The position numbers and the translations under genes were made by a program. Positions 1 to 33,353 of a stretch of 33,353 nt of DNA are shown piece by piece. This stretch comes from Candidatus Nanopelagicales bacterium. Lineage in GTDB: Bacteria > Actinomycetota > Actinomycetes > S36-B12. The notes beneath the pieces are model-generated. The model was not told where the DNA came from. It worked only from the letters and a program-made list of their open reading frames with translations, and did not search any database. The stretch lies in NCBI GenBank assembly GCA_044360385.1, contig JBIKKK010000003.1:1-33353 (forward strand), in the 5' to 3' direction. Positions within the stretch are counted from its first letter, which is position 1, and each line of letters opens with the position of its first letter.

Positions 1-1800
1 TGGACTCCGCCCTGGCGAGTCGTCGTCCGTGACCGACTTATCCGCGTGAGCGCGGCGCACGTGCGTGGCGAGGAGCGCTGGGAGTGCCCGACGCAGATCG
101 CCGTCAAGGCGCGCCCGACCCTGCAGGTCGATCGCGACTCTTCTGTGCGACCGACCTATCCCCCCTTCCACTCGTTTGCACTCGGCCTGGCGCGCGATGC
201 GGCCTACGCCGTCCTCGCCTCCGGCACCGATCCCGAGGTCGCGCTCGATCAGGTGTGCGCCACCTCTGCGGGGGATGTGGCCGAGGCGGCGCGCACTGTC
301 GCCCGGGAAGCGCTGCAGGGCTACCTCATCGCGGTCGCGCGCCTGCGGGACACATCTCAACTCGCCGACGAGACCGTCGTTCGCGAGTTCTTCGCCGCGG
401 ACGAGCCCGACAGGGGCGGCTTTGCCGCTCCGCCGGGCCAGACCGACGTGCGCGTCGAGTGGTCCGCGTGGGGACTCCTGCATGTGAGTCGAGACGGTGC
501 CGAGCGCGAGTACCACGTCCTCACCTGGGAGCAGGCGGGCACGCGCCACCGCGAGCCGGCGTACCTCGCCGTCTATGCCCGCGTCGCCGCGGACGCCGTC
601 ATGAAGCAGGAGGGCAGCCTTTGGCGCGAGCGCTGGCCAGCCGCCACGTCACAGCCGGGCCCGGCGCAGCGTGTGCGCGTGCGCGAGATCGGCATGCTTG
701 ATGCATCAGACGCTCTCCTGCTCGATTTGAGCGCGGAGGAGGCGCGCGAGCGATTCGGCGGCGTGGTCTCCGAGCGCATCCAGGTGCTTGGAGGCGGTGC
801 CTTCAATCCTGGAGCGCGCTGCGCGTCGTGTCCCGTCCGCTATGAGTGCCCCGGCGTGGCCCGCATGCCTGGTGTGCTCGGCGTCGCCGGGCCCGCGCTC
901 TGGACGCGCGCGCTCAGCCCCGGTGACCTGACGACGGCGCGCACCTGCACTTGGCAGATCCACCTGGAGCGGGAGCTCTCGCTGCCCCGGGCTCGTCGCG
1001 AGACCACCGAGGCGATGGTGCGCGGCACGCACCTGCACTCCTGGCTCGAGCATGCTCATGCGCGCCTTGTGCCTTGCACCGCCGAGGATCTGCCGCTGCC
1101 CGGCGAGGGACTGGGTGAGGTGGCCGGGCTCCTCGGCTGGGATGAGTCGACCTACGCCGCCCTGCGACCCTTCCTGCTCCAGCATGTGAGCGCATGTCCT
1201 CTCCATCGGGGAGATGTGGTCGCTGCCTACCCCGAGCAGTCGCTCACGGCGTGGGACACCGATGTCGATGTCGTCATGAGCACGCGCGCTGACCTCGTGG
1301 TGGAGACCACCGCCGGCTATCTCGTGCGCGAAACCAAGAGCGTCGGTGTGCAGGGTGACATGCCTCAGACGGCCGCCGAGGTCTTCGAGCGCTATCCGCA
1401 GGTGGCAGTGACCCTCTGCCTGCTTGCTGACGGGCTCGATCCCGTCACAGGTGAGGTGGCAGCGACCCCGCATCCCGCGCGGGTCGAGGTGGAGATCCTG
1501 CGGACCGACGGTCATGAGCTGCGCGGATTCGACACTTCGGATGCCGAGGCCGTGCTCATCGCGCGCGCGACCATCGCTGAGGCCATCGACACGATCCTCT
1601 ACACCCCAGCGGAGCCCCACGTCGGCCGTCACTGCTCCTGGTGCCCGGTGTCGCGCTGGTGCGAGGCCTATCGGGGTCGCGCCTCTGAGACGGACGACGT
1701 GGCCGACGGCGATTCCGGGGGAGACGAGCGACCGCGCATGTCGCTACTCGCCTACGCCGAGTCCGTCACGCTCGAGGTCGACTCCGAGATCCCCTTTTGA
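1..1800 (+). CDS. PD-(D/E)XK nuclease family protein with two tandem Cas4/AddB-like Fe-S domains (5' end lies outside window)
   Basis: Frame is open from base 1 (WTPPWRVVVRDRLIRVSA...), so the GTG at 46 is probably internal. C-terminal half has RGTHLH, E...RADLV...RETK and CSWCPVSRWC; N-terminal half has ECP and CASCPVRYECP. Confidence 0.75.
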   Translation, partial: WTPPWRVVVRDRLIRVSAAHVRGEERWECPTQIAVKARPTLQVDRDSSVRPTYPPFHSFALGLARDAAYAVLASGTDPEVALDQVCATSAGDVAEAARTVAREALQGYLIAVARLRDTSQLADETVVREFFAADEPDRGGFAAPPGQTDVRVEWSAWGLLHVSRDGAEREYHVLTWEQAGTRHREPAYLAVYARVAADAVMKQEGSLWRERWPAATSQPGPAQRVRVREIGMLDASDALLLDLSAEEARERFGGVVSERIQVLGGGAFNPGARCASCPVRYECPGVARMPGVLGVAGPALWTRALSPGDLTTARTCTWQIHLERELSLPRARRETTEAMVRGTHLHSWLEHAHARLVPCTAEDLPLPGEGLGEVAGLLGWDESTYAALRPFLLQHVSACPLHRGDVVAAYPEQSLTAWDTDVDVVMSTRADLVVETTAGYLVRETKSVGVQGDMPQTAAEVFERYPQVAVTLCLLADGLDPVTGEVAATPHPARVEVEILRTDGHELRGFDTSDAEAVLIARATIAEAIDTILYTPAEPHVGRHCSWCPVSRWCEAYRGRASETDDVADGDSGGDERPRMSLLAYAESVTLEVDSEIPF

Positions 1801-1837
1801 GGTCGCCCGGGACACTCGGATGTGCCACGCTCGGCCC

Positions 1838-2077
1838 ATGGCCGATCCGTCCACCCCAGAAACCGTCCCGGTGCCGTGGTCTGCCCGAGCCCCGCAGCGC
1901 TACGTCTTCGCCGCCCTCGCCGTCATCATCGGCATCGCAGTCGTGCTCACCGCGCTGGCATACATCCGCGCCGGCACCGGCGGCGTCGTGCCCTTCCTCA
2001 TGATCACGGTCGGTCCCGTGCTCGCTGTCGTCTACGTCTACTACTTCGGCTTCCGGAAGTTCGACCAGGTTGATTAG
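1838..2077 (+). CDS. Small 2-TM membrane protein (79 aa), hypothetical
   Basis: ATG at 1838, two hydrophobic segments, GC3-rich codons; preceded by CACGCT-N6-ATG. Confidence 0.7.
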   Translation: MADPSTPETVPVPWSARAPQRYVFAALAVIIGIAVVLTALAYIRAGTGGVVPFLMITVGPVLAVVYVYYFGFRKFDQVD

Positions 2078-2727
2078 CGCGCGCGGGCGGGGGCTTGGAT
2101 CCGAGGATTCCCGCAGGCGTTGACCTGCACGCGCAGCGCCGCCTGCTCGGTGGCGTCGACGGTGATCCGCCACCGCCACTTCACCGCGATCCACTCGCTT
2201 ACGTAGGTGCAGCTATACGCCGTGCGCGGGGGCAGCCACTCCGCGGGGTCCTGGTCACCCTTCGAGCGATTGCTCGATGCGGTGACGGCAATGAGCGATC
2301 CGGCGTACCCGCGATCGTTGGCGAATGCTTCGCGCACCTCGGTCGTCCATCGCCGTGCGCCTGATCCCCAGGCCTCCGCCAGCGGCACCATGTGGTCGAC
2401 ATCCAGTAGCGAGGGATCGCGCACGGTGACGCCATCGAACTCAGAGAACCAGCGTCCTGAGCCGACCGGGCATGAGCGACCGGTGCTGGGTCCGCTCCGA
2501 GCCTCACTGATGAGGACCAGGTCGCGCACGTCGCAGTCGCCACCGACGTAGTCCCAGTGCGGGAAGAGCTCGCGGTCGTAGCCCGCGGGACGCTCCGGCG
2601 CCACGGTGAGGGATCGCAGCATCGACAGGACCGAGCGCTCCTGGGCACTCGCAGGTGGCGCAACCAAGGCGCTGAGGCCGAGACCGGCCGAGAGTGCGAG
2701 GACCAGTGCGGTCGTACGACGACGCAT
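2074..2727 (-). CDS. Secreted HNH endonuclease family protein (DUF1524-like)
   Basis: Signal peptide MRRR...ASA; motifs GYDRELF, DVDHMVPLAEAW, NRSKGDQDPAEWLP; purine-rich RBS before ATG at 2727. Confidence 0.85.
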   Translation of the reverse strand: MRRRTTALVLALSAGLGLSALVAPPASAQERSVLSMLRSLTVAPERPAGYDRELFPHWDYVGGDCDVRDLVLISEARSGPSTGRSCPVGSGRWFSEFDGVTVRDPSLLDVDHMVPLAEAWGSGARRWTTEVREAFANDRGYAGSLIAVTASSNRSKGDQDPAEWLPPRTAYSCTYVSEWIAVKWRWRITVDATEQAALRVQVNACGNPRIQAPARAR

Positions 2728-2740
2728 GACTCCCCCTGAC

Positions 2741-2799
2741 TTCTTGCCACCTATGTCGACTTTGGCGTGCAAGGAAGTCGCGATAAGTGGCGGAAACGG
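2741..2799. repeat. REP-like ~56-bp imperfect palindrome, copy A
   Basis: Right arm GGAAGTCGCGATAAGTGGCGGAAACGG (2773-2799) matches 31833-31859 at 25/27; left arm is partly complementary. Confidence 0.7.
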
Positions 2800-2811
2800 T
2801 CTAGGTCGACC

Positions 2812-3741
2812 CTAGCCCGCGGGAGGGCTGAGTCGCTCGGCGGCGACGTCGCGCGCGATATCGAGGAAACGATCGACCGCGGGGGTACGCCGCTGAGCGG
2901 GGGGCACAGCCAGCAGGATTGAGCGCGGGGCGATGGGGGGCACCGTGGGCAGCACGACGACCTCGGGGTCGTCGAGGTCCACCGCGAGCTGCGGCATGAT
3001 CGCCGCCCCCATGCCGTTGCGCACCATGGCCTGCTTGGCGCCGTTGTCATTGGTGCGGAAGGCGTAGGGGGCTGTGACACCCGCGTCGCGGATGTGCTGA
3101 TCGATGTAGTCCTGCGTCGTGCCGACATGCTCGCCAATGAGACCGAGCTCGGCGATCTCGCGCATGGTGATCGATGTCGCACCGAGATAGGGATCACGTC
3201 GAGGGAGCACGGCGACGAAAGGATCCGTGCCGAGGTCGATGAGTTCGACCGATGTGTCGAAGACGGGACCGGCGACGAAGGCTACGTCGATATCGCCGGA
3301 GTGGAAGCGCTCGATGAGCTCTGAATTCTCATCCTCCTCGATCGCGCGCATGATGAGGCCCGGGATCTCGCGCCGCACGCGTCCGACGATGTCGGGCAGA
3401 AGCTCGACGGCGACGCTCTGGAAGGTGCCGATGATGAGCCGGCCGCCGGTGCCGGCCGCAATGTCAGCGATCTCTTCGCGTGCGGCATCAAGGCGATCGA
3501 GGATGACCTCGGCGTGTGCGAGCAGGGCTCGACCGACAGGGGTGAGGATGACCGGCTTTGGACCGCCGGGACGTTCGAAGACCGGGCTGCCCACCAGGGA
3601 CTCCAGGCCCGCGATCTGCTGGCTGATCGCCGCCTGGGAGTAGCCGAGGATGTCGGCGGCGCCACGGAAGGTCCCCTCCTCCGCGACGGCGCGAAGCGCC
3701 TCGAGGTGGCGCACCTCATAGCGCGGAGGGCCGAAGACCAT
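2812..3741 (-). CDS. LysR family transcriptional regulator
   Basis: N-terminal HTH (TFRGAADILGYSQAAISQQIAGLE, LTPVG) plus substrate-binding domain; likely start ATG at 3741. Confidence 0.93.
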   Translation of the reverse strand: MVFGPPRYEVRHLEALRAVAEEGTFRGAADILGYSQAAISQQIAGLESLVGSPVFERPGGPKPVILTPVGRALLAHAEVILDRLDAAREEIADIAAGTGGRLIIGTFQSVAVELLPDIVGRVRREIPGLIMRAIEEDENSELIERFHSGDIDVAFVAGPVFDTSVELIDLGTDPFVAVLPRRDPYLGATSITMREIAELGLIGEHVGTTQDYIDQHIRDAGVTAPYAFRTNDNGAKQAMVRNGMGAAIMPQLAVDLDDPEVVVLPTVPPIAPRSILLAVPPAQRRTPAVDRFLDIARDVAAERLSPPAG

Positions 3742-3744
3742 TCG

Positions 3745-3780
3745 ATAAGCATATTCGATCGACACGATGAGAATTCATCG
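3745..3780. promoter_or_regulatory. Putative LysR binding region in divergent promoter
   Basis: ATAAGCATATTCGAT (3745-3759) fits T-N11-A; inverted repeat CGATGA-GAAT-TCATCG at 3765-3780; AT-rich patch between divergent genes. Confidence 0.5.
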
Positions 3781-3860
3781 CTTTACGTGATGTAATCCGC
3801 GACCTACTCTCAAGACATCGGCACTTCCCCCGATGCAGATCAGCACTTAAAGGAGTAGTC

Positions 3861-4106
3861 ATGACCCTCACCCGCACCTCTCTCGAGGGCCTGGCCCGCC
3901 GCGTCGCGGAGTCCGGCCTCGCCGCCGCGCCCGCCGCCGACCTCAACGTGCTCGCTGAGACCGCCGAGGTCATCGGCCTCAGCCCGGTCCTCACCGAGGT
4001 CCTCGTGGACCCCTCGGAGCCGATCGTGGCCCGTGAGCGCGCCTTCAGCCTCATCGCCTGCGCCGTCTCCGGCCGGGTGCGCCGCGGGGTAGCCCTCGCC
4101 GCCTGA
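3861..4106 (+). CDS. Small hypothetical protein (81 aa), divergent from LysR
   Basis: AAGGAG RBS, very high GC3 codon bias. Confidence 0.8.
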   Translation: MTLTRTSLEGLARRVAESGLAAAPAADLNVLAETAEVIGLSPVLTEVLVDPSEPIVARERAFSLIACAVSGRVRRGVALAA

Positions 4107-4142
4107 TCCACAGCGTCCGACTGCGCCTGCCATCCTGCTGGG

Positions 4143-5081
4143 ATGGCAGGCGCTGTCAATTCCGAGATCGCAGCCTGGCTTGCTGCCTACCCCGCACCCG
4201 ACATTGACTACCACGATGTCGCGGCGGTGCGCGCGATGACGGACCGCTACATGGCGGAGCACGGCGGGCCCGCTCCGCGATGGCCGCGCGACGACGTGCA
4301 GATGGAGCCGATCACGATCGCCGGTATCGAAGCGCTGATGTGGCGTCCACGCAACATCGAGGATCCGCTTCCCGTGGTCCTCGCTTTTCACGGGGGCGCC
4401 TTCATTGTCGGAGGGCCGCTCGGAGCTGAGCGGATTGCCGTACCCCTCGCGGCGGAGCACGGCATCTGCACGGTGAGCCTCGCCTATCCGCGTGCACCTG
4501 AGCACCGAGCACCTGTCGCCCGTGATGCCGCGCGTGCCGCACTCGCGGGCCTCGCGAATGTCCCCGGAGTGGACCCGCAGCGCGTCGCCGTGCACGGCTC
4601 GAGCGCAGGAGCCTGCCTGGCCGCGGGCCTTGCCCTCCATGCACGAGACATCGGCAGGCGCTTGGCGCTGCAGTCACTGAGCTGCCCGGCGCTGGACTCG
4701 CGTGCCCCTGCCACGACCGATACGCGTCACTCCATGCGGGGCTACTCACCGACACTCACCCATGAGGCCGTGATCGCGATGTGGGAGCACTACCTTGGAG
4801 GTGCTGACCCAGAGTCACCAGAGCTGCGGTACGCCGTACCCGCACTCGCCGATGACCTGCGCGGTGTCGCTCCCGCGCACCTCACCGTCGCGGAGCACGA
4901 CGTGCTGCGTGATGAGGCTCTCGACTATGCGCGACGCCTGGCGGATGCCGGAGTGTCCGTGGGACTCGACCTGGTGCCGGGAAGCGTGCACGGCTTCGAT
5001 GGTCTCTTGCCCGAATCGCGTATTGCCCGCACGGCGATCGATCGCCAGATCAGCGCGCTCGCAGCTGCGCTGCATGCCTGA
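4143..5081 (+). CDS. Alpha/beta hydrolase, HSL-family esterase/lipase
   Basis: HGGAF oxyanion motif, GSSAG nucleophile, EHDVLRDE acid, HGF histidine. Confidence 0.9.
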   Translation: MAGAVNSEIAAWLAAYPAPDIDYHDVAAVRAMTDRYMAEHGGPAPRWPRDDVQMEPITIAGIEALMWRPRNIEDPLPVVLAFHGGAFIVGGPLGAERIAVPLAAEHGICTVSLAYPRAPEHRAPVARDAARAALAGLANVPGVDPQRVAVHGSSAGACLAAGLALHARDIGRRLALQSLSCPALDSRAPATTDTRHSMRGYSPTLTHEAVIAMWEHYLGGADPESPELRYAVPALADDLRGVAPAHLTVAEHDVLRDEALDYARRLADAGVSVGLDLVPGSVHGFDGLLPESRIARTAIDRQISALAAALHA

Positions 5082-5084
5082 TGA

Positions 5085-5558
5085 TCAGGAAGGCGTGGGT
5101 GTCGGTGTCGGGATGATGGTCGTGGGGCAATTGTTGGAGAAGAATCCCTCGACCACGTCGACGCTCTCGATGAAGGCGGGATCGCCGAACTGGGTCTCGG
5201 CCTCCAAGCCCAGCGGCGGCAGGTCGCCGTTGCCGCTGATGACATCGCGAACGCGGTCGGCGAAGCGCTGGGAGACGGCCACGAATCCCTGGGCCTCCTG
5301 TGGCAGGCCGGGGAGCTGATCGACGATGGCTCGGGCGGAGAGGCCGAACTCTGCGGCCGCCGGCCCGGCGGTTCCGGCATCGGAGGCCTCAAGGGCGTTG
5401 GCCATGTCGCGGAAGGCCAGGGAGTAGTCGGCGATGGCCTGGGCCGCGGCCGGGCAGTCGATCGCGATGTTGTCCGCCGGGGACAGGGTCGAGGCGGAAC
5501 TTCCGCAGGCGGTGAGCGACAGGGCGGTGAGCCCGGCGACGATGACGGCCCGCTTCAC
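5085..5558 (-). CDS. Putative lipoprotein
   Basis: GTG start with TACAGT-N6; lipobox LTAC; Pro/Thr C-terminal tail. Confidence 0.75.
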   Translation of the reverse strand: MKRAVIVAGLTALSLTACGSSASTLSPADNIAIDCPAAAQAIADYSLAFRDMANALEASDAGTAGPAAAEFGLSARAIVDQLPGLPQEAQGFVAVSQRFADRVRDVISGNGDLPPLGLEAETQFGDPAFIESVDVVEGFFSNNCPTTIIPTPTPTPS

Positions 5559-5695
5559 CCGTTCACTGTAAGCGTGCACCGGGGTTGAGGCGAGGCCGGC
5601 ACATACGACTTCTCGCATTCGGCCCCCTAAGCGGGCACACCCTCCTAGGGTTTAACCGTCTTATCCCGTCGAACCCCGGAGCCCCCGTGTCTGAC

Positions 5696-5977
5696 ATGTC
5701 GATCCCCGCAGGCCCCCCGAAGGACTACACCGCCCTCGCCATCATCGGCACCATCCTGAGCGCCTGCACGTCGTGCATTGGGCTCATCACCGGGATCATC
5801 GCGATCGTCCAGAACAACAAGGCCAAGAATCTCTACGCCGCAGGCGATGTCGCGGGTGCTTACTCGGCGGCCAACACCGCCAAGATCCTCCTCATCGTGA
5901 CCTGGGTTCTCGTCGTCGTCGGAGTGATCTTCAGCGGCGGCCTCTTCCTCACCGGCAACTACCCCATCGGCGGCTAG
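5696..5977 (+). CDS. CD225/dispanin family membrane protein
   Basis: PPKDY-LAI...C..GIIAIV...YAAGDVAGA.SA..AK pattern with two hydrophobic segments. Confidence 0.8.
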   Translation: MSIPAGPPKDYTALAIIGTILSACTSCIGLITGIIAIVQNNKAKNLYAAGDVAGAYSAANTAKILLIVTWVLVVVGVIFSGGLFLTGNYPIGG

Positions 5978-6022
5978 ACCCCTCGGGTCGCCGAGGCCGC
6001 TGTCCCGCGGGACGATAGGGCC

Positions 6023-7258
6023 GTGACCACCGCGGATGTCCTTGCCGTCGGCGCCGGGCCAGCTGGCTCGGCGGCCGCGGCATGGTGCGCCCGCGCAGGC
6101 CTCGACACCGTGCTCCTCGATGCCGAGGAGTTCCCCCGCGACAAGCCCTGCGGCGACGGCCTCACCCCGCGCGCTATTGCCGAGCTCACGGCGCTCGGCC
6201 TCGGACCTTGGCTCGAGGGCCGCGCGCGTAATCGCGGGCTGCGCGCGGCCGGCTTCGATCAACTGCTCTACCTCCCCTGGCCGGGAGGCAACCTCCCCGA
6301 CTATGGCGGTGCAGCACCGCGCCTGGAGCTCGACGCCGCCATCCGCCAGGTCGCCCTGGATGCGGGTGCCCAGGCCATCGAGGGCGCTCGCGCTGTCGAT
6401 GTCACCCGCGACGGCGATCGGGTCACCGCTGTCACCGTCAAGACGAGCGACGGCGTGCGCGAGATCGCCTGCCGCAGACTGATCGTCGCCGATGGGGCTC
6501 GCTCGCAACTCGGCCGCGTGCTCGGCCGCGAGTGGCATCGCGACACGGCGTACGGCGTAGCCGCGCGCGGCTACATCAAGTCCGGCCGCAGCGATGACGA
6601 GTGGATCTCCTCGCACCTCGAGCTGCGCGGAGAGGACGATCGCATCCTCTCAGGATACGGCTGGATCTTCCCCCTCGGCGATGGCGAGGTGAACATCGGC
6701 GTGGGCACACTTGCCACCGCGCAGCGACCGGCCGACGTCAACCTCCGCTCGCTGCTCAACTACTACGCCGACACCCAGCGAGACGACTGGGAGCTCCACG
6801 ATGACGTGCGTGCCCCCTGGTCGGCACTGCTCCCCATGGGTGGCGCGGTGAGTGGCGTCTCGGGACCCAACTGGCTGCTCATCGGCGACGCGGCCGGCTG
6901 CGTGAATCCACTCAATGGCGAGGGGATCGACTACGGGCTCGAGACGGGGCATCTCGCCGCGCAGGTCATCACCTCGCGCGGGCCGAGCTATGACCTCTCG
7001 ACGATCTGGCCCGGCTTGCTGCGCGAGAGATACGGCGAGGCCTTCTCCATCGCGCGCCGACTCGCGGGTCTCATCACGGTGCCGGGGCTGCTCCCGACAC
7101 TCGGTCCGATTGGCATGCGTTCGCAGATCCTCATGACCATCGCGCTGCGCGTCATGGGCAACCTCGTCACTCCTGAGGACCGAGACGCCACCGCACGCCT
7201 GTGGCGCACCGCCGGCCGCGCATCCGTGCGCCTCGACGATCGCCCACCCTTCAGCTGA
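6023..7258 (+). CDS. Geranylgeranyl reductase family FAD oxidoreductase (MenJ-like menaquinone reductase)
   Basis: VGAGPAGS, FPRDKPCGDGLTPRA, GYGWIFP, GDAAGCVNPLNGEGIDYG. Confidence 0.88.
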   Translation: MTTADVLAVGAGPAGSAAAAWCARAGLDTVLLDAEEFPRDKPCGDGLTPRAIAELTALGLGPWLEGRARNRGLRAAGFDQLLYLPWPGGNLPDYGGAAPRLELDAAIRQVALDAGAQAIEGARAVDVTRDGDRVTAVTVKTSDGVREIACRRLIVADGARSQLGRVLGREWHRDTAYGVAARGYIKSGRSDDEWISSHLELRGEDDRILSGYGWIFPLGDGEVNIGVGTLATAQRPADVNLRSLLNYYADTQRDDWELHDDVRAPWSALLPMGGAVSGVSGPNWLLIGDAAGCVNPLNGEGIDYGLETGHLAAQVITSRGPSYDLSTIWPGLLRERYGEAFSIARRLAGLITVPGLLPTLGPIGMRSQILMTIALRVMGNLVTPEDRDATARLWRTAGRASVRLDDRPPFS

Positions 7259-8259
7259 TGACCACGGTCGCGGTCACAGGAGTCTCCGGCTTCATCGGTG
7301 ATGCCATCGCGCGGCGCTACGCCGATGCCGGTGCGACGGTGCGGGGACTCGACCGTCGAATCCCGGATCCCTTCGATCCGCTGACGCCTGATGCCGACCC
7401 GCGCGTGGAGTACGTGACGGGTGACGTCACACGCCCGGCCGACCTAAGGCGCCTCGTTGCGGGCGCGGACATCGTCATCCACACCGCGGCCATCGTCGCG
7501 GAATCAGGTGACTGGGGTGACTTCGACCGCGTCAATGCTCAGTCGCCCCGATGGGCGGCGCTCGCCGCCCGCGATGCCGGCGCGCGCTCCTTTGTGCACC
7601 TGTCGAGTGTCATGGTGCACGGCTTCGACTTCCCGCACGGCGTGGCCGAGGACGGCCCCCTCAACCACGCGGCCAATCCCTACTGCGCTACCAAGATCCG
7701 CGCGGAGCACCTCCTGCGCGACCTCGATAGTCCTGGCGAGTTCGCCGTCCACATCATTCGGCCTGGAGATGTCTACGGCCCCTTCTCGACCCCGTGGATC
7801 GTGCGACCAGTGCAGCACATGCGTGAGCGCACCTTCCTCTACGTCTCGCCATCGGCAATCAACCACGTCTACATCGACAATCTCGTGGATGCCATCGAGG
7901 CCGTGGTGGATGCAGGAGATGAGTGGAGCGGCGTACCCGTCACGGCGACCGATGGTGTCGCGACGCCGGCGAAGGAGTTCTACGGTTACTACGCCGATCT
8001 GCTTGGCCTGCGCTTCGCCCCGACTGTGCCGGGGTGGCTGGCGGAGCCGACAGTCGGCGTCCTGGCGGCCGCGCTTCCTGAGGGCCTGCGGCGGCGCCTC
8101 GACCTTGACCGCCAGTCGATCAGGTACCTACGCCGGCACGGCGCCTACGACACATGGAGGCTCCGAGGGCTCGGCTGGCGGCCTTGGGTCACCCTTGCCG
8201 AGGGACGCGAGCGGACTGCGGCGTGGCTGCGAGAGGTGGGACTGCTCCCGGCGACGTAG
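7258..8259 (+). CDS. NAD-dependent epimerase/dehydratase (extended SDR)
   Basis: TGVSGFIG, YCATK (YxxxK), RPGDVYGP; TGATG overlap with upstream gene. Confidence 0.88.
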   Translation: MTTVAVTGVSGFIGDAIARRYADAGATVRGLDRRIPDPFDPLTPDADPRVEYVTGDVTRPADLRRLVAGADIVIHTAAIVAESGDWGDFDRVNAQSPRWAALAARDAGARSFVHLSSVMVHGFDFPHGVAEDGPLNHAANPYCATKIRAEHLLRDLDSPGEFAVHIIRPGDVYGPFSTPWIVRPVQHMRERTFLYVSPSAINHVYIDNLVDAIEAVVDAGDEWSGVPVTATDGVATPAKEFYGYYADLLGLRFAPTVPGWLAEPTVGVLAAALPEGLRRRLDLDRQSIRYLRRHGAYDTWRLRGLGWRPWVTLAEGRERTAAWLREVGLLPAT

Positions 8260-8268
8260 GGTCGAGGC

Positions 8269-8628
8269 ATGCAGCTTCGCCAGTCGCTCACCCCTGGTCG
8301 CCGAGGGATGCTCGTACGGCTCACCGCGGAGGAGGGGCGACGCCCCGCTCTGCTGGATGCGCTGCACCGCTACAGCGATGGACTTGATGAGGAGCCGGGC
8401 ACGGAGCTCTTCATCGTGCACCTGGATCCCGACGATGCCAATGTCGTGTGGCTCTACGAGATCTTCCATGACGACGAGGCGCAGAATGAGCATCGTGCGG
8501 CTGAGGGCTTCGCGCAGTTGATGACTGAGTTGCCCGACGTCCTGGGTGCACCACCCGCCATCCTGCGACTCGATCCGCTGCGCATGTCCCTCCAGGAACA
8601 GGTGCTCAGCGAGGACCTGACCCTCTAG
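8269..8628 (+). CDS. Antibiotic biosynthesis monooxygenase (ABM) family protein
   Basis: EPGTELFIVH...VWLYEIF...H pattern; TAGGGT-N6-ATG. Confidence 0.75.
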   Translation: MQLRQSLTPGRRGMLVRLTAEEGRRPALLDALHRYSDGLDEEPGTELFIVHLDPDDANVVWLYEIFHDDEAQNEHRAAEGFAQLMTELPDVLGAPPAILRLDPLRMSLQEQVLSEDLTL

Positions 8629-8658
8629 CGGGCGTGTAGCCCGGAGGAGACTGGTCCC

Positions 8659-9885
8659 GTGAAGCGCATCACCGTCGAGCAACTCAAGACCGTCCTGGCT
8701 CACCTGCCGCCCAACCCGCGCATCATCTCCTCGGGCAACTTCGCCACCCCGCACACCCTGCTGCGCGTCGTCGACGAGCAAGTACCCGAATACACACTGC
8801 ACATGCTCAACGCCCAGCCGGGCATCCCGGATCGCGAGGGCGTGACCTACGAGACGTGCTTCGTCGGGCCCGCGATGCGCCACTCGCCGCGCCTGCGCTA
8901 CATCCCGAGTCGGCTGAGCCTCGTGCCCGTGCTCTATCGGGGCCTGCTGCGGCCGGATGCCGTGATCGTCCACGCGTCCGCCCCTCGCTACGACACCGTG
9001 AGCCTCGGAATCGAGGTCAACGTCATGCCCGCGGCGATCGAAGCGGCACGTGCGCTGGGTGTACCCGTGATCGTGCAGGCGAATCCGCAGATGCCCTACA
9101 CCTACGGCGACGGTCAGCTCTACGACACCGAGATCGACTATCTGGTCGAGGTGGACGAACCCATCTCGGAGGCCGCTCTGTGGGAGCCCTCGGACATCTC
9201 GCAGCAGATCGGTGACCTCATCGCCGCGCAGGTGCTCGACGGCTCCACGCTGCAGCTCGGCATCGGTGGGGTCCCGGATGCCGTGCTGCAGCGGCTCGTA
9301 GAGCGCCGGGGCCTGCGCATTTGGTCGGAGATGTTCTCCGACGGCGTCCTCGCGCTGGAGCACCGGGGCGTACTGGACTCCCAGATCCCGCTGACCGCAT
9401 CCTTCCTCTTCGGCTCGCGTGACCTCTACGACTTCGTGCACCTCAATCACCGCGTGCGCATGCTGCGCACGGAGACGACCAACGACCCCGGGCGCATTGC
9501 GCGCCAGCGGCAGATGACCAGCGTCAACTCCGCGCTCCAGGTCGACCTCTTCGATCAGGCCAATGCCAGTCGTATGAAGGGGCGCATCTATAGCGGCTTC
9601 GGCGGATCCGTCGACTTCATCGACGGCGCGCTCCACTCCCGCGGCGGCGCGAGCTACGTCGCCCTGCCCTCGTGGCATCCGAAGGCGCAGGTGTCGACCA
9701 TCGTGCCGCGTCTGGAGGAGCCCGTGACGTCGTTCCAGCACAGCTACGTCGTGACGGAGCAGGGTGTGGCACCCGTCGTCGGGCTGAGCGAACGCGACCA
9801 AGCCCGCTCCCTCATCGAAAACGCCGCCCACCCGGACGCCCGCGAGGGGCTGTGGGATGCGGCGCGGGCACAGGGTCTCGCTTAG
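8659..9885 (+). CDS. Acetyl-CoA hydrolase/transferase (4-hydroxybutyrate CoA-transferase-like)
   Basis: TLQLGIGGVPDAV, SEMFSDG, SGFGGSVDF, YVVTEQG, AHPDARE; GGAGG RBS. Confidence 0.9.
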   Translation: MKRITVEQLKTVLAHLPPNPRIISSGNFATPHTLLRVVDEQVPEYTLHMLNAQPGIPDREGVTYETCFVGPAMRHSPRLRYIPSRLSLVPVLYRGLLRPDAVIVHASAPRYDTVSLGIEVNVMPAAIEAARALGVPVIVQANPQMPYTYGDGQLYDTEIDYLVEVDEPISEAALWEPSDISQQIGDLIAAQVLDGSTLQLGIGGVPDAVLQRLVERRGLRIWSEMFSDGVLALEHRGVLDSQIPLTASFLFGSRDLYDFVHLNHRVRMLRTETTNDPGRIARQRQMTSVNSALQVDLFDQANASRMKGRIYSGFGGSVDFIDGALHSRGGASYVALPSWHPKAQVSTIVPRLEEPVTSFQHSYVVTEQGVAPVVGLSERDQARSLIENAAHPDAREGLWDAARAQGLA

Positions 9886-9934
9886 TTTCTAGTTTCGCCT
9901 TCGAACCCGTCGCGAAGGGGGATAGAGTCGCGCC

Positions 9935-10579
9935 ATGCTCGGCGGTGCCCCTCAACACCGTGCGATGGCTCAGGGTGCGATGAAACAGAGTGGGATGACA
10001 CAGGGTCCGATGGCACTGCGTGCCCTTGCCTTGAGCACCGTCATCACCCTGGTGACCGCGGCCGCCCACGCGACCCACGAACATCCTCCGTCGGGGATGC
10101 TCCTGGTCCCGACCGCGGTGATCCTCGCCGGACTGTGCCTGCCGGTGAGTGCACGACGGCTGAGCTGGGCCCGCGCGCTCGGCACCATGGTGGTCGGCCA
10201 ATTCGCGCTGCACGCCTGGCTCGCCTGGTTCGCGCTTCCTGCTGTCGGCTCCGGGGTGCCCACCCACGCCCTGCATCACGGGCCATCTGCATCGGTGCTC
10301 GTGGCACGTGATTTCAGTGGGCTGATTCCGTCACCGGGGATGGTGCTGGCACACCTCGTGGCAGCAGGGGTGCTGGCGGTGCTCCTCGTGCATGCTGACT
10401 GGCTCTTGAGTGCGGCGGCGGCGATCCTGGGCGGCACTCTTCGTCCTCCCGCCTTCGCTTGCCGCCCTGTCGTATCCGTCGCGCCGACCTCGCTCTTCGA
10501 CCGACCAGCCGCGCCGCGGATCCCGGTCGTGCTCATCCACAACCTCGTGAGGAGGGGACCGCCGGCGTACTGCGTCTAG
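9935..10579 (+). CDS. His/Met-containing membrane protein ending in RRGPP; candidate ribosome-arrest leader of ycnI-copC
   Basis: TAGAGT-N6-ATG at 9935; about four hydrophobic segments carrying His (AAHATH, QFALH, MVLAH); Pro-rich linker; C-terminal HNLVRRGPPAYCV. Confidence 0.75.
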   Translation: MLGGAPQHRAMAQGAMKQSGMTQGPMALRALALSTVITLVTAAAHATHEHPPSGMLLVPTAVILAGLCLPVSARRLSWARALGTMVVGQFALHAWLAWFALPAVGSGVPTHALHHGPSASVLVARDFSGLIPSPGMVLAHLVAAGVLAVLLVHADWLLSAAAAILGGTLRPPAFACRPVVSVAPTSLFDRPAAPRIPVVLIHNLVRRGPPAYCV

Positions 10580-10642
10580 TCCGCAGTACGCCGAGTTATC
10601 GGTCCCTATTTCGCGCGCGATCGCGCGCCCTCACGAAAGGTT
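10541..10642 (+). promoter_or_regulatory. Predicted branched mRNA structure sequestering the ycnI ribosome-binding site
   Basis: AACCTCGTGAGG (10541-10552) pairs with CCTCACG-AA-AGGTT (10629-10642, contains GAAAGG); GGGACCG (10555-10561) with CGGTCCC (10600-10606); CGGCGTACTGCG (10563-10574) with CGCAGTACGCCG (10582-10593); GCGCGC-GATC-GCGCGC (10613-10628). Confidence 0.75.
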
Positions 10643-10647
10643 CCATC

Positions 10648-11139
10648 ATGCTTGCTCGTTCGCTCCGCCGCGTCATCGCGGCGTCCGCTTCGGCCGCACT
10701 CATCGCCGGAGCGGGTCTCATCGCAGCATCACCGGCATCTGCCCATGCATCTGTCCAGCTCTACGGAGGAAAGGCCACTGCGGGCGGATACGGCGCTCTT
10801 TGGATGCGCATCCCCCATGGCTGCGACGGCTCGCCCACGAAGCGCGTCATGGTCACGCTGCCCGCGTCATTCGGGTCAGCCAAAGCCCAGATGATCGGTG
10901 GCTGGAAGGCCAAGGTCGTCACCAGGGCTAACGGTTCACGTCAGGTCATTTGGAACGCCACCGGGGATCCACTCCCCGACGATCAGTTCGCCGATTTCGG
11001 GATCTCGGTGAAGTGGCCGACAACGGAGGGCGAGGTCCGTCTCCCCACGGTCCAGACCTGTCTCAAGGGCAAGGTGGCATGGATCGGCGCCGACGTACCC
11101 ACGGTGGATGTCGGTCCGGCCTCCGGCGGCGGTCACTAG
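10648..11139 (+). CDS. YcnI/DUF1775 family copper-binding secreted protein
   Basis: GAAAGG RBS; signal peptide ending ASA-H; RIPHGCDGSPT, GW, PTVQTC..G.VAW. Confidence 0.85.
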   Translation: MLARSLRRVIAASASAALIAGAGLIAASPASAHASVQLYGGKATAGGYGALWMRIPHGCDGSPTKRVMVTLPASFGSAKAQMIGGWKAKVVTRANGSRQVIWNATGDPLPDDQFADFGISVKWPTTEGEVRLPTVQTCLKGKVAWIGADVPTVDVGPASGGGH

Positions 11140-11792
11140 TGTCGCGACGGTGGGTGGTGGCGGCCAGCATGCTGGCCGCCACCACCGCACTCTCCACGTT
11201 GTCGGCAAGCCCTGCATGGGCCCATGCGCGCGTGATCGCCAGCTCACCGGCTGAGGGCTTGGTCGTGAATTCGCTGACGACCGCCCGACTCACCTTCAAC
11301 GAGTCGGTGAGCGGCACAAGCTCGGCCCTACGTGTGCTCACGTCGTCCGGTGCCACGCTGTCGGGGCCCGCACGCGTGTCCGGCTCTTCGGTGACAGCAC
11401 CGGTGCGTTCCATCAATGGGGGGCGCTACGCACTCGTCTACCGGGTGACGAGCGCGGACGGTCACGTCATCGCCAACTCCATCGGATTCTCCGTGCGCCT
11501 CTCGGACCCGCCGTCGTCGGCGACGATCGTGCGTCTCTCAGGCGAGTCTGTGGGGATGTCCGGGACGCGTGTGGGCACGCGTACACTCCGACTGCGCGGT
11601 GACCTCCGCAATGCGATCGGACAGGTGGTCTGGCGCCTGCCGGGAATCCCTGAGCCCTTCACATGGTCGCTGGCGAAGGGTCGGGCCAAGGGGATGCTTC
11701 CCTTCGCCGGCTCCTACTCGGTGACGGTCACGGCATATTCCTCGGCCTCGTCGACGCGCACGCTCACCGGGGTCGTCCGAATCAGCCCTTAG
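11139..11792 (+). CDS. copC: CopC family copper-binding protein with C-terminal extension
   Basis: AWA-HARVIASSPAEG, LTFNE, YRVTSADGHV; TAGTG overlap with ycnI stop. Confidence 0.8.
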   Translation: MSRRWVVAASMLAATTALSTLSASPAWAHARVIASSPAEGLVVNSLTTARLTFNESVSGTSSALRVLTSSGATLSGPARVSGSSVTAPVRSINGGRYALVYRVTSADGHVIANSIGFSVRLSDPPSSATIVRLSGESVGMSGTRVGTRTLRLRGDLRNAIGQVVWRLPGIPEPFTWSLAKGRAKGMLPFAGSYSVTVTAYSSASSTRTLTGVVRISP

Positions 11793-11820
11793 GGCGCTCA
11801 CCCGTCCGTAGGATGCGCGG

Positions 11821-12795
11821 GTGAGATACCTAGTCACCGGGGGAGCGGGCTTCATCGGCTCGCACTATGTGCGCAGCCTGCTGGAGGGCAGCCTCGGTGC
11901 CGAGGTTACCGGCGTGACCGTGCTCGACAAGCTCACCTACGCCGGCAACCTGGCGAATCTCGCGGCCGTTGCGGAGGACACCCGCTACTCGTTCGTCCAG
12001 GGCGACATCTGCGATGGTGCGGCTCTCGACCAGGTGGTGCCCGACCATGACGTGGTGGTCAACTTCGCGGCCGAGACGCACGTCGATCGGTCGATCGCGG
12101 GACCGCAGGACTTCGTCGTAACGAACGTCGTGGGGACGCAGGCGTTGCTGGATGCGTGCCGGCGGCATGCCACGCCTCGGGTAGTGCACATCGGCACCGA
12201 CGAGGTCTACGGCTCCATCGACTCAGGGTCGTGGACCGAGGACTCGCCCCTTCTGCCCAACTCCCCCTACGCCGCGTCGAAGGCGGCGGCTGAACTGCTG
12301 GTCCGCGCGTACCACCGCACCTACGGCATGAACGTGTCGAGTACACGCTGTTCCAACAACTACGGCCCGCATCAATTCCCCGAGAAGGTCATCCCGCTCT
12401 TCGTCACCAACCTCATCGACGGAATCAAGGTGCCGCTCTACGGTGACGGGCTCAATGTTCGCGACTGGCTGCATGTCGACGACCACGTCCGCGGGATCCA
12501 GATGGTGGTGGAGCGCGGGGAGCCGGGAGCGGCGTACAACATCGGCGGGGGAGTCGAGCTCACCAATCGCCAACTCACCGAGCGCATCCTCGAGCACATG
12601 GGCTGCGCCTGGGATGAGTGGGTGGACTACGTGCCCGACCGTCTCGGCCACGATCGCCGCTACAGCGTCGATGATTCACGGCTGCGCGCGCTCGGATATG
12701 CGCCCACTCGCAGCTTCGACGAGGCCATCGACACGACCATCGCGTGGTACCGCGACCATCCGCAGTGGTGGCGTCCCCTCAAGGGCGCCGCATGA
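11821..12795 (+). CDS. rfbB: dTDP-glucose 4,6-dehydratase
   Basis: VTGGAGFIGS, LDKLTYAGN, FAAETHVDRSI, TDEVYG, PNSPYAASK, NNYGPHQFPEK, GHDRRY. Confidence 0.95.
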   Translation: MRYLVTGGAGFIGSHYVRSLLEGSLGAEVTGVTVLDKLTYAGNLANLAAVAEDTRYSFVQGDICDGAALDQVVPDHDVVVNFAAETHVDRSIAGPQDFVVTNVVGTQALLDACRRHATPRVVHIGTDEVYGSIDSGSWTEDSPLLPNSPYAASKAAAELLVRAYHRTYGMNVSSTRCSNNYGPHQFPEKVIPLFVTNLIDGIKVPLYGDGLNVRDWLHVDDHVRGIQMVVERGEPGAAYNIGGGVELTNRQLTERILEHMGCAWDEWVDYVPDRLGHDRRYSVDDSRLRALGYAPTRSFDEAIDTTIAWYRDHPQWWRPLKGAA

Positions 12796-14270
12796 GTCTC
12801 CCGCTGGGCGAGAAGACCTTCTTCGGCCAGCCCCGTGCACTTGCCACGCTCTTCTTCACCGAAATGTGGGAGCGCTTCTCCTACTACGGCATGCGCGCGA
12901 TCCTCGTGCTCTACCTCATTACGCCGCCCGATGGCGCGTCACCACCCGGTGGTGGACTGGGCTTCTCCGATGCGGATGCGGCGGCGATCTACGGCACCTA
13001 TGTGTCCCTCATCTACCTGCTGCCCCTGCTGGGTGGCTGGGTCGCCGATCGGCTCACCGGCCCGCGGCGAGCGGTGCTCTTCGGAGGCGTCGTCATCGCG
13101 GCCGGCCACTTCGTCATGGCGGTGCCGATCGAAGCGCTGTTCTGGACAGGGCTCCTCGTCATCGCGATCGGCACGGGTCTGTTGAAGCCAAGCGTGAGTG
13201 CCATGGTGGGTGGTCTCTATGCGCTGGACGACACGCGACGCGATGGCGGCTTCTCGATCTTCTACATGGGCATCAATCTCGGGGCGCTCATCGCGCCGCT
13301 CATCGTGGGCTACCTGGGCGAGGACATCAACTGGCACCTCGGCTTCGCCGTGGCTGGTGTGGGCATGCTCATCGGCCTCGCGCAGTACATGGTGGGGTGG
13401 AAGGGGCTCGGCTCGGTGGGTGTGGCGGTGCCCAATCCGGCGACTCCTCCCGAGCGCCGCCGGGCGGGCATTCAGGGGCTGGTCGGCATTGTCGTCATCG
13501 CGATCGTGCTCTTCGTGGCCCTGGGAGTCCTGGGCCTGGGAATTGCCGATATCACCGTGCTCTTCACGATCGTTGTGATCGCTATCGCGGTCATCTACTT
13601 CTGGAGACTCTTCAAGCAGCCGCAACTCACACCCGTGGATCGGGATCGGCTCTGGGCCTTCTTCTACCTCTTCCTTGCGGCGGTTGTCTTCTGGGCGATC
13701 TACGACCAGGGCGGGTCGACGATCAATGAGTTCGCCGAGAAGTTCACGAACATGGATGCTGGCGCCTTTACGGTGCCCATCAGCTGGATCCAGTCGATCA
13801 ACCCGGTCTTCATCATCATCTTCGCGCCGATCTTCGCGGTTCTGTGGACCAAGCTGGGATCGCGAGCGCCGTCGACTCCCATCAAGTTCGCCATGGCGAT
13901 CTTCGGCGTCGGGATCAGCTTCCTCATCATGGTGCCGGCTGCCCTGCAGTCCGCGGATGGCGAGAAGTCGGCCATCTGGTGGATCGTGTCGGTCTTCCTC
14001 GTGCAGACATGGTCGGAGCTGCTGCTCTCTCCCAACGGCTTGTCGGTGACGACCAAGTTGGCTCCCGCTGGCCTTCTCGGTCAGATGCTTGCCGTGTGGT
14101 TCCTCGCGACGGCCGTGGGTGACTCGATCGGCGGCCAGCTCGTCAGGCTCATCGACGTGTTGGGCTGGGCGGGCTACTTCGTGGCCTGCGGTATCGGCAC
14201 CATGATCCTGGGCGGGCTCTTCCTCACCGTGGTGCCGCGCATCAAGCGACTCATGGACGGCGTGTCCTAG
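12792..14270 (+). CDS. POT/PTR family proton-dependent oligopeptide transporter (MFS)
   Basis: EMWERFSYYGMR, GGWVADR, GTGLLKP, FSIFYMGINLG, ELLLSP; ATGA overlap with rfbB. Confidence 0.93.
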   Translation: MSLPLGEKTFFGQPRALATLFFTEMWERFSYYGMRAILVLYLITPPDGASPPGGGLGFSDADAAAIYGTYVSLIYLLPLLGGWVADRLTGPRRAVLFGGVVIAAGHFVMAVPIEALFWTGLLVIAIGTGLLKPSVSAMVGGLYALDDTRRDGGFSIFYMGINLGALIAPLIVGYLGEDINWHLGFAVAGVGMLIGLAQYMVGWKGLGSVGVAVPNPATPPERRRAGIQGLVGIVVIAIVLFVALGVLGLGIADITVLFTIVVIAIAVIYFWRLFKQPQLTPVDRDRLWAFFYLFLAAVVFWAIYDQGGSTINEFAEKFTNMDAGAFTVPISWIQSINPVFIIIFAPIFAVLWTKLGSRAPSTPIKFAMAIFGVGISFLIMVPAALQSADGEKSAIWWIVSVFLVQTWSELLLSPNGLSVTTKLAPAGLLGQMLAVWFLATAVGDSIGGQLVRLIDVLGWAGYFVACGIGTMILGGLFLTVVPRIKRLMDGVS

Positions 14271-14280
14271 GACACATGCG

Positions 14281-14314
14281 ACGTGGGGCCCGGGCTGATG
14301 CCCGGGCCCCACGT
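14281..14314. terminator. Bidirectional intrinsic terminator-like hairpin
   Basis: Perfect 15-bp stem ACGTGGGGCCCGGGC-TGAT-GCCCGGGCCCCACGT between convergent genes. Confidence 0.8.
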
Positions 14315-14331
14315 GCGTGACGTGCGTATGG

Positions 14332-14862
14332 CTACTTGCGGATAGTGACGCGGATCTGGCCGAGGCCCATGCCGGGCGTGAGGCTGTCTACGCCGAGCTG
14401 CTCATTGATGAGGTCCACGGTGCCCTGGTCCTTGACGAGGTGGAGGTTGCCCTGCCATACCTGACCGTCGACTCCGTCAGCCTTGATCTTGAAGTGCTTC
14501 GCGTAGAAGACTAGGACTCCGGACGCGCCCGCGCTGAAGGCGACCTTCGCGCGCTTCTTCTTGGCCTTGACGTCGATGACGGGGTTAGTCAGGTTGAGTT
14601 CGCCGATCTTGATGCCGCCCTTATGCAAGACCAGCTCCCCGTCGACACCGACCACGGGGAAGGTCATCTCAGACCCGATGAACTTCGCGGGCTTGAGGGG
14701 CTTGATGAGCTTGATGATGCCGGCGTACTCCTTCTTGAAGGAGACGAGCGTGGTCCCGCTTGCCTTCTCGGGTGCGGCCTGGGCGGGACCGGCTGCGATC
14801 GCGGGAGCCGCGACCAGGGCGACGGCGGTAGCCGTCGCGATGAGTGCATGACGCAACTTCAT
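14332..14862 (-). CDS. Secreted Lys-rich beta-strand hypothetical protein
   Basis: GGAG RBS, Ala-rich signal peptide ending AQA, strong codon bias. Confidence 0.8.
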   Translation of the reverse strand: MKLRHALIATATAVALVAAPAIAAGPAQAAPEKASGTTLVSFKKEYAGIIKLIKPLKPAKFIGSEMTFPVVGVDGELVLHKGGIKIGELNLTNPVIDVKAKKKRAKVAFSAGASGVLVFYAKHFKIKADGVDGQVWQGNLHLVKDQGTVDLINEQLGVDSLTPGMGLGQIRVTIRK

Positions 14863-14932
14863 TGAGTCTCCATAGGTCTAGTGCATGGTGACGCCCGAAG
14901 GCGTGATGGTCTCAGTACTCTCCCACAGCCGG

Positions 14933-15607
14933 CTAGGGTAATTCGCCGTGATCTCCGGGATCCCGCAGGTAGTCCGCAAGGCTCGCTGGGCGCAAGCCCC
15001 CCGCGCGCGCGGCGCTCACGGCGACCTTGAGGTCCAAGGCGAGGTTCGGCGTGTAGTGCAGCAGGATCACCGATCCGGGCTGCAGCCCGTCCCCGTAGCG
15101 AAACGTGAGCCGACCCCGATCCACGACCGTGTCCCACATGACGACCTCGGAGATGCGACAGCGTCTGGCGACCTGGTGCATGACGTGACCGTCGGGGCCG
15201 GCCCCGTAAGGCGGGCGGAGCATCCACGGCTTGGTGCCGAAGGTGCGCCGGAAGGCGGTCTGTGCGGGGCATACCTGGGACTTGATGAGTTCGGCGTTGC
15301 TGGTCGCGAGACTTGCATGCGCGGTCGTGTGGTTTTGCACGGAGCCCCAGCGTGAGATGCGCTCGAAGTAGCGCACCTTGCTGTCAGCCACCTGCGATGA
15401 GGTGAGGAAGCTCGTCACAGGTATCCGGTGCTTGGCGACATAGTCGAGCGCCGCCCGGGGTGTGACGATCCCGTCGTCGATGGTGATGAAGACGACTGGA
15501 TCCTGTGTCTTGACGCGGTAGGTGACCGGCAGAGCCTGGGCGGTGACCACAGGGGCGGCAGCGAGTGTTGTCAGCAGGGTTAGGGCCACGACCGCGAGTC
15601 GCCTCAT
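14933..15607 (-). CDS. Secreted polysaccharide deacetylase (CE4/NodB)
   Basis: FITIDDG, NHTTAH, LRPPYG, VILLH; CATAAT-N6-ATG. Confidence 0.88.
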   Translation of the reverse strand: MRRLAVVALTLLTTLAAAPVVTAQALPVTYRVKTQDPVVFITIDDGIVTPRAALDYVAKHRIPVTSFLTSSQVADSKVRYFERISRWGSVQNHTTAHASLATSNAELIKSQVCPAQTAFRRTFGTKPWMLRPPYGAGPDGHVMHQVARRCRISEVVMWDTVVDRGRLTFRYGDGLQPGSVILLHYTPNLALDLKVAVSAARAGGLRPASLADYLRDPGDHGELP

Positions 15608-15685
15608 ACGTCGATTATGCGCCCCGGGGCAATGCTGTGGGAGCCCGGGCAAGTGCCCGGGCTCCCACCACGATCGCCTCTGGAT

Positions 15686-16005
15686 CTACTTCTTGATGTT
15701 GACCGTTACGCGGATCTGACCAATTCCCATGTCGGGCGTGAAGACGGCAGCGCCGGCCGAGCTGTTGAGCGCCTCCACGATGGCCGGGTTGGCCGTCAGG
15801 TGAAGGAAGCCACGCCAGACCTGCTGCTTCTTGCTCTTGTTTACGATCTTGAACCTCTTGATCGCAGCGCATGCTCGACGCTATTGCCCTTTGACGTTCG
15901 TGACCGGGAAGGTCAACCGATTTCCGGACTTCTTGGCGGGCGCGACAGCCACGATTCCGGCGATGACCGGAGCGAGGCTCTTGTCGAAGAAGATGAGAGT
16001 CGTGA
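15686..16005 (-). pseudogene. Degenerate paralog of the 14332-14862 secreted protein
   Basis: Minus strand reads VTTLIFFDKSLAP...PAKKSGNRLTFPVTNVKGQ* then AIKRFKI...QVWRGFLHLT...FTPDMGIGQIRVTVNIKK*, aligning with GTTLVSF...PAKFIGSEMTFPV and QVWQGNLHL...LTPGMGLGQIRVT. Premature stop, internal deletion, no signal peptide. Confidence 0.8.
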
Positions 16006-16027
16006 CGCTGTCGGGCAAGATGAACTC

Positions 16028-17416
16028 GTGAGCGACCTTCTCAGTGAACTGGACGTCATCGTCGGCGCGGAGCAGGTGCTCGCGGATCCGGTCCTGATGG
16101 AGTCCTTCACCACAGACTGGACCCACCGATGGTCCGGCCCCGCTCTGGCAGTCGTCCGACCCGGGAGTACCGAGGAGGTCGCAGGGGTCCTTGCCGCCTG
16201 TCACACCGCCGGCGTCCCCGTCATCCCCCAGGGCGGTAACACCGGTCTCGTGGGCGGCTCCGTCCCTGGGAACGGGTGCGAAGAGCTCTCCGTCATCCTC
16301 TCCACGCGCCGACTCACGCGGCTGGATCCGATCGACGATGCGAGTGGCCAGGTCACTGTCGGTGCGGGTGTCACCCTCGGTGATCTGCATCGCTACGTCG
16401 CCCGGGGCGGATGGGAGTACGGCGTCGATCTCGCCGCACGCGACTCCGCCACCGTGGGTGGCACCGTCGCGACCAATGCCGGTGGCATTCGCGTCATCGC
16501 GCACGGCATGACGCGCGCCCATGTCGCCGGTATCGAGGCCGTGCTGCCCGATGGGAGCATCGTCGAGCATCTCGCCGGACTGCCTAAGGACAACACCGGC
16601 TACGACCTCGCTGGGCTGCTCACGGGCAGTGAGGGCACGCTTGGCGTGGTCACCGCCGTACGCCTGCGACTGCATCGCCCGCATGCGCCGTCCTCCGTCG
16701 CCCTTCTTGGCGTCTCGACGTACGACGAAGCCCTGGGGTTGATGCGTAGCGCCGTCTGCCCGGGCGTCACCCTGCTTGCCGCGGAGGTGACCGACCGGAC
16801 GGGTGTAGAACTCGCGATGCGCATGTCGGGCCTGCCCTGGCCCCTCGAGCGTCGCCACCCACTGACCCTGCTCCTCGAGATCGCCGACGGAGGCGAGGGT
16901 GAGGGATTCGACCCCGAGGTGCTCGACGACCGCGATGCGGTCGTCGGACTTGATGCCACCGAGCGGGCTCGACTGTGGACTTATCGCGAGCTGCAGGGGC
17001 AGGTTTTCACTGCGTACGCCGCGGAGCAGGGTGCACCGCCCGCGCACAAGCTCGACATCTCCATCCCCCTGCGCGATCTCGCCGAGTGTGCGGAGTTGCT
17101 GCGCCAGCGAGTGGAGGCCTACCCGAGCGTCATCGCCTTCGGCGTCTTCGGCCACATCGGTGACGGCAACATCCACGTTGAGATCGCAGGCCCAGCCACG
17201 GATGACGAGGCTGTCGATATGATCGTGCTCGGGGCCGTGCGCGAATTCGGCGGCAGCATCTCCGCGGAGCACGGCATCGGGCGCGCCAAGGCGCACTTCC
17301 TCGAGTTCTCGAGGTCGCCGGCGGAGATCGCCACCATGCGCAGCATCAAGTCAGCGCTGGATCCCCGGGGGATCATGAATCCCGGCGTCCTGCTCGCAGA
17401 TAGGGTCGGCGCGTGA
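16028..17416 (+). CDS. FAD-binding oxidoreductase (GlcD/D-2-hydroxyacid dehydrogenase family)
   Basis: PQGGNTGLVGG, VGGTVATNAGG, KDNTGYDL, GSEGTLG, GHIGDGNIH, SISAEHGIG, LDPRGIMNPG; start at GTG 16028. Confidence 0.9.
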   Translation: MSDLLSELDVIVGAEQVLADPVLMESFTTDWTHRWSGPALAVVRPGSTEEVAGVLAACHTAGVPVIPQGGNTGLVGGSVPGNGCEELSVILSTRRLTRLDPIDDASGQVTVGAGVTLGDLHRYVARGGWEYGVDLAARDSATVGGTVATNAGGIRVIAHGMTRAHVAGIEAVLPDGSIVEHLAGLPKDNTGYDLAGLLTGSEGTLGVVTAVRLRLHRPHAPSSVALLGVSTYDEALGLMRSAVCPGVTLLAAEVTDRTGVELAMRMSGLPWPLERRHPLTLLLEIADGGEGEGFDPEVLDDRDAVVGLDATERARLWTYRELQGQVFTAYAAEQGAPPAHKLDISIPLRDLAECAELLRQRVEAYPSVIAFGVFGHIGDGNIHVEIAGPATDDEAVDMIVLGAVREFGGSISAEHGIGRAKAHFLEFSRSPAEIATMRSIKSALDPRGIMNPGVLLADRVGA

Positions 17417-18327
17417 CTGAGGAGATCCCCGTCGTCGGGCTGCGCGAACCCTGCCCCTGCGGCTCGGGCAAGAGGTACAAGGCCTGCCACGGCAAGGCGC
17501 GCAACCGCGAGGCCGTCGCTCACGTGTCGCGGCCCTTCGAGGGACTGACGAGCGAGTGCGACTGGGTCGCCTTCCGCGAGATCGTGCCGGCGGCGACCGC
17601 CCCCCTCACGCTCAAGGACGGCACGGATCGCCGGGTCATCCTCACGACGGTCCTGCCTCTCGCCTGGCCCGCCCTGGTGCGTGACAACGGCGACATCTAC
17701 CTCGCCCTGCAGGTGACCACCGGTTCCGGTGACCCGAGCCGCGATGCAGCAGATGCGCTGCTGCGTGCGCTCGAGAGCGAGCCGGGCACCCCGATTCCGC
17801 CGGTGGGCCTGCCCGGCCCCGGCCCGCGTCTACAGGACCTCATCGCCGACGGCCCTCTCGAGGTCACGATCCACGAGGACTTCGACTACTGGATGGCCGA
17901 CGAGGCGAGTGTCGACGCACCCGGAGTCCGCGACTCCCTCGAGCGGGCCAACAGCAAGGTGATGCCGACCGTGCGCCTGACATCGGTCGATTCGGCGTAC
18001 TGGGTGCAGATGGGCGACAAGGTCTTCCTGCGCTGGGTCCGACCTGAGCCCGAGGAGAAGCTGCTGGATGCGCTTGCTCGGCTGCATGCTGCGGGAGGAA
18101 GTGCGCTTGCGGGCGTGCCATCCCGTTTCGTCGGCTCCTTCCGCGCTGACGGCCTGCTCGTGCCCGTGTGGGAGCTCACTGAGGGCACGAGCGCGGCAGA
18201 CGCCGAGGTGGCCGCGGCCGACTTCGGCGAGCGCCTTGCTGCTGCACTGGCGGTGGATGCTCCGCTCACCTCGGAGGAGCGTCGCGCCCGCGCCGGACTG
18301 CGGAACCGCCAGATCACCCTGCGTTAG
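17413..18327 (+). CDS. SEC-C motif protein (DUF5926-like actinobacterial family)
   Basis: EPCPCGSGKRYKACHG; RPFEGL.SECDWVA.RE; GSFRADGLLVPVWEL; C-terminal RQITLR. Confidence 0.85.
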   Translation: MTEEIPVVGLREPCPCGSGKRYKACHGKARNREAVAHVSRPFEGLTSECDWVAFREIVPAATAPLTLKDGTDRRVILTTVLPLAWPALVRDNGDIYLALQVTTGSGDPSRDAADALLRALESEPGTPIPPVGLPGPGPRLQDLIADGPLEVTIHEDFDYWMADEASVDAPGVRDSLERANSKVMPTVRLTSVDSAYWVQMGDKVFLRWVRPEPEEKLLDALARLHAAGGSALAGVPSRFVGSFRADGLLVPVWELTEGTSAADAEVAAADFGERLAAALAVDAPLTSEERRARAGLRNRQITLR

Positions 18328-18365
18328 GTAGTCGCCTGCCGCGAGCCACCCCCCGGACCGCCTGG

Positions 18366-18420
18366 TTTTCGCCACTTGCACGACCTTGTTGGCCCGCTAG
18401 CGTCGTGTAACTGGCAATTT
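18366..18420. repeat. REP-like imperfect palindrome, copy B
   Basis: TTTTCGCCACTTGCACGAC...GTCGTGTAACTGGC; outer arms resemble copies at 2741 and 31801; lies between convergent genes. Confidence 0.55.
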
Positions 18421-18463
18421 CGGAGATGGGCGTTGCCTGCCAGCGGCCCAGCCGGGCACGCAC

Positions 18464-19099
18464 TCACGCCTGGATGAACTCCACGAGCGTCCAGGCAGCG
18501 AGTGCGGCGAGGACGCCTGCCGACACGAGGCGAATCCGCCACAGCGCGACGCGCTTTTGAAGCCAGCCGCCGATAAGCACGGCGATTCCCGCGACGATGA
18601 TGAGCGCGAGCCAGGCGCCGATGAAGACAGAAAGGGGCTCGCCTGTGCGCGCCGCCAGCCCCGCGGTGAGCAGCTGCGAGAGGTCGCCCCACTCGGCCGT
18701 GAAGAGCACGATGAAGCTCGTGATCGCGATGCGCAGGGTCGAGGTCGACGTGCCTGCGTGGCGCGCCGCGGACTCCTCGAATTCCTCAGCCTCATGGTGC
18801 TCCTCCGCCATCTCGGCACTGCGCGCCTTGAGCCCGGACACGAGCATGAGCACGGCGCCCGCGACGAAGAGGAGGAAGGTGATGCCGAGGACGAGGCGCT
18901 GGGGAAGCAGGGCGAGCAGCCCTCCCGCGGCGACCGCGATGGCTGCCTGGACGGCGAAGGCGACCGCGACTCCGAGCCATACGGCGAGTCGTCGATACCG
19001 GGTGGAGAGGACGAGGGTGGCGATGAAGGTCTTGTCGGGCAGCTCGGCCGGGAAGATGAGGATGAAGGCGAGGCCGACGGTCGCGAGGTCGAGGATCAC
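18464..19099 (-). CDS. TMEM165/GDT1 (UPF0016) family Mn2+/Ca2+ transporter
   Basis: Two signature motifs AELPDKT and AEWGDLSQ. Confidence 0.92.
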   Translation of the reverse strand: MILDLATVGLAFILIFPAELPDKTFIATLVLSTRYRRLAVWLGVAVAFAVQAAIAVAAGGLLALLPQRLVLGITFLLFVAGAVLMLVSGLKARSAEMAEEHHEAEEFEESAARHAGTSTSTLRIAITSFIVLFTAEWGDLSQLLTAGLAARTGEPLSVFIGAWLALIIVAGIAVLIGGWLQKRVALWRIRLVSAGVLAALAAWTLVEFIQA

Positions 19100-20415
19100 G
19101 ACTCCGGCAGTTTCGCCGCCAGAGTCGGCCAGATCACCGGAGTCGCGGGCTTGCGCGGCCCGGACCAGGGTCCCGGCGGGAGGTAGAACCGCTGCGCGAG
19201 GTGGTACACCGCAGACTCGTAACGTCCGCGAATGCGCCGGAAGATCTCAAAGCTCTCGTCCCGGTCGCGATCGATCGTGACGCCCGCCGAGGCTATGTAG
19301 TCGAGTGCGGAGTCGAACTCCTCACGACTCAGTGTGGATTCCCGGGTTCCGTAGGCGAGGTCGACGTTGTCGGGAGGTGTGAGCTGTGCGCGGATGCCGT
19401 CGAGGGTGGCCGCCTCGGTGACCGCTTGCATCGCCTTGGGCATGTAGGTGTCCGCAATCCCGGGCCCTCGAGGACTCGCGGCATCGCGTTCCGATACGCC
19501 GAAGACTTTGAGTGTGCTGTCCAGCCTACGCTTCCTGGAGCGGAAGACGATGTGCCCGTCGACGCTTATTTCCGCGGCATCGATGGAGAGAATCGCCTGA
19601 GCGCCCTGCTGGATAAACGTGACGGTGCGGGGATCAGGCGCGTCCTTTTGTATCGCGTTGTGGATAGCTGCGGCATCCAGGGCGGCGACCAAGGCAATGA
19701 GCCAGTTTCTCGTCCCCACCGCCGAGCGGAAGCGATTCAGAGACGGGTAGAGCGTCTGGGTGAGCCGCACCTGAGCCGCCCAGGGGGTCCACTGCGCGAA
19801 GATCTCGGGCAGGTCCGTCTCGCCCTCGAGCATGTGCACGCGCACGAGGAACTCCGGCCCCCACTCGGGCGCGCCGCTAAGGCCCGTATCGAGAAGAACT
19901 CGGCTTTCCCGCGCGAGGTAGGCCTGGTAGAGGGTCGGCAGGAAGCCGATGAGCAGTGCGATCACGGCGGGGCCGGTCATTGCGGCGAAGAAGTCAAGGA
20001 TGGTGACAGTCTCACCTGGCGTGCCGACCAGCCCGAGCGTGAGGAGGCCGGAGCCTGCCTGCAGGAAACCGTCAACAAGGCTGACGTTGGTGACGCCGAA
20101 GATCATGAACGCGTATGCGCACAGGAAGCAGATGAGCCAGACCACGAGCGCCGCGATGATGCCGACAGGTCCGCTCCACGCAAGGACACGATCGCGACCG
20201 CGGTAGGTGCGCATGAGCCTTGCGAGACCCGTGAAGAGGACGTCAGTCGTCCGGATGACCACGGCGAAGAGCCAGGAGACGGACATGCGCGGGACAACCA
20301 TGGTGCGCACGATGCTCATCCCCGCCGTGATAAGGAGGAGGACCCCGATCGCGAAGGCCACGACTCGGGCCGCGGGTTCCCAGGACCCAAGCTCGGCCTC
20401 CAGCGCCCACGTCAC
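19096..20415 (-). CDS. Membrane protein with ion-channel-like N-terminal domain
   Basis: TM-pore-like segment (GSGLLTLG)-TM followed by LPTLYQAYLARE and a soluble C-terminal domain; TACTCT-N6-GTG; GTGA overlap with GDT1. Confidence 0.65.
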   Translation of the reverse strand: MTWALEAELGSWEPAARVVAFAIGVLLLITAGMSIVRTMVVPRMSVSWLFAVVIRTTDVLFTGLARLMRTYRGRDRVLAWSGPVGIIAALVVWLICFLCAYAFMIFGVTNVSLVDGFLQAGSGLLTLGLVGTPGETVTILDFFAAMTGPAVIALLIGFLPTLYQAYLARESRVLLDTGLSGAPEWGPEFLVRVHMLEGETDLPEIFAQWTPWAAQVRLTQTLYPSLNRFRSAVGTRNWLIALVAALDAAAIHNAIQKDAPDPRTVTFIQQGAQAILSIDAAEISVDGHIVFRSRKRRLDSTLKVFGVSERDAASPRGPGIADTYMPKAMQAVTEAATLDGIRAQLTPPDNVDLAYGTRESTLSREEFDSALDYIASAGVTIDRDRDESFEIFRRIRGRYESAVYHLAQRFYLPPGPWSGPRKPATPVIWPTLAAKLPES

Positions 20416-20467
20416 GCCCCGAGAGTAGTGGCGAGAGGTGGCGCCGGGGCCCCACTAGGCTGCTCAG

Positions 20468-20965
20468 GTGACCTGGGATGCGCAGACGGGCGTCATCGTC
20501 GTCGGTGTCATCGCCCTCGCGGCCCTGGTGATCGCCGTCCTCCTCGCTTTCCGGACGAACCGCATGAAGACCCAGTACGCCGTCCTCTCCGCGGCAGATG
20601 GCCGCGCCTCCTTTGTGGAGGTGGTCGCACGCAAGGCCGAGGAGGTCGAGGGGCTGCGAGACGACGTAGCCCTCCTGGCGAACGAACTCCGCTCGACCCA
20701 ACGCGAGCTCCAGATGGCCGTCCGCCACGTCGGAGTGGTCCGCTACGACGCCTTCGGCGACATGGGCGGGCGCATGTCCTTCAGCGCAGCCCTCATCGAC
20801 GACCACGGCAATGGCTTCGTCCTCACCTCAGTGCATGCCCGCAGCGAGTCGCGCAGCTACATCAAGCAACTCCGCGGTGGCATGGCGGAAGTGATGCTGT
20901 CGCCCGAGGAGTCGGCTGCGGTGGCCGATGCCGTGGCAGGCATCCCGCAGGGTCGCCTGGACTGA
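20468..20965 (+). CDS. DUF4446 family protein
   Basis: N-terminal TM, coiled coil, VGVVRYDAFGDMGGRMSFS, RSYIK, LSPEE. Confidence 0.85.
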   Translation: MTWDAQTGVIVVGVIALAALVIAVLLAFRTNRMKTQYAVLSAADGRASFVEVVARKAEEVEGLRDDVALLANELRSTQRELQMAVRHVGVVRYDAFGDMGGRMSFSAALIDDHGNGFVLTSVHARSESRSYIKQLRGGMAEVMLSPEESAAVADAVAGIPQGRLD

Positions 20966-20972
20966 CGCCCGT

Positions 20973-21569
20973 CTAACGGTGGATCTTTACCCGACCCATT
21001 CCGGTGAAGTGAGTGTTGGTCCACGGCGTGCCCTTGACGACGCCTTTGACGACGCCGATGCCGTAGTCCGAGGCATGGACGACCTTGCCGTCTCCGATGT
21101 AAATCGCCACGTGGCGGGCGCCGTTCTCAAAGTAGAAGGCCAGGTCCCCGGGGCGAGCGTCCTTGATGGAGATGCGCTCGGTCTCGTCGTACTGCGCCCT
21201 GCTGTAGTGGGTCAGCGAGACGCCGACAGCGCGCCACGAGTACACGACAAGGCCCGAGCAGTCAAAGACATTCGGACCTTCGCCGCCGGATCCGTAGGTG
21301 TCGCCCACCTGGGCGAGGGCGCGTTGGACGACCTGCTCGCGAATCCGGTCACCGGACGCAAGCGAACGACGCTCGCGCTGTGCCTTCCTGCGGTGGTCCG
21401 CGGCCGCCTTGCGGCTGGCCTCTTCGTGAATGCTTCCGCGGGCCGATTCCTCTGCCGCGACGGGCGCAGCGGTCGCCGTGGGTGCAGCGACAGCAACGGC
21501 CGAGGCCATGAGGAGCGGGGCGAGAAGGACGGTGGTCAGGCGGGTGGTGCGGCGAATCGTGCGGCGCAT
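20973..21569 (-). CDS. Secreted NlpC/P60 (C40) peptidoglycan endopeptidase
   Basis: Signal peptide; GPNVFDCSGLV, PGDLAF, HVAIYIGDG..VHA; GAGGGAG RBS. Confidence 0.92.
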   Translation of the reverse strand: MRRTIRRTTRLTTVLLAPLLMASAVAVAAPTATAAPVAAEESARGSIHEEASRKAAADHRRKAQRERRSLASGDRIREQVVQRALAQVGDTYGSGGEGPNVFDCSGLVVYSWRAVGVSLTHYSRAQYDETERISIKDARPGDLAFYFENGARHVAIYIGDGKVVHASDYGIGVVKGVVKGTPWTNTHFTGMGRVKIHR

Positions 21570-21585
21570 GCGCTCCCTCTTCCGT

Positions 21586-21800
21586 CCGCCTCCCAGGTGA
21601 GCTGTCGGGCTCGGGCTGAAGAGCGCCCTACCCGCGTGCCGGAGCACACGGGATTCGCCCCAGGAGGGCCATGCCCTCCCGGCCGCGACCGGCAGTCGCG
21701 TCCGTCTCGTCAGGGCGTGGGCCCTGACGTGGGTCCCCGGTACGGCGCCCCTCGTCTCCGGGTCGTGGTGCCCCCGGTCGAGGCTTGCCGATTCGGCGGG
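21586..21800 (-). ncRNA. c-di-AMP (ydaO/yuaA) riboswitch
   Basis: Minus strand has CCGCCGAATC-GGCAAG, CCGGGGACCCA, TGGGGCGAATCC, GTAGGGC, GCCCGAGCCCGACAGCTCACCT...GGCGG in order, directly upstream of a cell-wall hydrolase, the usual actinobacterial context. Confidence 0.9.
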
Positions 21801-22000
21801 CCGCTCGTCGGAGGCGGTTGCCTCCTTTTGCCGAGCGACCCTCTGACCCTGCCATGACCGGTCGGGGACGGGTCAAACCCGCGTCCGAATAACGGAACGG
21901 TAACGAGACGACACATGAGAAACAGTAGTAACAGATCCCCGCCAGGATCCCTCTACAGCCGGTCGATGCACGCGGCCCTCCCTTCACCTGGAGGCCGATC

Positions 22001-22963
22001 TCAGGGCATGGGGCGCCGGAACAGGATGATCACCCGCTCGGGCCTCATTCCTGCTCGCTCGTAGAGGGCGGTGGCCCCGGTGGTGTTGTCGCTGTCCACG
22101 GTCAGGGTCATCGCGGTGCGGCCCTCGCGGGCTGCTCGGGCAAAGGCGGTCCGGAGCAGCCACGAGGCGATCCCGCGCCCGCGCGCCTCAGGGATCACGC
22201 CCAGGATGCGCACGTGCCCGGCTCCTCGATCTGCCCGGGAATCATCGAGCATGCACAGCCCGACTGGCTTGTCATCGAGCCAGGCGATCCACCACTGGTC
22301 CGGCCGGGCATCACGCCGATCACTGAACCATGGGATCCACTCGTCGTACGGATGCGGCACGAAGCCGAAGTGCTCGGCGAAGGCGATCTCGTCGATGCGA
22401 TGCAGCAGCCGCCGGTCATCCTGTGACTCTGCGACGGTGAGCCGGACCCCAATCGGCGCCACGGGCTCTTGTGTCTGCGCAGCTTCAAGGTCGATGGTCA
22501 TGTGCCAGAAGCGGCGGATCTCGGAGAAGCCCGCCTGCTCCAGGATGTCGATGTACACCTCGTCCTGGGCGAAGGCGCCGGCCTCCACCTTCCATCCGTC
22601 GCCGTCCGCCAGCCGCTCGGCCGCCTCTAGTCCCAGGACCACCAGTGGGGCCAGGAGCGCGCGGGCATGCTCGGGCACGGCGTATGAGTCCACGAAGAGG
22701 GTGCGTGCCTCGTCATCCCTCTCGATGATGAGCAGTCCCGCAGCCTCACCATCGCCGGTGAGCACGAGGCGGTGCTCCTCGCGCATGGCATCGGGATTTG
22801 TCAGGTCCGAGCGTACGGACTCCCGGCTCGCGTAAGCCATGGCGAGCACACCGGAGTCGGCTGCTGAGACCACGGCGTAGGCGAGGTCGACATCAGGCCC
22901 GTCGACATAGCCATCCGTCTCATAGAGATCGAGGGGCCGCGCGGAGTAGCCAGGAGGGAGCAC
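22001..22963 (-). CDS. GNAT family N-acetyltransferase (tandem domain)
   Basis: LGVIPEARGRGIA, VDSDNTTGATALYERAGM; TAGACT-N6-GTG. Confidence 0.9.
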   Translation of the reverse strand: MLPPGYSARPLDLYETDGYVDGPDVDLAYAVVSAADSGVLAMAYASRESVRSDLTNPDAMREEHRLVLTGDGEAAGLLIIERDDEARTLFVDSYAVPEHARALLAPLVVLGLEAAERLADGDGWKVEAGAFAQDEVYIDILEQAGFSEIRRFWHMTIDLEAAQTQEPVAPIGVRLTVAESQDDRRLLHRIDEIAFAEHFGFVPHPYDEWIPWFSDRRDARPDQWWIAWLDDKPVGLCMLDDSRADRGAGHVRILGVIPEARGRGIASWLLRTAFARAAREGRTAMTLTVDSDNTTGATALYERAGMRPERVIILFRRPMP

Positions 22964-22981
22964 CCCGCGAGTCTAGGCGCG

Positions 22982-23536
22982 TCAGGCGGTAGGCAGTGCG
23001 GCAATGCAACGCACGAGGTACGGCGAGAACCACCCGGCGTACTTCGCCTGAATCGCAGGGTTGCGCCAGTCCGAGCCGCTCACGACCTCGCGGCACGAAG
23101 GGACACCGCACAGGCAGCGGAACTCGTCGTAGTCGCTGGCATCGCACATGGCGTAGTCGAAGCTGAGCTCCTCGCCCGGCTTGATGTCGCGCATGGCCAC
23201 AAGGATCTGTGACCCCTGCAGGCCGCAGTTGGGCTCACAGGAGTGGTTGAGCATGTCGCCGGGCTCAGGGGTGTCGCTGGACACGAGATAGAGGTCGGCG
23301 TCGATCTGGATCGAGCGATGCTGGCGATCCAGGCTCATGGTCGCCAGCTGGCCGCCATCGACGACCCAACCGCCGAAGACGGCGACGGTCTCACCCGCGG
23401 CGATGGATTCGGTCGCGTAGGAACCCCAGCCTTTGGCGCCGGCGGGGCGGGCCTCAGCCTTCGGGGTCAGCCAGTTGTAGTCCAACGCAACCTCCTCGTG
23501 TGCAGCGCTCGTCGGCGCGGACGGGAAGTGTGACAC
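22982..23536 (-). CDS. SET domain protein-lysine methyltransferase with post-SET motif
   Basis: KGWGSYA, LNHSCEPN, AMRDIKPGEELSFDY, CLCGVPSC. Start codon uncertain. Confidence 0.88.
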   Translation of the reverse strand: MSHFPSAPTSAAHEEVALDYNWLTPKAEARPAGAKGWGSYATESIAAGETVAVFGGWVVDGGQLATMSLDRQHRSIQIDADLYLVSSDTPEPGDMLNHSCEPNCGLQGSQILVAMRDIKPGEELSFDYAMCDASDYDEFRCLCGVPSCREVVSGSDWRNPAIQAKYAGWFSPYLVRCIAALPTA

Positions 23537-23655
23537 GTGAAGTCACTGAAGTGAAATCGTTGCTACTGGCTGAACGTTCAGTCGGGAAGTGGCACTGTCG
23601 CCGCTGAGAGGGGCAGCCGAGTCGGCATCCCGACCGCTACCTCTAACCTTGGCCC

Positions 23656-24954
23656 GTGATCGATCCTCGTCTGCTCCGGGAATCCCCCGACGCCCTGCGC
23701 GAGTCACAGCGCCGGCGCGGTGAGGACGTCGCCTTGGTCGATCGGCTCGCTGCGCTTGATGTCGAGCGCCGGGCCACGCAGACGGCGTACGACAATCTCC
23801 GTGCCGAGCAAAAGCAGCTCTCCAAGCGCATCGGGCCCCTGCAGGGTGCGGTGAAGAAGGGCGACACGTCTGCCCAGGCCGAGCTCGATGCCCTCATGGC
23901 GCAGGCGGGCGATCTCGCCGACCGAGTGAAGGCCGCCGACGCCGCCGCAGGAGAGGCGACCCGCGCCCTCGATGCGGCATGGCTCGAGCTCTCCAACGTC
24001 GTCGACATGCGCGCGCCCGTCGGGGGCGAGGCAGACTTCACCGTCCTTGAGACCGTGGGGACGCCGCGCGACTTCCCCTCGGAGGGTTTCGCGCCGCGTG
24101 ATCACCTCGAACTGGGCGAGATGCTGGGTGCGATCGACGTCGAACGCGCGGCCAAGGTCTCCGGCTCGCGCTTCTACTACCTCATGGGCTCTGGTGCGCT
24201 GCTGGAGATCGCGCTGCTCAACCTGGCCATGGCCCAGGCAACCCGCAATGGATTCGTTCCCGTCATCCCGCCGGTGCTCGTCGCGCCCCGCGCGATGGAG
24301 GGCACGGGATTCCTCGGCCAGGCGGCCGAGAACGTCTATCGGATCGAGTCGGACGACATGTACCTCGTGGGCACGGCCGAGGTGCCCCTGGCCGGCCTGC
24401 ACAGCGATGAGATCCTGCCCGCGAGCGCTCTCCCGCTGCGCTACGCCGGCTGGTCCTCGTGCTTCCGCCGCGAGGCTGGCTCCTACGGCAAGGACACCCG
24501 CGGCATCATCCGGGTGCACCAGTTCGACAAGGTGGAGATGTTCGTCTTCTGCGATCCCGCCGACGCCGAGGCCGAGCACGAGCGCATCCTCGGCTGGGAG
24601 CGCGACTTCATGGACGCGCTCGAGATCCCCTATCGGGTCATCGACGTAGCCACCGGGGACTTGGGCTCGAGTGCAGCGCGCAAATTCGACATCGAGGCCT
24701 GGATTCCCACGCAGGGCACCTATCGCGAGGTCACCTCGACCTCCAACACCACGCAATTCCAGGCCCGGCGTCTCGGTATCCGGATGCGTTCGGGAGACGA
24801 AGTGCAGCCCGTAGCCACGCTCAACGGCACGCTATGCGCGATGCCGCGCATCATCGTGGCGATCCTGGAGAACCACCAGCAGGCGGACGGATCCGTCATC
24901 GTGCCTGAAGCGCTGCGCCCCTACCTCGGACGAGACGTCCTCGAGTTGCCATGA
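23656..24954 (+). CDS. serS: Serine--tRNA ligase
   Basis: [66 protein letters not shown]. Confidence 0.97.
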
Positions 24955-25868
24955 TCCACGCGTCGCGAGTTCGCGGCGTCGCAGTCCTCATCGCGGGGGC
25001 TGCTCTCCTCGCGGCCTGCACGAGCGGCTCCGCTGGCGGGGTATCGAGCCCCCCGCCTGCGCCGACCGGGACGTCGTCGAGCGCATCGCCCGCTCCCAGT
25101 CCGTCTGCGACGTCGACCCCTGAGCCGCCACCACCTCCTCTGTCACCGGGCAAGGCGCGCGGAAGGCTGCTCATCGTGCAGCCGGCCGAGGACGCGGCAC
25201 TGGTGTCGGGCGGCCAGCCGATTCGATTGACGCTTGCGCGCACGGGCAACGTCGCCTCGTGGTTCACCGCACCGCCGCAGAAGCTCGCGGGGACGATGTC
25301 GACTGAGCAGGCCCTGCTGAGCCTGGGCTGGCGCCCGGCGGATGACGGCACCACCGCCACGCTGCCGAATCCGAGGCCCAATGGCCTCCTCGTCTTCGCG
25401 GGAGGGACGCTCCCCTTCACCGTGCAGGGCGCCAATGTGCGGGCCGACGGCACCCTGGTGCTCGACGTCCGGCCCATCGGCGCGATGCCCGAGACCGTGG
25501 AGTCCTACGGACCCGTTTCGCTCACCCTCGATGGTGCGCCGGGCGTCCTGAATCTTGAGGCCGCCCTCGGCGAGATCACGGTGCGGATCATCGTCACCGG
25601 TGACCGCAACGACCAGGCGGTGGTGCAGGTGGTCGATGCGGCGGGTGAGGTGGTCGAATCCACTTTCGTCTCACCTGAGCGGACCACGGTCGACAGCTGG
25701 CTTGCCGTGACCTCGGGAACGACGACGTGGAGCGATCCCGTGGTGACCTTCACCCCCCCGCAGCGGAGCAAGCCCGGAACCCTCCGGGTCTCGGGCACGC
25801 TCACGGTGGACGGTGTGGCCACCGACCTCGATCGTGTCGTGGCTCGCTGGAGCATCCCCCTCGGCTGA
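24951..25868 (+). CDS. Putative lipoprotein, hypothetical
   Basis: Lipobox LAAC, Ser/Pro linker; ATGA overlap with serS. Confidence 0.75.
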
Positions 25869-25881
25869 CGCCACACGCGAA

Positions 25882-25936
25882 GAGTGGCGGGTTATGCCAG
25901 CCGCGACGGCGTGTCGCGCTGCATAACCCGCCACTC
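25882..25936. terminator. Long hairpin (terminator or REP-like) between convergent genes
   Basis: Perfect 16-bp arms GAGTGGCGGGTTATGC / GCATAACCCGCCACTC plus inner CGCGAC/GTCGCG stem. Confidence 0.7.
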
Positions 25937-25962
25937 AACGAAGTGCGAGGACGGCAGTCCGT

Positions 25963-27336
25963 CTAGGCGGGGACCGTCGGGAGGTTGCTGAGCGCCGGAG
26001 CGAAGCGCTCGTCGGAGAGCGCCTCGTCGACCATGGATCCGGCGAGGTAGGACTCGTACGCCGCGAGATCGAAGTGTCCGTGTCCGCAGAGTGCCGTGAG
26101 GATCACCGTCTCCTCGCCCGTCTCCTTGGCCTGCTCTGCGAGTCGGATCGCCTGGGCGATGGCGTGGGTCGGCTCGGGCGCGGGCACGATGCCCTCCGAG
26201 CGCGCGAACTTCACGGCACCGGAGAAGCATTCCGTCTGCGGGATGGCCACGGCGTCCATGAGGCCAAGCTCATAAACGTGCGAGATGAGCGGCGCCATGC
26301 CGTGGTACCGCAGGCCACCGGCGTGAATGGGGTCGGGGATGAAGTCATGGCCGAGCGTGTGCATCTTCATCAGCGGGGTCATGCCCGCGGTGTCGCCGAA
26401 GTCGTAGGCGTACACGCCGCGCGTCAACGATGGGCACGACGCGGGCTCGACCGCAGTGATCTGCGGGTTGATCTTGCCCGCGAGCTTCTCGCGCAGGAAG
26501 GGGAAGGACAGGCCCGCAAAGTTGGAGCCACCGCCGGTGCAGCCCACGATGTGCGTCGGCGTATCCCCGGCCATCTGCAGCTGCAGCAGCGCTTCTTCGC
26601 CGATGACCGTCTGGTGCAGCAACACGTGGTTGAGCACCGAGCCGAGCGCGTATCGCGTGTCGGCATTCGTCGCGGCAACCTCGACGGCCTCGGAGATCGC
26701 GATGCCGAGCGAGCCGGACCAGTTGTTGGGGTCCTTCGCGAGCTCACGACCGATCGCGGTGACATCGGAGGGTGAGCGATGGATCGTGGCGCCGAAGGTC
26801 TCGATCATGAGCCGGCGGTAGGGCTTAGCGTCGTACGACGCACCGACCTGCCATACCTCGCACTCGAGGTCGTAGAGAGCACATGCGAAGGCGAGCGCCG
26901 TACCCCACTGGCCGGCTCCGGTCTCCGTGGTGAGCTTCTTGGTGCCTTCCTTCTTGTTGTAGTACGCCTGGGGCACCGAGGTATTGGGCTTGTGCGAGCC
27001 GGCGGGTGAGACGCCCTCGTACTTGTAATAGATGCGCGCGGGAGTGCCGAGCAGCTTCTCGAGGCGGTGCGCGCGGAAGAGGGGCGACGGACGCCATTGG
27101 CGGTAGACATCGAGTACGCCGCCAGGAATCTCGACGTACCTCTCACCGGTCACCTCTTGCATGATGAGGTCCATCGGGAAGAGCGGCGCGAGATCGTCGG
27201 GTCCGACAGGATCCATGCGTCCGGGGTGCAGCGGCGGCGGCGGCGGTGAGGGTAGGTCCGCGACCAGGTTGTACCAGGTTGTGGGCATCTGATCTTCGGT
27301 GAGCACGTACTTGTGCTGCTGCACGGTGTCGTCCAT
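25963..27336 (-). CDS. trpB2: TrpB-like PLP enzyme (tryptophan synthase beta type 2)
   Basis: WYNL, WRPSPL.RA, GSHKPNT, TTETGAGQWG, GSLGIAISEA, LGSVLNHV, GGGSNF, IHAGGLRYHG, PAPE, CGHG; start MDDTVQ at 27336. Confidence 0.92.
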   Translation of the reverse strand: MDDTVQQHKYVLTEDQMPTTWYNLVADLPSPPPPPLHPGRMDPVGPDDLAPLFPMDLIMQEVTGERYVEIPGGVLDVYRQWRPSPLFRAHRLEKLLGTPARIYYKYEGVSPAGSHKPNTSVPQAYYNKKEGTKKLTTETGAGQWGTALAFACALYDLECEVWQVGASYDAKPYRRLMIETFGATIHRSPSDVTAIGRELAKDPNNWSGSLGIAISEAVEVAATNADTRYALGSVLNHVLLHQTVIGEEALLQLQMAGDTPTHIVGCTGGGSNFAGLSFPFLREKLAGKINPQITAVEPASCPSLTRGVYAYDFGDTAGMTPLMKMHTLGHDFIPDPIHAGGLRYHGMAPLISHVYELGLMDAVAIPQTECFSGAVKFARSEGIVPAPEPTHAIAQAIRLAEQAKETGEETVILTALCGHGHFDLAAYESYLAGSMVDEALSDERFAPALSNLPTVPA

Positions 27337-27433
27337 GTCTCCGCCTTCCGCAACGGCCGACGGGGACGCGGCGTCCCTGCCGGATGCCTGACCGGGATAG
27401 CCCGGGGTCTCGGACGGTACCCGACCTGGCAGC

Positions 27434-28378
27434 ATGGCGGGCGTGGTTTCGACAGGTCGCCCGGTGATCCCCATCCCGCAAGGAACGCGCCTGATCGCGT
27501 CTGACCTCGACGGCACCCTGCTGCTCTCCGACGGCTCGGTCGGCCGTCGGACCCGCGAGGTGCTCGACCGCCTGGCCGACAGCGAACTCGACCTCATCAT
27601 CGTCACCGGCCGCCCGCCGCGGTGGATCTCTCCGATCGTGGAGATGACCGGCCATCGCGGTGTCGGGATCGCGGCCAATGGCGCCGTGGTCCTCGACCTG
27701 GCGGACGGCCACGTCACCGAGGTCTTTCCGATGAGTGGCAACATCGCTCTCGAGGCCGTGGACCGCCTGCGCCAGGAGGTGCCGGGCATGGTCTTCGCGG
27801 TCGAGCGGGCGCGCCCCGGGGGCAAACTCGCGCCCACCGGCGGAGCGTCGTACGACGCACTCGATGCGACGCTCGCCGATGCGACCGAATTTGCCCTGGC
27901 CGACGGCTACACCCCGCGTTGGCCGGTGCCCCCCGAGACGCATGTCGGTCCGATCGAGGAACTCGTGGCTGCCGGTGACGTCGTCAAGATCCTGGCGCGG
28001 CCCGGGAAGGGTGCACCTATGGATCCCGAGGACCTCTATGCCCGCGGACTCCGTGCAGTCGGACCCCTGGCCGAGGTCACGCACTCGGGCTACGGCGATT
28101 CACTCATCGAGTTGAGTGCGCCCGGAGTCACGAAGGCGACGACCCTCGCACGTGTGGCTGCCGCGGAGGGGCACGGACCCCTGCACGTCGTGGCGGCAGG
28201 TGACGGTCCCAATGATCTGCCGATGCTGGCCTGGGCGGGCACGTCATACGCCATGGCCAATGCCCACCCCGAGGTCCTCGACCTCGCGACGCATGTGCTG
28301 CCGAGCAATGACGACGAGGGCGTGGCGGACCTGATCGAAGCGGTGCTCGACGAGCACGCGCGCGGCTTCACCGCCTGA
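27434..28378 (+). CDS. Cof-type HAD-IIB hydrolase
   Basis: ASDLDGTLL, VTGRP, ANGA, VTK, GDGPNDLPML, NDDEGVA. Start may be GTG 27443. Confidence 0.9.
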   Translation: MAGVVSTGRPVIPIPQGTRLIASDLDGTLLLSDGSVGRRTREVLDRLADSELDLIIVTGRPPRWISPIVEMTGHRGVGIAANGAVVLDLADGHVTEVFPMSGNIALEAVDRLRQEVPGMVFAVERARPGGKLAPTGGASYDALDATLADATEFALADGYTPRWPVPPETHVGPIEELVAAGDVVKILARPGKGAPMDPEDLYARGLRAVGPLAEVTHSGYGDSLIELSAPGVTKATTLARVAAAEGHGPLHVVAAGDGPNDLPMLAWAGTSYAMANAHPEVLDLATHVLPSNDDEGVADLIEAVLDEHARGFTA

Positions 28379-29345
28379 GGATGATCTTGCCGGTGACGCC
28401 GCCGGCCTCCAGTGCGCGGTGGGCATCGGCGGCGTCGACGAGCGGCATCACGCGATCGACGACGGGCCTGACGATGCCCGCTGCAATCCACGGCCACACG
28501 TGACGCTCGACCTGGGCGCAGATCTCGGCCTTCTGCTCCGGCGTCCGCCCGCGCAGGGTCGTCGCGTGGACGGTGCCGTTGCGCCGCAGGAGTGAGCCGA
28601 GGTCGATCTCAGCCTTGACGCCACCCTGCATGCCAATGACGACGAGACGGCCGCCCGGGGCGAGGGAGGAGATGTTGCGCTCGAGGTACTTCGCCGCCAT
28701 GTTGTCGAGGATTACGTCCACACCGCGTCCCCCGGTCTCTGTGGCGATCGCCTCGACGAAGTCCTGCTCGCGATAGTTGATGAGGACCTCGGCCCCGAGT
28801 GCCTCGCATGTCGCGAGCTTGTCCGCGGACCCCGCAGTGACGGCGACTCGGGCTCCGAGAGCACGCGCGACCTGGATGGCCATGGTCCCGATGCCGCTGC
28901 CGCCACCGTGGATGAGCAGCCATTCACCGCGCTGCAGGTGGGCCGTCATGACGAGGTTGGACCACACCGTGCACGCGACCTCGGGCAGGCCTGCCGCGGT
29001 GATGAGGTCGACGCCGGCAGGGATCGGCATGGCCTGACCGGCGGGCAGGGCGACCCGCTCGGCGTACCCGCCGCCGGAGAGAAGGCAGCAGACCTCGTCC
29101 CCGACGGCGAGAGAGGTGACACCGGCTCCCAGCTCGGCGACGGTGCCGGAGCACTCCAGGCCGAGCCACTCGGGCGCTCCCGGGGGTGGAGGATAAAGGC
29201 CCTGACGCTGCATGAGGTCCGCGCGATTGACCGCTGCCGCGGCGACATCGACCACGATCTCGCCCGGCCCCGCGACAGGATCCGGCACCGCTTGCCAGGA
29301 GAGCACCTCTGGGTCACCGGGCTGGGTGACGACGATGGCGTGCAC
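28368..29345 (-). CDS. NAD(P)H-quinone oxidoreductase (PIG3/zeta-crystallin family)
   Basis: VNRADLMQRQGLYPPPPG, GLECSG, GGGYAE, HGGGSGIG, GKIIL; start GTG 29345. Confidence 0.92.
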   Translation of the reverse strand: MHAIVVTQPGDPEVLSWQAVPDPVAGPGEIVVDVAAAAVNRADLMQRQGLYPPPPGAPEWLGLECSGTVAELGAGVTSLAVGDEVCCLLSGGGYAERVALPAGQAMPIPAGVDLITAAGLPEVACTVWSNLVMTAHLQRGEWLLIHGGGSGIGTMAIQVARALGARVAVTAGSADKLATCEALGAEVLINYREQDFVEAIATETGGRGVDVILDNMAAKYLERNISSLAPGGRLVVIGMQGGVKAEIDLGSLLRRNGTVHATTLRGRTPEQKAEICAQVERHVWPWIAAGIVRPVVDRVMPLVDAADAHRALEAGGVTGKIILRR

Positions 29346-29346
29346 G

Positions 29347-30447
29347 TCAGGAGGCCGGGGGCGGGGTGACGCTGTAGCCGTTGTTCTCCGTGTGGCGGAT
29401 GACGACCAGTTGGTCACCCTTCTGCAGGATCCTGATATCGCTTGTGTCGAAGCGATGAACGACGTCATCGCGGATGACGGCAAGAACGATCTCTCCGGAT
29501 GCGTCTATCTCCGCTGGCGAGATGCCGAGCTCTTCCTTGGTGATGTCGCGCTGCACGACCTCAAGGCCGCGACCCGAGTCGAGCAGGTCCTCCATGAGCG
29601 TGCCGGCCACGGGGGAGATGAGCGACAGTGCCATGAGGTGGCCGGCCGACTCCGCCGTGGGGATGACGCTGCTGGCACCGGATTGGCGCAGGATCTGTGC
29701 ATTCGCGGCCTCGCGCGCGGCGGCGACGATCTCGGCCTTCGGTGCCAGGCGTCGCGCTGTGAGCGTGACGAGCACGGAGGTGTCGTCCTCGTCGGTGGCC
29801 ACGATGATCTTGGAAGCGCGCTCGGTGGCTGCGTCGCGCAGGACATCCTCCCGACGTGCGTCGCCGAGCACTCCGGCCAGGCCCATGCGGTTGGCGTCCT
29901 GCACGGCTGTCTTGTCCATGCTCACCACGACGATGGAGAGGGGTGACATCCCGCTCTCCAGGAGCATGCGTGCCGCGGAGCGGCCCTTGACGCCGAATCC
30001 GACGATGACGGTGTGGTCTTCCACGCGCTGCCTCCAGCGGTTTGTGCGGATCTCATTGCGTGTCTTCTTGGTGAGGACCTCGATGGTCGTGCCGACGAGC
30101 ACGATGAGGAAGATGAAGCGCAACGGCGTGATCACCAGGATGTTGACCACACGCGCGGACTCGCAGACAGGGACGATGTCGCCGTATCCCGTGGTGGAAA
30201 GACTGACGGTCGCGTAGTAGAAGGCGTCGACCCAGGTGATGCCGCCGATCTCGCCTCGGTCGGCGTAGCAGTCGCCCTCGAGGTAGACGATCACGGCGGC
30301 GATGACCAGTGCCCCCACGGCGATGAGGACACGGACGAGGATGTTGCGGGATGGGCTCCACGGCCTGCTCGGGAGCAGGATCCGCGCGGTCAGCGCCTCG
30401 GGGTCATCGTCGCCGGCGAGGGTGCGCTGGCGCCTTCTATCGGCCAC
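29347..30447 (-). CDS. Potassium channel with TrkA-N (RCK) domain
   Basis: Filter STTGYGD between two TMs; VGFGVKG Rossmann motif, GDA. Confidence 0.92.
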   Translation of the reverse strand: MADRRRQRTLAGDDDPEALTARILLPSRPWSPSRNILVRVLIAVGALVIAAVIVYLEGDCYADRGEIGGITWVDAFYYATVSLSTTGYGDIVPVCESARVVNILVITPLRFIFLIVLVGTTIEVLTKKTRNEIRTNRWRQRVEDHTVIVGFGVKGRSAARMLLESGMSPLSIVVVSMDKTAVQDANRMGLAGVLGDARREDVLRDAATERASKIIVATDEDDTSVLVTLTARRLAPKAEIVAAAREAANAQILRQSGASSVIPTAESAGHLMALSLISPVAGTLMEDLLDSGRGLEVVQRDITKEELGISPAEIDASGEIVLAVIRDDVVHRFDTSDIRILQKGDQLVVIRHTENNGYSVTPPPAS

Positions 30448-30458
30448 GTCTCCTGACG

Positions 30459-31670
30459 CTAGCGGACGATAGGCACGGGTAGGAGCGTGACGCGACTCCC
30501 GGCGAGCCCACCCGATGGGGGGATCATCGCGAGAGCGTCCGCCAGGGCCAGGCTGCGGAGCATCGCTGGGCCATCGAAGCGAAGCGGGCGGGCCCGACCC
30601 TCCTCGACGAGCACCGGGATGATCCGCGTGTCGTGCGGATGGCTCGTGACGTCGACACCGAGCACGACCTCGAGTTCGTCGAGGGGCACCCCGCGCATGG
30701 CGGCGATGACAGGCGCGGCAAGGGTGACGAGGCCACTCACGGCTGCCAGCGGATTACCGGGCAGCCCCACGACGGGGCGGCCGTCGGGGAGGACGGCGAG
30801 GAGCATGGGGTGACCGGGGCGCACCTGTACGCCGTCGACGATCCAGCGGGCGCCGAGATGATCGAGCACGTCGTGCACGAAGTCGACGGGGCCGGCCGCG
30901 GTAGAGCCTGTCGTCACGATGACATCGGCGGTCGAATCCTCGATCTCGTCGAGTAGCGCCTGCCGAGTGTCGGGGACACGAATCGGAGGGTTGGCGCGTG
31001 CGCCCAGGTCGGCGAGCCACGGAGGCACCAGGGGACTGAGTGCGTCGCGCACGCGGCCCGGGCGTGGCAGGCCTCGCTCAAGGAGTTCATCGCCGAGCAC
31101 GAGCACCGCGACCGTGGGCGGAGGGATCACCTCGAGCGAGTCGTAGCCGGCGGCTGCGGCAAGACCGAGCATGGCCGGCGTGACGACAGATCCCGCTGGC
31201 ACGAGTGGCTCGCCTGCAGCGCACTCCTCACCGCGAGGGCGCACGTCGGTGCCCGGGGGTAGCGACGTGCCAGTGTCGTCGGGCAATCCGGTGAGCGGAT
31301 CGAGTGGGAAGAGTCGATTGCCGTGCAGTGCGGTCTCGATTCCGGCCTGCTCTGTGCGCAGCACGGCGTCGCATCCTTCGGGGAGTGCGGCGCCGGTGGC
31401 GATGGCGACGGCCGTGCCGGAGTCGAGGCGGGTGAGTGCTTCATCACCTGCACGGAGATCCGTGCTGGAGAGCAGCCAGGGGCTCGCTCCGGCGACGGCG
31501 TAGCCATCCATCGCGGCGGAGTCGAAGGCAGGCAGGTCGGTGAGTGCCGCGATCGGCGAGGCAAGTGCGCATCCGAGCGCGGCCTCGAGTCGCACGGCCA
31601 CCGGATCTAGGGGACGCGCTGCCGCTGCTGCGACGCGACGTGCCTGGTCCCAGGGGAGTGCGGTACTCAC
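30459..31670 (-). CDS. moeA: Molybdopterin molybdotransferase MoeA family
   Basis: PAFDSAAMDGYAV, IATGA, GDEL, TTGS, RPGHP, GLPGNP. Confidence 0.88.
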   Translation of the reverse strand: MSTALPWDQARRVAAAAARPLDPVAVRLEAALGCALASPIAALTDLPAFDSAAMDGYAVAGASPWLLSSTDLRAGDEALTRLDSGTAVAIATGAALPEGCDAVLRTEQAGIETALHGNRLFPLDPLTGLPDDTGTSLPPGTDVRPRGEECAAGEPLVPAGSVVTPAMLGLAAAAGYDSLEVIPPPTVAVLVLGDELLERGLPRPGRVRDALSPLVPPWLADLGARANPPIRVPDTRQALLDEIEDSTADVIVTTGSTAAGPVDFVHDVLDHLGARWIVDGVQVRPGHPMLLAVLPDGRPVVGLPGNPLAAVSGLVTLAAPVIAAMRGVPLDELEVVLGVDVTSHPHDTRIIPVLVEEGRARPLRFDGPAMLRSLALADALAMIPPSGGLAGSRVTLLPVPIVR

Positions 31671-31800
31671 GTCTTCAGGGTGCCACCGCGGCCTCGGCGA
31701 GGGCTGCCGACTCTCCGTGAGGCCGGCGCTGCTTCGTGGAGGGGAGGTTGCACCTCCAGGCGATCGCGGAACCGCTGTTTGGACGGCCCAGCCCCGACAC

Positions 31801-31856
31801 TTTTCGCCAGTTATCGGGACTTCCGAGCGTTAGGAAGTCGCGATAACTGGCGAAAA
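31801..31856. repeat. REP-like 56-bp palindrome, copy C (best preserved)
   Basis: 24-bp arms TTTTCGCCAGTTATCGGGACTTCC / GGAAGTCGCGATAACTGGCGAAAA with one mismatch and an 8-nt loop. Confidence 0.8.
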
Positions 31857-32040
31857 CGGGTGGGCCCAGGGAGATGCGGAGGCTTTACCCGGGCCTTACC
31901 TCTCCTTGGCCTCCCCCTGCCGCGGCGGTTTCCTAGACGAAGACAAGGAGCCGCGGTCTGGCGGGGGTCGGCAGTGACGCCCCGACCGGCTCGGCCGTGA
32001 AGAAACGGCGGCCTGCGCCTGTGCACCCAGTGGCCGGCGG

Positions 32041-32310
32041 TCAGCCGCGATGCAGGCCGAGGTCCCACTCCCCGCTGAGGCGCATGAGTGCGTGAGCCGC
32101 TTCGTTGAGCTTGTCGTCCCCGGCCTTGGCAACGGCGTACCCGAGCAGGAACGTCGTAATCGGAGCGGCCGGCCGATCCACCGCATGTGCGGCATCGCGG
32201 GCGACATCGAGGAGGAGTTGGGCGTCGACCTCGGGGATGTCGATGCCGAGATCGGTCGCCAGGGCGGCGCGGGCGACGGAGGTCCACTGGCTGAGCGGGT
32301 CGTGAGTCAT
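32041..32310 (-). CDS. DUF6457-like small protein (resembles C-terminal domain of actinobacterial MobA-like proteins)
   Basis: LLDVARDAAHAVDRPAAPITTFLLGYA; upstream of moeA. Confidence 0.8.
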   Translation of the reverse strand: MTHDPLSQWTSVARAALATDLGIDIPEVDAQLLLDVARDAAHAVDRPAAPITTFLLGYAVAKAGDDKLNEAAHALMRLSGEWDLGLHRG

Positions 32311-32342
32311 GTCCCCCATCCTCCCTGACGGCGCCCGGTGCC

Positions 32343-32391
32343 CCATGGACTTGACGTCTCTGTCAAGTTGACGTTAGTGTCAAGTCCATGG
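32343..32391. promoter_or_regulatory. Tandem TTGAC-N6-GTCAA operator boxes overlapping the carboxylase promoter
   Basis: Boxes at 32351-32366 and 32368-32383; outer inverted repeat CCATGGACTTGAC/GTCAAGTCCATGG; -35 TTGACG (32351) and -10 TAGTGT (32375) are 18 bp apart. Confidence 0.7.
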
Positions 32392-33353
32392 CGCCCGTCC
32401 TGCGCTCCCGCCTCGATCCCGCCGTCACGGCGGCCAATCGCGAGGCCATGCTCGGATCCCTCGCCGAGATCGACACCCTGCTGGCCAAAGTGGTCGCAGG
32501 CGGTGGCAGCAGCGACCCGGACAAGAACGCGCGCACCGTCGCGCGCCACCGCGGTCGCGGCAAGCTGCTCCCGCGCGAGCGCATCAACCTCCTACTCGAT
32601 CGCGGCTCGCCCTTCCTCGAGCTCAGCCCGCTCGCCGGCTGGGGCACCGACGATCCGCTGGGAGGAGGCGTCGTCACCGGCATCGGCCGCGTGCACGGCA
32701 CCGAGTGCATGGTCGTTGCCAACGATCCGACCGTGAAGGGCGGATCCCAAGGACCGACATCGGTCGCCAAGGGCTTGCGCGCCATGGAGATCGCGCGCAT
32801 CAATCGATTGCCGCTGGTGAGCCTGACGGAGTCCGGCGGCGCGGACCTGCCGAAGCAGGCCGAGATCTTCGTGCCCGGTGGTGCGAGCTTCAAAAACCTC
32901 ACGCAGCTCTCTGCCGCTGGCATCCCCACGGTCACGCTGGTCTTCGGCAGCAGCACGGCGGGCGGCGCCTACGTGCCCGGCATGAGCGATTACGTCGTCC
33001 TGCAGAAGGACGCTGCTCGCGTCTACCTCGGCGGCCCGCCGCTGGTGAAGATGGCCATCGACGAGGACGCCAACGAGGAGGATCTCGGCGGTGCCGAGAT
33101 GCACGCGCGCACCTCGGGCCTCGCCGACTACCTCGCGCTCGACGAGCCCGATGCCCTGCGCATCGGCAGGCAGATCGTGGAGCACCTGCGCTGGAGCAAG
33201 GCCGGTCCCGGACCGGATCGCGCACCCGTCCCTCCGGCCTACGACCCCGAGGAACTGCTCGGCATCCCCAGTGCCGACGTGCGCCAGCCCTTCGAGGCGC
33301 GCGAGGTGCTCGCCCGCATCCTCGATGGCAGCGAGTTCGAGGAGTTCAAGCCG
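32388..33353 (+). CDS. Acyl-CoA carboxylase beta subunit (methylcrotonyl/geranyl-CoA type), 3'-truncated by window
   Basis: Not in the ORF track because there is no stop in the window. Translates MAPVLRSRLD...RGKLLPRERINLLLDRGSPFLELSPLAG, ANDPTVKGG, ESGGADL, STAGGAYVPGMSD, LGGAEMH. Confidence 0.92.
   Translation, partial: MAPVLRSRLDPAVTAANREAMLGSLAEIDTLLAKVVAGGGSSDPDKNARTVARHRGRGKLLPRERINLLLDRGSPFLELSPLAGWGTDDPLGGGVVTGIGRVHGTECMVVANDPTVKGGSQGPTSVAKGLRAMEIARINRLPLVSLTESGGADLPKQAEIFVPGGASFKNLTQLSAAGIPTVTLVFGSSTAGGAYVPGMSDYVVLQKDAARVYLGGPPLVKMAIDEDANEEDLGGAEMHARTSGLADYLALDEPDALRIGRQIVEHLRWSKAGPGPDRAPVPPAYDPEELLGIPSADVRQPFEAREVLARILDGSEFEEFKP

What the first reader, a model, noticed from the sequence alone, without database searches (positions are those of the whole stretch)
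9935..11792. Candidate copper-sensing ribosome-arrest switch: RGPP membrane leader whose stall site unzips the ycnI-copC ribosome-binding site
Seen: the ORF before ycnI-copC is a membrane protein with His in or next to its hydrophobic segments (AAHATHEH, QFALH, HALHH, MVLAH), a Pro-rich linker, and the ending RRGPP plus four residues. The codons for N-L-V-R-R-G-P-P-A-Y-C (10541-10573) form the 5' arms of three nested helices. The outermost is 12 bp with a 2-nt bulge and pairs with 10629-10642, which contains the ycnI SD (GAAAGG) just before ATG 10648. Established: RAPP/RAGP-type motifs stall ribosomes (SecM, ApdA, ApdP); stalling opens SD-hiding hairpins (secM, mifM); proteobacterial DUF2946 leaders (CruR, CutF) use CxxC plus an RAPP-like motif to control copper genes. 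Inference: this is an actinobacterial analogue without CxxC. A ribosome paused at the Pro codons (10559-10564) would melt the helices and allow ycnI-copC translation, and copper binding or membrane-insertion force would release the arrest and shut it off. The direction of regulation is a hypothesis.
Basis: partly seen in the sequence, partly recalled or inferred. Interest (0 to 1): 0.88.

Follow-up and report, generated by a model that had tools for sequence, protein, structure and literature searches.

The report
RGPP ribosome-arrest leader before ycnI-copC
A small histidine-rich membrane protein that ends in the ribosome-stalling motif RGPP sits in front of two copper-binding genes and probably controls them by stalling its own translation; this kind of leader was described in 2025, so this is a new member whose RNA suggests how the control works.

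Summary
ORF 9935-10579 encodes a 214-aa protein with four predicted membrane helices that ends VRRGPPAYCV. Its last codons form the 5' strands of three nested helices, and the outermost pairs with 10629-10642, which overlaps the ycnI Shine-Dalgarno.

The arrest-peptide reading is well supported:
- R207, P209 and P210 are invariant in 37 of 37 homologues (24-94% identity), together with H93, M136 and H140.
- 20 of 20 tested downstream genes in relatives encode extracytoplasmic copper proteins (YcnI, PCuAC, CopC, SCO1).
- The TM4 histidine lies 68-69 residues before the arrest proline in 32 of 37 loci.

The RNA is under nucleotide-level selection, seen as suppressed synonymous change and stems conserved more than loops. 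Compensatory covariation is almost absent, and predicted Shine-Dalgarno unmasking appears in only 18 of 37 related loci.

The class is already published. Fujiwara et al., EMBO J 2025, describe RGPP/RAPP transmembrane leaders upstream of YcnI genes in Actinomycetota, and their S. lividans SLIV_18480 arrests translation. They leave the output mechanism open.

Verdict: a new member of a known kind, with a testable Shine-Dalgarno-unmasking mechanism. Copper sensing and the sign of regulation remain inferred.

The parts
9923..9928 (+). -10-like hexamer TAGAGT, 6 nt before the ATG; suggests a leaderless transcript that starts at or next to 9935
   Evidence: TAG(A/G)(A/G/C)T sits 6 nt before the ATG/GTG in the 8 distinct window-type loci printed, and 8 nt before it in L019. 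The spacing rule for leaderless mRNAs is from general knowledge (recalled).
9935..10579 (+). Leader ORF: 214-aa histidine-rich four-helix membrane protein ending VRRGPPAYCV (candidate arrest peptide and sensor)
   Evidence: No Pfam or NCBIfam family. The N-terminal ML..GP is conserved.
9992..10441 (+). Four predicted membrane helices: residues 20-46, 54-72, 78-99 and 134-169. Conserved H45, H93, H114/H115, M136 and H140 all lie at the ends inferred to face outward.
   Evidence: AlphaFold2 model, mean pLDDT 74, with 85-93 per 10-residue block through most of the helices. Invariant columns. Topology is inferred from the Arg-rich 73-77 loop and the C-terminal tail.
10442..10534 (+). Variable, Pro-rich, disordered linker (residues 170-200). 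Its sequence is not conserved but its length is.
   Evidence: Alignments; pLDDT about 46-62 per 10-residue block. The H140-to-P209 spacing is 68-69 residues in 32 of 37 proteins and 32 of 37 loci.
10550..10564 (+). Arrest core R206-R207-G208-P209-P210, encoded AGG AGG GGA CCG CCG. Predicted stall has P209 in the P site and P210 in the A site.
   Evidence: Invariance. AGG is 6.1% of Arg codons and GGA 11.8% of Gly codons in this genome. Stall position is by analogy with the CruR toeprint in PMC12992588.
10541..10552 (+). 5' strand of the outer helix (codons N-L-V-R)
   Evidence: Pair table. The core 10545-10551 is paired in 10 of 10 window-type sequences.
10629..10642 (+). 3' strand of the outer helix; overlaps the ycnI Shine-Dalgarno
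   Evidence: G10635, A10636 and G10639 are paired in 10 of 10 sequences, G10640 in 7 of 10.
10554..10607 (+). Middle helix, 10554-10561 with 10600-10607 (Gly-Pro codons GGGGACCG with CGGUCCC)
   Evidence: 96.3% of cells paired; 4 pairs vary on one side only, to G-U.
10563..10593 (+). Inner hairpin across the stop codon TAG 10577-10579. It is a perfect 12 bp here and imperfect in most relatives.
   Evidence: 88.3% of cells paired, and two pairs are broken in 6 of 10 sequences.
10613..10628 (+). GC hairpin GCGCGC-N4-GCGCGC, stacked next to the outer helix
   Evidence: 100% paired with a variable loop. Replaced by a different hairpin at the same place in L050-L052.
10635..10650 (+). ycnI ribosome-binding site: Shine-Dalgarno GAAAGG 10635-10640 and ATG 10648-10650
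   Evidence: Invariant in 13 of 13 sequences of the genus.
10648..11139 (+). ycnI (DUF1775): signal peptide, then a His as the predicted first mature residue
   Evidence: Pfam PF07987, E 9e-24.
11139..11792 (+). CopC-domain protein. Its GTG start overlaps the ycnI stop (TAGTG).
   Evidence: Pfam PF04234, E 1e-16; sequence.

Best explanation
The window holds a three-gene unit: leader, ycnI and copC.

The leader:
- It is probably transcribed without a 5' untranslated region.
- It encodes a four-helix membrane protein whose conserved His and Met residues (H45, H93, H114/115, M136, H140) cluster at the outer face. This is a likely extracytoplasmic copper site.
- Its C-terminus carries RGPP, a motif shown elsewhere to arrest bacterial ribosomes robustly, with the first Pro in the P site.

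The proposed switch:
1. A ribosome held at 10559-10564 covers the 5' strands of all three nested helices.
2. The strand 10629-10642 is freed, so a second ribosome can start on ycnI. copC follows by start/stop overlap.
3. Once arrest is released, the ribosome runs 5 codons to the stop. There it no longer covers 10541-10552, the outer helix re-forms, and ycnI initiation falls.

Arrest duration is set by the state of the nascent protein. At the arrest point the fourth helix has just left the tunnel (its end is 40 residues from the peptidyl-transferase centre), and its metal ligands M136 and H140 sit a fixed 68-69 residues away. My preferred reading is that copper-dependent docking of helix 4 pulls on the chain and releases arrest. 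Low copper would then prolong arrest and raise the YcnI/CopC copper-acquisition proteins.

Shown here: the anatomy, the conservation and the linkage to copper genes. From the literature: RGPP arrest. Inferred: Shine-Dalgarno unmasking, copper as the signal, and its sign.
For: Arrest motif:
- VRRGPP is invariant in 24 of 24 close homologues, while the preceding ~35 residues vary.
- R207, P209 and P210 are invariant in 37 of 37 proteins at 24-94% identity. G208 is near-invariant, and the one exception has RAPP.
- RGPP is depleted in this genome (4 observed, 12.9 expected; controls AGPP 15/20.6, AAPP 28/28.7, PPGR 12/12.9).
- Published: RGPP gives the most stable arrest and resists EF-P. RGPP/RAPP leaders are enriched upstream of YcnI genes and are mostly transmembrane. 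SLIV_18480 (4 TM, three conserved His plus one Met) arrests in vitro and in B. subtilis, and Arg-to-Ala abolishes it (PMC12992588).

Sensor:
- H93, M136 and H140 are invariant; H45 and H115 are present in at least 90%.
- Four helices are predicted.
- The H140-P209 spacing is 68-69 in 32 of 37 proteins and 32 of 37 loci, although the H93-H140 distance ranges from 25 to 50.

Linkage: the downstream gene is YcnI (8), PCuAC (8), CopC (3) or SCO1 (1) in 20 of 20 relatives tested.

RNA:
- z = -6.2.
- With a ribosome at the Pro codons the MFE goes from -88.0 to -46.4 kcal/mol and the outer helix is lost. With a ribosome at the stop codon the outer helix persists.
- The cost of opening the ribosome-binding site falls from 9.2 to 4.8 kcal/mol in the window-type sequence. 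It falls by at least 2.5 kcal/mol in 18 of 37 loci, against 5 of 37 for a ribosome placed 33 nt upstream. The same holds in L050-L052, where a stop-codon ribosome has no effect.
- Synonymous variation occurs in 48 of 56 amino-acid-invariant codons elsewhere in the ORF but in 3 of 10 within the last 13 codons (p = 7e-4).
- In the spacer, 7 of 36 paired columns vary against 21 of 32 unpaired columns (p = 1.7e-4).
- The architecture is kept with different hairpin sequences in L050-L052 and L019.
- The element is single-copy in the genome.
Against: - There is no experiment on this protein. Homology to SLIV_18480 itself was not tested because its sequence was not at hand.
- Compensatory covariation is nearly absent: 0 of 30 consensus pairs and 1 of 39 pairs, not above shuffles.
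- Only 3 of the 6 Shine-Dalgarno nucleotides are paired in all 10 window-type sequences. The AACC/GGUU extension is unpaired in 3 to 5 of 10 sequences at three of its four pairs.
- The arrest-site duplex with the ribosome-binding site is matched by 7 of 71 other segments of the ORF.
- 19 of 37 related loci show no predicted unmasking. That includes 7 of the 8 PCuAC-linked loci tested by Pfam that were also scored; the eighth, L043, changes in the opposite direction, and so does its untested sister locus L042.
- In several distant loci a ribosome at the stop codon opens the site as well as an arrested one: 13 of 37 loci fall by at least 2.5 kcal/mol.
- The homology searches used profiles that include the C-terminal motif and helix 4, so recovery of the motif is partly built in.
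- The 68-69 ruler loosens to 64-83 in more distant families of the class.
- The two studied copper leaders differ from this model in one respect each. CruR works through Rho termination, not Shine-Dalgarno masking. In CutF, copper induces stalling rather than relieving it.
Confidence: 0.6

Rival explanations
1. Same arrest sensor, different output. The stalled ribosome blocks Rho (or otherwise prevents premature termination or polarity) between the leader and ycnI, as in Bordetella CruR. On this reading the helices are incidental or act as pause or stability elements.
For: CruR, the best-studied copper-responsive RAPP leader, works through Rho-dependent termination (PMC9426467, passages read). 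The spacer has more C than G (25 C, 17 G of 68). Half of the related loci, especially those linked to PCuAC with 84-180-nt spacers, show no predicted Shine-Dalgarno unmasking.
Against: The 68-nt spacer is almost fully base-paired, which is a poor Rho loading site (general knowledge, recalled). Selection acts on stems rather than loops and on synonymous sites of the 5' strands. The conserved helix ends on the Shine-Dalgarno in all 13 sequences of the genus.
Confidence: 0.15
2. Same switch, opposite sign. Copper binding prevents arrest release, so copper induces stalling as in CutF, and YcnI/CopC are made when copper is high.
For: [quoted passage not shown] CopC family members also occur in copper-resistance operons (recalled).
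Against: In CruR, copper relieves arrest. The downstream families here (YcnI, PCuAC, SCO1, CopC) are mostly linked to copper acquisition or cuproenzyme assembly (recalled from general knowledge). No oxidase or efflux pump is in the unit. Nothing in the sequence decides the sign.
Confidence: 0.25
3. There is no regulated signal. RGPP causes a constitutive pause and the helices simply couple ycnI translation to leader translation, fixing stoichiometry; or the pause monitors membrane insertion (Sec/YidC capacity) rather than copper.
For: Any ribosome passing 10541-10574 opens the helix transiently. The end of helix 4 lies 40 residues from the arrest proline, a distance at which membrane insertion alone is reported to pull on arrest peptides (recalled from force-profile studies, not checked here).
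Against: The invariant His/Met set and its fixed distance to the arrest site are not needed for simple coupling. The downstream genes are copper proteins in 20 of 20 cases, never Sec or YidC.
Confidence: 0.12
4. No arrest. The ORF is an ordinary copper-handling membrane protein whose RRGPP tail has a structural or sorting role, and the hairpins are a terminator, a stabiliser or a protein-binding palindrome.
For: The protein is long (214 aa) and well conserved for a leader. A 4-TM His/Met protein could itself bind or pass copper.
Against: RGPP is depleted in this genome and is shown to arrest in 7 of 7 S. lividans proteins that carry it near the C-terminus. The motif always lies 2-14 residues from the stop, with an unconserved tail. 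No terminator-like site lies in the spacer. The palindrome sequences differ between relatives while hairpin potential is kept. The element is not a genomic repeat.
Confidence: 0.05

Closest known systems
RGPP/RAPP transmembrane leaders upstream of YcnI-family genes in Actinomycetota; tested example S. lividans SLIV_18480 (Fujiwara et al., EMBO J 2025, PMC12992588)
   Same: C-terminal RGPP a few residues from the stop; four membrane helices; three conserved His plus one Met; a copper-related secreted protein encoded downstream on the same strand; phylum Actinomycetota.
   Different: This one comes from an uncultured 2.3-Mb, 68% GC genome. Record titles of close relatives read Candidatus Nanopelagicales or uncultured Actinomyces. 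Direct homology to SLIV_18480 was not tested. The paper's main text does not mention a stem-loop, Shine-Dalgarno, hairpin or spacing (0 occurrences each) and states that the output mechanism is open. Its appendix figures could not be seen.
CruR (Bordetella pertussis, DUF2946)
   Same: A copper-responsive leader with a C-terminal R-x-P-P arrest motif, a fixed spacing between metal ligands and motif (45 residues there, 68-69 here), and a copper-acquisition gene downstream.
   Different: CruR is an exported soluble protein with CxxC, and its output is Rho-dependent termination. The protein here has no DUF2946 match, no CxxC and four membrane helices, and the predicted output is an RNA switch at the ribosome-binding site.
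CutF (Rhodobacter capsulatus, DUF2946)
   Same: The nascent chain senses extracytoplasmic copper, and stalling melts a stem-loop that shields the ribosome-binding site of the next gene.
   Different: CutF uses a signal peptide, CxxxC and a PPP motif sensitive to EF-P. Copper induces stalling and the target is a detoxifying oxidase.
SecM-secA, MifM-yidC2, VemP-secDF2 monitoring substrates
   Same: A membrane-targeted nascent chain, a C-terminal arrest (RAGP in SecM), release by pulling force, and a stalled ribosome that opens a Shine-Dalgarno-hiding structure.
   Different: Those monitor the protein-export machinery that they regulate. Here the regulated genes are copper proteins and the leader has a conserved metal-ligand set.
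ApdA (actinobacterial RAPP arrest peptide upstream of secDF)
   Same: Actinobacterial, with an R-A/G-P-P core.
   Different: ApdA is a short secreted peptide that regulates secDF and has no conserved metal ligands.

Membership tests
RAPP-like (R-A/G-P-P) ribosome arrest peptides | R-[AG]-P-P core a few residues from the C-terminus | tested here: met
   RRGPP followed by 4 residues. R207, P209 and P210 invariant in 37 of 37 proteins.
RAPP-like (R-A/G-P-P) ribosome arrest peptides | N-terminal localisation signal (signal peptide or membrane helices) | tested here: met
   Four predicted helices: 20-46, 54-72, 78-99 and 134-169.
RAPP-like (R-A/G-P-P) ribosome arrest peptides | Elongation arrest shown by peptidyl-tRNA accumulation or a toeprint, abolished by Arg-to-Ala | not testable with these tools
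   Needs in vitro translation. Shown for 7 S. lividans proteins and for CruR in PMC12992588, not for this protein.
YcnI-linked transmembrane RGPP leaders (SLIV_18480 type) | A YcnI or other copper-related secreted protein encoded directly downstream on the same strand | tested here: met
   DUF1775 E 9e-24, then CopC E 1e-16. 20 of 20 relatives have YcnI, PCuAC, CopC or SCO1.
YcnI-linked transmembrane RGPP leaders (SLIV_18480 type) | Four membrane helices with three conserved His and one Met | tested here: met
   H93, M136 and H140 invariant; H45 and H115 present in at least 90%; four helices. The description of SLIV_18480 is taken.
YcnI-linked transmembrane RGPP leaders (SLIV_18480 type) | Detectable sequence homology to SLIV_18480 itself | not tested
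Indirect evidence: the family profile hits 9 of 10 genomes of a 7-10-Mb genus of the same class, with up to 5 copies. 13 of the 20 class-level ORFs keep all five ligand columns and all 20 end in RGPP or RAPP.
DUF2946 (CruR/CutF) | Match to the Pfam DUF2946 model | tested here: not met
   0 Pfam families at E up to 1; 0 NCBIfam families.
DUF2946 (CruR/CutF) | Conserved CxxC/CxxxC copper motif in an exported soluble domain | tested here: not met
   No CxxC in the 214 aa. Of the Cys residues only C213 is conserved, and only within the close group.
Shine-Dalgarno-hiding stem-loop opened by a stalled ribosome (secM, mifM and cutF type) | A helix includes the downstream Shine-Dalgarno, and its 5' strand lies in the footprint of the arrested ribosome | tested here: met
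   10541-10552 pairs with 10629-10642. The helix is lost with a ribosome at P209 and kept with one at the stop codon. In the window 4 of 6 Shine-Dalgarno nucleotides are paired.
Shine-Dalgarno-hiding stem-loop opened by a stalled ribosome (secM, mifM and cutF type) | Structure conserved, with covariation, in relatives | tested here: inconclusive
   91.5% of cells are paired, against 33-50% when partners are slid. Only 1 compensatory pair of 39, which shuffles reach (93 of 500). Support comes from synonymous-site and stem-versus-loop tests and from subgroup architecture. Unmasking is predicted in 18 of 37 loci.
Rfam RNA families | Match to any curated covariance model | tested here: not met
   0 matches at E up to 1 in 9800-10800.

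The most novel reading that the evidence does not exclude
This locus supplies the missing output step for the whole class of copper-linked RGPP leaders.

The leader would be a single-protein transmembrane metal sensor with no kinase and no transcription factor. An outward-facing His3-Met site is completed by the last membrane helix and held at a fixed 68-69-residue distance from the arrest proline. Periplasmic copper occupancy is thereby converted into tension on the nascent chain. The arrest codons themselves, or in several relatives the Pro-Pro codons CCUCC acting directly as the anti-Shine-Dalgarno, form the RNA strand that hides the next gene's ribosome-binding site.
Probability: 0.35. Interest if true: 0.7.

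Novelty: new member of a known kind. Interest (0 to 1): 0.45.

Why it matters
The 2025 paper that defined these leaders asks whether arrest regulates the downstream genes and by what mechanism. This locus offers a compact, conserved and mutable candidate answer:
- a 107-nt element in which the arrest codons are one strand of a helix that ends on the ycnI Shine-Dalgarno;
- a fixed ligand-to-arrest spacing that predicts a force-based read-out of extracytoplasmic copper.

It also shows that the system exists in small-genome, uncultured freshwater-type actinobacteria, with a leaderless leader gene. If confirmed, it would be a second, non-DUF2946 route by which nascent membrane proteins report metal status across the membrane.

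Tried and rejected
Searches that found nothing:
- Family and fold searches for the leader: Pfam and NCBIfam, Foldseek against PDB (no match at E up to 0.001), ESM Atlas (only unnamed Actinomycetota clusters).
- Rfam for the RNA: none.

Analyses replaced or insufficient:
- Mean unpaired probability of the Shine-Dalgarno did not respond, because weak alternative pairings replace the helix. It was replaced by the free-energy cost of opening the ribosome-binding site.
- Automatic choice of downstream start codons picked internal or wrong-frame starts in many loci. Starts were then set by hand from the Shine-Dalgarno and signal-peptide context.
- Covariation was insufficient.

Expression data: one riverine metatranscriptome held 6% of the sampled words. 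Laying four runs gave one 120-nt identical contig at 11065-11184 and three short unlike pieces, with nothing on the leader or spacer. No inference is drawn from this.

Hypotheses rejected:
- Genomic repeat element: the 107-nt element is single-copy.
- Intrinsic terminator in the spacer: the only terminator-like site is 9864-9881.
- Palindromic protein operator: the sequences differ between subgroups while the hairpins persist.
- Other C-terminal R[AG]PP ORFs in this genome: the two examined, on contigs C250 and C39, look like wrong-frame ORFs, rich in Arg and Ser with no plausible downstream gene.

Material not available:
- Appendix figures S5-S7 of PMC12992588 may show SLIV_18480 alignments, neighbourhoods or spacing. 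Supplements are closed, so they were not seen.


Full report
**Observation.** The ORF at 9935-10579 (+) encodes 214 residues ending VRRGPPAYCV. It matches no Pfam or NCBIfam model at E up to 1. The next two genes match DUF1775/YcnI (10648-11139, E 9e-24) and CopC (11139-11792, E 1e-16). The copC GTG overlaps the ycnI stop codon.

RNA 10530-10665 folds at -66.1 kcal/mol, with z = -6.2 and 0 of 200 shuffles as stable.
- 10541-10552 pairs with 10629-10642, with A10637 and A10638 bulged.
- 10554-10561 pairs with 10600-10607.
- A perfect 12-bp hairpin, 10563-10574 with 10582-10593, spans the stop codon.
- A GC hairpin at 10613-10628 sits beside the outer helix.

The Shine-Dalgarno GAAAGG is 10635-10640 and the ATG is 10648.

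**The protein family.** A word-indexed search found 57 homologues. An exhaustive phmmer search found 18 cluster representatives.
- In 24 aligned sequences (33-93% identity), V205-R-R-G-P-P210 and C213 are invariant, while residues ~168-200 are not conserved.
- In 37 sequences at 24-94% identity the only invariant columns are H93, M136, H140, R207, P209 and P210. H45, H115, R206 and G208 are present in at least 90%, and one member has RAPP.
- AlphaFold2 (mean pLDDT 74) predicts helices at 20-46, 54-72, 78-99 and 134-169 and a disordered tail from 170.
- The Arg-rich 73-77 loop and the Arg-rich tail suggest an N-in, C-in topology. By that inference all the conserved His and Met lie at the outer ends of helices 1, 3 and 4 and in the 100-133 loop.
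- No solved fold matches, and the ESM Atlas shows only unnamed actinobacterial clusters.

**Genomic context in relatives.** Profile searches gave:
- 8 loci in species genomes and 6 in metagenomes;
- matches in 30 of 301 genomes of the order and 13 of 173 genomes of the family;
- matches in 19 of 401 genomes of the phylum, all in the same class. These include 9 of 10 genomes of a 7-10-Mb genus, with up to 5 copies.

All 44 loci (37 distinct sequences) have an open frame of at least 170 codons that ends in RGPP plus 2-9 residues. The 20 class-level frames end in RGPP or RAPP plus 5-14 residues. The profiles include helix 4 and the motif, so this recovery is partly built in.

The identity of the downstream gene is independent of the search. 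In 20 of 20 loci tested it is a secreted copper protein: DUF1775/YcnI in 8, PCuAC in 8, CopC in 3 and SCO1 in 1.

**A ruler.** The distance from the invariant helix-4 histidine (H140) to the first arrest proline is 68 or 69 residues in 32 of 37 aligned proteins and in 32 of 37 order-level loci. The linker sequence is unconserved, and the H93-H140 distance ranges from 25 to 50. In more distant families of the class the distance is 64-83. Helix 4 ends 40 residues before P209, so at the arrest point it has just left the ribosomal tunnel.

**Motif rarity and codons.** The figures below come from 981 long, high-GC3 ORFs of the window's genome.
- RGPP occurs 4 times against 12.9 expected.
- RAPP occurs 4 times against 18.0 expected.
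- The controls are close to expectation: AGPP 15/20.6, AAPP 28/28.7, PPGR 12/12.9.
- The arrest core is encoded AGG AGG GGA. AGG is 6.1% of Arg codons and GGA is 11.8% of Gly codons.

**Is the RNA selected?**
- Among 10 distinct window-type sequences, 48 of 56 amino-acid-invariant codons elsewhere in the ORF show synonymous variation, against 3 of 10 in the last 13 codons (Fisher p = 7e-4).
- In the 68-column spacer, 7 of 36 paired columns vary against 21 of 32 unpaired ones (p = 1.7e-4).
- 91.5% of pair cells are standard pairs, against 33-50% when partners are slid by 1-3 columns.
- Only one pair shows a compensatory change (A-U to G-C, column 7 with 108), and shuffles reach this in 93 of 500. 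RNAalifold finds 0 compensatory pairs of 30. Covariation therefore does not prove the structure.
- A divergent subgroup of the genus (L050-L052, with three Arg before GPP) keeps the CGUGAG/CUCACG outer helix next to GAAAGG, a Gly-Pro-codon helix, an inner hairpin and a helix-adjacent hairpin, the last two with different sequences.
- In another genus (L019, 33% protein identity), the codons CCAUGUGUG just before RRGPP pair with the CACAUGG that overlaps the Shine-Dalgarno. This is the best of 71 ORF segments.
- The 107-nt element is single-copy in the genome and matches no Rfam family.

**Does an arrested ribosome open the site?** I forced the footprint -15 to +16 around the P209 codon to be unpaired.
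- This removes all three nested helices: the MFE goes from -88.0 to -46.4 kcal/mol. A ribosome at the stop codon leaves the outer helix intact (-55.2).
- The ensemble cost of opening -15 to +5 of ycnI in the window-type sequence falls from 9.2 to 4.8 kcal/mol with the arrested ribosome. It is 6.4 with a stop-codon ribosome and 9.6 with a ribosome 33 nt upstream (L001).
- Over 37 loci the means are 8.7, 6.3, 7.1 and 8.3 kcal/mol.
- The fall is at least 2.5 kcal/mol in 18 of 37 loci (10 of 11 window-type, 8 of 26 others), against 5 of 37 for the upstream control.
- Nineteen loci show no fall. Seven of the eight Pfam-tested PCuAC-linked loci are among these 19. L042 and L043 change in the opposite direction.
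- In 13 loci a stop-codon ribosome opens the site as well.
- In L050-L052 the arrest effect is present and the stop-codon ribosome has none.
- In several lineages the best partner of the Shine-Dalgarno is the stretch right at the arrest site, whose pyrimidine-rich Pro-Pro codons read CCUCC in some of them (L022, L029, L036).
- For the window-type sequence the simple duplex score is matched by 7 of 71 other ORF segments.

**Promoter.** A TAG(A/G)NT hexamer lies 6 nt before the ATG/GTG in the 8 distinct window-type loci printed, and 8 nt before it in L019. In the window it is TAGAGT at 9923-9928. This suggests a leaderless mRNA. The sequences upstream of it are hairpin-capable but not conserved, and are probably the terminator of the preceding CoA-transferase gene. 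No TANNNT hexamer occurs in 10580-10647, and the consensus scan found no promoter there. That scan also missed the likely leader promoter, so it is weak evidence.

**What is known.**
- Fujiwara et al. (EMBO J 2025, PMC12992588; outline, sections 14 and 15 and searched passages read) report the following.
  - RGPP gives the most stable arrest and resists EF-P.
  - RGPP is the most excluded tetrapeptide in many phyla.
  - RGPP/RAPP ORFs are over-represented upstream of YcnI, PCuAC, TonB-receptor and PepSY genes.
  - The YcnI-linked ones are mostly transmembrane, and Actinomycetota is the Gram-positive group that has them.
  - SLIV_18480 of S. lividans has four membrane segments, and three conserved His plus one Met are predicted to form a copper site.
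  - SLIV_18480 arrests in B. subtilis and S. lividans PURE systems and in vivo, dependent on Arg.
  - The authors state that whether, and how, arrest regulates downstream genes is open.
  - The main text has no occurrence of stem-loop, secondary structure, Shine-Dalgarno, hairpin or spacing. The appendix was not visible.
- A search for SLIV_18480, RGPP, YcnI, leaderless and Nanopelagicales found only that paper holding two or more of the terms.
- CruR (PMC9426467, passages read): copper sensed through CxxC relieves RAPP arrest, which allows Rho-dependent termination. The CxxC-RAPP spacing is conserved at 45 residues.

**Conclusion.** The leader is best read as a member of the published class of YcnI-linked transmembrane RGPP arrest peptides. 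It is not a DUF2946 protein, since both defining features that were tested are not met.

The most likely mechanism is an arrest-dependent opening of a helix that abuts and partly covers the ycnI Shine-Dalgarno. Arrest duration would be set by copper-dependent docking of helix 4.
- Shown: the anatomy, motif and ligand conservation, the copper linkage, and nucleotide-level selection.
- From the literature: the arrest itself.
- Inferred: Shine-Dalgarno unmasking. This is supported in this lineage and not general across the family.
- Inferred: copper as the signal.
- Inferred: the sign of regulation.

Confidence in the whole statement is 0.6. Novelty: a new member of a known kind. Interest is moderate, because the locus makes the open output question directly testable.

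Noticed in passing
window 9960-10016: A 15-nt tandem repeat (3.8 copies, consensus GTGCGATGACACAGG) encodes the M-x-Q-G-x units of the leader's N-terminal cytoplasmic tail. Copy number differs between close relatives: protein lengths step by 5 residues (199, 204, 209, 214), and L011 carries more units.
   Followed up: partly
window 9923-9934: A -10-like TAGAGT lies exactly 6 nt before the ATG and is conserved as TAGRNT in relatives. The leader gene is probably leaderless, and no conserved operator is seen upstream, which fits post-transcriptional control.
   Followed up: partly
window 9898-9918: An inverted repeat, CCTTCG-N9-CGAAGG, lies between the stop of the CoA-transferase-like gene (TAG 9883-9885) and the -10 element. 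Relatives have different hairpin-capable sequences at this place, so it is probably the upstream gene's terminator.
   Followed up: no
window 11137-11141: The ycnI stop TAG and the copC start GTG overlap (TAGTG), which suggests translational coupling. In both predicted proteins a His directly follows the signal-peptide-like A-x-A motif and would be the first mature residue.
   Followed up: no
L022, L029, L036 (also L037, L038, L043): In several other genera the best predicted partner of the downstream Shine-Dalgarno is the stretch at or just after the Gly-Pro-Pro arrest codons. These codons read CCUCC in L022, L029 and L036, so the arrest site itself acts as the anti-Shine-Dalgarno.
   Followed up: partly
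L023, L024, L032, L034, L040, L041, L043, L044: Homologues linked to PCuAC have longer spacers (64-180 nt) and show no predicted unmasking of the ribosome-binding site by an arrested ribosome. They may use another output, such as Rho-dependent termination as in CruR.
   Followed up: no
G575, G393, G408 and other genomes: Large (7-10 Mb) genomes of one genus of the same class carry 2-5 paralogues of the His/Met RGPP membrane protein. This suggests several parallel copper-responsive leaders per genome.
   Followed up: no
whole genome G000: RGPP and RAPP are about 3-4.5-fold under-represented in long ORFs of this genome, while AGPP, AAPP and PPGR are near expectation. The leader is the only convincing ORF with the motif near its C-terminus. 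No ApdA-like leader was seen with my filter (at least 60 aa, GC3 at least 0.72) in this 87%-complete assembly.
   Followed up: partly
window 11065-11184: One 120-nt contig of a riverine metatranscriptome is identical to the ycnI-copC junction. It shows only that this sequence is present in an RNA library.
   Followed up: no
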